Shown here: piece after piece, positions 1 to 64,000 of the stretch
How positions within the stretch are numbered: position 1 is the stretch's first letter
Layout: each line of letters opens with the position of its first letter
Assembly: GCF_902652985.1 (NCBI RefSeq)
Contig: NC_047024.1
Coordinates: forward strand, 22,692,001 to 22,756,000
DNA: 64,000 nt
Direction of reading: 5' to 3'
Origin: Pecten maximus
Taxonomy: Eukaryota
The notes under the pieces: model-generated
Seen by the model: the letters and a program-made list of their open reading frames with translations, nothing else
What the model was told of the DNA's origin: nothing
The model's database searches: none
Program-made: the position numbers and the translations under genes

Positions 1-97
1 GTTGTTAAGATAAAAAGTGCTACACTGAAAATCTCTTTGTTACCTTTGTGACGCTGGATATGGTCACGTGGTTATTGTTGATATTTTGTGTTGACAG

Positions 98-1689
98 GGA
101 GGAATCTGGCTCCTGAACATCGTTGATTACAGTGTTGGCGGATTTCCCCTGTTGGTTGTTGGTATCATGGAACTCATTGCTGTTGGCTGGATTTATGGTA
201 AATATCCAAGATTTTAAACATAAAATGCAAAAAGAACTTTTCATCCTTTCAAAACATGAATTGTCTTGATTTTCACATCCATTTGTTAAAAATACTTTCT
301 TCCGATTTTTCCGAACAAATAAAATTATTTTTTTTGCATCATTTAGCAAGATGTTTTCATACTTTTTCTGAAATACTTCTTTTTCAATGAAGAAAGAAAA
401 GAAAAAAAGGGGAAAAAAGGAAGAAAGAAATTTGGCTGCGATATTTTAGACTCGGTGTTTTTAAACATTTATTCTAATATTCTTTTACAATATTAACGAA
501 CAAAGAATAATTTGTTTTAGTTGTTACATAACTTCACAATCAGGAACACACTAATGTATCTATGACGTCATTCTAACTACTTCCAGGTTACGATAATTTC
601 TCTGATAACATCCACGCCATGCTGGGAAGAAGACCAAGCAAATACTGGGAAATTTGCTGGAAGTTTGTTTCACCGTCTGTCATTGGCGTAAGTCATCATT
701 AACTTAAGCAATACTGTAAAATTAAGAGAATTTTAGATAATGAATATTTACTCAACTAATATTAATCACAAAACGAAATAAAACAGTGATTTCTGACATT
801 AAAAAGAAACCAAAAGAAAGCAAATATGAAGTAAATATATATTTGTACAGAGAATATTTTTTCATTGAAATTTACTACTGACTGACATTTGTTAAACCAA
901 ATTATGTTATATAACTAATCCTGTATGTGAGATTATTGGTAACACTTATCTTCACATGGTTCCTTTACGTATTGTTACATTTTTACAGATCACTATTATC
1001 CTGAACATTGTGCTGTACAGCCCACCAAGCATGGACGGTCAGTTATATCCCTCTTGGGCCAACGGTCTCGCCTGGCTTATCGCACTTTTCCCAATTATTG
1101 GAATTCCTGGATTATTCCTGTACAAATTCTGTAGAGAAGGTGGCTTAGAGGTAAGTTTGTTTTGCTTTTTAATAAAAGTTCAGTCATACGACTACAACAC
1201 CCTTCATTTACAATAAATCACCAAAACGTAGTCTTATTTTGCTGAAAATGTTGATATGTTGCTGTTCATCTAACAAAGCAATAAACAGTTTTTGGAATAT
1301 AAGATGTATAGATATTCATGACAACAAATGTCGTGAAACTGACCAAAACAAATAAGATATAAAAGTTGAAAAAAAAATCGCTTTTGACACGTACTAATTT
1401 AGTTTTACTATTTTTCCTCTAGTTGGTTAAAGAGAATATGAAGCCAGACCCAACTTTTGGACCCGCCATTCGTTACCCCAACGTTGATGATTCATTCACG
1501 GACATAGGAAACATTAATTCAAATGGTTACAATCCAGCGTTCGCAAAATCTATGGGAAGTTCTTTGTCAACAAGTACCAAGCTTACAGACGTTCCAAACC
1601 TAAACTTTACACCTGCGTCGTCAGTAATAACAATCCCGAGGTTATCAAAAACAACGCCCGAAAATGGACCAAATGAATCTCGTCTATAG
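98..1689 (+). CDS. SLC6/NSS amino-acid transporter paralogue A, 3' part only (TM9-TM12 and C-tail); exons 98-197, 587-687, 989-1150, 1423-1689
   Basis: GT-AG-bounded exons join in frame: [19 protein letters not shown]...GWIYG / [29 protein letters not shown] / ...[13 protein letters not shown] / ...ESRL*. Exon sizes 100/101/162 nt equal those of paralogue B. The 5' part lies upstream of the window. Confidence 0.95.
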
Positions 1690-4600
1690 TGTGTATTTTT
1701 ATGTTCATTTCACATGCTGAATGGTTGGTGTAAGGACATGCAAGTGAGCGAGTGCGATCGAGATTCATATCAATTTTCATGAACTTAAATGCAACGTGAT
1801 ATATGACATAAAACTTACCATTGAAATTTGACTTTCATTCTCTAAACACGGTAAAATTTTAAATAAAATATGTAATTACAATTTGTGTTGACGAGACACG
1901 AAACGCGGGTTGTGACAAAATGCCTGAAATTGATTACTTCTTTGGATCGAATCATTTGGCTGAGATGTATTATAATGTCATATATCAAGTCATCTTTGAA
2001 TTGTGATAAATCATTATTGTAAAAATATTGACGAATGATTGTGATACCCACAAAAATGTTCCAGTTTATATTTTATTTTCGTTTGTTTGTTTTTGTTGTA
2101 CAAGTATACATGTATATTTGGGTTATCAACATATGTTGTCTCTTTACGAATTTCCAAACATGCAATCATGAAATATAATGCAAATATCGATAGGAAAACT
2201 GCCACTTGAGATCTTGAATTTACTGAACAAAATTTGCTCAATCGAAATAGAGAATGCCAATCTTGCAAATAGACTTATGACTGCCATATTCCTACCTAAT
2301 ATTGCTAGAGTAATGCTGACAATAGTCAAATTTTCTCGCGATATTGTTCAGGTAGCTAAAATTCTTTTTGAAAGTAATCATTGTATTTCGTTTTATTGAA
2401 TTGTACAGCTATTGCGTTACTGCCAGTTAAAGTTTTTTATGTGAGATTTTAAACTTGATAATTTCATTGCTAAACCATCGAATGCTAAAACAATTTTTAT
2501 ACAATGTGGCAAAGTGCAAACATTATTTTTTCAAAGGTGCTTGACATTACTATATTTTTCTTTTAATTGTGTTTGATATATATTCTGACAAGACTGAAAT
2601 TAGATAAAATAATAATAATGATAGAAAAAATACGGAAATGATGTAATATTACACAAAATTGCAAAGATCTTTTGTATATTTTTTTGACCGTTTAGTTTTG
2701 TCATTGTAAATACCAACATCGTGTTCAACTATTTCTCTGTTTTTCTTCACTATTTTCTTTTTTTACACATTATGTCCACATTATAATGTTTAATGGTATT
2801 TTACCATTGTCTTTCAGTTTTGAATAATATTGACGCATGCGCACTGCAGTGTCTTGAACGAATGTGTCTTATACGCTTGACGCTCTATTGTAATATTTTA
2901 CATACATGTACGTTTATGCTTGAATTCCCACTCTGCTGTTTCAATAAATTTTAAAAGTATACAGTTTAACAACGCTTTGTAAATCGAACGTACAAAAGTG
3001 TTAATCTAAATTGATTTCTAAAGTCAGCCTTCGATATCATCAAAAATTAGTTCACCATAAGCTGACGTTAGAGTCCAATATCATGCTGAGCTTCGAGTCT
3101 GAACAATTTTCATTTCAAATTATTGGAAATTAGACTTGAGTTCGGCTCAGTATGTTGGTACTCTTGTCAGACGCTGTTGTGTTCGCTTAGCGTATAAACC
3201 ATTTCACGACTTTTGATATAATTTATTTTTTCCGCTCTCAAGTTTTAGTACTGTATTCAGAAAAAAGAACTTTAAGATATCTTCTGTTGTTGTAAATCCT
3301 CACATGTGTGTACATACCCGTTGGGAGAGAATGATGAAAATCATTGAGAGAAGTGTTAGAGTGTGGATAAATGATACCAGGCACCTATTCCCAGTCAATT
3401 TTCTCCATTATTGCAATTCAGATACAATATGAAATACTTAATGCACTTTCAATTTCAAAAGAAATGATATTAAAAAGATTAACAGATGGATTACAAATTT
3501 GTAAAGTTTTATAATTTCATTTGAAATAGATAAAAACAACAACACAAAAGTTAATATTACTTTTTAGAACATACTGTAATGCAATTTTTGCACAGTAACA
3601 AACATAATGCAAACAAAATACAAAGTCAACTTAATATGTGAACACGAATATTTTTGTATGAGGAATCTGGTGCTGGCTAAATGTATTTAGGAGAAAGAGT
3701 TGTGTGCGTGCTGAATAAATGACAATGCAAATGTATAGTAAGATGTGATAAATTATTTTGTAAATATATATATATATATGTAAATTTCGGCTTCCTAGAT
3801 AGCACACCACACTTGCCATGATACAAAGTCATATGACACGTTTATACTAGTCCAATAGTACTTAATAACACTTTGCAAAGACTAACAAAAATATATCAAT
3901 TTAAGCTTGATACTAGGTAATTTTTAACAAAGGATATCAATTGTAATTTTAGACGTTTGAAATAGATTTAGGTTCAGTTATGTGCCGGATTTTGATAACT
4001 ATAGCAATTCCGTTTCGAAATTTACTAGTATATTGTTATGAATGTTCATTTCTAAAATAACTGCTGTAAATTGCCAGCAGTCTTTGATGTCGTTGAATAT
4101 GCGGTGACGTAATTGTTACTGTAACATCATTTATTATGACGTCATAGAATTATTCGTGTTAGTCTCTCGGATATTGGGGGTGGAGATGTGTTGGTATCTA
4201 CCACATATATGTATATTTTTGTATTGCTGCATTACAATATGATGAATAAACTTGTTAAAACTATACTCAATTGTTGTTTCCTATTTACATATCACAGAAT
4301 ATCGTCAGAATGGAAAATACACAACCAGAAACAGGAAAATCTGAACTCCAGAACTTTGTGATAATCATTTCAACTGATAAATGAAAATAATCCTGAGAGT
4401 GGAACAACTGAAAAGTAATAATTAAAGAAAAAAAACATTCTTACGTAGACTGACGAAGAAAAGAAGGTAACAATAGAAGCTGTGATTAATTTATTGACAA
4501 ACAACACTACATAATAATTTAGTATTTTCATTTTATGACATGCTTAAGACTTTGTTAAAACTGACATGACTTTATATGAGTTAAATTTATTTTCAAAATT

Positions 4601-6249
4601 CGAATTCCGAGAAAATCGTCTCCGCAATAAATGAATGATTGGTTTTTCAGATGCGTTAGTTTTTTTCGACATTTCTTGACACTACTCTAATTACTGTTAG
4701 GTTGGTGTTTGTCTGATGACGGAGTTGCTGCATTCTGCGCGCCTTTCTCTCACTCACAGAGTTATTGCCCTTTGTTGTACTGCTGAAATGTGTTTCCGTT
4801 CAGCAGAATTCTGATGCTCCTGTTGAACTAGTCACCTACTGGGTGTAGTTTGGTAACACTAATGAATGTGAAATAAATACTTATTTCTAAGCCCTATTAA
4901 TTGAACATCTGTATCTATTAAAGTCATTTTTATTTGTTCCCTTGAATGACCCTTATGGACACGTTAGGTTGTATTGGAAAGTGGCTGCTAATGTAAATTT
5001 AAACGAACAATTACGAATAATATCATGAGACCTACCATGCTTTGTAGTATTTTAGAAAAAAAATCAGCACTTCAGAAAAAAATTCAGGAAAACATCGGGT
5101 AATGTAGAAAAGTAATATTGTCTGTTCATCACACCACTTTGTCCCTCCTTGTGTAGCAATCGTTCAAAGCTATCCTCTATAGAACAAAATATCAACACAT
5201 AAATTCTCATTGAGCACATTTAATTTTAATTATATTAACTTTTATATAAAAGGTCGAATTCTGTTCCCTGATTTTAGCAATCGCCGCAAGCCATCCTCTA
5301 TCGTTTAAGGCGGTCTGAACCGAAATTCTCACTGATCATATTTAATTCTAATTGTGTTAGCTTTTATATCTTTAGTGAGAATATATGTGTGCGTCTTCTG
5401 AAGTAGTTCCCTTTATAAGTCTATATCTGTGTGTTTGTTCTATCGTACGATTATTTCACAAGTTCTAGACTAGAACTAAATTGGATATGCATTGTTTGGT
5501 TCATTGAATTTCTAAGTACACATTTATGTCGGCTCAGCAAATAATTACAATGCATATCCAGTCAACCGTAGTAAGTAATGGGCGTTGGTTCAGATAACAA
5601 CAGTTAAGTATTCATATCATACTCTCAGATAATATGTCTGGGGACATTTGTCAAATAAATGTGAGAAAGTATAATTTAATTGGAAACCACATAAAGACAA
5701 CAGCCATTAACCACAAGTGGCAAGGCAAGCGACATGAATTCATGAAAAAGCGCATGACGTGTTGGAATTCAAATAGTATTCAACAGACTGAGAATACCTA
5801 AATTTTAATTGACAGATGTTCAACAAAGCTTGGTCCAGTATAAAAAACATATTTCTATTTTGACCTCATACTGAAAACTTCAAAACAAACTATTGAATTC
5901 GATAAGCTAATGTTTTTTTTCGTAAATGCCAACGGTACGGAACAAGGTAGTGTGTGAAAAGCAAACAGTATATAATTAGGCACATGGAAAGACCTTCATT
6001 GTGGATTATAATTGGCTAGTATTATTAAACAAGGACACTTTTATCTAGGCCAACTAATAACACCAATCAAGACAATAACAGTGAAAAAATGACTTGAAGG
6101 TGGGGCTGGTTACCCAATATCCATAAAACTCTGGGGGTAAAAGGCTGAAACTGCAAACAGCAATAGTGCATGCGATCAATACAATGAAACCAGGTACGAT
6201 GTAGGGAAGGGACCAAAGATATTAAGACATGGGTAACGGGGAGGGACTG

Positions 6250-7325
6250 GTAATGTAGTTAAGGGGGTACAGGGGAAGAAATGGGAACCAAGGTAATGAA
6301 GTTAAGAGGGTAGAGGGGAAGAAATGGGAACCAAGGAAATGAAGTTAAGAGGGTATAGGGGAAACAAGGTAATGGAGTTAAGGGGGTACAGGGGAAGAAA
6401 TGAGAACCAAAGTAATGGAGTTAAGGGGGTACAGGGGAGGAATTCGGAACTAAGGTAATGAAGTTAAAGGGGTACAGGGGAAGAAATGGGAACTAAAGTA
6501 ATGGAGTTAAGGCGGTAGAGGGGAAGAAATGGGAACCAAAGTAATGGAGTTAAGGGGGTACAGGGGAAGAAATGGGAACCAAGGTAACGGAGTTAAGGGG
6601 GTACAGGGGAAGAAATGGGAACCAAGGTAACGGAGTTAAGGGGCACAGGGGAAGAAATGGGAACCAAAGTAATGGAGTTAAGGTGGTACAGGGGAAGAAA
6701 TGGGAACCAAAGTAATGGAGTTAACGGGGGTACAGGGGAAGAAATGGGAACCAAAGTAATGGAGTTAAGGGGGTACAGGGGAAGAAATGGGAACTAAGGT
6801 AATGGAGTTAAGGGGGTACAGGGGAAGAAATGGGAACCAAAGTAATGGAGTTAAGGTGGTACAAGGGAAGAAATGGGAACCAAGGTAAAGGAGTTAAGGG
6901 GGTACAGGAGAAGAAATGGGAACCAAGATAATGAAGTTAAGGGGGTACAGGGGAAGAAATGGGAACCAAAGTAATGGAGTTAAGGGGGAACAGGGGAAGA
7001 AATGGGAACCAAGGTAATGAAGTTAAGGGAGTACAGGGGAAGAAATGGGAACCAAGGTAATGGAGTTAAGTGGCTACAGGGGAAGAAATGGGAACCAAGA
7101 TAATGGAGTTAAGGGGGTACAGGGGAAGAAATGGGAACCAAGGTAAAGGAGTTAAGGGGGTACAGGGGAAGAAATGGGAACCACAGTAATGAAGTTAAGG
7201 GGGTATAGGGGAAGAAATGGGAACCAAGGTAATGAAGTTAAGGGGATACAGGGGAAGAAATGGGAACCAAGGTAACGGAGTTAAGGGGGTACAGGGGAAA
7301 ATGGGAACCAAGGTAATGAAGACAG
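6250..7325 (+). repeat. 43-bp G-rich minisatellite, ~24-25 copies
   Basis: Unit GGGAACCAAGGTAATGGAGTTAAGGGGGTACAGGGGAAGAAAT; successive starts at 6531, 6574, 6617. Confidence 0.97.
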
Positions 7326-8316
7326 AACGTTAAATGGTAAGACCTGGAAACCAAGGTAACGAACAAAAGACACAACATATTAGCACATTTTAATGCCAAC
7401 AGCGTTCGATACTTTAGAAATAAAATGGACTTATTTATATCCTATAATTGTTTTGTTCTTCTAGGACTCGTTTCTTCCTAAAGTGTTAATTCCTAGGAGA
7501 CGACGAAGGGAAATCAAAATAGGACTAACAAACAAAAAATGCTTACAGAAAACAAAACCATCATTAAATAGTTTCCATGATTAAAGGCTTAAGTCATTGA
7601 TTAATTGATTTCTCTATCAAAGAATTGTTCAGAGGTTTCGGAAGTATTTTGTTATACTGCACGATAACATGTTTCAACATCAATATAAAAGGTAAAAAAA
7701 TCATTAGTCATAGTACAGTAGAATGGGTTAATAATTTTGTTTAAAAATATTTTGATTTGCATTGAAAGACACTAACATCACTCAGTTTGTTCTTCATTGT
7801 TAACACAATAGAAAAATATTTTATGCCTCTAATAAAAAGGGGAAAAAAGCAACATATCTACCGATCGTTTCGAACTAGTACATACGAAGACTAATGAACA
7901 GATATGGGTATTTTCGCTACACTAGTAAACTATTTTTGATATTCGCGTTATCAGGCATGTGGAACCATTGATAGATAGTCTTTATTTGACATAGAATAAA
8001 TTTCGTAATGCATATAAGGGGAGATAACTACATGAATACTGGGGAATATGGATAACATCATTGGCAGCGACTGAATCATAGATGAATTTGATTTAAAATC
8101 ACATTGAAGGCATCTTGTAGCTAAATAATAAACTAACATAGATAAAAATGTTGATAAGGGGGAAATGACGGATATTCAACATTCTACCGTGGGGTCTGTT
8201 TTCTAAGCCATATATATACATAATTGTTAACCAATATATTTCGGCTATCATTTTAACAAATATAACAATGGCATGCGAATCTAGCATCGCATACCAAAAT
8301 CAGAATCAACTAGAAG

Positions 8317-8790
8317 GGCCCTGCAGGTAGGGCGTACGATTTTTTCCTTCTGCTCCCATTGCATGATTGTAAGAGGCGACTGATTAAGGATCTTCTCTTT
8401 TCTCCTCTTTCTAGCAATTTTATTCTTCCTAATGTCTCCTTTGACACTGCCTCACTTTTGGCTGCCTTTAGTTGAGTATTTGCCCCTCCTGGCCAAGATA
8501 TACGGGAGTTTCTACTCCTTCTTGGCGCTCTGCATTCCCCGGAGTGGGTCAACTGGTTGCCCGTTGTCAGTACCAATGTGCCCGATGGTATACCCTGCTC
8601 GGTGTCTTCGGCAGTATGTTTCAGTAAGGTAGCACTATAAAGTCGGCATCAGTTCCGTACTACCACAAGGAGACAAATATGAACATACCGCAGCCTCCCA
8701 AAACACACATTCGAGGACCTCATGTGTTCATTTTTCTCACAGGAGAGGCCGTCCTTAAAATACCTTAGCTGTTGATAGGACATTAACCAT
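8317..8790 (+). mobile_element. SINE family S1, longest copy (resembles bivalve Meta+Deu-domain SINEs)
   Basis: Segments GTAAGAGGCGACT, CAGT(G/A)AGGTAGCACTATAAAGTCGGCATCAGTTCC and tail GGCCGTCCTTAAATGACCTTAGCTGTT..AGGAC(G/A)TTAA recur in more than 10 places in the window. The domain names are from recall and unverified. Confidence 0.75.
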
Positions 8791-11700
8791 TTCAAAAGCA
8801 TATATCTCTGACAAAGATGTCATTTGTATTAAAGATACCATTATAGACACTTGGCTAACGCTATGAGCAATGTCAAAGTAGAAATGTTTTGACAATTATT
8901 TTGTCATAATTTTAGAATTATGAAGAAATATGCATATCATTGGTTGGTTTAATTTGAACTGGTGCTAGTTGTTAAGTTGTTTTAATTTAAAATATGTAGT
9001 CATGTCTAATTTTATAAATTACAACGTAACAGGCATTTCCAAATATGTAAAACTTTCCTCAGGCTGCAATGAGTTCGGATGTTAATTTAACTTCAGATTT
9101 CCTTATATACTGATGATTTTGAAATCTTCATATTAAGATTAAATTCTTTACTAACGAATACATTTGGTGAAAAAATCTGAAATTATAGGTATTCCTCGGA
9201 CGGTAGAATGTTGAACTATGTATTCATATGGAAAAAAGAAAAGAAGAATTCCAGTAATTTAAATATTGTCTTAATTCTAGTCGAATTAATCGCCTAATTG
9301 AGATAACTAGCGATCATTATTCTGAATACTTGACTGTGAGGTTTTTAACCATCAAACATTGCATTGTATAGATGTATGTTGTTTTCTACCCTAATGTTAA
9401 CTGCAGGTGTGTAGCTAACAATAAAACTTGTGTACGTATTCAGATTTAAGCATTCTACCTCGACACTCGATACTTCCTGATTCCTGTAGGACACCCCTAT
9501 TTCCATACATAGGTGTATTTTACACCAAATGTGTACATTTTATTGTTTTCCCGATACCTCAAAGGTAAAAAATAAAAAGGTAAGAAGCATGTGTCGTGTC
9601 TCATATGTCCAATATTGTACAATGTTTGTCCATAGCAAGGTGTTTTGACAGCAAAGGTAGAATGTTTTCCAAGTATATCCGAGCAGAAAAAAGCAAAAAA
9701 AGAACGAGGCATATTTGTTTTAAATTTTTATTGGTCATGTACATATCACACACTAGAATCACTGCAGCACAAATAAAACAAGAAGAATGTTTAATTTCAG
9801 GAAAGACAATGCCGTGAATGAAGTACATTTTAAGTATAACTTCATCACGTATACTTGTAAAGCATAAAGCAAATATAATTCAGAACCGTGGTTTAATAAT
9901 ATCAAGAAAACCTTCATTCTTTACCCCTCGAATGGCATGTAATCTATGTCACTGCCCCGTTTGGACTGTATATTTCAAATATCAAGATACCAAACCCTTG
10001 TTAAATTTCACAACATCTGGGAACCAGCACTGTCCAGTTTGTTTACCGCAGTCATGTTCCCATTGTTTATTTACAAACAACAATGCAACACTATTTATAT
10101 CACTATATTGAACAATGAAATATCTCTTTACATTGCATGTTCTATTTAGCTGAGTTTGAGTGGTCCTACGTGACAAAAAAGAGCATACCTTGATGTATAA
10201 GAATAGTCATGGTAGAAAATATTTGTATTAGGTATAGGTGATTGGAACAAATGGCAGTATTTACACTGGTATAAGCAATATCTATATTGAAAATAGCTTC
10301 ATTCTTATCTAGACGTTGAAAAGAAATGCATTGAATAAATTTCAAATATAAAAAATAAAATAAAAAAATAAAGAGTACTAAAGAACAAACAAATGAAAAA
10401 TGGATTTCGTCCTTTTCAACAACTACACAACAAAATGAAACAATTGATTTAATACCGAATGCATAATTTGAGTGATATTTAAAAAAAAAAAACAAAAAAA
10501 ACCACGAGATTCTGTTCCATGAATACACTTAGCATAACCGACAGATCTGAGATTAGTGGAAAATGAGATGAAAGCAGATTTGATCATGATTTGATAGGTC
10601 GTATCAAGTAATGATGTGAATACTAGAAACAAAACATAAGTTACAAAATGACTATATTTTGTTTTTAATTCAGACCGTTTATCTTAATCAGAAAATGAAA
10701 TATTTCTGTTGGTACCAGATCTGTCTAAAAAGCTGCATAGAATAAGTGAGACAATAAAGCACATTGTTACCATACGACACTCAGCTTCAGCATCCAATCA
10801 CACAAAGCAACAGGTGACAATCAGATGACACCATCACTTTAATTATATTCTACATCAGACACACACGCTCGCTGTCTCCCAATTTAGTCACCATCACCAC
10901 TACAACCTTTCTCTTCAGTCCAGATAAACGTTTTACTTATATAAGGACTTAGTATATGTTACATACAAAGTAAAATGACCGCAATTGTATCAAACATAGA
11001 GACACCTAGGTTGTTGTTAAAAGGGATATAGACAACAAAGACTTCCAGCTGTCTGTAAAAGTGAAAAACAAAACATTGTTTAAACAATTATACAATTTAT
11101 CGGGAAGCGGAAGTGTTATAAAGTTACAATTTATGTTTAAAATATTCTTTAAAGCTTTTTCGTTGTACTTGAGAGTTTAAGACGTACAATGTTAACAACT
11201 TGTGTTACTCAAATTTGATCTATTTTTCAATAGGCTAAACGCAATATGTACACAACGCGACTTCAATGTGGTTTTTAGAATATGGACTGCAACTCACATC
11301 CATTACACAATCAACACTCTCACGAAATCTTCGTTTCACGACATCAACTCACAACTAACAGATCCCTGAGCATTTTAGTCACATGATCTAACAAGGTTGA
11401 TTTAATGTTTATAAGACATGTGCAGTGATATCTAAGTGTGTATATGCATACAATCATATAGGCTATTTGTACATTTGAATTCACAATAACATGACCCATA
11501 AAACAATTAGTTGAATTTCAAAAATAAACTGTACCCAAAAATTATTTGCCAAACCCATTCGAGGTGGAAAATATACATTTTTTTTCCAAATGATATGGTT
11601 TTCGTTTTAAAAACTAAAGTAACCCATGAATAATGAAATGACTTGGTGACATACATGAATTTTAATATTTCCACTTTGTAAGAGTATTTATAGTGTGTTC

Positions 11701-12430
11701 CCAATACCCTTAAAACTGCATTTCAAAAATACAGTTAATTTGAGATAAAATGTTAATTCCAAATGAGGTAAACGTGGAATTGATAATGCCAACTCGAAAT
11801 TTGAGCACACGATCTAAAATGAATAGATCCTACAGTTTGTTATAGTTATATTGATATATTTCCGACATAGTATCACGTTAGTATTGTTCACATAGGGTCA
11901 GACATGACAAACCCGTATCAGATTATTGGTCATACGAAATGAGTGCTGAATTGCTGGGATGGTAACGAGTCATAATCACATTGAACACTTCAGCGAACAC
12001 ATAAGTATAAGAGCATCGGAATCACGATGACGTCACATTTTATAAATATCTAAAAAAAAAAAAAAAAAACAAGCCCAAATTTGACTAGAACATTTTCATC
12101 AACAATGGAGCCCTGTCAATTTTAACAAATGAGTCAGTAAATAATAGCAAAAAATAAGGTAAATAAAACGAATGCTTAAAATTATGTTCGTGTCAAATTA
12201 ATGGAATTGACAGACAATCGAGGACAACTAAAGAGAGATTCGACAAAAATATATGATTGAATTCAAATCTGGTAATAGCTTCATAGAACACATTATATTT
12301 CGCATTGCATTGTTGGTACAAATAATATTTTTATCACTCATCATCACAACGTCACTCAATCTCACTCGCTAACAACTTTTAACAAGAAAATCTTCATCTC
12401 ACACAACTTTTAACTATATTTACATTATGG

Positions 12431-15400
12431 TCAAACTTTGGACTCGCTTGGTTCCCTAGAACGGTTAGAGGAGAATATATACGTAGACCCTCCTATATTT
12501 CCGCTTCCGGGTATCCTGTTTACAGTCCTCACTGACGCCCCGATATTTGTGACGTCAGTACTATTTGTGCTCGTTGACATATTACTGCCCATGAGACGAG
12601 CGAATGCTGGGTTATAACCGACATCATTAGCAGCAAAGGTCACGTCATATTTCGGGAAAGAGTAATCTCCCTTGGTCTTGTCTGCTGGTCCCCACGTAGG
12701 CAATGGCTTCACGGAATCTTTCAGCACCTGCAATGATCAATAATATGAAACATGTATAAAATGAAGCAGCCATGCCCTTTCAAGGATATATATTATCTAG
12801 CGAAAGATAAGTTTTCTACTCCCAGCTGTATATACTACTTAAAATTTCGGAACCATGACAAAGCATGACTTTCATCGCCTGGAACTCGTCATCCGTGGTC
12901 ATTTGAGCTTCTATGAACCCACTTATGATATAAGTGAGTGGTATTAATTTGTATGTATAATAAGTTAATTTCTCGGTTTAAAATACTAATATACAACTCA
13001 TTTAAAATGCATATAATGATTCATTGGGATCCGGATGTTCAGATATAAGATGTGTCATTATGATCATGGCAGATTATTGTGCTGCTTATAGATGTCATTG
13101 TGATGCAGAGGTTTAGCCGCTTAGCCATAACCTCGGTCATTTGGTACAGAATAACAAGGGCTCAAAACTGAGACAATTCAAAAATTGTTCTTCTTTGTTA
13201 TTCAGTGTTAAAGTTACAGTGTTAGTTTTAAAGACACTTACAGTATAGACATGACGACTTACCATAAATCCACCATTGCGACAGAAGTAGTAAAGAGCAA
13301 GAACAACTATGGCGGCCACGGGGAACATAGCGATGAGCCAGCCAAGACTAACAGCCCAGCTTGGATATGTCACATTGTCGAGGTCTGGTTCCTTGAAGAA
13401 TATGATGTTCAGTATGATTGTCAGCTGTAAAATAAAAGAGGTTTGCCACTTTAGTATAAAGTCCCCTCTTCCGAGTATCGAAGGATCTAGTCGACTTAAA
13501 CAATAGAATAAGAGATAACAATTCGTTTACATCCGTATATCTCTCGCACATATTTATGTCGTATTGTTGTAAAACATTTCTGGAGCTATTATTTCGCGGT
13601 TGTCCCAGTTGGCCTTAGATCGTGGGTATTAAAGTTCGCTTAACCACGCCGTATAAAAATTTTGCAATAAATACTTCTGTTCCTTTTCTGTATATATTAA
13701 TATTTGTTGAGTATTTATTTTTCGCGCTATATTTGATATCCGAGAATATAGCAGAATTAAATCAGCAAATATCAGCAAATATCACCAAAAATACCGTAAT
13801 ATATAACTTTAATGACATACTTTTTCTATCGATATCATGCTGCATCATTATCACAATATAAGATTATGCGACTCTATCTATAGTATAGTACTAATATTTC
13901 TTTTGTGATTTATCCAAAATAGGTAATTATGTTATACGTTTGCAAAAAAAAAAATATGAATTTCTCTTCTATGACAGAAAAGTACTTACAAATACAACAA
14001 ATGGTGACACCCATTTCCAGCAGATCTCCCAATACTTGTTAGGCCGAATTCCAAGCATGGTATTGATATTTTCGGAAAATTCGTTATAACCTGCAAATTA
14101 AAAAGCAAACCATTGAATTTATTTTGTATCCTTTATACATGTGGGTAACGTGAAATGCCTTCCGTACTGCAGAAGTGCAAATTTCATGTACATGTGTTCA
14201 AATTATGATTTCTATATTTTGTAGTTTGTTTTAGTGTTTATGTTGTTACGTAGGCGAAGGCCTATAATCAGAGTAATGAGATCCATCTTTTAGTATATTT
14301 TTCCTGGCTTGTTCACGATATAATTGAAATTTTATCTATAAAAAAGAAATATTGGATGTACCAATTCGTTTACATATAAGAGCTTTACGCCATCAATAGT
14401 TTACAGACTTTTGCTAGGCACGTACCATATATCCTTGTTATGATGAGTAACTCCATCAATCCGACCACCAACAGAGGGAAACCACCGACACTGTAATCCA
14501 CCAGGTTCAGCATCCATATTCCTCCCTGTAACAATCAATAGAAGGGTTACTATAGCACGAAGGAGGACGAAGCATGGCTTGTTTATGCCGTGAAAATATC
14601 TTCTTTATTTAAGAATAGGATGAAATAGTAATTTATATTGAACACAAGTATGACTAGCATTATTTGAAATTTAACTTCAGAAAAATGTCGAGAAACTGAT
14701 TGCATGAATACAAACTACATGTATATAAATACTGATTATAAATGTACACAACAGCTATATAATCTTAAAAAGGAATATTTTAATTGATGAACACTATTGT
14801 AATAGATAAGGTTAGAAAACTTACGCTACATATCATAGGGAGGCCAAGCAGGAAAAAGATGATACAGCCGACGACACGGAAAATGATATTGTTCCGGCTG
14901 GTCTTCAGAATGGGGAACTCGTCAGACACGGAACTGAACACACATTCGACGATCGAAAACTGAAACAAAATCAGCCCAATTATACACAACGCGGAAGTCC
15001 TGGTTGATAAGTATCAGGAAATATAAGTATATATTACATTACTGCTGCTATTTTAAGTAACAGATAAACAGATACAATTCATTTGAGATGGGACTAATTC
15101 AATACTATTTCAGTGCTTGTCAACGTCAACTGGTAATACCGTGTTTAAATGTCATCGATGTTTTGAAATTTATAGTTCACGTTTTCTTTTGAGTTGTAAA
15201 TTAGTAAGTAATTACCTGAGATCCGAATCCAAGAGTGGCCATCATGATGAAGAAAAAGACTGACCACATTGGGGCGACGGGCATTCTGGCTAGAGCTTCC
15301 GGGTACACAATGAAGGCCAATCCAGGTCCTGTAGAGACAAGGGAACAATAGTACATAAATACAATGGTATGATTTCCAAAAACCTCCTTTACTGTAACTC

Positions 15401-18400
15401 TTACTGTATGCCGCACAACTAATAAAGGATACATGGCCTATTTAAAGTCACAATAACAAACAGTATTAACGGGTATCTAACCCGGATGTAATATTGTATC
15501 CGAAAGTATTTATGACGCAACATATCTCTACAATGTTTTCTTTTATGAATGAAGGCGTTCGAATCTTGGTCAGATAACATATTATCTAAGAGTGATTGAC
15601 CTAAATTCAATACCATATTGAAATCCACTTACCATCGTCGACGACCTTTGAGACATCTACATTCTTTTCCGTGGCGATGAAACCAAGGACTGAGAAGATG
15701 ACGAGACCAGCGAACACACTTGTACCACAGTTGATACAGCAGACGATGAGTGCGTCACGGTAACAATTGTTGTTGAACTTGTTGTAACTGGACATGGCGA
15801 TCAGGCCACCGGAGCATGCGCTGAGAGAGTAGAAGATCTGGGTGGCTGCGTCACTCCAGACACGGGGGTCAAGTAAACGTTCAAAGTCAGGTTCTAGGTA
15901 GTAGAGAATACCTTTAGAGGCGCCGGGCAAGGTCACTCCACGGACGAACAGGACTGTCAGCATCACATAGGGGAAAATGGCGGTGAAATACACAACCTGT
16001 AGACAAACAATATTGGAACTTTAAAAATGTCTTTTCATCGCCTTTCATATAATATTTCACATTAAATTAATTTCTTTTAAATACAGCGTGAAAGAGGATA
16101 TATTCAACCAATCATACTATGCCTTACCTTTCCAAGTGACTGAATTCCTTTCAACAGTACCAAACCAACAACGAGCCAGGCGATGAAAAGGCAAATTACC
16201 AGATGCCACTCAATTGTTCCGAAGTCGTCAATGCTTTCAGACTGATTCAGGACGTTCCGTCTAAAATGTAACCAGAGCATCCATTAGAAAATAGTGTTCA
16301 CTACTGCACAATTTGAGGTGCCCTATTACTTTATCTATCGAGGAGCCTGTCTGAAATGTGTCAGCCCAACGCCATTTTGAAAGTCGAAAGATCAATGATG
16401 TTAAATGGTACATGGTTTTAATGTGTTAAAATATTAGAAAAACAAGATAAAATTGTAATACATGTGAATGATTCTTTCTCCAATTTAAGTAAATTCACCA
16501 TATGATGATTAAAACACATACGTTATATCATTTAGAAAGCGAACTTGAGCTGTGTGAAATTTACGACTATTGAATGCAATATGAAAATGATTGAACACAT
16601 GATATTTAATTACCTGTAATATTCTTCAGTGGGCGTCTTGAAAATGGATGGACTTGGAAGGATTGTTGAATTGGAATCTGCAATATCAAAAGATGTATTG
16701 TTATAAATTAGTTGAATTGGAATCCTATATATTAACAGCATATTTATTGTTATATATCAGAACTTGACAGGTTTCATGAAGGGTAACAAATAGAATATCA
16801 ATTTCAGATTTAACATACTTGATGTGTTACTCTTGGCAACATGGTGATCAAAGGGCAGACAACTGTTGGTGTTCCAGGTGTTGTCACATGACTCCCAGGG
16901 CAGAACATCAGTGAAGGATTTAAACAGGTAGTAGAGGACATGGGAAATGACGACATTGTAATATAGACCAATCAACAACGACACGATTACCATGGCGTAT
17001 CCAAGTCCTGCAAATACAAGGTCATGGTCAGATTTAATAAACTAATAGAACAACTAAACCGATTTTTACATCATCAACGTAGAGAATATGATGAACACAA
17101 GTGTATTGTTAAGGGAAAAGTAGATATATATTTTAATGTACGTACCTTTAAATAAGGGGCTAAGCTTCCAGATGGCGATGGGTCCAAGGCTAGCGTACTG
17201 TCCCATAACTAACTCCATGTAGAACAAGGGCAGACCAACAAGTGCCAACATCAGAGTGTAGGGAATCAGGAAGGCACCTTAAAATATAATCAAGGTAAAT
17301 ATGGTCAGAAAACATACCACTTGGTAAAGACGACAGAAAAACACAAAAAAAATTACCTTTTTTATACTGATGATATTATTTTACAATCACTTATATGATC
17401 ATGTGACAACTGACATGTAGGAATGGGGGAATTCAGCAGCAATTATAGAACAAAAATAGCACAGAGAAAGTTTCATTTGAAGTTTCACCTCTTCAGGTGA
17501 TCTTCCGGGGAATTGAAAGTCTGTTGGAAATACATGTATATGTCTACACCCGTTTATTTTGATTGTATCGGTAATAATCAGCATTCCTAGTTTATGATTA
17601 AAGGAATATGGTCCTATGAACAAAACTTAAAGAGAATATTTACATTGTAATTGCGATCACAGGGACTGATCCCAAGTACGTGGTATATTTGCCAAGACAT
17701 GTTAAGATAATTACAGCCGCCTTAGCGTTCAGCCGATTTCGATTGCCATCGCAAATGCAATTGAAGCACATGTACTGCACACGGCCTCACGCTTTGTTTA
17801 CATTCCCGCTGCTTCAGTGTGTCAATTTATTAAATTTGTATCATCACTTGTTAACACACAGCTGTCGTTTTGATAAAACGTGTAATACAATAAAGTGGAT
17901 TCGATTTAACTATGACGTCAAACCGTCAAGCTGTGTCAATTGTACGTAATGCATGGCTTTGTCATTTGTGTTGTCAAGGAAGAGACACTTCAAAAACGTT
18001 AAGCCGCTATTTAACATACGTATTCCCGCGGTTAGATACGGAGGCTGGGAATGAACCGTTTAGAAAATTGATCATATATCATAGAGCTCATATTTTACCT
18101 CAAACAGAAGTAAATAATATATATCAGGTTAGAGTGGAATACGTTCTATACAGGAAACTGTCAGAGAAATTTGAGATATAAAAATTCAGTGTATTAGACT
18201 TAATGTAATGACGTATAAAAATCAATATTCTAAACATGAAATATTGATGTCGCGCTGTACACACAACGCAAGTGTGTTACTGATTAATAGATCATATCTT
18301 TCACTTATATAGCTACATAATTCAAAATTCTGAGAGATTACATGTTTCCTCTCACAAAATGTCACCAGAAGCAACATCAACCCATCATTTACCTTACGCG

Positions 18401-21001
18401 TTCCCCTTAAGAGGTTTCTATAAGAATAAGATTCAAATTAGCTTGATTAAGTTAACCGGACTCCGACAATCAGACCCCATGAAAATAAATCGATCTCTGC
18501 TTCAGACAGTGATGACGCAAATGGCTGGGTTCCGGAAGCATCAGGGAATACAAGCGCGTGCCGATGCTTAATATAGACATATCCAAAATAGAAACACATT
18601 ACTTATATACGATTTTTACCAGGGATGCTGCTGAGAGAATAGAATCACGGCTGACATTTTTATGGCATCTTCAATACATAGAACATATTAAGACGAATTA
18701 GGAGCGTTTTCAGCTATAACTTAATTCCCAGGTCAACCCAGTCTGTCTACAATAACAATTATGTTTATTGTATAATGCACTTGCATAACCGACTTCCCTC
18801 GTAGAATATTTAATTTTCATTGGTTGGAAAACTCACCTCCGCCATTCCGGTAGCAAAGATAAGGGAACCTCCAAACGTTTCCGAGACCAACAGCGTATCC
18901 CACGCATGTCAGGATAAATTCCATTTTCCCTCCCCATTCCGCTCTCTCCTCGTTATTACTCTCCTGTGAGCTGCCGATACTTCCGGAACTGTTTTGATTA
19001 TCGGCAAATGGTTCTGATTTAAAACTGGGTTCGACTTCAGTCTGAAAAAGTACAAAAAATATATTTTCGTTAAAAATTTGTCAAAAACACGAATTTAAAT
19101 CTGTACGCTATTGATTGTTTAACATTCGTTTCTGTGACAAAACATTCACTAGTAAATGGTAAGCTCAGGTCGGCAACTAAGTCGGAATTGGTTTTATCGC
19201 TTGTTGTCATCATGAGTTTAATTTTCATCAGAGAAAAATATTAGATATACCAGGAAGTATGGTGAGTGGCACAGTCGTAACACATTTGCCTATCAGCTAG
19301 GCGGCCCGGGTTCGATTCCCAATCGAACATGAAAAGCTAAGGGATCACCTGCCTGATCAGGAGGGTTTCCTCTGGGTACTCCGGTTTCCCCCCACATTAA
19401 GACCCCTCGCACATATCCGGGTCATACAAAGTGATTAATATAAGCTGATATACGTATAACTTTTTTCACAATTGGAGTAAAATATATCAAGTTTATCGTA
19501 CGTATATTTGTTAACGCCATCGTAAACCGACGTCATTTGACGATTTTCACCGCCGTGCATCAACAACAAAACGTAGTGCCTGTTTCATTTTCTTAATGAA
19601 CTACAAAGTTTTTGATTGGTTATAAAATAAGATATAATGTGTGTGACGAACAAAATTCTAACTGTGTTAAAGCACTCGATAGAAATGTTACTCAAAGTTA
19701 ATTGCTAATGGAAAAGCATGCTTTCAATTTCCATAGTTAAAATTTCCTAAAGGCGTAATGTTTTGATAGGAAAGTGATTGTAAATAGATACAGCTTTGTG
19801 GTATTGTTAGCATAATGATTGCGAGTTCAATACGGAGCAACCACTTCCATGGTTTGGTCATTCGGTAGGAACGTGAGATATTACGTTGACAGTTTCGTAA
19901 TATTGTTGATGTTGACACTAAACAATGAAGGAGATTGACAACATATCTGACAAGCAAACATCGTCAACGCTGACAAACCTAATACTACTATGGCCACACC
20001 GCAATATTTACATTGACTACCACTGAACAGGATGCTATATAAGTATGTACGTGTTTAAAAGTCTTAATCCTGCCGAAATTAAACATATGAGTTCTGATAG
20101 GCATTAGTTACCTTTAAAACGGGTTTTCAAAATATTTATATGTCCTCCTTGGTTGAGTATTTCGGTATTTTAAATATTTAATTCTATAGGTATAGATGGG
20201 TAAAAACACGCCTAAAATCGTTAATAATCTACATATTGTACGGATTTAATCGTGAAATCAATTTGTAAAGCTATTTCAATTAATTTTGAAAATATAACTC
20301 TGAAGCATGTGCGTTAATTCTTTAATAGCTATCTTCAGCAGTGACCACTTATACAATATTAGCTTCATCTTCAGTGCTTCCTATGATAGTAGCTCTTACT
20401 CACTGACCACACAATGGCCGGATTACTGACCACGCGGGGGCACTACACACGTGATATTCATATCGGAATACTACACTAATTGGGAGTGTATTACTTCTAT
20501 AGCTTAGCGAGTAAAAATAGACTTGACCTATTGACTGACGGCCATGCATATGCTGACCGGTAGCCACGTGTGGTCAATGTATGTGTCAGAAGCAGATATA
20601 GTTACAAGCTTTATCGAGACAGATCGGTAACTAAATCCGGTAATTTTCTAACACAATGCATGTTTTATCGATCCTATCGATCCTATTCCCCACAACAATG
20701 ATGCAATCTACCTGTACAGGTGAAGATAACAAATGCCTTTAAATGTATTCAGGGTGCGCCGTGTAGGCTGTTCAGTGTATGGCAATAAAGCATTGAAAAA
20801 TGGCGCGAAAACTGGGAAAATATTTACAGATCCTGTTTCTACCAGCACGAGAGCACGAGTACTCCACGTGGGTGATCGGTCAGTAACCCTGACCCTTGGT
20901 CATCTGTTTCGCAGATGGTCAGCATATTAATGAATACACCACAGGCCAGTCCGCCAATTAGTCAACGATCCTGTGCGAAATATTACTCAATACGCGCCCA
21001 G

Positions 21002-21036
<35 letters not shown>

Positions 21037-22261
21037 CCCTCCCCTTGAGAAAATTAACACACAAAATGTATCATACGCGTTAGATTGCTTTCATCTGTAT
21101 TTCCAAGTCAAATTAGCATTTTATATTTATATAAAAATGTTCTGTAACTATTTGTGTTTACTAACCAGAAACATCACAATTGTACAATTAAAAAGCATGA
21201 CTTCCACTTGACGAACTCGTTTCCTGTGTAAAATTTGTATGGGCATAGAAACCTTCCCTTTCTACGGTCTGTAACTTTGGAATACATGTTCTGTTGGCTT
21301 ACAGTGGTAATGAGCTCGTTATCGACAGGAGTGTGAATACCAACCGAAGAGCCCAAGAAATGAATCATATCCTCCCAGTGGTGTGCCCGGGTGTATAATT
21401 AATAAAACTTGAAAATTATTGGCTTTACGAAAAATATAACAGAGTTGTAAGGTTTCCCGGGAATTCACTTCCTCCAAAATTAATGAAAAAACAAACAAAC
21501 AAACAAACAACTCCCTGTTTCAGAAATATGTAAATGTATACATTTTTCTCTGTAACTCCATGTATGGCGATCACACGAACCGGAAACAACGTCGGTACCG
21601 ATGTGGTACTATGGGTTTAAGTAATTAGGTTAAATTAATACATAAATATATGTAGGTACTTGAACATATTAGCAGAACGAGAAAAATGGTATTTTTCTGT
21701 ACGGGATTTTCTGAAATAAAATTTACAACCAATGCTGTTTTACTGGTGGGATTCTCCGAGTGGCTTATTTATGTATGAAAACAAGTTCCCCGTCGGGGGC
21801 CCCAACGTACCGGTTTGAGTGCAAAATAATCATGTTTCGTGGAAATTTAGAAATTTCACAACAGGAAATATATGATTTTATGCTTGAAATGGATAAACAT
21901 GACAAAGAGTAAATAATCATTTCTAAAATATTGATAATGATGTAGTAGATTTAACGAAATTCATTAAAACATGTCTATCGAGGGCGATACTTAACGTATC
22001 CAGACAACATACCTTAGCATACATTATCGATCATTTCACTGTTTCATTTAAAATGAATGGAACACTTGATGAAATTGATTTCAGAATAAATATCACAATC
22101 TAGATACAATTCAAAATTTTACTTACAACTGTAATGGTCATTCCATCCCCAATGTCCAGTTTCATAGGTTCATTTTGGCGGTCAGTTACGTCCAGAGCTT
22201 CAGCGGCGAACATAGCGTCGGTTTCACTTTCGCCAACAGGTATGGCGATATTACCTTTCAT
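12431..22261 (-). CDS. SLC6/NSS Na+/Cl--dependent amino-acid transporter (GlyT/PROT/ATB0,+-like), complete, 13 exons, 709 aa
   Basis: Exons (minus): 22261-22127, 19041-18837, 17277-17146, 17007-16819, 16677-16614, 16260-16128, 15996-15633, 15328-15216, 14959-14825, 14525-14426, 14090-13990, 13424-13263, 12727-12431. All are GT-AG with compatible phases and sum to 2130 nt. Signature motifs: [65 protein letters not shown]. Exon 1 is less certain than the rest. Confidence 0.95.
19258..19495 (+). mobile_element. tRNA-headed V-domain-like SINE in intron 1 of SLC6-B
   Basis: A-box-like TGGCACAGTCG, B box GGTTCGATTCC, then GGGTTTCCTCTGGGTACTCCGGTTTCCCCCCAC (V-domain-like) and an A/T tail. Confidence 0.8.
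21002..21035 (+). repeat. poly-C tract (~34 nt)
   Basis: Seen directly. Confidence 0.95.
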
Positions 22262-22339
22262 GTTTATGTTTGGTTTGTTTTTGTTATTGTTTACAATCTC
22301 AATTTTAACTTTCCGGACCTTCCTTGGTCCGTATCTGTT

Positions 22340-22500
22340 TTAATATTGAGATGTTGATTTCATCAACGTGTTTATATATTTACGTTCTCGTCTGGCTCGC
22401 TGACAATCATCTCATTACCAAATCAGCCAATCAAACGGCGCGAGGAAACCCCCATTCATAAGATTAATGCAAATAAGATTTATACTGCGCATGCGTGAAC
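22340..22500 (-). promoter_or_regulatory. Putative core promoter of SLC6 paralogue B
   Basis: TATATAAA on minus at 22378-22371, ~110 nt upstream of the ATG; CCAAT box near 22426; octamer ATGCAAAT at 22467-22474; NRF1-like TGCGCATGCG near 22486. Motif match only. Confidence 0.45.
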
Positions 22501-23880
22501 TCTAGTAAAACATGACCTGAACTTTTCCACTACGTGTGCTTCCATGTACGTCACACAACACAACAAAAAGTGTGTGGGTTGAGATAAAAACACAACACAG
22601 AAGAATGCATCTTGGGATGGGATTGAGAAATAGTGAGGTCTAATCGATAACGAATGTTAGTAAACAAACAGAAATCAATTGATACGAAGTCAGCAAAACT
22701 ATTCAGTCATTCTAGATTGGGGAGGTACATGTATAACTATCGATTTGTGTAATATTCCAGATCTGAGATAAATATGAGGTCGAGTCAGTGACGCATATGG
22801 GACACACATGTGTTAATGAATCAAGTAGTCACATGTTCTCCAACGTCATGTGTACGATACAACGCTTTAAATAGTTCAGTTTAACACATAATTACTTAAT
22901 AACACGACATTTTTCAATTTATTTTCGTTTTATATCAATACAAAATCAAATTTTAGTGTGTACGTTTTTGAACCGAGTTGTTGATGTGATATGTACATGC
23001 TTACTAGCTTCCGTCACAATTCCTAGTATTGTTCAAGTATACGGACTAGCTAACCCTTGTGTATGACAACCCAACTTGGCATTTACACGATATCTTATTT
23101 ATCTATATAAGATATTTCATTTTTTTAAAAGATATCTACTAGATTAGATATCTTATTTATTCTATTCAATGTAAGTTATCTTATTTAATTTTTATAATAT
23201 TTTTAAATACATAAAATAAGAGTAAATAAGATATCTTTTGAGGTATATAAGATATCTCATGTATTATGTAAGACTTCATATAAAAAATACCCGGGTATAA
23301 TATTTCTTATCAAGTATATAGGATATTGCATATAAAAAATAATTTGGTTGGCTACAATTTCAACATTGCTCCATAATAAATGACTTGCATTTGGCCTGTC
23401 ATACTTGTGGTTCATGTGACATATTCTGCAAACAAAGAAAACGTAAACAGGACATTTTAGAGCAACATTATCAGGGAACAAAATCAAATATTTCCTTTTA
23501 TAAAAAAAATAAAGATAAATAAACAACAACAAAAACAACAAGCAAACAAAATCCTGCAGTCGCTCTAACAGGAAAGGTGTAACATTATCTTAAATGAACA
23601 GACATAACATTCCGGAAATTGATAAGTACAGCAGACAAGTGGTATTCGGATTTAACACGGAGGTATGTCAAAGTGTAAATATGCATGATGGTATCGTACA
23701 TGACAGTATAGTGTGAAAAAACATATTTCACTGAAATATAATAATGTTTGTTCTGAAATTTTCATTTTTATCTTGAGATTTAAGATTTACTGAAACGTTT
23801 GCTTTTTTGGTTTTATTTACATATGTTTAAGTTGAAGATGTGCATATATAATTCTGGTTGATGCCTTAGGACTTTGGCAT

Positions 23881-24033
23881 ACACACGTGGACCTGACATT
23901 TTATTAAGTCTGTGTGTTGTGTCCTATCCCGATATGTAGGTAGTACCTGTATTATAAGATGTTAAATAATCGTTATATACACGTTGGGATAGGTGCAAAT
24001 ACCCACACTCAATAAAATCTCGGGTCCATGTGT
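23881..24033. mobile_element. Degenerate MITE / foldback
   Basis: ACACGTGGACCTGACATTTTATTAAGT..CCTATCCC is inverted with GGGATAGG..ACTCAATAAAATCTCGGGTCCATGTGT. Confidence 0.7.
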
Positions 24034-24589
24034 CTGTTCCCGCCAGGGGGCACTGCTTATCAAACCACAATAATACTTCACACGAGGATTGGTCCCTTAC
24101 TGGGAAACCGTAATCCGATAATTAATGTGCATTTTCCGTTTAGGGATAACCGGATAAGCTGTCTTATCAGAATAGAAGCACGGCTTTTGTACGTTTAGAT
24201 AGCATGCGCACGGATTTAGTCATAAATAAAACACTGTAAAGTGCCCCTGTCATCATGGTGTTATAAATGTTTCTGTTTGGTTTCAATATATCTATAGTAG
24301 GGAGAATCGAACTGATTCATCTTACGTAATCCATGGGATTTTAATGACGTAATGAAAATAAATTAGTTTCAGTGTCTACCTCTACAGTAACCAGACTAAA
24401 TTTGATATCTTTTTGATATTTTCTAAATTTTCAAACTGCACTAATTTAACACACGGGTTTTTGTTTGCTTGTTTTGGTCTTTTTAGGCCAGATTTATCTA
24501 TTTATTTTTTAACCACATGGAACACAATATTTTACAATGTCAAATATACATGGACATCAAGCCTCTGATATATTCCGACGATGGAGAAA

Positions 24590-25450
24590 AGATAAATCTG
24601 AATATATTTTCAAGCTAAAATCTTCTTTAAAAAGTTTCGCTGTAGGAACTTAATTTTCAAGCAAATTTTGATCAAACCTTTTAATTATTTGTCAAGTATA
24701 AGACTCCCTCGAACAAGTTCGTTTATGTCTATATCAGTGTGTCATGGTCCCAGACCACAATAATTACTTAAAGAAACTCTTTATCGTCGCTATTTCTGTC
24801 TTAATTTCCAATCAGATTTCGATTACATCTCAATTATTGGTCAAGTTAGGAAAACCTTGGAAAGGTCGCGTCTCAGAGCTCCAATGTCAACTTCACTGCA
24901 ATCGGCATTATTTATAGGGAATCGTTGACATCACTCTAGCGACTTATCTTAAAATGGATTTTGACCTATTATATATATTGATCAATTATGAGAAAACCTC
25001 GAGCAAGTTCGTGTTTCAGATTTTCAAGACAAAGGTCAAAAACAAAGTTACTGTTTGCAAAAAAACATTTATTGTTAATCTAGCGACTTCATTGTTTTAA
25101 AGATGTGTTTTCGCAAATGACCTCGAACGAAGGTGTTTCAGGGTTACAAGGATCAAAGTGAATGTCACAGTAACTTCTATAGAAAATCTTTGTCATATAA
25201 TATTATAACAACTTCATTTTAAGCAGATTCCAATTACACTTCATTTATTTGTCAAGCATTGGGAATATATTGGACGAGGTAATGTTTCCGGATGCCAAGG
25301 CCAAGGTCAAGCTCAATGTCAGTATTTATAAAGAATCGGACATCGCTCTGGTGGCTTCATTTTTCAATTGGTTTGCACCAAACTTCATGTTTTGGTCAAT
25401 TATGAGAATACAACAGCAACAACAGCAACAACAACGACGACGACGACAAA
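24590..25450. repeat. Degenerate tandem array (~150-bp-scale units) ending in a CAA/CGA microsatellite; Helentron-associated (HINE)-like
   Basis: Recurrent TT(G/T)GTCAA(G/T)T..GA..A.CCTCGA.CAAGTTCG and CAAGGTCA motifs. Confidence 0.5.
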
Positions 25451-25500
25451 TTTGGCTGGGGTTATGCATTCATGAACCAGTTATTGATAGTTATACCAGA

Positions 25501-25721
25501 ATATTTACCATTGTATGGCACTGCCACTATATAACCCTACCAATTCAGTTGCGAGTTCACCAGCTTATGAACTGCCAACTGAAATTTGAATTTGAAAATT
25601 TCGAAAAAAAAATCGCACGACAACTAAAAAATCGCAGATGGTAAATATAAGCATTGAACGGCTTTCAGTTGGCATTCATAGTCAATATGAATGCCAACTG
25701 AAAGCTGTTCAATGCTTAAAT
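25501..25721. mobile_element. Hairpin + short-IR non-autonomous element (Crypton-like), copy 1
   Basis: Palindrome 25643-25721 (AAATATAAGCATTGAAC...GTTCAATGCTTAAAT); perfect IR ATATTTACCAT 25501-25511 / ATGGTAAATAT 25638-25648. Confidence 0.65.
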
Positions 25722-26971
25722 GAACTTCAAATGACTGATTACGTCACTTCCGATCACATTGAACTTGAAACACACAACATATGATGGGACACCATTAGTT
25801 GCATTTTGCCTTATTTTAAGGAAAAATGGCTTTGAATGGAGAAAGAGAAATCAAACAGTGTCTTAAGAACAATTGGGGCGAACGGTTGTTCGGTATACAG
25901 ACCAGTATCACACATTTGTATAAACATTTTCATTGCAATTTCGTTTATGGACAACTCCGTTTTAATGCGTTCATACGACCAGGAATGCAATGAAATAACT
26001 TCCCATCCCCTCTCTTGTGAATGGCAAGACCATCGTTAGGTGCAAACATACAAAAGACGTCGCAACGTCATTTAAACGTTTGTGCCTAACGACGATTTCA
26101 CTCCAGGCGTTAGTAGAAAATATGAAATGTAATTATAAGAAATAAATGATGCTTTATATAACGTATTATGGTATGGCATTGTCCATCCGTCGTAAACTTC
26201 TTAATTAGTTCAGACATGTTTTGTTTGAAAATATTCCAAAGGAATTGGACACAAGTTGTACAACTTATAAACGTCCTTTTCCATAAACCGTAAACTTCTT
26301 CTCATCGGTATCTACATATATAATTATTTCGTAAGCTAAAGATTTGGATCAAAAGCTGGATCGACATTACTCTGTGAATAAACTAAATTCATTATTTTAA
26401 TACGGCTCCTCTTATGTGATTTCTTGTAGGAGTGTCCCACCCCATCCAGACATGTTCCCGATTCTCACCCCGGTTCCTCGGGATGCCCCGTCCTCGTTCG
26501 TGCCCCGTGACGTATCAACTTCATTATTTGTCGATCTATGTACATAATGTACAGGACATACAACAAAGCTGCTTATTAACGATGCCATTTGAAAACTTCC
26601 ATCAACATGTGAAAGCCTACATGATGAAATTTTCCTACATTTAAATTTCACAATATCTTATCCTCCCCGAAATCGTGTCCTGTTTGCATAAGCTATACCC
26701 TCGAGTGCATAGCTTACCTGCGCATACCTGTTGACACAAGTGGTCGGTAATGTATATCATAGGTGTGTACGAGAATGTCTCCTTTGTCCCCAAGATATTT
26801 TTATGAATGAAATATAACCCGCTCGGAGAATTTCGAAATTAAGATGCTCTGAAAATGTTATTCATGCATATACAGACATTTAAACTTTAACATACAGAAA
26901 GTAAATTGTATGGAATAAGTTGTTTTGATAGGAGCTAATGTTACCGATGTTAACATAAAAGTTATGCAGAT

Positions 26972-27066
26972 CACAGGGACCTGGCACCAATCCACAACAT
27001 ACAGCCCATATATAATATAATACAAATATATGGACCACGGTAAGGAATTTGTTCCATGTCCCTGTG
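26972..27066. mobile_element. Short MITE with CACAGGGAC termini
   Basis: CACAGGGACCTGG...CCATGTCCCTGTG inverted ends. Confidence 0.5.
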
Positions 27067-27444
27067 GTACTGGTGGCTATACAGACCCTGTTTCACACGG
27101 GTAGATTAATTGACCTACTAGCTGATTTTTATGTTTAAGTTAGTGATTTTGAAAACAATATCCCGAGTTTGTGCTTCGCAATGTAATATTTTAAATAGTA
27201 GAAAAGTTTTTTGTTTAGTTAAATGGAGACGATATGGAACTTATAAATAACAAATCAGATCAATGGGAGCACTTCCCAAATTACCATCTTAAAAAAATGG
27301 TAATTTGATTATAACGACATAAGCGACTAGTGCAGTATACACATCCATACCCACTGGTAGTATATAGTGGTACAGGTTTAGTTTAATTTAGGATTTTTTA
27401 ACGTCCTGTCAACACCAAAGGACATTTAAGGACGGTCTACCCTA

Positions 27445-27735
27445 TTGCTATTGAGTTGGTCTTTATAGACAGGGCTTGCTATTGAGATGGTCTTTATAGA
27501 CATGGCTTGTCATGGTGGTGGTCTTTATAGACAGGGCTTGCTATCGAGGTGTCTTTATATTCCTAATTTGTTATCGAGATGATCTTTATAGACAGGGTTT
27601 GTTTTCGAAGTGGTTTTTATATGCAGAGTTTGTTATGGAAATGATCTTTATATACAGGTTTTTAATGGAGCTGGTCTTTATTGACAGGTTTTTTGTTGCT
27701 GTTATACAGGTGGCTTCAGGGCAGATTCGACTGTA
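27445..27735. mobile_element. Tc1/mariner-pogo-type MITE remnant with ~30-bp internal tandem repeats
   Basis: About 8 copies of GAG(G/A)TGGTCTTTATAGACAGGG.TTG.TAT ending in TTCGACTG-TA; abuts an S1 SINE tail at 27375-27445. Confidence 0.6.
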
Positions 27736-28936
27736 TGATAAGCAATCTGTGACGTGTTCTACATGTGTCATCTTAGTTTGTACATGTATCTGGTATTGTC
27801 ATGAAAGTGTCTAGTAAGTTGTAAGAACCTCCATCCCTTTGTTATTCTTAAAATGTACCTGTATGGAAACATTTTACTTATACCCCCACACCTGTGTCCG
27901 TGTTTACAATGTACATGCGTTGCTTTCATAGCTACAGGAAATGTCGGCAGCGGTCATTCGAGCGTGACGTAGATACCATACGTAGTCATATAATGGATTC
28001 ATTTGTTCAAACATACTTTATTGAGAACAATAAAACTAGGTCCCTTTCATCCCAAAACAAATTACCGACAAGTAAACAGAATTGTTAATCTTAAAATCGA
28101 TAATACACTACCAAACTATATATAAGTTATATATTTACATGGAGACAGTTGAATAAGTACAATGAGACTAAGACCAGGTGTTCCGTAAGATAACCGTCTT
28201 CTGTTTCATTAACAACACTCGGGGTATAGGTCAAACCTAGGTTACTTGTATATCACGTTAATCACGTATCGGGTATATCAACAACTATAGAACACTTACT
28301 AACGTCATTTCGCACAAAGAGGTAACATATTTCTGGATGAGAGCATGGTGTTGAAAATCAAACTATTATACTTTGATAACGACAAAAAGTTTTAACAGAT
28401 CCGCAACTTTCATTACCTGCGTATTTACCTTTTCATTAACAGATATCCCGTATGTCCAGGAACTCGGCGAAATACATGTTTATGACAATTTTATATGAAG
28501 ATTATGGGGTAAATTTAGTATTTACCGTTTATATATATTATCAAGATTTCTGTTGTAGTAAGAATTGATGATTGCTATAAGAACATAACTAGTTTTAACG
28601 TGTTCTTCTGCAAAGAATATTGAAGCATCATTTTGAAGCCGGCACTTCAAGGCTGCATCTGTCACAGTCATTGCGGCAGCTACCTGCTGTTCTCCCTAGA
28701 ACCATCGGTGTAGAATTAAAGAAAGCCACTGTATTTTGATTACAGGTCCAAGAAAGTTGAACAGGAACAGTGTCAGATTTGATTGTTTCACGAATTAAAA
28801 ACCTGGGAGGAATTTGTAGAGATTTATTTGGGCACTTTCTAAAATGGAAGAATTGTTTATACCAATGCGAGTTTGTATTGTTTACCAGCCTATCAACAGC
28901 TGTGGTCATTTGTGTTTTAGGAGGCTGTGGTATGTT

Positions 28937-29544
28937 TTATTCTCCCACTGTTCACCGGTTAATCTCCAGGGTTAGACGTGAGAGATATCTCTGTCAACCC
29001 CTAGGGTATGACAGATTGCACGCGCTAACCTTCTGATCCGGAAGCACATGCGGAAGTACTTGATGAGTGACGTCACTAATAGTTCCCGCGTTGTTATTTA
29101 ATGTTAAATGTGCGTATGAGACACAGAGTTTTATGAAATGACAAAATGTTCTGTTGTTAACATCAGAATAGTATCACTGATACCTTATTTCAGTGGCCGT
29201 TTGAATAAATATTACGAATAATTTTAGATCTTTGTTTCCTTGTGTAATGATATTGGGATGCCATTTTTGGGTTGTGATAGGTGCTTCTTCAAATGAGGAT
29301 ATTCATACGCCGACCATGTGTATTTGTTTACAAACATACCTTGACCACCGATTTCATATGCAATTATTTAAGAAATCGGAGAAAAATAATCATTCCCTAC
29401 CTTGGGAGTGTGACAAAGAAATTTCAACCCTCGGGGAAATTCATGAATGTCCGACCCTCGGCAAGCCTCGGGTTGAACATTCATGAATTTCCCCGAGGGT
29501 TGAGGTTTCTTTGTCACACCCCCAAGGGAGGGAGAGATTCTATT
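28937..29544. mobile_element. Element with a ~160-bp terminal hairpin inserted into an S1 SINE
   Basis: Near-perfect palindrome 29385-29544. The S1 sequence stops at ~28936 (GGAGGCTGTGGTATGTT) and resumes at ~29545 (GTCTCC..TGATAGCG..GACTTTATAGTGCTA). Confidence 0.75.
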
Positions 29545-31489
29545 AGTCTCCAAATGATAGCGAAAAACTAATGTCGACTTTATAGTGCTATCTCACTGAA
29601 ACATACTGTCGAAGATACCCAAGCATTGGAACACATTTCTGTTTACAATTCTTTATAATTCGGACGGAATACAAACGAATATGTAGGATTCGATAGGTAT
29701 GATTTTAATTGAAGTGCATATTACATTGAAAGATTACTGCAACGATTACACAATGATGGATCTTTTTGCCTCTACGTAGACTCACAGATGGCGTGGTTTT
29801 GAAGACCCCACATAAGCCTATTTCAATTAATTTCCAAATAGGGATATTTGGACAAGATATGACATATTAGAGCTATAACAAATATATCCGGGTACTGATA
29901 TTAAAAACACTTATTACTTTAGCGACAGAATCGGATGTTACATGATATCCTACAGCTGTCATAACACTTACAATTGTAGCCTATGAATCACATTAGATTC
30001 AATAGGATGTCCGTGTATCAAATTACCAGTCATCATTACGTTCATTAAACTAGGCATATGTAAATTAAACATATATACTTGACGTACTTTGCGACAGCTA
30101 AAGATGTAATACACACTTGTTTGTATTCTGTCGATAATGATCTAACCTTTCTGATCACCAGACTGTCGTGTCTGTTAATGAGGAGCGATTTGGAACGATG
30201 CCAATTCTATGCTATTTCCATGTTATACGATTTTACACCGTTCCGATAACTGTCACAACAAGTCTGACTATAGACCTATTTGTCGAATCCAGTTTCGTTC
30301 GAAGCTGCTTAAGTTATATTAGATTTATAAGTACGGCGACATTGATTGAAGGGGTAAATCCAGAGAATGGTCATTGTTGTACAGTTTTATCATTCCCCTT
30401 CTCATATTACATTGCAATGGCATTAAACCCCATGTAAGCCATGGTCGCTGTCCTCGCCATCAGATGATGATGTTGAGCTGCTGAAAGATGGTCAATGATT
30501 AAGCAAATGACATTTTCCCGATAAATCTGAATAAATTTAAGATTGTCTACATCTCTGAAATATCAAGCTACTTTCGGGTGATACAAATATGTATGGAATC
30601 CGCATCTAACCGAATTCCCCAGGCTGACTGCTAGACATGCAAATTGGCCGAATCCCAAAATGATATGAAAAAAGAAAGAAAAATAAATAAATAAAACGTG
30701 TTCGAAGATAGAACATATTTGCATGGTTTGATCTCCAATTACATTATTGATATAAAGTGCATGAATTGGTATTGTTTATCAATTATGGACCTTATATATT
30801 AAATATTTTTTATTCTAGCAGCTCGGTATAACACCATATTAACCGAATCAAAGGTCCTTATTTCTTTTGTTAAATATTGAACTTTTTGCAAAAGGTTGGA
30901 ATTATTTCATATTTATCTTGATAACAAGAATTTTTTTACATTTATTGTGACGTCAAAATGAAATATTTTTGACAAAACAAACTTCAGTACTCTCGGACGG
31001 TGTGCGTATAGACTAAGCTTTCTGATGTGGCTTCGCGTTTAATGTACATTGTCACTGTGCCAAAATAAAGGGATGAACACGGATGACGGGTCAAATCACA
31101 GTGTCATCACACTGAAATATCATATCTGAACACGTTATCCTAACCATGCAAGTCCATACCGCAAACTCAGCTTATCGGTTTCCTGAAACTATTATATCTG
31201 TAGATTTGTTTCTCATCAAAATGTGCCCAGTGTTTCAGGTAGATTTAACAAATAGGAGAGCTGTCAATTTATGTGCGTCAGTCCTACCGTCTGAATTATA
31301 CATTCTATAAGAGGGGGTGGAGGCTAATAAAAATATTTGGGTAGAATCAGCGTCTGTTAATGTCAAAGGCATTAACCAAGGATTGATTTACCGATAAAAT
31401 CGCAATTATTTGACCAACAGTGTGTTTTAATATCAAAATATCGATATCCATGATGTATAAATACATTGTTAACTGAATACTAGAATATC

Positions 31490-31770
31490 TGGTTTGGTTT
31501 AGTATTGTTTAATGTCCAATCAACAGCTATTGTTTGTTAAGGACGGTCTCCCTGTCTGTGTGAGGTATGTGTGTGATGTATGAGCGTGTTTTGGGAGGCT
31601 GCGGTATATTCATTTTTGTCTCGGCTTGTGACAGCGCGTAGCTGATGTCGACTCTATAATGCTACCTCACTAAAGCATACTTTCGAAGACACCCAACATA
31701 CCAACCGGTAACATTATGCTGAAAACGGGCAAACCAGTCTTCCTACTAAATATATTCTGAGCGTAGGAGT
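31490..31770 (-). mobile_element. S1 SINE copy
   Basis: Reverse-complement match to 8520-8790. Confidence 0.8.
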
Positions 31771-34339
31771 AGCCTGACATTGAAATTAACCTTAATCCTT
31801 CTAAGAATACCGAATCACCAGATATCGAAGTTTATATCCACATTTTGGCATCAAACGTTATATTTACTAAATTCTCAGTTGAAAGAGTACTGATTAATTG
31901 TGCTTCTGTTGTTAAATCTTTCAATGTAATGAAATACATATACAAGATATATACTGTTTAAATTGGTTACAACTAAAGAAATGCTTCGAACAAAATATTT
32001 GAGCATGAGCATGGTTTCATGAATACTGATGCATTACTTCACAAGTTGATAGCAAAAGTAAGTAATTGTGGACCTTTTAAGGAAATGGAGATTTTCTACG
32101 GTTGCTTAAGGAATACTTCAGAGACCAAAATAGATCTAATATCCCTATCGCAACACTTGAAAACTTTATCTTTTCCTTTCTTTCTTGTCTTATCACTGGG
32201 TGACTTCTTGACACTTTTCCAACTGTATTGATGACAGTTGCGAGGTCGTTTATCCCCGAAGGTTAGACGTTCCTCGTGTTCACGCAGGTTTGTAGGATCA
32301 GTTGGCTGGTTGAGGTATGGGTAGATACTTCTGCAATCCCTGCCTAGCTGTGAGTTGTAGAAATTTTCAAAAGGTTTATTTTGAAATGGAAAGAAATCTA
32401 TACGTCTTTCTATGGAAATTTTTCGTGATATCTATTATCTTAATATTTATACAATTATGTCGCACTTTCATTTTAAGTACAGATTTCCAATATTTGATGA
32501 GAGTGTGTTCAATTATTTCAGCAAATATTTTGAATGATCGCAACATGTATAGCATGTTAATGTCGTTGCCTTTTCCATCGGATGATGTTCGGTGTGCCTG
32601 CAAGTGACGAACATATTAGTCAACTCTAACTGTACAGGTAGAAGACGATTCCTCCTAATCCTAGTACTGACACATGCACGTGAAAATTGATTTCAAATAG
32701 GATTATCTGGGGGTTTTAAGAAGAGATATGCACGTATTTGTGATATTTAAGAACGTTAAAACACCAATGAGTTATATCTCAATATGATAATTTCACTTAT
32801 GTCGCCGGATTTCATCAGAACAGTTTTTACGAATTAGATGACGGGTATTATTAAAAATCAAGATATATCATAGTCAGAAGCGAACAAGTAAAGCATCAAT
32901 TATCAATCTTTTGAGATTAAACATGTCTTGCAAGATTGTTTCAAGATTTGACACGAAAACGGAAAACGATATATTTTACAATACCATGATGGACATAAGG
33001 TCAACGCCGTGTCGCCGTTCGCTCGCTTTCTAACTCGGTTGAACACAAAATATCTAAAATATCTACCGATAAACTGATGGAAGAATTCCAATATCAGCCA
33101 TCTTTATTGACGTTTTATCGTGTCTCCTTAGCTGTATTGGCAGTGTTACAGGGAATACTGCTATCTGTGGTTGTGATTACGTATTGATCTGGGCTATTGT
33201 TGTGACGCTGAAGGAAAAGTTGTCTGGTGGAAAGTCGGTTTATATTTGGTCTCAGATCATTGGCTGCCAAATTATTTCCTTCAATTGAGTATAAAGTCTT
33301 CTTACATCAACGACGACATGTAACAAGCAAAGCAGTCTAATGGTAGTATCGTCAATCGTTATATGTCCCCTAATAATATTATAAAAGAACATCTCCTTTT
33401 TTCGATAATCTGTATACAGCTTTACGTATCTGACGATGTCCATCTCACAATTTGTACACAACCTTCTGTATCTGACGAAGTCTATACCATTCCAACTTAG
33501 CAGTGTCCCCCTGAAAAAGGTTATTTGGTCAACAATTGGAGTCATTTAAGACCAAAGACACCAGATTAAAATGACGCTCACAGAATGAAAACACATAAAA
33601 AATTAACTAAAATGTTTAAAGGTAGCAATCAAAAACTGATATTTTTATTTAAATGTTATGGTTATGTTCTCATGCACGTAAATAACCAATAATAAGCCTG
33701 CACGTGTTTCGCGTAAATTTACAGTTTTATACATGGCACAAAAGCAACATTGCCAAACTCCTCTTTTTATATTCAAGCATTCCACATCGAAATTCCCATT
33801 TACTGTGATAGGAAACGACAAATAAGTGTTCTACTGCATACAACATATACTGAGAAATACTGACTTTGTACACCAACGTTAATATCATATCCATGTTATT
33901 GTTGTAAAGAAAATGTTTTGTGTGTTATCCCAGCCGTGATGTGCCATGATCACAGGTAGCGTCGGAAGTCAATGGCGTCCAAATAGTTAAATATCTTGAC
34001 TTGATATCAAACTTGTTCACAGATCTGTGCTTTACAAGGTTATTTATTCACGAAATTAGCGTATCGTACGTTTTGATCTACATATTATTACTTATCATGC
34101 TACGACAATTAAGAGTTATGACCCCTTTTTACATTTGCATTATAAAGGTTATAAATAGCTGTACCAGCTCAAAAAGTATTTTTGTCTATATATGTTTTGA
34201 ATATTCTTATATTTCTTTCCAATCGTGTCTTTGTATCAAATTTAAACAGGCCGAAAACAAATTCCCTTTGAATTCTGTTAAAATCTGTCCCAGTATTTCA
34301 AAAATCTCAAAATGGCAAAACAAAATACAAACAAAAGAA

Positions 34340-34670
34340 TTACCGTCCTATCAACAGCTAAGGTCATTTAAGGACGGTACCCCCTGTGTGCGAGATGTAT
34401 GAGTGTAGTATATCTGTTTTGGAAGGGTCAGTTTGTGATCTCCTTGTGATAGCGCGGAACCGATGCCATCTTTATAGTGCTACCTCACTGAAATATACTG
34501 ACGAAGACATCCAGCAGGACACCTCATCGAGTCACATTATACAGCAAACGGACGAATCAGTCATCCCTCCAAATAATGCTGAGCGCTCACAGTAACGAAC
34601 GCTGGAAGGCCAAAAGTAAGGCAGTGTCAAGGGAGACATCTTGAAAAACAAAGTTGCTAGAAAGAAGAGA
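34340..34670 (-). mobile_element. S1 SINE copy
   Basis: GTCCTATCAACAGCTAAGGTCATTTAAGGACGG...TTTATAGTGCTACCTCACTGAA...GCTGAGCGCT. Confidence 0.8.
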
Positions 34671-35489
34671 AAATTAATGATTTTATTGCTTTCTAGTAAA
34701 CATAAGATTTGAAAAATGAGTTTTGTAACCATTTAAAAAGCGAACGCAGTAGTGTGATTAAGCATACCCATGAGGTATAAGCTATCTTTGGTTTATGCCA
34801 TTATCAATCAATATATTATGCTTCCATCCTAACTTTTTATTCAAACATCTAATAATGACAACACAAGTTAAATGCTACATGTATTCTCATTAACCGGATT
34901 TGTGTGAAGCTTCTCTAGGAGTGTAGAGGACACGGAACCGCCGCTAGGGGTCGCTGGTTAACCGACAAGAGGCGAGAATGAAATGTTATGTAATAGTATC
35001 AAAATGGCGTGTCGGGGAAAATTATCGGTCTAAACACTGCACCTGAAGTCGATAAATCGATAACGTAATTGGTCTGGCGTAAATAGCCCTCATGCAATTT
35101 TAAGCCTGCGTGTATCTTTACTGCCAACAGTGGTGCAAACTGGTGCAACGTGCGTCTACGGGGATTTGTTATTGTTTTAAAGGCGTATAATACTGGTACA
35201 TGGCTGAATTTAAATACGGACTTAAAATCAATTCTACAGATAGACGTTCCTGTCTATATCGAATCTGTCTACACGTGCATGCTTATATAGATATGTATTT
35301 CAGGACGTTTCATCAAATGTCCACGAAAAAAAAAAAGAAAAAAAAGAAGAAGAAAGGTTTTAGAAAAAAAAGAAAGTTCATGCACTTGTTTAATGCATGA
35401 TTATTGCTTGCAAAGTCGTCCTCATGATCTTAGCTGTTACGGGGACATTGTACGTCTAAAAAAAACAATATCAAATTTGTTGTTTCGTC

Positions 35490-35850
35490 TTGTTTGTTTT
35501 GTTTAGCGTTCATCGACAGCTTGGGTCATTTAAGGACGGCCTCCTCTGTGTATTATTTAATGTCCTATTAACAGCTAAGGTTAATTAAGGACGGCTTCTT
35601 TGTATATTGTTTTATTTCCTATTAGTAGCTACGGTCCTTTAAGGACGCCTACTCTGTGTATTGTTTTAGGTGCATGCGTTGGGTGTTTGGGAGGCTGCGG
35701 TATGCTTATGTTCGTCTCGATCGTCAAACTTATAGTACTATCTCACTGAAGCATTCTTCCGAAGACATCCAGCAGTACACACCACCCGGTCACATACTGA
35801 CAACGGGCAAACCAGGCGTCTCAGTCCAAGAATGCTGAGCGTTAGGCAGG
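35490..35850 (-). mobile_element. S1 SINE copy with triplicated tail
   Basis: The TAAGGACG(G)C tail segment occurs three times (~35530, ~35586, ~35640) before the S1 body. Confidence 0.75.
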
Positions 35851-36299
35851 TTAAGTTAGGACCAGCAAATGGTTGGATGATTTTTTTTTAAATTACAAAA
35901 CATCAAACAAACCAAATGTTGGCTTTGAATTTTCAGGCTCTTTCAATCACATGTCCATCTAAAGACACCAATCAGAACACTTCTCTCGGTTACATCATAC
36001 TGACCACTGACGAACAATTTGTCCCAAAATGTTGAACATTAACATGTACATGTGTTTAAGAGATGAGAGCGTTCAAGTAAACGAGACAACCGCGGGGCAA
36101 AACAATGTACGCACTTCGAATGACATATAGTGTTATATAATATCCTGGGTTGGAAAAAGATTTTGTATAAGTGGTAAGGTGGTATGTTACAAGTCTTATC
36201 TTTCACTAAAACAACGATGTTTAATTTTTTCAAGCTCGAGGGTTTTAAGTAATCAGGGGTTTGTCTTCATCTCATTTTACACAGCTTGATTTCTTGGTA

Positions 36300-36690
36300 A
36301 TAAAATCTGCCAAGTTTCACATACAACGGAAGTAAAGGAAATAAACAAAAGTGTATAACTTTTGCAAAATTAGTTGTATTTAATTGCTTGTCAGGGGAAG
36401 AACTGTATATCATGATTGCAACTCCTTCGAAGTTTTAAAGCAATCGGTAGAAAAACTGCTGGAGATCGGAGAAGATTCAAGAACTAGAAATAAAACAAAA
36501 TGTGAATTACTTTTGCAATGACAGGGATACACAACTACATATCATGATTATAACGCATACCAGGTTTCAAAGAATTCGATCGAACAATGTCGATCTCTGG
36601 ACAGTTATAAGTTTACGCTGGAAGGTCGGTCGGTCGGTCTGTCGGACGGACGGACGATAAAACGTTCAATCTGACCGACATATAAATAAT
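36300..36690 (+). mobile_element. HINE/DINE-like element remnant
   Basis: Two degenerate core repeats (..TATATCATGATT..AAGTTT.AAAG.AATCG..) followed by a GGTC/GACG microsatellite. Confidence 0.5.
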
Positions 36691-38492
36691 CAAATATGAG
36701 GCAGTGCTATGGGAGACACCAGAAAAAAAGTCGGTTAAAAGGAAGAAGAAACATGTGAACCTAAATTGACGACCAGGCAATGGGAATACAATGCTCATGT
36801 CCTACATGAAGAGACTTATACATAAAACATACACAGCTAGTATTATTTCTGTTGTAAAGCTTCTTAGTAAACCAACAATGAAATATCATAGCCTTCCAGC
36901 AGGAGCAAACACACCGGAAACTGTTTAATCGATGAGCATTAATGATGTGACGCCTAGTTCAAACGGAAATCTCCGAACGGATATGGTTTCCATAGAAATA
37001 ATGATCTGGTTCCTGCTAAAAAGGCTGTTACATCTCGTTGTTAATATGTACATAGGAGCGAATATATGGCTCAGGTCCTTGTTTTAAACGCAATTATTCA
37101 CGTGTTTGTTTTAGTTCTGTATGTATAAACGAACAATGGAAAATTCCTACAGGTAATGCGTTAGAATTGTATATAATCAGATTTGGAAAAAAAGAAGTTA
37201 TTTCGATTTTAGCTTCATCACTGAATAAAAACACATCCCTATCTATTATTGGATATTTATAAGGGCAGCTTTTATGCATTTTGACATTTATATATACCGG
37301 TATCATTTCCAGACAGGTTTGACATACGATAAAATTTGCATAAAACAAATTAACTGTACAAAAATGTTTATGCATTTGGAAATAAATGACTATTTCATTT
37401 CACAACAGCTGGTTATACAGCTAATCTCAAAATTTACATATCACTTAACAGAATAACTGATAACAACATGAACAGCTGTTGAAGTATACATTATTATATA
37501 CTGTGATTTTTTCATTATTGAACACCAATATATTCCTATGAATTATCGGATTTTTCGGATGAAATTTGACCTACATGTACGTGTACTAGTAACATATCCA
37601 TAGGCCCAGTACAGGAACGAGGAAAGAATATGAATATGCCTGCTTTGTCCCACTTCATGTTGAAGGAGGCGACTGATTGCTCTCCTTTCCAACCAGGTCG
37701 GGGGTGGTTTCTTCTTTGTCTTCTGTTCAAAGGGCACTGAAGACCCAATGATAAGGCCTGCTGTATCGCACTGGATGTTGGTCGTAATAGGCGAAAACAG
37801 AGACCCATGAAGAATCGTGGATTTTCTTCTGTATTCTATTTAGAAGACATTGAAGACACAAATATAGTTCTTTTTTCCCTATTGTAACACTTGGAAGCTT
37901 CAATGTTTCATTTTTTCCTCAGTGGTCTGTCTTTTTGTCGTTTGATTTTCTTAGTCTATATGTGTCTCCTAGACGTCCGTCTTCATATGACCCTGGCTGT
38001 TGTGAGGTCATCAAACACCTAAAAAATGCCAAAACAAAATCATATCAATATATTTTGATAAGCCAAACATTTGCATTAACATAGATTGTATTAATATTTT
38101 TTTTAACGTTTTTGAGAACGCACTAAGTAATAGTATGCAAACACCTTCTACGTCATAGACAGTAAATATTGATGATTTCCCAATTCGTTAATATCATGTA
38201 AATATGATATTCTACCCAAAAAAAATATCCCCATTCCCAAGAAGTGAGCAGAGCACTTTATGGAAAACTGTATTTTGAAAAAAAAAAAAAAAAAAAAAAA
38301 AATAGAAACCGGAATATTTATGTATTCTAGTATAAAAAAAAAACCTTTCTTATATTTCAATTGCAGAAATGATTTCATTTCGTTATACTTGTTACTAGCT
38401 TACAATTAGAAACTTGCGGCCAAATGTTAAGATCATAGTACTGATATTTCAAGATTGGCTAACTACCAAAACACCATTTGAACATTACGTAG

Positions 38493-39145
38493 AGGCTGCG
38501 GTGGCCGCGGTGGCCAAGTTGGCCCGACATTTTATCACTAGCCCTCCACCTCTTGGTTGTGAGTTCGAAACCAACTAGGGGCAGTTGCCAGGTACTGAAC
38601 GTAGGCCGATGGTTTAACTCAGGGTACTCTGGCTTTCCTACACCTCCAAGACATGGCACGTCCTTAAATGACAACTCTGGCTTTCCTACACCTCCAAAAC
38701 ATGGCACGTCCTTAAATGATAACTCTGGCTTTCCTACACCTCCAAGACATGGCACGTCCTTAAATGATAACTCTGGCTTTCCTACACCTCCAAGACATGG
38801 CACGTCCTTAAATGACAACTCTGGCTTTCCTACACCTCCAAAACATGGCACGTCCTTAAATGATAACTCTGGCTTTATTCCTACACCTCCAAAACATGGC
38901 ACGTGCTTAAATGATAACTCTGGCTTTATTCCTACACCTCCAAAACATGGCAAGTCCTCAAATGATAACTCTGGCTTTATTCCTACACCTCCAAAACATG
39001 GCATGTCCTCAAATGATAACTCTGGCTTTATTCCTACACCTCCAAAACATGGCACGTCCTTAAATGACAACTCTGGCTTTCCTACACCTCCAAAACATGG
39101 CACGTCCTTAAATGACCCTGGCTATTAATAGGACGTTTTAAACGA
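38493..39145 (+). mobile_element. tRNA-headed V-like SINE with an internal 10x tandem amplification (48/51-bp unit, 38626-39115)
   Basis: Head GCGGTGGCCG..GAGTTCGAAACC; GGGTACTCTGGCTTTCC; unit ACTCTGGCTTT(ATT)CCTACACCTCCAAAACATGGCACGTCCTTAAATGA(C/T)A; tail GACCCTGGCTATTAATAGGACGTT shared with S1. Confidence 0.85.
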
Positions 39146-41584
39146 AATGAACTAAACCAATGAACATTGCGTCTACAGACAAACGGACGGACAACATGAC
39201 TCCGCTATACCCCATAACTTCCTTGCATCAAATTCATCAATCGTAATCATGATTTGAATGTTAAAATTAGAGCATGAGAGAGTGTTATCCTGATACTGGG
39301 ATTTCTTGGGGAAGGGCGATAATTTTGTGACTCCATTTTAAATTATGTGGCTGTCACTTAATAAACCCATTCCTTTCAGCAGAAATAGGTGTTAAGTCAT
39401 CATAAAAGCCTATCTATGGACACCTAGGTCACATGGGGGGATGGACGCCCAATAAAGTGATGTTCGGATTTCCCCCTTACCCAGAAACATGATGCGTGCT
39501 TCTCAGTTCCGGTACAAATAAAACATGGACACTTGCCCATCCGGCCAGCAAAGCGTTACTATCTCTGTTTCCGGTGTTTAACAGTTGGTTTTTATACCAC
39601 AGTAATGTTTATTGTTTATGTGGTCATGTTCTTGGTGCAAATAACTGACTTTTTATTCTGGATTCGAAGTTATAATCTATAAATTGGAGAATAAGCTAAT
39701 TCAGCTGAAGGTCGTCTTGTGAAATTAGCATTAGGCTATACAGAAGCTTTCTCGACACTCGATTTTAAATGATCCAAACCTGCTTGTTCATTTTGGTCGG
39801 CATTTACAAATATGTATCAGTGACCGGAGATTCAGATAAAATTTGCCATATTACTACCTAACCACAAATATAGAACTCCAAAACCTGATTTAACATGTTT
39901 AACCTCCGTGAAATATGTGACACTTTACCATTATATGAATCCAAAAGTATGCCATTCTTTATGGACAGTCATATTTTATGTGACACTTGTCCATGTGATA
40001 TGTGACAGTTTACTAAGTATAGGAATAAAAAAAATGCTACTGCTTATGGGTATTTTTTCTTAAACTTTTGTCCGGACTCCTCCTCCTGAACGTGATACAA
40101 TTTCAATTAAGATACAAGGAGTTTTTGCTGCCATGTCTATATAAAACTGCAGTTTTTGGCGGCCATCGTAGCCAGATCATTACACAGGTTTTTGTTTAAT
40201 GTCCTTTAGCCGTTACCATGGAAATATGATAGAGGCTACTGATTGGCCAAAATAGGGATATTATTTGATTTAGCTGATATATAAAGATTTAAGGGATTGC
40301 AATTACAATGGTGCTGGTTTAAAAAAAAAGACTTCCAAATATAAGGATCAGTCATTTGGTTGCCAAGGTAACCAAAAGAACTCCTTATTTGGGCGAAGTG
40401 TGTGCAGTCCACCCCTATTGTGAACCAATCAAAATGAAACTACACTGGTGTTTTATTGACTATATGTAGATGGTTTGCACTATCAACTGCCTTTATATGT
40501 ATATTTAGTCATGGGTATATATGAACTGTTTCATATACTTTATTCAATCAATTTAACGGTCAATATATTTCTAGTTGCTAATTTTCGTACTATACATTAC
40601 ATGTTAATCGTAAATCTTGGTTTGATTTTAGGATCTATCGGTGTGCGACGAGAATTAATACAATCCATACTGCCCTGAATTTTACACAGCTGCTACTTAG
40701 CTGATACCAAGATTAGATTTATCTATCTCATACATTTGTTTTGTTTATGCCGACAGATAAATACCGGGGCATTGATTTTGTAAACATCCGGATCAGCGGA
40801 TACCGCAGTCAATACCAACAGTGTCTTCTCGATGGTGGATTAAGAGGACCCACCGGGGAACCAAGGGAATTTGCTACTTTGCTGACCAACTGTTTCCCCT
40901 TTGTCTCCATGTTACGTCACTTTCGTGGAAAATAAATGGACTTTCTTATACGGAGTATGCAAAGTGAAAAACGCGTTACGTATTATCGCCATATATACAC
41001 AGATTGTAACAAGTGGAACGCTATATGTGTCCTGTTGGGTGAAGTTGTACAGGTTTCTTTGAAATGTTCATTGTTTAACGTCCTATTAACAGCTGTGGTT
41101 ATTTAAGGACGGCTTCCCCTATGGATTGTTTAAAGTCCTATCTACAACTATGGAAAATAAAAGAAATAGAAAAATAAAAATACACAGACACACAAATTAG
41201 TAAAGTGACAAAATGAACACATCTATTATCTCTACCTCCTTCACAAATTTCCAACAATCATACATGATCTACATCAAACTCGAACACTCGTAATGAACCT
41301 TCTATACGATAAAGACAATATCAGACACAGTCGTAATATAAGTTATCGTAAAGGTCAAATTTTATATGCTAGACTCACTAAATCAACATTTATTTTACGA
41401 AAGCCTAATTCACCAAGTTTTATGATACAATATAAAGGAAAACGTAAATCTTTTCTCTGAGGTATCACTATATACAATGTACGTTTTACTTATAATATTA
41501 GAAATGTAATATGTAAATGATTGGAAAATATATCGCTTACAACACCGGCTACTGTTATATGAGTTAAGAAAGTATCATAATGTA

Positions 41585-42215
41585 TGGTTGGTTTAAAATT
41601 GTTGGTGTCCTATCAACAGCTAAGGTCGTTTAAGGACTTACCCTGTAGGTAGGGCGTAAGGATTTTACCTGCTGCCCCCGTCGCATGATCGTAAATTTGT
41701 GATCTTATCTTTTCTCTTCTTTCTAAACAGCTTTATTCTTTCCAGTGTTTTCCTTGACATTGCGTCGCTTTTGGCATTTTGCCCCTGTGAGGAAGTATTT
41801 TGGGTGTTATGTCTCCTTGTCGAGACATACCAGGGTCTATAAAAATGGTAGTTGTTATTCCTGCTAAATGCTCAGCATATTTGGAGTGGGTCGATTATCG
41901 GTGTGCATGCGTGGGATACCTGTAAAATGTTTTGTTGTGAAACAGTGCTGTGTATCAACTACGGACACTACTTTAATTGTATATATATTATATTGTAAAT
42001 ATGTTTTTCTCTATACATCATGTCAGTACGTGAAAAGAGAATAAAATTAATTTCAATTTTAATTTTGTGTGTTTTGGGAGTCTGCGGTTTGTTCATGATT
42101 TGCCTCCTTGTGATAGCGCGGAACTAATGCCTATTTTATAGTGCTACCTCACCGAAGCACGCTGCCTAAGACATCCAATAGGACACCACATCCAGTCACT
42201 GACAACGGGCAACAA
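41585..42215. mobile_element. Cluster of S1 SINE fragments in both orientations
   Basis: Minus tail 41585-41640; plus body 41641-41890 (CCCTGTAGGTAGGGCGTAAG, as at 8319); minus body 42065-42210. Confidence 0.75.
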
Positions 42216-42869
42216 TGTATGGCATTGTCAATTTCTTTTTATTACAAGTAAAACACAGACAGAGAAAAAAAATACTCGTCAATATATTTGGAAAAAAAAA
42301 ACAAAAAAACATTTAGATATTTTTAATAAGAAACAATGGTACATGTGCCAGTCCTGTGTGTAGGGGGTGGGGGTTGTACCCCATTGTGCAATTTGTAGGA
42401 GGCGACTTAATTTGGAATTTTCATTCTGATGTCTGTATTAACATTGCCTGACTTATGATCTTTGTTTTGCGCGTTTGCCTAGGTGAGTTAGGGTGTAGTT
42501 TCTAGCCCCTAAGCGAGACATACAAGTCATGTACAAGTATGGCACTTTATGACTCCGACTTGACACTCTGTAGTTGACAGGGATGTACAAAGAGATATGT
42601 CGTATTCTGTTGCAACAATACGGGCCATGAGGGCTGCCATATCATGTATTTTGCTACATGACATTTCAGTATGGTTACACTATAAAGCGGCCCTTATGTT
42701 GGCATCGTCCTTTAGTGACCGTACTAGTATTGTATTTTGTTGACGAAACCTTAAACAATGTATGAACAATCAAATAAGAAAACTTAAAAAAAAAAAAAAA
42801 AAAAGGACCAAAAGTAAAAAAAACAAAACAAACAAAAATAAAAAACAAGACAATAATAGTTATAATAAC

Positions 42870-43280
42870 TGGAAATGTCTGTAAGACATAAAAGCCCCCG
42901 CTACAACTGAAACAGTTGATGATTTTCTATTTTTAACAACAGTGACTTTGGCTTTGACCTTGGAATCTGAAACAAAATCATATCAGAAGTTTACCTATAC
43001 TTGACTATTTTTTTTATAAAAGTTTGATGAAAATCTGTCAGAGAATGAAGTTGCTAGGTGTTAAATTGAATCGGGACGGGACGGGCAGGACGGGCAGGGC
43101 AGGACGGGCAGACGGGCAGGGCAGGGCAGGACAGGCAGGACGGGCAGGGCAGGACGGGCAGGACGGGCAGGGCAGGACGGGCAGGACGGGCAGGACGGGC
43201 AGGGCAGGACGGGCAGGACGGGACATGGGGCATAAGAAAAGTTATTACCGGATATGATTTCAATCAATCAGAGGGTAATA
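42870..43280 (+). mobile_element. HINE/DINE-like element with an expanded G-rich microsatellite (GGGCA/GGAC, 43075-43224)
   Basis: AAATGTCTGTAAGACATAAAAGCCCCCG start, TTTGACCTTG and AAGTTTGATGAAAATC motifs, then the microsatellite. This accounts for the low-complexity ORFs here. Confidence 0.6.
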
Positions 43281-44362
43281 AATGGCAGGATGCTAGCTTT
43301 TTATCCTCCATCACCTGTATATGACGCAAGTAACCAAAAGTATATACATAATTTACATAGTTAACGTTTTCGGTACTAACCCTAGCTGTGATTCTGACTT
43401 ACGTCAGTAAAGTGTGTACGGTAATACACACACAGACTGCGCACTAGTTATTTTACAACGTGGCCATGTGTGTTGGATGTTGTAATTAACCTGTTTGTAA
43501 ACAATCAATGAAGTCTGGTCTTAACATTCCGGATATATATATAGCTTCATGACGTCATTCCGATAAGTGTTAGGGATGTTTTATATTATGCTTGTATTCG
43601 TCTGGGGAAAAGTACTGGGCATTAATATCTTATGAAGGTGTTTTCAAAACAAACGGCGCAAATTCTAATTAACAAGTATGCGTTATTACATAATCAATGA
43701 TAGATTGATAATAATTATATAACTTCTTTCAAAAAAACTTCACTAAAATCTATTAAGAAAACATAGAAAAGACGTTTTTAATGTATTGGTACACTTCAAA
43801 ACAATTTTTCCTTGCAAAATCACAATAATATGATAGTCACCTAAAATATCTCTCCTACGGACATGTAAGAAAATCTAGCAAAGAAATACAGTACATGTTT
43901 CTATATAACGAAATCATTTAGAATTGAAATGGACAAGCTAAACTTTCACAAAAAATTCGCAAAATGCACCTAAATACAGACATTTTTCTCCAACAATATC
44001 ACTCGATCAATATAATTTTGTACATGAGAAAGCAACGAGTCCGATGTAGTGTTGAATCTACGTCCGATGTAGTAAAAGGACATAAAAACGGCCGTTCTGG
44101 GGAGGTTCCATGGATTAGAATAAAGTTGCTAGAAAGAAGAGAACCATGTTATGTGGGCAGCGGTACAACTACGTTCTCCCTACCTTCAGGGCAGGTTTAA
44201 AGTTTGACGTTACCGTCGTGGAAAAAGGTAACATCATAGGCTTCCCGTAGCACTCTGATGATTTAAGTTAGGGGAAGGGAAATAACTCCAACAGATGCTA
44301 GCGCTACATTCTATCAACAGACATTAGTGCGCGTGCCTGTCTTTGAATGCTGTAGTATCTTC

Positions 44363-44525
44363 CACAGGCGCTTGCATAGAAAATGCGATTTTCAAAAAAA
44401 AAAAAAAAAAAAAAATGATATGACAGTGGTATGTGTAATCTGTTATTTAACAGATTACACATACCACTGTCATATCAATTTTTTTTTTTTTTTTGAAAAT
44501 CGCATTTCCTATGCAAGCGCCTGTG
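44363..44525. mobile_element. Young 163-bp foldback MITE with 8-bp TSD (P/hAT-type)
   Basis: CACAGGCGCTTGCATAG...CTATGCAAGCGCCTGTG, almost entirely palindromic; TSD GTATCTTC at 44355-44362 and 44526-44533. Confidence 0.93.
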
Positions 44526-45184
44526 GTATCTTCCCGTGGCCGTGCGGAACAGATGCCGACTGTAGTGCAATGTTCATGTTGAACACCAAGATCGTCCTCA
44601 AAGGGGCGAATGCTCAACTTAAGACCAACAGCTAAGGAACCAATCAGGCTTAGGATTGTTTTTTTGTGGAAAAATAATTTGCTTCCGATTTTTCACACAA
44701 AAAAAAGAGAAGAAATTAATTGTTGCATCTATGGAGTTTAGAAAATGTTTTATCTGTTTTAGTGATGAAGAAAATAGTTTGATTCTTGCTTCAGTAAAGA
44801 GCAAAAGAACCCAGAAAGAAGAAAATTGCTGAATGAGGTCCGAAACAAAACATAATGTCGGTGACACAGGGACAGGAAACACATCTATCCTCTCCAATAT
44901 ATACTTGTATTATGACGTCTGATACAAAATATACAGGGATTTGACACACGCATAGATCCTCTCCCATAGGTAAATATATAACCCTTGTTAATGAAATCTG
45001 ATACCTGAAGTATGTCGGTGAAAAAGGCGACGAATATATAATTATATCAATCTCCTCCAAAACTTATATACTGCTTTAATGATGCCTGATACAAATTACG
45101 ATGTCAGCGACACAGGGACTTGATACACGTATCGACCTCCTCACAAACATATACAGGCTTCATTATGTGTTTGTTTAATGTACC

Positions 45185-45472
45185 TGTTGAAGGCGAATGC
45201 CGTTTAAACTTTGTGCACTACGTCATCAATTTCAGCGGACATCTAGACAAACGCCCACTGAGTATATATCAAACCTATGATAAGTATCGTAACTTGCCGG
45301 ATACATGGATCTTGTTTCTGAAGTGACGCATAAAAAAATCGGCTTTGATTTAGTATCCTGCCCGCGCAGGGACTCGAACCAGCGACCTCTCAGTGTCTAG
45401 GAGTCCTTAGGCTAGAGGGAAATTCCCGGCTAACCTCAGTTAGTTAGGTGGCCTTGTACTCTCTACTCAACA
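45185..45472 (-). mobile_element. TG..CA-bounded 288-bp unit containing a tRNA-like sequence (candidate Ajax-type solo LTR)
   Basis: Ends TGTTGA...TCAACA (6-bp IR). Minus strand at 45359-45395 reads GAGGTCGCTGGTTCGAGTCCCTGCGCGGGCA (T-arm/B box). No TSD found. Confidence 0.45.
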
Positions 45473-45639
45473 TATAATGAACATGATTAAATGAAAATTG
45501 ATTATGTCCTTGAACAATTAACTCGGCGACTATTTGCATTTAAAAGAACGCTAATTAAAGATAACAAAGAAATCATCACAAATAAACACGCATCCGTAGG
45601 CTGGCGTACACGTTCTTCTCTACTCTGGACGGAGACAAT

Positions 45640-45740
45640 AGTATGACGTCATGATACTGATGACGAAAGGTCATTTGTGACGTCACGTTCTTGTTGCTAT
45701 GCTGCTTAGCAATAGGCAAAGGCGGAGATGATTAGTCTCT
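45640..45740 (+). promoter_or_regulatory. Putative promoter of the compact gene
   Basis: Two perfect CRE palindromes TGACGTCA (45644-45651, 45678-45685), a half-site at 45661, RFX-like GTTGCTATG..CTTAGCAA, and Inr-like TTAGTC ~50 nt before the ATG. Confidence 0.45.
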
Positions 45741-45782
45741 CCCCAATTATCTACTTCTTATCTTAATTTTTGGATTACCACA

Positions 45783-46902
45783 ATGGATATCAAGATTTTC
45801 TTGATATTTGTGGTAATTCTGAACGCCATGCAGCAAGGCCCTGCTGCTTATCGGGACCTTAAGTGGTAAGTTTGGGACATTTTCTGTGATTTTTGTTTCT
45901 ACGTTGATTATACATGTATATCACGGTACCTAGATGCATTGATGGCACCCTTAAATTGTGTCGCGACATTTCACCTCAACTTTGTCACTTTATTTCTGTA
46001 GCGTGGAGCCCGAGCCAGGACATACCAAAAGATTGTTGTATTATTTCACCTCAAGAGAAATTGAGCAAGTCTGCCCAACGCAAGTCGAGCTGATGTGGGT
46101 AAGTATTGCATTCAATTAAGATACAGATTGATGTTGAAACGCATTGTAACTTGAAATGTATACATGGCTTGTAGTCGCGCTTATGCGTTTCGTGTAAATT
46201 TTATAGACGTATTTCCTTATCGAAGTTTGAATAATTCCTAATACCAGGAACATCGGATGGCTTAGAATTATCGAGGTTGATTATAACTTTTATTTGTTTT
46301 AGAGAATCGGAAATGATGTATTCCGGACGTTTCTGTGTGGTGTTATAACACTGATGTTGGTTTACACGTACGTGTGTGCACCGTCGATTGGAAACCGCGC
46401 CAAGAAGAGATGGACAACCAATGTTTGCATGTTCCAAGCATGGATAACTCGTAAGTAATATTGATATTCGTAACCACTTTCCCCAGTTCGTTTCGTTCAT
46501 AGGACAATAACGGTAAGATCCATTCGGCGCGTAATAATTTACGATATGTTAATTGTTGTGAACATTGCAATGTTTGAAGATGTGTTATAACACACATTAT
46601 CTGTTTCTACAGGCCGTTCCCTCTGTCGTTTCTGCGGAACTTCTCCATGCCAGGCCAAGAGAACATCCTGGAAGCGCTTCAGACTCCGTATCAAGAATGT
46701 GACTGATTTCGAGGAGCGATCCAATGCCATGAGGTTGTTCAGCCTCGGACTGGAGCTGTCCGTCGACCTGACAAAAGAACTTCCCCGGGATGAGCTGTAC
46801 TGGGCTAGGAAATACTGCGATCAATTCGAGGAGGACCACATGGTTCTATTCCCGCTGTGTATCCAGCGTCAAATCAATGACTGGTACCCATTGCCTCACT
46901 AG
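45783..46902 (+). CDS. Uncharacterised 205-aa predicted type I membrane protein with Cys-rich, P2X7-ballast/KolX-like cytoplasmic tail; exons 45783-45865, 46002-46098, 46303-46450, 46613-46902
   Basis: All three donors are GTAAGT; acceptors are polypyrimidine+YAG; phases 2,0,1 match; 618 nt with no internal stop. Protein: MDIKIFLIFVVILNAMQQGPAAYRDLKCVEPEPGHTKRLLYYFTSREIEQVCPTQVELMWRIGNDVFRTFLCGVITLMLVYTYVCAPSIGNRAKKRWTTNVCMFQAWITRRSLCRFCGTSPCQAKRTSWKRFRLRIKNVTDFEERSNAMRLFSLGLELSVDLTKELPRDELYWARKYCDQFEEDHMVLFPLCIQRQINDWYPLPH. Confidence 0.7.
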
Positions 46903-48811
46903 GTATGTACCCTGTCCCTCACAAATATACCCCTTTGTCCCTTGTCGGATAGGGAGTCCCCTTACGTACCCCTTCACCGGACTAAGTAATCTTTTACTCG
47001 CAAAATCATAACATGCCCATCACTAGGTAGGTAATTAAAAGTTCATTCAAATTGAAATTAATAATTGGAAATATATGTAACACAACATGAATAATCTGAT
47101 CTGAAATTCACTTTCATCAATATGAAAACTATATCACGTGACAAATATATCCTGTTTACGAGAGCGCAACTGCTGAACATGAACGTCAGTATTACGCTTT
47201 AATCTATTATTTCAATTTTTAAACGATTTTCTTCCAGATTTCTTGCAGTTTTTGGCGAATGTCGATGATGGAACCGAAGTGGCCGTGTTGACGTCATCGA
47301 TTGGTCGCAACCACGATTTATTTTATTCCTTTTCTGATAAATGAGAAATAGTGACCTAGAGATATTAATGTTGTTTTCGTTACTTAGGTACATGTATGTT
47401 TTACCTTGTAAAATTGTTTATTTTGTAGAGAGGAACATTGTACACAGATGACAAGCCGATTATAACTATTCTATGTTGGCCAGATACAAGTATATAATGT
47501 TTCGTAATGTTTCTATGGTAACCATTCACACGTGGTATAATAAAATGTCTGAACCTGACTCAACTGTTTCAGTTATATTTTTGTAAACGTCTGCCACACA
47601 TATACACATGTTCCTTGAAGTCTAATACAAATTATGATGTCGGCGTCACAAGGTCTGGACACACTTACGGATCATATCCGACATATATGTGTTTTTCGGC
47701 ATAGCTGTATAATTTTCTTTTGGCCCCGGATATGACGCGACAGGTGGCGTTACTGGTCAAGATGAAGTATGTGATTGGTCAATGTAGCGGTAAAGGCAAA
47801 ATGCAGATATGCAGTTAAAGACGAAACAAAATTAAGATTGAATGCAAGCTGAATAAGTGGATGTATCTATTCAAATGACACATTAATAAAATCATATTCC
47901 TGATTCAAATGCAGTCTAATTACCACCAAAAATGATTCAAACTGATATAATTTTGTTATCCGTGCTGAAACTGCGCATTTATTAATTAGTTCGTTAATTT
48001 ATCTCACCAGCAGTTTTACATTATAACCACCAGCATTAAAACTATCTCGTTTATCTTTTTTAAAGATATTTCTTGTTATGATTAAGTCTGATACAAAATA
48101 CAATGTCGGTGACACAGGGACTGGACACACGCATAGATCCGATCCCATATGCATGCATGTGTAATTGTATACTTGTTTAAAGAAATCTGATATAACGATA
48201 GTATGTCGGTGAAAAAGGCGCTGAACACATGCATCGATTTCCTCCAAAACATATACTTGTTTAATGAAATCTGATATAAATCATTATGTCGGCGTCGCAG
48301 GTTTGGGCACACTTACGGATTCTGTCCGACATATATATTCTTTCTGAATGAAGCCCGATACAAAATATAATGTCGAGGACGCGGGGATTGGACAGACGTA
48401 TTGATCCTGTCCGATATACATAAACTTGCTGAATGAAGTCTGATACAAAATAAAATTATCGGTGAAACAGTGACTGAGCACACACAAATCGATCCCCTCA
48501 AACATATAGATACCAAGTATGAAGTCGGTGACACAGGGGCTGGACACATGTCGATCCTCCACCACACATAAATACTTGTTTAATGAAATCTGATGGAAAT
48601 AATTACGTCGGCAGCACAGGGTCTGCAAACATGCATCGCTTCTCTCCCACATAGTATACCTGAAAATATGTTTGAGGGAAAGGATGCATGTATCCAGCCC
48701 CTGTGTCACCGAAATCATATTTTGCATCAGACTTTATTAATCGTGTATGTACACATGTGGGAGATGATTGATGCGTGTGTCGAAATTTTGACGATCCTCT
48801 CTCGCACATAT

Positions 48812-49378
48812 ATTTAAGGATTGAATCTTGATTTGGTCGATTTCATGGGGTCATGAATTGAGTTGCTCTTGAGACAAATTTAATGAACTGCGAAGCAGTT
48901 CATGTTGAATTTGTCTCACCAAAATCGACCAAATCAAGATTCAATCCTTATATTTCAATTGGTTTTTTTTTCGAATAAAAAAGTTGGTCTAGATATTAAT
49001 GTCTCGAAGCTTGTGCAAGTCCAAATGAGGAAAAGCCCGAGGAGTTCCGGATTGTGCATGTCTAGTCGGTCGAGTAAAATAGTCCGCCATTTTAGGATTA
49101 AAAAACAGCATTATTTTGTCAAAATAGAAGTATTTAGCATATCTGGTTTTTCCTAAAATACAAGAATACATTATAAATTTGATAATTTTAATAATCATTC
49201 CATGTTTATAACAACAATATAGAAAAAGTTAAATCGTTCCGCGGAAGGATTTTGTCTCTCCCCTTAACCATGTATTCATACGCACTGATCAGTGTTAATC
49301 TGGTCAAATCCATGAGCAAATGAAACAGATTAAGTTTGGAAGTTTAATTGAGTACAACTTGAGTAGAAATTGAAATAT
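48812..49378. mobile_element. Hairpin + short-IR non-autonomous element (Crypton-like), copy 2, inserted in the satellite
   Basis: Palindrome 48812-48955 capped by GCGAAGC (48890-48896); perfect IR ATATTTCAATT 48950-48960 / AATTGAAATAT 49368-49378; satellite resumes on both sides. Confidence 0.7.
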
Positions 49379-50561
49379 ATATACTTGTTTAATGAAGTCT
49401 GATAGAAAGCATTATGTCGACAGCACAGGGTCTGCAAACACAATCGATTCTCTCCAACATATTATACTTGTATATATGTTTGAGAGAATCGGTGTGTGGG
49501 TCTCGCCCCTGTGACATTATATCAGACCTCATAAAACAAGTATATATCTTATCTATATGTATGGAAGGGGATTGATGCATATATCTAAAACCTGTGCCAC
49601 CGACCTAATATTGGTAAAAGACTTCATATTACATACATATATGTACATTGTATGTGGGAGAAGATATAAGCGTGTGTCCAGCCCCTGTGACACATTTTGT
49701 ATCGGACTTTCTTTTACAAAATACATATGTAGGTGAGAGAGGATGTATGTCTGTGTCCAGCCCCTGTGCCGCCGACAATATAATTTGTATCAGACTACAT
49801 TAAAACAAGTATACATACATGTGGATGAGTATAGAAGAGTGTGTCAAGCCCCAGTGCCGCCGACATTATTATCTATGCTGAAAATAGTCAACATCTGTTC
49901 ACTAGCGGTTATCTCCCCTATATCAGGATACGGAAAAATGGGAAGTGGTTTTGTCTTCCAAGCTGGTATTGATATTATATTATACACATAGTGTTATTTT
50001 ATATAGTATCTATATCTGTATCTATGTATATTTCTTTTTCTATAGCTTGATCTATATGTATACCTAATTTTAGATATTCGCAAAAGGAACAAAAGAACAT
50101 TATGAGGAGCATATTGGTTTCTGTATCGTTTGGAAGATAACGAAACCAAACATGGTAACGAGATCACCCATTTTCACCGTACCGAACCGGTGGTAGGTAA
50201 CTATGGTTACCGACCGCCAACATGGCCGATTTACCTACTTCCGGTTCTGTACAGTGATTTTAAAGCATTTATTATGAGGGAATGGGTTGTGACATATACC
50301 AATATTGATTTAGAATTGAGTACTTCTAGAAACAGAAGTTTAATAAAACTAGTAGATACAAAAATCAGCCGTTAAAAAAACTGGATATATGCAATTCAAA
50401 CATGATAGTGATAATTTAGTGATAAATTAACGTTTGTGTAGAGAGTCAATGACTGCGGCACTAGCATGTCAAATTCTGATAGAGTGCTGTCCCCTTGCTT
50501 ATTCAACATGGCGCCGACTTCTCGGCCACTGTACCGCGTGGACTGGCAAATTGTTAGCCAT

Positions 50562-51740
50562 GTACTCAAGGAAGTCTGAAAGAGTGAAGAAATTGTCAAG
50601 AACATTGGGGGAACCAAAATCGGTGCTCTCCACAGACATATTCATGGCGGAAGGTGTGGTATCGCAATTGGACGATTGCTCAGAATGTGAGGCTGAGGTT
50701 CAGGGCGAGAAAAATGTTGTTCTCGAAGTCAAATCGCCCAATATCAAGACATTACCGCATGTAAATGATCATGATGGTATCAGGGTTACTCCGGGTAGCG
50801 GTCGGGGGCGTGGCTACATACCCCGCTACCACAAACGAAAGTGGGATTGCTTAATAGATTAAGTCAGGCTAGTGAACATTCGGAACTAGATCATTGCGAG
50901 GCCGAGTTGGCTACGATACAGTTAGAAGAAAAAAAGATGCGTTTGAGAAGGGAAATAGATGCAACTAGGCAACGACTGTTGGGTTTCCAGCTCCCGACCC
51001 CTAACGGGATTCCTCTGGGGGCCCTCCCCAGCGAAGCGTGTCAACATACCTGCCACCAGCATTACAGGCGCATAATTCTAACAACGCGTCCGACAATGTT
51101 CAGCGACAACCCCCATCCAACAATGACAGCGAGTATTTCTTGCAAAACAATTCCTAGGAATCTCGGCCAGGTCGAACATTCAGATAAAAAGACCAAAACA
51201 TATAAAATTGTTGATTTCCTTTGGGATGAGCCTAGTGTCAAGGATAATGATATTCAAGATACATTGACAATCGAGGCAGGGCCGCAACACGAAACCAGAT
51301 TTACAAAATATATCAGTCGAACAATGGGGTTATGGGGCCGTGTCTATTCTCCTTCATATGCTGGAACAGAAGGACATCAATGTCACAGGTGTTAATCAAT
51401 ATCTGAAGAACATGCAACGGACCTTTCGCTTCTTTCACAGATACACGCGCCCCAGTGTGCTGTGTTATGATAAAGAATTCAGGGAGGCCCAAAACACGAG
51501 GATTTGGCATGGAACGCCTCCAGAAGGGATATATAGGACTTCCAGCTGGTCCAGAAACCGATGAAGTCGATGTCCGAGGCACCGACAGCGTCGAAGCACC
51601 GCAGAGGCCCATATCTACCCGGCGGGAAAAAAGAGATCTGTTGTAGGTTTAATATGGAAGCCTGTGTTTAAGAACTGTCGGTTGGCTCATAACTGTAGTC
51701 TATGTTTTGGGGACTACCCTGATTTAAAACACCCATAAAA
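50562..51740 (+). pseudogene. Ngaro gag-like ORF1 (frameshifted)
   Basis: ORF fragments containing YKIVDFL, VLCYDKEFREAQ and a terminal Cys/His knuckle (ICCRFN...C...NCRLAHNCSLCFG) typical of DIRS/Ngaro gag. Confidence 0.65.
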
Positions 51741-51744
51741 AAAA

Positions 51745-53440
51745 CTAGAGCCGGTCCCTGGGCCGTCTCAGGGTAACTGGGCCGAGGAGGTTTTCATTGC
51801 CAGCCCCCTGAAATGGACAGAATGGAAGGAGCTTTTACCACATGGTGATGTAGATAGAGACTATATTCTTCATGGTGTCAAATATGGTTTTAAGTTGTTG
51901 GACTGTGATCTTTCACAGATACCGGTGATGGAAACAAACAGCTACTCTTCATGTTCACAGTATTTTGATTTGGTTGAGCAACAGATACAGTATGAGCTTA
52001 GGCAGGGTAACTACAAAATAACTGAGACAACACCGCGTATAATAAGTGTTCTTTGGGCGATACCAAAATCAGAAACAAAAATCAGACTAATACATGATGC
52101 TAGTCAGCCAAGACAAAAATCGTTAAATCACTATAGTTTGGCGAAATCAAACTGCTCGTGTAGTTACATGGATATAAGGGAGGCAATTAAGCATGTCACA
52201 CCTGGGTGTTTCTTAGCCAAGTTCGATTTGTGCAGTGCATATCGATCAGTGCCGATTAGTCCCATGAATTATTCCGCAACAGGCCTAAAGTGGACATTTT
52301 CAGGGCACAATGCCCCCACATATATGTTTGATTGTCGCCTGCCGTTCGGAGATTCACGAAGCCCATAGATTTTTCAGAGACTAAGTGCAGCGGTGTGCCG
52401 TATCCTGAAACACAAATTTGGTTTTACCGTTATTTCGTACCTTGATGATTTTCTCATTCTGGAAAAATCAGAGGAGCGGAGCGTTGCCATTTGGCACTTA
52501 CGACATTACTCCGCGTGTTACGACAGCTCGGTTTCTCGATCAACTGGTCCAAGCTTGTCGGCCCGACCACCCGTTTGGTGTTTCTAGGTATAGCGATTGA
52601 CACGGTAAAAATGTCTAGAATGTCCCGAGGACACACTGTGCGCGTTCACAAACCTGCTTCAGTCTTATGCCGAAAAGAAACGCGCCAGCAAAGGTCAGCT
52701 CGAAACATTGTGTGGGAAACTCAGCTGGGCGTCGCAGGTTATCTGTGGGGGCAGGGCTTTTCTCCGTAGGATGATTTCATTAAAAGACTCTATACAATTG
52801 CGAAAGCAAAAAGTCTTACTGTCTTCCAACTTTCGAAAAGGTGGCTTGCGTTTCTGAAAACATTTAATGGTAGCTGTAGCATCCTGGACTCCAAATCAGT
52901 TACGTCGTTACAAACGGATGCATGTAACATGGGTGCAGGGCTTACTATCATGACGATTATATGTACACTAACTGGCCTCTTGATATGCCACCTATGTGCG
53001 ACCAACATATAAATGTGAAGGAACTAGTGGCGATATTCTTGGCAGTGTGTCGCTGGTGTGAACATTTTCGGGACCGAAAAGTCATTATATACATCGACAA
53101 GAAGTCAGCAGCCTCGTGGGTTAATAAGGGCTTATCCCGGTGTGAAGTTAGCATGCATTTGTTGCGCATCCTTTTCTGGTTTTGTGCTTATTTTAACATC
53201 AGCATAAAGTGTGTATACCTGTCAGGTGCGCGTAACATTAGAGCAGACAGGAGCTCTCGATTACACGAACCAAACACGTTAAGTAAACTGTATGACCTGC
53301 TACCATCATTGTTCTTGCTACCGTTTTCTGCAGAACATCTTGTTTACCACATGTCGTACCGTTTTCTCTTCTTCAGATGGAATTCAAGAATTGGTACTGC
53401 TATCTACGGCGGAAACCCTGAAAAGAAATGCGTGGGCTGA
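51745..53440 (+). pseudogene. Ngaro reverse transcriptase / RNase H (stops and frameshifts)
   Basis: RT motifs IRLIHDAS, KFDLCSAYR, RLPFG, YLDD (~52438), FLGIAID; RNase H motifs QTDA, HINVKELVAI, NIRADRSSR. In-frame TAG at 52366-52368. Confidence 0.9.
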
Positions 53441-54327
53441 TTCGACCAGCGCCACGTACGCCACGCACCTCAAGTGCTACCACAGCTTTTGCGCAGCTAT
53501 GAACTATGATCCGGTGCCAGCGTCGTCACAAATGCTTCAAGTGTATATCGCGTATTTGACAACAGTGAATGGTTTGAAATATCAGTCGATTAGACAATAC
53601 TTACTATACTACAATAGTGACTCACATCCATAAGGCGTCTGGTTTGGCGGACCCTTTTGAGGGCGGCTATATATATAAAGTGACTCAGGAGTTAAAAGGT
53701 TTAAAGCGGGTTGTAGGGATAGCGCAATCCACAGTGGATACAATAACTCCGCAGTTACTGAAGTCAATCTATGGGAGTCTATCTTGGTTATGCCTCAGTG
53801 ATTTTTCTTTCTGGTATGCATGTCTAGCAGCATTCTTCGGCTTGCTCCGTCCTGGTAACATCACAGTTCGTGGACCTTTTAACCAATCAAATGATTTACG
53901 GCGAGTGGGTGCTATTTTGTATTCGTGCCGGTATATACTATCCTCGTTAAAGACCAAGACAATTCAATTTAGGGAGAGGGAAGTAGAAGTCCCTCTGCCC
54001 CGTATAATGTCCGATAGTGGGTTGTGCCCTGCACGTGCTCTTCAAACATTGTTAGAGAAATCACCACGGGCAGACCCTTTGGGTCCACTTTTTCTGAATG
54101 ACAGTGACGGGGCGCTGAGTTACAAGGAATTCAGGAACAAACTGTCTTTATGTTTTAATTCAGTCGGAATCAACAATTGTAACTATAAAGGTCACTCATT
54201 ACGGCGGGGAGGACCCTCCTGGCTCTCCAAGCTGGGCGTCCCTATTGACATGATCAAAACATTGGGGCTCTGGGCCAGTGACGCAGTATACCGTATATTC
54301 CCGATTCATGCAGTCAATCATAATTAA
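53385..54327 (+). pseudogene. Ngaro tyrosine recombinase (frameshifted)
   Basis: N-terminal SAM-like region (AWADSTSATY...LKYQSIRQYL), AFFGLLRPGN, KTKT, CPARAL, GHSLRRGG, LGLWASDAVYR. Confidence 0.9.
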
Positions 54328-56239
54328 CATAAGATTACAGTTACGCAATCTTTTTGAAATGATACTTTTTTAAAAGAAAATTTTAAACATTACTCCTGGA
54401 CTTATTTTGTATTTGTTCAACAATGGAATTGTTATACTATTTGTTTATTAAAATTTTGCTCAGCTAGAATAATGTATATCTAGTCTTTTATATCTAAGCA
54501 AAGTGATAATTTAGTGATAAATTAATGTTTGTGTAGAGAGTCTATGACTTCGGCCCTAGCATGTCAGATTCTGATAGAATGATGTCCCCTTGCTTATTTC
54601 AACATGGCGCCGAGTCCTCGGCCAATGTACCGCGTGGTCTGGCAAATCCCACCCACCCTCCCCTGTCAATTTTATTGGCATTGGCCTCTCATCCTAACCC
54701 CACAGTTGTATTACTGTCGATAGTTTTAGTATTGCTTACTGCTCGGGGGATATTACATTACATCTTAATTGTATTTACTATTTGTATTATATTTCATCCA
54801 TTTATTTTGTATTTGTTCAACAATGGAATTGTTATACTGTTTGTTTATTAAAATTTTGCCCAGCTAGATTAATGTATATCTAGTCTTTTATATCAAAGCA
54901 AATTAAATAATTATAGATAATCTAAGACTATACATAAAGTAAAACAAATCTGACAAACAATCGAGTATCACATGTACACACTGTGGGGAAAAATCAGACA
55001 TGTAGCATCATTACAGAGATTTTCATGGGTTTTTGTTTTTTTGCATATTTCTGTTTCGCCGTCTTCGATTACGGTATTGTCATTAGTCTTTACAACTAAT
55101 CATTTTTTGGTGTTCAATCGATACGAGATCTACAACTTCTTAATATTACTGTGGGTTGGTAGAACCGACATTTGTGCAATATACCTGGACTTATACCTAC
55201 AGGAACATAAAAAGATATATGCAATATGTTCCATATCACAAATTAATCAGCAGAATATCTTTGCTTTGAGGGCACTTTATGGACTATATCAAAAGCAATC
55301 GAAATTACAACCGCAAATAGGTTTCTACGTCATACTGTAGGCTATTGGAACGAACACCTATTTCCACTTGTCGTAAGTTACGTCAATAATGTGTAAAATG
55401 GTTGTTTTTTCTGAAGCCGACGTTATAGTGCTGCCTAAATGAAGTGTACTGTCGAAGGCCGCCATCAGACACCATACCTACTCACATTATAAACCAGTTG
55501 TTTCACTTTTTTTATGAACCAAAATAGCCAAGGGTGTGAATAATGTGAAAGAAGCATGTTGTGACGAACATGTTCAGATAAGCGTCCCTAACCTACTTAG
55601 ACAATACATTGGGAGACATTTTATTATCTACCGCGATTATGTACCCGATGTTTTCATTATAATTCCGATCCTCATTTTGAAATCCCTTTTGTCATGTCTG
55701 TGATCAACCTTTTATTGCCAGTATTTAATCATTAAAGCTCCGATTTCAAGTAGACTCGTTACGTCTCCAATGTATGAACTGCTTATTCGGTACAATTTCT
55801 GGGACGCTTATATTTGATTATTAACGTGTAATATGACTATAACTATTTTTTTTAACCAGTTCGTTTGATAATAATGACTTTCAGATTAGTACCGTTTACC
55901 ATTTTAGTTTGTCGTTATTCTTTCTGTAAACGTACTTCTAATCTGGTGATTGACCCTACCGGACTAAAATTCTCAATTTTAGTAATAATCATTTATACGG
56001 CATTAACATTTAAACCGTTCAAATATTCTGATTAATTTTACCGTATGCATTTATCACCCAACTGACAGAGTCAATTGAGTCAAAAAAAATAAATGCATTA
56101 GAAATTGAGACAAAATGATCTCAAGTTGTTCTTGATTTTCCAATGGTTTCGGTGTAAATGTAACTTTACATTATGTTAGCTTATTATTTTACTGATTTTT
56201 AATTAGAATTACATTTTTGGTGAAGAGTTGGTAACTTGA

Positions 56240-56385
56240 AACCCTTGTATCGGATTCGCTCTATCACAAGGTGACAAACACGAACATGCCATTGTCTCCT
56301 AAACACACACGCGTACACAACACGCATGCATCACGTGCACATGGGAGGCCGTCCTTAAATGACTATAGCTGTTGACATTAAAAAA
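56240..56385 (+). mobile_element. S1 SINE 3' fragment
   Basis: CGCTCTATCACAAGG..GGGAGGCCGTCCTTAAATGACTATAGCTGTTGAC. Confidence 0.7.
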
Positions 56386-57399
56386 GAAAAACCGACGCTT
56401 GTATCGCTTTTACTATGTCTTTTGCTTCCGCGACATTATTCTTCTTGTTTCTGGGCATCAATACAGTCTAACGCTCTCATTTTAATGATATCATATTTCG
56501 AGAAATGTCCATAAATTCTTATAAGAATACTTCAGAGGGAAAAAAGCCATCTACTTTCATTGATTTAGCCCGCAACGATGCATTTTATATGAATAGAATA
56601 GTATATCATTCTAATCCTTATCAAGAGCAATCGATGAGTCTGAGCCCTTCAGGTTTGGTTTGGTTTATTTTGTTTAACGTCCTATTAACAGCTAAGGTCA
56701 TTTAAGACCTTCAGGTACGACGTGTGAATGGTATATACTGTTCCATTGCATGAACGGTAGACGTAGTGGGCGTCTGTAAATGAATACGTACTACAATCAT
56801 AATCCAAATGTTAATCAGTCTGTCAGTACAGTGATTAGATTGTAGATAACATATTATTGTTGAATACCTGTATGCGTTGTAATCAGCTTAATTACTCGTC
56901 ATCAGCATGTAATTAATTATATACCTGGTATTATTAGCTTCTCACACGTGCAATGTAAAATCGACACTGCAAGGGTCATTATAAGAGCTTGGTATATTCG
57001 AACAACAATTCCTTCTCAGAACGTAGATATATATGAAAACAATGTATGTTTATATTTCTATTGATCTGCAGGACAAAAGGAAGGCACATCACCTTTTTGC
57101 GAGGTAAAGGGCCTGTTTCCAGTAATGTTAATTCTCCATAGGAGCCTGCCCCCGTGTAATTTCTTATCTAGCTCAACTACAGTTTTTTTCTTTTCCGAAG
57201 AATAATTTTACACCTTTCCGACAGCCAGATTTCATAATGTCAGTGAAAATGTATTTTTATAAAGTTGTCATTTTGAGCATCAAAGACATAAGGTCGTAAA
57301 TAAAAGAAGGTTATCTCGAAATTCTAATTCGCAACATAGTATAAATTTCTTTTGATAAATATTTCCAAAACATCGTGTTTATTCATAAAACATAAAACA

Positions 57400-59666
57400 A
57401 AAATTTTCTCGGATGAAAATGCACTTGCAGAGAAAAAATTATGAAGAAAAATGCCAAAAAATTGCAATTTTCTCCCGTTATATAGTTTTGGATGCAAATT
57501 CCCATCACAAAATCGGATAGAGCTTTAATTGTTTCATATGTGTACCAAAAATCAGCTAATTCCATGTGGTGGAACGTTCTCATATCGCCGCCTGAATGTG
57601 GTTGTAAATTGAAAGAAAAGGGGAAATGAGTAACAACCTTGTCTGAAACCCTATTATATAGCTTATTATATACAAAATTTTATATTGAATATCAGAGCGG
57701 ATATTTTCATGACAGTTTTATGATATCTAACGACTAAATAAACAGTATCGATATATAAAATTTCAAAGTTTTCCCCGCCAAAATTAAAAAATCGAGCAAA
57801 AATGCCTAAATGTTTTTCAGCTCCTTCATTTAAACACATACAGACTTGATATTTGTCACAACCATAGAACGTAAGAGTGGCTACAAAAGAAGTTATTTTT
57901 CACTGACCTTGAACTTCATTCAAGGTCAAATAATCAAAAAAAAAAAAAAATCAAACAAAAATTCTTTTGAATCAGGTTCTTTGTTCGTTCGTTTTTTTCC
58001 TTAAACAATCAATGCATCTTGTAGTTCATTGGCGGGGCTCACTTTTCTCTGCGATATGCTATCAGAAAATATGTCAAGGTCTAAGCGCAAGGTCAAATCA
58101 AGGTCAAAAATTCAAAATTCAAAATGAGTTAATTTTTTGACTGCATTGCAATGTGCATGAATAATGAAGACGAACAGTGCAAGTTTTATGGTCGTGCAAT
58201 ACAAAATGACGTAGAAATGGCACTTTGAAAAATGTTTGTTTTCCCGCCAAAATTCAAATTTTCCCCAAAATGCACTTAATTACCCTCTGCTCCAAAATCT
58301 TTACATACACAGATATTTTATTTGGCACAGTGATAGCATGTACGGATGCCTACAAACTTGATTGCTTTTCAATGACCTTGACCTTCGTTCAAGGTCACAG
58401 AGGTCAAATGATCAAAAATCGAAAATTTCAAATTCTCTTTAAAACGGTTAATTTTTATTGTATATTTAAGAAAACGTTTGCTTGGAGATGTTTGCAACGT
58501 TTCCAGGTCAAAACGTCAACTTTATCTCAGAAAAAATACATAGGAAAACATTTTACTGCCAAAATTAAATATTATCCTACAATTACACTTGAAATGTTTT
58601 TCCTCCAATACTCTGACACCAACAGACTTGATAATTGGCACATATAAAGCATTAATGACTGGCTACAAAAGGTATGCACATATTTGACCTTGACCTTCAA
58701 AGTTCAAGATCACAGAGAGGGTTGAAAGTCAATTGATCGGTTAAAGAAGGGAAGCGAAGCGAAAACGAAGAGAAATCGTAGGTAAAACGTACAAAAGCGT
58801 TCGTCAGAACGAGAACATGTCTGCAATCATTTTCTAGTTGGAAATCCCGTGTGTTGATCTTGATATAGTTTTGTTTGTTGTTCTGTCTATTTGTCAGCAA
58901 ATGTCTTCAACCACGGGGACTTGTGAAGTAGCCATCTTGGATTTTTTTTATGAAAAAGTGTTTCTCTCACTTTTTTTCATATCTGTGTACATATTCTCAA
59001 CATACCGAGCAAATACTCTTTTTTCGTTAATTATCTAAAGAAAGTGGAAAATCGGCAATTCAACCATAGGCTAATTCAACCCAAGATTTGAAAATGTTCC
59101 ACCACTTACATGTTGATGATTTTTTCTCTCATCAATAGCATATTACGTACTGTTTAATAGGATAAAAATTGGTTTGCATCCAACGCCCATAAAAGGGTGT
59201 ATTCTCTAAAAAAACACAGTTTTTGTGTCTAAAATGTTATCATCGAAAATGGCATTTTTGAGATTGTTTCTTCCATAAAACAGCCAAATGGCGCGATGGA
59301 AACATGATATCTTGTCACAATCATGCCATGAATGTATTCTTTACGGTGACCATCATTTGATTAGATTTTCATTAATATTTTACATAACATGCACATTTTA
59401 TCAACACTTAGACAGCTTCTGAAAGGTACAACTTTGAGGAGCCCTAAAAAACAAACCAAGTGACCTAAATCTTTATACTTTATAGATTTGTGACCACAAC
59501 GGCATGGGCAATGCACCATCAACAGGAAATTGGAATCAGAGAAGGGGCCATTTTGGAAACAGTCCCTTTTGAAATCATTTTTCAAATTTGTTCGCTAAAA
59601 TACAGAACCGTGATGTTTATAGCTTATTCTAGAGGGTTGTTCCCAGTATCGCGGGTCTTATTAGGA
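57400..59666. mobile_element. Old non-autonomous DNA-transposon-like region with degenerate long inverted repeats
   Basis: TTGGATGCAAA...GTGGTGGAACGTTCTCA (57488-57582) is inverted at 59088-59183; repeated TGACCTTGA/TCAAGGTCA and CCCGCCAAAATT motifs. Boundaries uncertain. Confidence 0.45.
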
Positions 59667-59679
59667 CAATGTTGCGAGG

Positions 59680-61952
59680 CTGTTACTAGTTGATCAGTAT
59701 TCTTCCTCTAATCCTAAATCATATTAGAGATTAATTAAGAAACTCATGAAATCAGTAGGAAATTCACAATCTATCCCAACACTTACTGACACAGCTCTGG
59801 GAAATATAGTGACAGAAGATGGTGACACAGCTACCATGTTGAATAAGTATTTTTGCTCTATAACCGATGTTGACGATAGCAACGCAGATATTCCTAAAAA
59901 AATATTAGCTCTTAAAGAGTAAACTCATTAGAAATTATAAATCTACTAAAAACTTTGAAATTAGGTTAAGCCTCGGGTCATGATGGAATAAGTCATCATA
60001 TGCTCCAATATACTGCTCAGTCAATTGCAAAGCCGCTTGAAGTAATTTTTAATTTGTCACTTTCTTCTGGTTTTATCCAAATATGTGGAAAATGGCCACA
60101 GTAATGCCATTGTTTAAAAAATGTAACAGGCACTCTACGTCTAATTATAGGCCAATATCATTATTTTCAAAAGTAGGTAAAGTTTTCGAACGTGTCATTT
60201 GAAAATATATTCATAATTATTTTATTGAAAACTCTCTATTCTACAAGTATCAATCGGGGTTTAAACAAGGTCACTCGAGTGTTCATCAGCTAATTGAAAT
60301 TTATCACAACATCTGTTTAGCATTAGAGGAGAACAAACACGCTTGTTAAGTTTTTTTTTGACATATCTAAAGCATTTGATCGTGTTTGGCATAATGATTT
60401 GTTAATTAAATCAAAATCCTATGGTATGTCAGGTGAATTACCGATATGGTAACTATCTTTCGAACAGAAAACAAAGAGTATTCATTTTAAATTCATTTTC
60501 TGACAAAGGTGTTATTAAAGCAGGAGTGCCACATGGCTCTATCCTTGGTCTCCTACTACTTTTAATTTACATTAATGATGCTGCAATCAGCTTACCGTGT
60601 TTTTGCTAAAGATACGTCACTTATGAGTACATCTTTCTCTTGTAATATACATGTAAATGAAACAAACATTAACCAAGAATTGGAATCTTTCAGTAATTGG
60701 GCAAAGAGACGGTTCGTAAAATTTAACCCCAGTAAAACAGAAGTGATTTTTATTTCGAATTCTGAAAAATTAGATGGGGATATAGAACTAAATTTTGAGA
60801 ATGAGTTCCTAAACTGTAGTAATTGCCATAGACACTTGGGAGTTACTTTCAATTTAAAAGGTAAATGGGGCGACCACATTGAAAACACCTATACATCTGT
60901 TCTAAAAAACTAAATGCTCTTAGGAAATTGAAATATATGTTTAAACGTGATACACTATTAAAGATATATACAACTTTTATCTTACGGGTTTTGGAATATG
61001 CCTGTGGGATGGGTGCAATGTGTTAGAATCCAATTTATTAGAAAAGACCCAACGTGGAGCTGCACGTATTATAACGGGTTTACCTTCATATGCTAGTAAC
61101 AATTCTTTATATTTTGAATCAGGTTTAGAGTTACTTTCTGATAGACGTAAAAGAAGAAATTACAACTACTGTACAAGATGAAAAATAATTCAACTCCAGA
61201 CTTTTTAAATTCTACATTGCCTCAAATGATTGATCGAAATACCTCGTATGTACTGAGAATTATAAATGATTTTGTTATTCCTAACTATAGGCTTTCTAGT
61301 ATACATGCTTCCTTTTTACCTTCAACTCTTCGTCTATGGAATGAACTAGATCACACTTCTAGATCTTCACCTGCATTGAGCATTTTCAAAATCTCAATTT
61401 CTCCAGGTTTAAATGCATCAAAAGCTCCTAGTTATTATGTCTTCGGCGATAGGAAAATTAATATAATTCATACGAAGTAAAGGTACCAAAACAGTTCTCT
61501 CAAATATGACTTATGTCGAGTTAACCTGGTAGAAAATGCAGAATGCACTTAAGGTAACCCTTGTGAAAATGCCTTTAATTTTTTCTTTGTTTGTCCACAT
61601 TATGATATGCAAATGCGTTTGCTTTTTCTTAGTCTTCAAAATTTAGATGTAGCTATAAACTTTGAGTTACTTCTTTCTGGAAATGAACATCTGCCCTTAG
61701 ACACAAACAAAATTATTTTCAGAAATGTGCACAGGTTTATAAAAACCAGCAATAGATTTTAAGATGTAAAAAAAAAAAAATTCCTGTACTTTCTTAGCTT
61801 TTGAATCTTCGGAGAACAATGTTACAAAAATTGCTTTCACACTCTCTTTTTACCAAATGTTGTAAATATTTTGGAAAGGACTTAATAATGTTGGTATAAC
61901 TTGTGCCAAATCCTTTTTGCTTTGATTTATGTCAATAAAAATATGTTAAAAT
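59680..61952 (+). mobile_element. 5'-truncated, decayed CR1/L2-group LINE (RT and C-terminal region) with TSD
   Basis: Frame fragments ASGHDGI, SNYRPISL, YQSGFKQGHS, DISKAFDRVWH, YLSNRKQRV, AGVPHGSILG, FAKDT (FADD equivalent), KFNPSKT, HRHLGV. 3' AATAAA near 61934. TSD CAATG(T/G)TGCGAGG at 59667-59679 and 61953-61965. Confidence 0.92.
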
Positions 61953-62424
61953 CAATGGTGCGAGGACTTTAAATACCTTTTAAACCAAAACACACTAAAA
62001 AGACAGAAGTAAAAACAAAAACAAAACAAAAACAAAAAACAATAATACTCAAACTGATTTTAGGTTTCAATTCGCTCAAAAGCTTTTAGATAATAAATGA
62101 AATAATTTTGAATCATTAATCTTAGACACGAGACCTTAAGCTGACATGATTTGCGTTTCCTGTGTGTGAGCAGGTATATAAACATGTTACTGTAAGTTGG
62201 CTGAATTTAGCAACGGATTCGTTATTTGTTATTGGGGATTCGGAAAAAGAATTCGCTGCTGGCAGCAGATTTGGGATTCAGTTCTTTATGTTTAATTGAT
62301 ATTTCTTTTTATTGACAATTTGACGTTGGGATTTGAATAACGAATTCGGATCGGGGATTCGATTCCCGAATGTAACAGAATCCCCTATCCGCTGCTGCAG
62401 CAGATTCGTTATTTGAATCCAAAT

Positions 62425-62577
62425 ATTTAAGCATTGAATTGTTTTTGTATGGTATTTATGATCTATTTGAATGCCAGAGCTTTTCAAGCAAACACCATTA
62501 TGATTTGTTTGCATGCAAAGCTCTAGCATTCAGATAGATCATAAATACCATACAAAAACAGTTCAACGCTTATATTT
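62425..62577. mobile_element. Terminal hairpin of the Crypton-like family, copy 3
   Basis: ATTTAAGCATTGAATTGTTTTTGTATGGTATTTATGATCTAT...ATAGATCATAAATACCATACAAAAACAGTTCAACGCTTATATTT; same ends as 25643-25721. Confidence 0.7.
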
Positions 62578-63289
62578 ACATTCCTTTTACTTTTTTATTG
62601 TTTAATCCGCTGCTACCTTAAGCCCGCTGTTACTGCAATCGTTCTCCCCGTGATACACCCCTAATAAGGTAACACGTGCTATGACAATTTTTCCTGATTA
62701 AATGGTATCGACCTTCAGACTGTATAAGGCGCCCCCTATTTTACATATATTCAGTACGTCGCTATTGACAGGTGGCTACAGGTGGAGCTTGGCAGCCACA
62801 GGTAAGTGTATCAGTTATCATATATATATATATATATTATAAGTTAGGGTACAAATGGCATTGTACATTAAGCCGCGTGTTCTGTCGGCTTTCGTTAAAG
62901 AGTCATTGTAAAACGTTCGGAGATGCTCTTAGTTTCTTCGCTAATGTATGCTGATAGATTTCACTAGATGTGTAGTTATTTATGTTATATTAAGGACAGT
63001 TGTGTATTAAAAGTATTTTGAGCAAGTATGATTGTTCAAGTAAAAACACATATTTTCAACGACTCGTTTCAACAATGGCCAGATTTCATTAAGAACTCCA
63101 AACGAAACGTAGGAATAAATTTTTCCTATCATCATCATCATCGGTATAGCTGCCATAAATAGGCTTCTCTCGAAAAAAGTGTCCGATTTAAATATATATA
63201 TATATACAGATATTTGTATATAGGTATTTTGTAACCGTTCCATTGCTAACTTCAAACTTGTTTTCGGTTTCAACAAAAATGACCACCAA

Positions 63290-63800
63290 CTTTAGGTCAC
63301 CTTAGCTAAAGGTTCATGGTGAGCTATTGCAATGATTTTTTGTGCGTCGAACCTTCATAATCTTCATGAAACTTTGTATGCAGCATTATATCAATAAGAT
63401 CTCGGTTTAGTTCGACTACCGGACCTATTCAATTGTAATCATGGCCCTTTGTAATTTTGTTGCCTTTGGACCTTGTGAACATGTCACTTGAAAAAGCGTG
63501 ATTGCATATAGATGAAACTTCGTATACAGCTTTATACAAATGAGATCTCAGACAGTATAACAATGGAATTGATTTGATCGTGACTTATAGATCAATTACC
63601 TTTTGTAGTTCATTAGTGGTGGGCTTTGTGAACATGCTAAATTGATTAAATATGAATGGATTTTGATGGAAAATAGTATGTAATTTTTTTATCATTAATA
63701 GGTTGGATGAGTTCTATAATGCGACTGATTTGAAGTAATTTACAGTTTTGTGAGCAGAAGTTTTGTAAATTGGAACAGATTCTGATGCAATTTGGTACAC
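63290..63800 (-). mobile_element. HINE/DINE-like element with ~160-bp-scale core repeats
   Basis: TTTAGGTCACCTTAGCTAAAGGTTCATGGTGAGCTATTG hairpin-like end followed by about 3 degenerate ATGAAACTT.GTAT.CAGC.TTA...AGATCTC units. Confidence 0.55.
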
Positions 63801-64000
63801 TGTTAGGGCTATGATGTTGGGTCAGCAGCCATAACAGTGGCCAAAGTGGTCTTTTTTTAATTTATTACCAAATGGGTTGTCTTTAAGGTAACTAAACACA
63901 GCACATGGTTTTGGTTAAATTGGTTCGAGGGCAAAATTCTACTGTTCCTGTGAGAGGTCCTTTGTGTGGATGTGTACAAAGGCACCACGGACGCTGCTTT

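Follow-up and report, generated by a model that had tools for sequence, protein, structure and literature searches.

The window (the whole 64,000-nt stretch of Pecten maximus contig NC_047024.1 that was analysed) contains, at 45166-47600, a compact block with a spliced gene, bordered on both sides by tandem repeats. The features of the block are listed below.

45354..45467 (no strand): remnant of an old dispersed repeat, inherited by the young copies (genome search and alignment)
45644..45685 (no strand): double CRE, promoter of the whole family, with TGACGTCA at 45644 and 45678, conserved
45783..45865 (+): coding exon 1; its hydrophobic N-terminus is predicted to be a signal peptide or anchor; the spliced CDS corresponds to P0001
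46002..46098 (+): coding exon 2; encodes what is predicted to be a short ectodomain, with two conserved residues (C28, C52)
46303..46450 (+): coding exon 3; a transmembrane helix (about 62-85) and one more helix after it are predicted
46613..46902 (+): coding exon 4 and stop, compact Cys domain; C114, C117, C122 and C192 invariant in 19/19; dN/dS 0.19
46903..47237 (+): intron directly 3' of the stop codon; GT..AG joint in contigs of X1, X2 and X3
47238..47560 (+, 3' end approximate): non-coding last exon with AATAAA at 47539-47544; contigs reach 47495-47538

The four coding exons encode a 205-aa protein identical to P0001, which is labelled by its source as an uncharacterised P. maximus protein. 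All four GT-AG introns (three coding, and 46903-47237) were joined across in RNA-type contigs (X1-X4, from four runs of three studies; the RNA type was guessed and is supported by the joins across GT..AG introns), and the X1 and X2 pieces over exon 4 showed 0-1 letter differences from the window. The original prediction, made from the window alone, had pointed to splice-like sites after the stop codon and to a double-CRE promoter. The former (donor 46903, acceptor AG 47236-47237) bound a truly spliced intron; the latter is kept in 12/12 aligned promoters, old and young (first site in 12/12; the core TGACGTC of the second also in 12/12). The AATAAA region is likewise conserved among copies. Scans for tRNAs and Rfam families gave no match within the block, and no transposase or RT was found in it, as had been predicted.

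Hydropathy and a structure model suggest that the protein opens with a hydrophobic N-terminus, continues through a short loop in which two Cys are conserved and a transmembrane helix, and closes with a C-terminal domain. The predicted product is a small membrane protein. It would consist of a signal or anchor, a 40-aa disulfide-bonded outer loop, the transmembrane helix and a cytoplasmic four-Cys metal-binding domain. Because the double CRE is conserved, the product is likely a cAMP/stress-responsive signalling component, a function assigned by prediction from sequence. Pfam, PDB sequence and ESM Atlas searches assigned no family to the protein. The full-length model was poor (pLDDT 52), and its Foldseek matches were discarded on account of this low confidence. 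The model of the C-terminal domain aligned end to end, with weak resemblance, on residues 476-585 of 6u9v, so that a likeness to the P2X7 ballast/KolX fold is suggested weakly and is unproven. In a comparison with P2X7 ballast/ZCD/Kolobok KolX (PF20478; PDB 6u9v; PMC7016195), the N-terminal CxxC cluster and the terminal P-x-C-x4-I-x3-[FY]-P spacing are common to both, and the P2X7 ballast also lies behind a transmembrane helix. P2X7 ballast/KolX has seven or eight Zn-binding Cys, whereas scallop exon 4 has four invariant ones. A second-look structural alignment against five chains gave no match, 19 family members had no Pfam match, hhalign against PF20478 gave probabilities of 0.3% and under, and family loci were absent from the 41 PF20478 matches in the genome. 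Those canonical ballast/KolX-type matches (at least 41; L081-L105) include several near-identical ones on different contigs, which suggests young Kolobok-type elements.

A search of the block against the genome, which the original prediction had proposed as a check, gave 78 DNA matches, and the block is therefore multi-copy rather than a single-copy locus; the protein gave 127 exon matches. The 659 kb of fetched sequence contained 41 exon-4 loci, of which 21 were classed as young (at least 80% identical) and 20 as older, and a few protein-match loci lie outside it. The young copies, 12-20% diverged, occupy seven sites over five large contigs: C2:45.9, C3:7.8, C10:17.7 (C10a), C10:18.3 (C10b), C10:22.7 (the window), C14:34.9-35.5 and C16:29.7 Mb. 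The older subfamily is scattered over many contigs in compact pieces of gene size, whose homology extends only over about -190 to +1300/2600 of the ATG; its C6 copies L060, L070, L071 and L077 have a GC donor at intron 2 and altered flanks of the Cys domain. At C14:34.89-35.50 Mb (L036-L052, L064), the young gene was amplified within ~18-kb blocks that also carry an LRR-7TM receptor gene with a long ORF (850 aa); arrays are inverted there, and truncated copies of the gene occur.

Family members come from four scallop genera (Pecten, Argopecten, Ylistrum and Mizuhopecten). Among 1.84 billion representatives, searching with a profile returned 15 matches, and the nine looked up were six named scallop records and three short unnamed ones; viral contigs and viral folds, also searched, yielded no homolog. 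No published description of the gene family or of the repeat was found in the openly accessible literature searched. The family is uncharacterised and appears to be scallop-only.

For selection analysis 38 exon chains were built, and 16 intact CDS (11 young, 5 old) were retained after incomplete, broken or mis-projected chains had been left out. Over the young between-site pairs (n=48, not independent), mean dS was 0.15, and dN/dS came to 0.19 in the C-terminal domain as against 0.55 in the N-terminal half. The gene is spliced, conserved, expressed and under purifying selection. In the tree the window, C2, C3, C16, C14 and C10a+b were unresolved at the base of the young clade (counted as five lineages), a topology that points to the seven young sites having arisen in a star-like burst.

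The repeats that border the block, with the elements inserted in them, were mapped as follows.

44825..45144 (+): 5' array, forward arm, 4 units of 82-88 bp (nhmmer map); collinear with the start of the 3' array
45154..45165 (-): reverse-arm stub, 12 bp, centre and rest of the arm deleted here (junction comparison with 9 other copies)
47597..48652 (+): 3' array, forward arm, in which 8 units were detected; a high-copy insert interrupts it
47692..48080 (no strand): high-copy dispersed element within the 3' array; 87-89% copies elsewhere, very high depth, many loose ends
48653..48747 (-): a first, 16-bp centre of the palindrome, with a single reverse unit (nhmmer map, junction comparison)
48811..49378 (no strand): second dispersed element within the array; 90% copy at C6:40.51 Mb, high depth
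49380..49874 (-): one forward unit, the canonical centre of the palindrome (49461-49476) and a reverse arm of 5 units; the whole unit has its ragged end here

The repeat unit is 82-88 bp long, with a mean identity of 68% among units. A full array consists of a forward arm, an AT-rich centre of 16-26 bp and a reverse arm, and 13 centres were listed. Judged on the native sequences alone, the centres fold as long DNA hairpins. Genome-wide, the repeat was confined to young-gene loci in 73/73 BLAST and 40/40 pattern matches, and two further searches placed 8/8 and 33/36 matches there, the three outliers having no array; these counts are lower bounds, as diverged arrays may be missed. A repeat unit lay within 4 kb of 16/21 young exon-4 loci and of 0/20 old ones, the five young copies with no unit nearby being in the C14 cluster (four) and on C636 (one). 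The same genome searches, again as lower bounds, placed every array at a gene locus, and none had a transposase next to it. On these counts the repeat array is private to the young subfamily. Two other roles considered for the repeat were rejected: zinc-finger coding, as unit lengths vary out of frame, and a recombination signal, as breakpoints are not in one phase.

The original prediction had the cassette splitting a satellite and ending in LTR-like letters. TGTGT (45166-45170), ACACA (47596-47600) and AATAAA (47539-47544) are present as it gave them. TGTGT was found in 2/10 of the 5' junctions of copies and ACACA in 2/13 of the 3' junctions, the two words occur 106 and 115 times in the window, and ACACA is part of the unit with which the downstream array starts; LTR-like ends were not confirmed. 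Positions 45154-45165 are the stub of a unit in the opposite orientation. The reverse arm joins the 5' end of the block in one phase at C2, C10a, C10b and C14, the window retaining only those 12 bp; 45166 is thus a true junction, but an internal one that the copies inherited. Since the junction between array and gene is inherited, the block did not split an array, and the repeat is part of what travelled rather than a pre-existing target.

On the 3' side, the junction with the array at 47592/47593 is common only to the window and two C3 copies, and at C10a, C10b and C16 the sequence runs on into other shared sequence. Alignment of the 5' and 3' arrays of the window scored 230 in register and 138-187 when shifted, with the third unit type shared, and the two are copies of one array. 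Because they are in register, the unit is array-gene-array, at about 44825-49874; the window unit later gained two inserts, both dispersed elements in the array. The relation of array and block is nearly the reverse of that originally proposed, the arrays being the direct repeats and the block the internal part.

A giant solo LTR with a spliced accessory gene, one of the two forms that had been suggested for the block, would explain the TG..CA letters of the window copy, the promoter and poly(A) signal inside it and its many copies, and one C14 copy does lie 1.4 kb downstream of gag-pol-type ORFs. This reading is nevertheless very improbable. The end letters are kept at few junctions and no TSD was seen; paired copies around gag-pol were looked for and none was found. 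The spacers between paired copies at C2, C3, C10a and C10b are mutually unrelated and have no ORF of at least 170 aa, the C14 spacer holds the LRR-GPCR, and the pol beside the C14 copy is absent from its sister, with no second block beyond pol among the matches listed. Four spliced introns, and homologs in four scallop genera but none in viral contigs, also argue against an LTR.

At C10a the unit forms 5.7-kb tandem multimers. The C10a-type unit recurs at 95% identity in the independent contig L106 and is therefore no assembly artefact. L106 (1-3582) comes from a metagenome collection, and its C10a-type unit may mean that the sampled source has many copies of the tandem cluster. The order is array-gene at C10b, C16, C2 and C14, gene-array at C3, and both at the window and C10a; the presence of both orders is as expected from a tandem or circular donor. 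Beyond dispersed repeats, no outer flank was common to different sites. In the search for an empty site, as had been suggested, neither window flank occurred whole outside the window. The unit ends are ragged, with 5' starts at different unit positions and 3' ends that differ between sites. On the 5' side, homology breaks off within the array or where the array starts at 5/7 young sites, and two 5' breakpoints (C3 and the first C10a copy) lie outside the array. One contig of X2 (depth 4, 30 letters on the short side) joins 44932 to 49376, from 5' to 3' array with the gene skipped; no fetched locus accounts for this junction, which hints weakly at a gene-less allele.

No clear TSD, TIR or conserved TG..CA was seen at the young-site ends, and the junction comparison agreed with the original prediction that there is no clean TSD. 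The window unit has a 7-bp direct repeat that overlaps both of its outer junctions, its left copy also fitting the repeat consensus; repeats of 7 nt or more occur in about 1.8% of random pairs, and the comparison covered 8 junction pairs. At the other sites the repeats at the junctions measure 3-6 nt, a length that random pairs also give. Two further candidates for a TSD were discarded, a 9-bp repeat at the earlier-proposed block ends, which belongs to the repeat units, and a 6-nt repeat near the block, which lies within repeat units and is offset from the junction.

We favour, with about even confidence, the reading that the block is the gene part of a 5-6-kb host-gene duplicon whose private palindromic array aids its spread. 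Linkage of array and gene, the inherited junction, both orders, multimers, ragged ends, kept introns and promoter, and purifying selection were directly observed. In the founder, the private array would have become fused upstream of an expressed host gene. A tandem (array-gene)n or a circle, spreading as DNA, would have been the donor, because two sites hold more than one unit and because the only shared sequence upstream of the array is spacer from the previous gene. Pieces or circles would be released by recombination between the direct-repeat arrays or by breakage at the cruciform-capable centre, since 5/7 sites end in arrays 5'; the palindrome is likely a fragile, recombining site that supplies breaks. 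Ordinary repair would then place the pieces elsewhere in one short burst, with no transposon enzyme, and local tandem duplication, deletions and TE insertions would follow. Against this duplicon reading, no site has a clean circular permutation with one junction, and ragged ends may stem from later deletions and insertions. The self-contained mobile expression unit of the original prediction survives as a compact unit that has moved around the genome, with its boundaries and the LTR idea wrong.

The array could have been a passenger, having arisen once beside the founder of the young subfamily and been carried by the ordinary duplication that also scattered the older copies. The old subfamily is spread over many contigs with an array at none of its 20 loci; the array was therefore not required for dispersal and may only ride along. 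Units that are only 68% alike on average also make the array older than the burst. This is a rather unlikely alternative: homology at the 5/7 sites ends inside or at the start of the array, never reaching a shared outer flank, and arrays that are also downstream, inverted and duplicated point to rearrangement at the array.

Somewhat less probable still is an eroded non-autonomous composite transposon, in which the arrays are foldback-type elements and the gene was moved in trans either by a pair of them or by a mechanism like that of KolobokP or Helitrons; the non-autonomous element with cargo of the original prediction keeps this small share of belief, with no element ends found. Array-gene-array and (array-gene)n mirror the LTDR-INT-LTDR multimers of KolobokP (PMC9587614), and the inverted arms of tandem repeats mirror foldbacks (PMC4079207). 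The burst-like tree, the 7-bp repeat that spans both outer junctions and the weak fold likeness to the ballast domain, which PMC9587614 traces to Kolobok KolX, would also fit. Against a transposon stand the lack of arrays away from gene loci and of a transposase beside any, junction repeats at the random level elsewhere with a left 7-mer copy that fits the repeat consensus, and the differing 5' starts and 3' ends; purifying selection on terminal branches fits host genes. A bolder version has about the same low probability: a new kind of composite mobile unit with palindromic satellite arrays as terminal direct repeats, which as array-gene-array monomers and multimers carries a host-selected, transposon-derived (KolX/ballast-like) membrane-protein gene and, having no enzyme of its own, moves via circles that are cut in the middle of the palindrome. 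If true, it would be a miniature parallel to P2X7.

Helitrons and Helentrons have fixed termini (TC...CTRR with a hairpin, or subterminal inverted repeats). No Helitron CTRR end was seen by eye at the aligned 3' ends, which differ between sites. KolobokP, composite-like transposons of which occur in molluscs, shares with the scallop unit the direct-repeat/internal/direct-repeat layout and multimers sharing one repeat (window and C10a) (PMC9587614). The scallop unit differs in having no DDD/E transposase, His-Me nuclease, 450/660-bp LTDR with TIRs, 3-5-bp TSD or dispersed solo repeats. Foldbacks such as Tetris likewise have long inverted arms of tandem repeats and no ORF; unlike Tetris, the scallop array shows no clear 8-10-bp TSD or defined outer TIR domain and never occurs away from the gene family (PMC4079207).

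Human core duplicons such as GOLGA8 and Morpheus/NPIP likewise have a gene-bearing core, mosaic flanks and tandem and dispersed copies, and palindromic GOLGA8 cores promote rearrangement (PMC6920530). The scallop copies share this feature, a gene-bearing core common to all with unrelated flanks. In contrast to the human duplicons, the scallop core is only 5-6 kb, is spread over five chromosome-scale contigs, and has a palindrome that is a tandem-repeat array private to it, not a piece of a large segmental duplication. Duplication through circular DNA also yields duplicates that lie far apart, keep their introns, differ in block order and lack TE ends (PMC7450558). The scallop case differs in showing no single clean A-B/C-D to B-A/D-C change and in being recurrent, small and repeat-linked. 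The vasa gene of tilapia was reportedly duplicated through circular DNA intermediates. The scallop structure is real and unusual, not categorically new: a small gene duplicon with a private palindromic repeat.

The locus bears on how intact intron-bearing genes scatter across chromosomes with no transposon. Its built-in comparison, of young copies with a private palindrome and old copies with none, makes the role of the palindromic repeat in dispersal testable. It also defines an unstudied, expressed, scallop-wide family of predicted membrane proteins that has a conserved double-CRE promoter and a domain which is well predicted in the model and resembles no solved fold clearly.

Other features of the window were recorded. 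A degenerate tyrosine-recombinase retrotransposon (50407-54912), with broken RT/RNase H/integrase frames, begins 530 bp after the unit and is not common to other copies. Its layout, which is Ngaro-like, includes split direct repeats (50407-50551 with 54502-54647, 92%; 54402-54511 with 54802-54912, 94%). Exons of two convergent SLC6/SNF transporter genes were located at 896-1216 (+) and at 13137-13526 and 15607-16020 (-). An almost perfect inverted repeat of 165 bp (44362-44526), which contains poly(A)/poly(T) stretches, lies 300 bp left of the unit; its miRNA matches were below threshold. Minisatellites of 43, 48 and 9-23 bp occupy 6249-7318, 38626-39115 and 43074-43224, respectively, the 48-bp one having expanded within a common ~200-bp dispersed repeat.

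What the first reader, a model, noticed from the sequence alone, without database searches (positions are those of the whole stretch)
45783..46902. Hidden intact 4-exon gene: single-pass receptor-like protein with a P2X7-ballast/KolX-like cytoplasmic domain
Seen: three consensus GTAAGT donors, good acceptors, short introns (136-204 nt) and an unbroken 205-codon frame in otherwise decayed repeat DNA. The ORF track shows only its last 67 aa. The protein has a hydrophobic N-terminus, a ~45-aa ectodomain with one Cys pair, a TM helix (FLCGVITLMLVYTYVCA) followed by RAKKR, then CxxCxxxPC and a terminal PLCIQRQINDWYP. Known: the P2X7 cytoplasmic ballast ends in P-x-C-x4-I-x3-F-P (PSCCRWRIRKEFP), the same spacing, and Kolobok KolX proteins carry a related domain. 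Inference: a Zn-binding ballast-like module fused to a signal peptide and TM helix as a minimal membrane protein, an architecture I do not recognise. The homology rests on one short motif.
Basis: partly seen in the sequence, partly recalled or inferred. Interest (0 to 1): 0.85.

Follow-up and report, generated by a model that had tools for sequence, protein, structure and literature searches.

The report
Scallop-specific single-pass membrane protein gene
This is a real, spliced and transcribed 205-residue membrane-protein gene of the king scallop, already in RefSeq as an uncharacterized protein. It belongs to a scallop-only multigene family whose conserved four-cysteine cytoplasmic tail may be a stripped-down relative of the P2X7 'ballast' zinc domain, though that is unproven.

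Summary
Four exons (45783-45865, 46002-46098, 46303-46450, 46613-46902), three GTAAGT donors and a 205-codon frame are all present. Transcript contigs from at least three studies show every predicted junction. They also show a fourth intron in the 3'UTR directly after the stop codon, and a poly(A) tail near 47556.

The gene is not hidden. Its product is 100% identical to RefSeq 'uncharacterized protein LOC117336822 [Pecten maximus]'. It belongs to a family found only in Pectinidae, apart from three metagenome fragments. This genome holds about 31 copies with an intact exon 4 and about 15 fragments. Paralogs keep exon lengths, splice sites and frame. dN/dS is below 1 and lowest in the cytoplasmic half.

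The architecture is supported: signal peptide, roughly 45-residue ectodomain with two cysteines, transmembrane helix, conserved C-terminal domain. That domain has four near-invariant cysteines and folds confidently on its own (pLDDT 88).

Homology to the P2X7 ballast/KolX domain is not established:
- Pfam P2RX7_C gives no hit.
- Profile-profile comparison gives P about 0.11-0.125.
- Foldseek finds nothing.

Verdict: an ordinary real gene of an undescribed lineage-specific family, with a ballast relationship at about even odds.

The parts
45158..45782 (+). Upstream region conserved among paralogs (promoter plus 5'UTR). It carries two TGACGTCA (CRE-like) palindromes at 45644 and 45678. The transcription start was not mapped.
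   Evidence: Paralog homology begins at about 45158-45165 in copies on several chromosomes. Palindromes. A paralog transcript contig extends at least 53 nt upstream of the ATG (table 7).
45783..45865 (+). Exon 1 coding part: ATG plus the hydrophobic signal-peptide-like segment (residues 1-27, and 2 nt of the Cys28 codon).
   Evidence: Junction 45865|46002 is seen in an X4 contig. The 83-nt length and GTAAGT donor are kept in paralogs.
45866..46001 (+). Intron 1 (136 nt, GT..AG).
46002..46098 (+). Exon 2: ectodomain, Cys28 to Trp60, with the conserved CVEPEPG...C-P motif.
   Evidence: Junction 46098|46303 is seen in X1/X11, X3 and X4.
46099..46302 (+). Intron 2 (204 nt, GT..AG).
46303..46450 (+). 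Exon 3: juxtamembrane segment, TM helix, basic stop-transfer (RAKKR) and a linker helix (residues 61-109).
   Evidence: Hydropathy. AF2 predicts helices at 55-85 and 91-108. Junction 46450|46613 is seen in X1/X11 and X4.
46451..46612 (+). Intron 3 (162 nt, GT..AG).
46613..46902 (+). Exon 4: the whole conserved cytoplasmic Cys4 domain (residues 111-205) and the stop codon TAG (46900-46902).
   Evidence: The domain alone gives AF2 pLDDT 88 and pTM 0.79.
46903..47237 (+). Intron 4 (335 nt, GT..AG), lying in the 3'UTR and starting immediately after the stop codon.
   Evidence: Joint 46900->47236 with 'cut +2' in X1/X11 and X4. The acceptor ...ttccag|at is read.
47238..47556 (+). Exon 5 (3'UTR only), with AATAAA at 47539-47544 and a poly(A) site near 47556.
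   Evidence: Contigs cover 47236-47538/47556, with a loose end of A's behind 47556. Sequence.
23560..23662 (+). Alternative upstream exon (donor GTATGT at 23663), joined to exon 2 in one transcript contig so that exon 1 is skipped. This form has no in-frame ATG before Met59.
   Evidence: A 103-nt loose end in X1/X11 matches 23631-23660 exactly. Sequence and donor. Frames. This rests on one contig only.

Best explanation
The locus is the Pecten maximus gene LOC117336822. It is one recent copy of a Pectinidae-restricted, tandemly and dispersedly amplified family of 195-207-residue type I single-pass membrane proteins.

Shown: the gene is intact, transcribed, spliced at the predicted sites and polyadenylated. 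The family is under purifying selection, strongest on the cytoplasmic exon-4 domain.

Inferred, with my odds for each step:
- Topology (about 0.8): a cleaved signal peptide puts a roughly 40-45-residue stub with two conserved cysteines outside the cell. One TM helix followed by a basic stop-transfer sequence puts residues ~90-205 in the cytosol.
- Metal site (about 0.6): the four near-invariant cysteines (C114, C117, C122, C192) tie the N-terminal knuckle of the domain to its last helix through one tetrahedral Zn site. This stabilises a small four-helix module.
- Ancestry (about 0.45): that module is a reduced, single-Zn descendant of the KolX/ZCD 'ballast' domain seen in P2X7 residues 476-595.
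- Function (about 0.3): the protein acts as a membrane-tethered scaffold or accessory subunit. The stub contacts a partner or ligand, and the Zn domain plus its basic linker recruit cytosolic partners.
For: Gene reality:
- The product is identical to RefSeq XP protein P0048.
- All junctions, the 3'UTR intron and the poly(A) tail appear in contigs.
- The X1 contigs differ from the window by two synonymous changes and none in the UTR exon. The nearest paralogs differ by at least 11, 19 and 40 positions in exon 4, exon 3 and the UTR exon.

Family:
- 49-55 exon-4 matches in the own genome, about 31 of them complete and without stops.
- Exon structure and splice sites are kept even in a paralog whose exon-4 domain is 68% identical, L019.
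- dN/dS is 0.24-1.0 overall and 0.20-0.69 in the C-terminal half, with intron divergence about equal to dS.
- Only Pectinidae and three metagenome fragments appear among 1.84 billion representative proteins.
- The tree shows species-specific clades.

Topology: hydropathy peaks at residues 1-19 and 66-88, and RAKKR follows the TM segment. AF2 predicts matching helices.

Domain: C114, C117, C122 and C192 are invariant or nearly so. Exon 4 alone folds with pLDDT 88 and pTM 0.79.

Ballast link:
- That is the same region that defines KolX similarity (PMC9587614).
- Like ZCD (PMC7016195), the domain is C-terminal. Like the P2X7 ballast, it is encoded by a single exon.
- hhalign's best alignment is colinear, pairing CGTxPC with C..xPC and FPxCIQxxIxxWYP with vPSCvxxIRxxFP.
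Against: - No Pfam P2RX7_C hit for any exon piece or any of 27 full-length members at E<=10.
- hhalign probability is 0.5% with P 0.11. The empirical column-shuffle P is 0.125.
- Foldseek finds nothing in the PDB or BFVD.
- The family lacks the WCxC and CC cysteines, the AYR..W..G.LG.G.RR block and the Y[ST]G tail of ZCD (PMC7016195).
- The own genome's 34 genuine P2RX7_C hits never overlap family loci.
- Zn binding, topology and any partner remain untested.
- The run type 'RNA' is only a guess by the index, although intron-less contigs ending in poly(A) argue for RNA.
Confidence: 0.45

Rival explanations
1. [not shown]
For: - No sequence method detects a relationship: Pfam, hhalign at P 0.11, the shuffle control at 0.125, profiles against PDB sequences, and the ESM Atlas, which gave no usable hit.
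- The best structural Z anywhere is only 4.1, so the fold has no clear solved relative.
- The exhaustive HMMER search finds only scallop proteins and three fragments.
- Other Zn-containing chains (Nurr1, RNF112) also appear among the top structural rows. This suggests a class effect rather than a specific relationship.
Against: P2X7 was named as the target before the test, and it lands in the top 5 of 48,161 chains with the aligned range being exactly the KolX-like region (PMC9587614). In addition, the best alignment to ZCD pairs two Cys clusters in the same order, and the domain, like ZCD, sits at the C-terminus. Kojima and colleagues also describe piggyBac-encoded KolX-tail relatives that have lost most of the cysteines, so reduced versions do exist (PMC9587614).
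Confidence: 0.45
2. The 2.4-kb unit (45158-47592) is cargo of, or itself behaves as, a mobile or satellite-associated element. Its many copies would then reflect selfish spread rather than host function. This does not exclude either reading of the domain.
For: - Copies on chromosomes C2, C3, C10, C14 and C16 share similar homology limits, about 45158 and 47592.
- The gene is flanked on both sides by ~84-bp repeat arrays, and the same repeat lies next to paralogs elsewhere.
- Tandem arrays have periods of 3.5 kb and 5.7 kb.
- KolX itself is a transposon protein (PMC9587614).
Against: - No transposase ORF lies in or beside the unit, and no terminal inverted repeats were found at its limits.
- The unit is an ordinary gene with promoter, four introns and a poly(A) signal.
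- Exons evolve under purifying selection while introns drift at about dS.
- The family is conserved across four scallop genera with the same exon structure.
Confidence: 0.08
3. The frame is a chance ORF or a dead pseudogene copy.
For: Some family copies are broken. L007, L012 and L018 are frameshifted, L015-L017 are 5'-truncated, and about 15 fragments carry stops.
Against: This copy is intact, and it is transcribed and correctly spliced with locus-specific matches. It is identical to the RefSeq model, and its differences from paralogs are biased towards synonymous sites.
Confidence: 0.02

Closest known systems
P2X7 cytoplasmic ballast / ZCD domain (Pfam P2RX7_C, PF20478; PANTHER PTHR36981)
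   Same: Both are Cys-rich and presumably Zn-binding, sit at the extreme C-terminus and are encoded by one terminal coding exon. As in P2X7, the domain is tethered to a membrane protein. The terminal motif has the same spacing (P-x-C-x4-I-x3-[FY]-P). There is a weak structural match to residues 476-585.
   Different: - Four conserved cysteines instead of 7-8.
- No PxWCxCx2C cluster, no CC pair, no AYR..W..G.LG.G.RR block (GDP-site residues) and no Y[ST]G tail.
- About 95 residues instead of about 120-200.
- No Pfam or hhalign signal.
- The membrane part is a single-pass stub, not a P2X channel.
KolX proteins of Kolobok (Kol0) transposons, and domesticated NANOR-like proteins
   Same: Both are short proteins ending in the ballast-type domain, and both are multi-copy in invertebrate genomes. 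The scallop genome itself holds at least 34 genuine P2RX7_C hits, some as identical copies on several chromosomes.
   Different: KolX/ZCD proteins have no signal peptide or TM helix (PMC7016195) and travel with a DDD/E transposase (PMC9587614). This family has both membrane elements, introns and its own promoter, has no transposase nearby, and is not detected by the KolX/P2RX7_C profile.
[quoted passage not shown]
   Same: They are a precedent for reduced ballast-tail relatives that keep the C-terminal part but have lost cysteines.
   Different: I know them only from the paper's description and made no sequence comparison here. They are transposon-borne and not membrane proteins.
Platelet glycoprotein Ib beta (small type I accessory subunit with LRRCT cap, TM helix and short tail)
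   Same: The overall plan is shared: signal peptide, small disulfide-containing ectodomain, one TM helix, basic juxtamembrane segment. The best, though non-significant, PDB sequence hit aligns the family's AYRDLTCVEPEPG..RLL.Y...E....CP with the last LRRCT loop of GPIb-beta (E 0.81).
   Different: There are no LRR, LRRNT or LRRCT Pfam hits in any member, only two ectodomain cysteines, and an unrelated cytoplasmic domain. I treat this as a lead only.

Membership tests
P2RX7_C / ZCD ballast domain (PF20478) | Match to the Pfam P2RX7_C profile above its gathering score (23.5 bits). | tested here: not met
   No hit at E<=10 for the four exon translations, for seven relatives, or for all 27 members of A1 including P0048. 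The same profile finds 34 other places in this genome.
P2RX7_C / ZCD ballast domain (PF20478) | Cys cluster 1, PxWCxCx2C (PMC7016195). | tested here: not met
   The family has C114-x2-C117 only. There is no W-C-x-C.
P2RX7_C / ZCD ballast domain (PF20478) | Cys cluster 2, LCCRx3GxCITT[ST] (PMC7016195). | tested here: inconclusive
   The family has C117-G-T-x-P-C122-Q-V, a single Cys in place of CC. hhalign pairs it with oyster C-R-Q-S-P-C-I-T, but without significance.
P2RX7_C / ZCD ballast domain (PF20478) | Cys cluster 3, [LIV]PSC[CS]x3IRx2[FY]Px5Y[ST]G (PMC7016195). | tested here: inconclusive
   F189, P190, C192, I197 and P202 are invariant or nearly so, with the same spacing (P-x-C-x4-I-x3-[FY]-P). 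The Arg and the Y[ST]G tail are absent, since the protein ends 3 residues after P202.
P2RX7_C / ZCD ballast domain (PF20478) | AYR-x-[FY]-x2-W-x2-G-x-LG-x-G-x-RR block carrying the GDP-site residues. | tested here: not met
   It is invariant in the ZCD alignment A4 and absent from the family. R145-x2-A148 in ERSNAM is the only faint echo.
P2RX7_C / ZCD ballast domain (PF20478) | Significant profile-profile similarity. | tested here: not met
   hhalign probability is 0.5% with P 0.11. Of 200 column-shuffled controls, 12.5% reach the real score.
P2RX7_C / ZCD ballast domain (PF20478) | Ballast fold (P2X7 residues 476-595). | tested here: inconclusive
   [not shown]
P2RX7_C / ZCD ballast domain (PF20478) | Domain at the extreme C-terminus of the protein. 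| tested here: met
   Exon 4 encodes residues 111-205, ending at the stop codon. The rule for ZCD is stated in PMC7016195.
KolX (Kolobok Kol0 transposon protein) | Encoded inside a Kolobok element next to a DDD/E transposase. | tested here: not met
   No ORF of 130 aa or more lies within 3 kb of the gene except one at 48284-48727 (-), which sits in the ~84-bp repeat array and was not scanned. Pfam finds no transposase in 8 of the window's 11 ORFs of at least 130 aa. No inverted terminal repeats were found at the unit's limits.
Type I single-pass membrane protein | N-terminal cleavable signal peptide, one TM helix, positive-inside. | tested here: inconclusive
   Hydropathy windows at residues 1-19 and 66-88, with RAKKR after the TM segment. 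AF2 predicts helices at 3-23 and 55-85. All of these are conserved in the family. SignalP and DeepTMHMM were not available, and the cleavage site is not predicted.
LRRCT-capped receptors (PF01463) | Match to LRRCT or LRR profiles. | tested here: not met
   No LRR or LRRCT family appears among the Pfam hits of 27 members at E<=10. The only signal is a PDB profile hit to GPIb-beta at E 0.81.

The most novel reading that the evidence does not exclude
Scallops independently did what jawed vertebrates did with P2X7. A KolX/ZCD ballast-type domain from a Kolobok transposon was captured as the terminal exon of a membrane-protein gene. It was then pared down to a single Cys4 Zn site and amplified to dozens of copies. 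That would make this family a natural 'minimal membrane-tethered ballast' and the first transmembrane ZCD protein outside vertebrates.
Probability: 0.4. Interest if true: 0.6.

Novelty: new variant of a known kind. Interest (0 to 1): 0.4.

Why it matters
The function of the P2X7 ballast is still unknown (PMC9859053, PMC9574498). Outside vertebrates, ZCD proteins were reported to lack transmembrane regions (PMC7016195). A second, independent membrane-tethered and much smaller version would give a simple model for what the Zn-pinned core does, and a second example of a transposon protein being captured by a membrane-protein gene.

If the domain is unrelated, the result is more modest. It is then an undescribed, scallop-only, rapidly duplicating family of small membrane proteins with a confidently folding domain that has no solved structural relative. 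That pattern is common in lineage-specific receptor-type gene families and would be worth an expression survey.

For the scan itself, the lesson is that the 'hidden' gene was already in RefSeq.

Tried and rejected
- Pfam on the exon pieces, on relatives and on all family members gave no meaningful family. The weak Zn_ribbon_IS1595, Fer4_11 and RAG1_imp_bd hits in 2-3 members each (E 0.008-0.04) are treated as noise from CxxC and basic stretches.
- PDB sequence searches with exon 4, A1 and A3 gave nothing significant.
- Foldseek against the PDB with both models, and against BFVD with the domain model, gave nothing.
- pdb_via had only six chains to re-examine and found nothing.
- VIA wide on the full-length model was swamped by the long TM helix hairpin.
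- The ESM Atlas, queried with the whole protein and with residues 108-205, gave no usable hit.
- A local hhalign against a shallow P2RX7_C alignment from this genome gave probability 1.2%. The deeper alignment gave 0.5%.
- The profile search with the remote fragments included found no bridging sequences and nothing outside Pectinidae.
- The metagenome fragments P0006, P0008 and P0009 are short genomic pieces of the same family from marine samples, not ZCD intermediates.
- A processed retrocopy as the source of the spliced contigs was considered and rejected. All genomic copies align colinearly with their introns, and the contigs carry locus-specific UTR sequence and a poly(A) tail.
- McCarthy 2019, which names the Zn ligands, is not held. 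The ligand identities are therefore not cited.
- No earlier scan notes exist for this place.

Full report
**Observation.** Reading 45500-47200 and joining the proposed exons in a local script gives 83+97+148+290 = 618 nt. That is 205 codons plus TAG. GTAAGT donors lie at 45866, 46099 and 46451, the acceptors end in AG at 46001, 46302 and 46612, and the introns are 136, 204 and 162 nt. The mechanical ORF list shows only the last 67 aa. Hydropathy peaks lie at residues 1-19 and 66-88. The window has no N.

**How the spliced model was handled.** Exons were searched one by one by reference. The joined translation was computed only inside local scripts. Full-length searches used the database protein P0048, which turned out to be identical to the model. 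Read laying was given 2,401 letters.

**The gene is real and expressed.** Four runs were laid on 45300-47700.
- Contigs skip exactly 45866-46001 (X4), 46099-46302 (X1/X11, X3, X4) and 46451-46612 (X1/X11, X4), all GT..AG.
- A fourth intron, 46903-47237, begins directly behind the stop codon. It is followed by a 3'UTR exon (47238 to about 47556).
- That exon ends 12 nt after an AATAAA (47539-47544), with a run of A's in one contig.
- X1 and X11 give identical contigs and probably hold the same data, so I count three independent studies.
- The index only guesses that these runs are RNA. Intron-less, polyadenylated contigs argue that they are.
- The X1 contigs differ from the window by two synonymous changes, and by none in the UTR exon apart from two small indels. 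The closest paralogs differ at 11 or more, 19 or more, and 40 or more positions in exon 4, exon 3 and the UTR exon. This locus itself is therefore transcribed.
- X4's contigs carry many more differences and come from paralogs.

**The gene is not hidden.**
- An exhaustive HMMER search with exon 4 found nine representatives. The named ones are scallop proteins.
- A search with the 202-aa relative P0002 returned 43 proteins. All are 'uncharacterized' or 'hypothetical', from Pecten maximus, Mizuhopecten yessoensis, Ylistrum balloti and Argopecten irradians.
- P0048, 'uncharacterized protein LOC117336822 [Pecten maximus]', matches the model at 100% over all 205 residues.
- The genome (918,306,378 bases, 3,983 contigs; window = C10:22692001-22756000) is therefore P. 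maximus.
- No paper in the library mentions these loci.

**Family.**
- The own genome has 49-55 exon-4 matches. About 31 are complete without stops and about 15 are fragments or broken.
- Copies lie in tandem arrays (C10 17.69-17.71 Mb at about 5.7 kb, C2 and C3 at about 3.5 kb, and C14) and singly on other chromosomes.
- Eleven close paralogs keep the 83/97/148/290 exon lengths, the donors, the acceptors and the frame. A paralog 68% identical in the exon-4 domain (L019) keeps the same plan at 83/97/136/293.
- L007, L012 and L018 are frameshifted, and L015-L017 lack the 5' exons.
- Pairwise dN/dS is 0.24-1.0. It is 0.20-0.69 in residues 93-205 and 0.26-1.48 in residues 1-92. Intron divergence (0.12-0.16) is about equal to dS.
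- A maximum-likelihood tree shows species-specific clades. The window's gene sits in an all-P. maximus clade with 100/100 support.
- A. irradians 205-206-aa members found later were not in that tree.
- Beyond Pectinidae there are only three short fragments from marine metagenomes. They are pieces of the same family.

**Protein.** Alignment A1 shows these conserved features:
- a conserved signal-peptide-like N-terminus;
- an ectodomain motif, AYRDLTCVEPEPGY...C-P, with two cysteines;
- a TM helix and a basic stop-transfer sequence;
- a cytoplasmic part with near-invariant C114, C117, C122, R145, M149, F152, G155 and L156, and the terminal F189-P190-x-C192-I-Q-x2-I197-x4-P202.

AF2 on the full length gives pLDDT 75. 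Exon 4 alone gives pLDDT 88 and pTM 0.79, with helices at 31-53, 60-66, 73-78 and 81-90 of the domain. Four conserved cysteines on a cytosolic domain make one tetrahedral Zn site the natural reading. I could not inspect coordinates, so this is inference.

**Is it a ballast/KolX domain?** Rump et al. (PMC7016195) define ZCD by three Cys clusters. They note that non-vertebrate ZCD proteins are short, lack TM regions and carry the domain at the C-terminus. Kojima et al. (PMC9587614) show that KolX resembles P2X7 residues 476-595, with 7 cysteines and 2 Zn.

Tests against the relationship:
- Pfam P2RX7_C finds nothing in any family member, yet it finds 34 other places in this genome. None of those coincides with a family locus.
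- hhalign of the family's C-terminal alignment against a 20-row alignment of P2RX7_C-type domains, most carrying precomputed Pfam PF20478, and against A4, gives probability 0.5% and P 0.11.
- In 200 column-shuffled controls, 12.5% reach the real score.
- Foldseek finds nothing.

Evidence for the relationship:
- Against that, the score is tied with unrelated chains. Other Zn-containing proteins are among them, and 476-585 is simply the whole resolved stretch behind the disordered loop.
- The end points would fit CxxC on C479/C482 and C192 on C572 (P2X7 numbering from my memory of the sequence, not checked with a tool). hhalign's best path is colinear.

I put genuine relatedness at about 45%.

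**Mechanism.**
- Shown: transcription, splicing, and conservation under purifying selection.
- Inferred: type I topology, a Cys4 Zn site, and a role as a membrane-tethered scaffold or accessory subunit.

The faster-evolving outer half and the species-specific expansions fit a recognition or accessory role. They do not prove one.

**Mobility.** Paralog homology runs from about 45158 to about 47592 in copies on several chromosomes. The unit is flanked by ~84-bp repeat arrays that also accompany other copies. No transposase or terminal inverted repeat was found. I regard satellite-mediated or segmental duplication as likelier than transposition.

**Verdict.** The 'hidden' claim is wrong, and the ballast homology is unproven with one weak positive. 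The locus is a member of an undescribed scallop-specific family. Interest is moderate.

Noticed in passing
window 23560-23662 (+): An upstream exon 22 kb away (donor GTATGT at 23663) is joined to exon 2 in one transcript contig (X1/X11), skipping exon 1. That form has no in-frame ATG before Met59. It would be non-coding, or would encode a protein without the signal peptide and ectodomain.
   Followed up: partly
window 44818-45152, 47600-47688, 48066-48656: Arrays of an ~84-bp repeat flank the gene on both sides. Weak matches to the same repeat lie beside family copies on C10, C14, C16 and C2. It may drive duplication of the unit.
   Followed up: partly
window 47689-48080: A ~390-bp interspersed repeat is present at 95-96% identity on many chromosomes. 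It looks like a young SINE- or MITE-like element inserted into the 84-bp array just downstream of the gene.
   Followed up: no
window 44362-44526: Nested near-perfect inverted repeats (57 nt at 91% and 47 nt at 98%) lie around an A/T run, giving a hairpin-forming, MITE-like structure.
   Followed up: no
window 6249-7318: A 43-bp tandem repeat of 25 copies at 89% identity. It coincides with a strong positive GC and AT skew in the 6-8 kb bin.
   Followed up: no
window 38626-39115: A 48-bp tandem repeat of 10 copies at 95% identity. It gives long spurious ORFs on both strands.
   Followed up: no
window 50434-54327 (+): A run of ORFs lies in a block of higher G+C (43-44%). The last one (53617-54327) has a weak Phage_integrase hit (E 0.0024). 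This may be a decayed tyrosine-recombinase (DIRS/Crypton-like) element.
   Followed up: partly
L021-L040 (own genome, e.g. C9:30450226-30450567): The genome holds at least 34 genuine P2RX7_C (KolX/ZCD) hits, including identical 159-aa ORFs on three or more contigs. This fits recently active Kolobok-type elements.
   Followed up: partly
P0001 (paralog LOC117336551, C10): The RefSeq model of a paralog ends ...MVLFPL and then reads into 3'UTR-exon sequence. That is an isoform using a donor inside exon 4, which removes the terminal C-I-Q..WYP motif. An X4 contig also shows a variant joint, 46902->47257.
   Followed up: no
residues 21-55 of the protein (window 45843-46098): The ectodomain motif AYRDLTCVEPEPG..RLL.Y...E....CP aligns with the last loop of the LRRCT cap of platelet GPIb-beta (E 0.81, not significant). 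It may be a relic of an LRR receptor. Pfam gives no support.
   Followed up: partly
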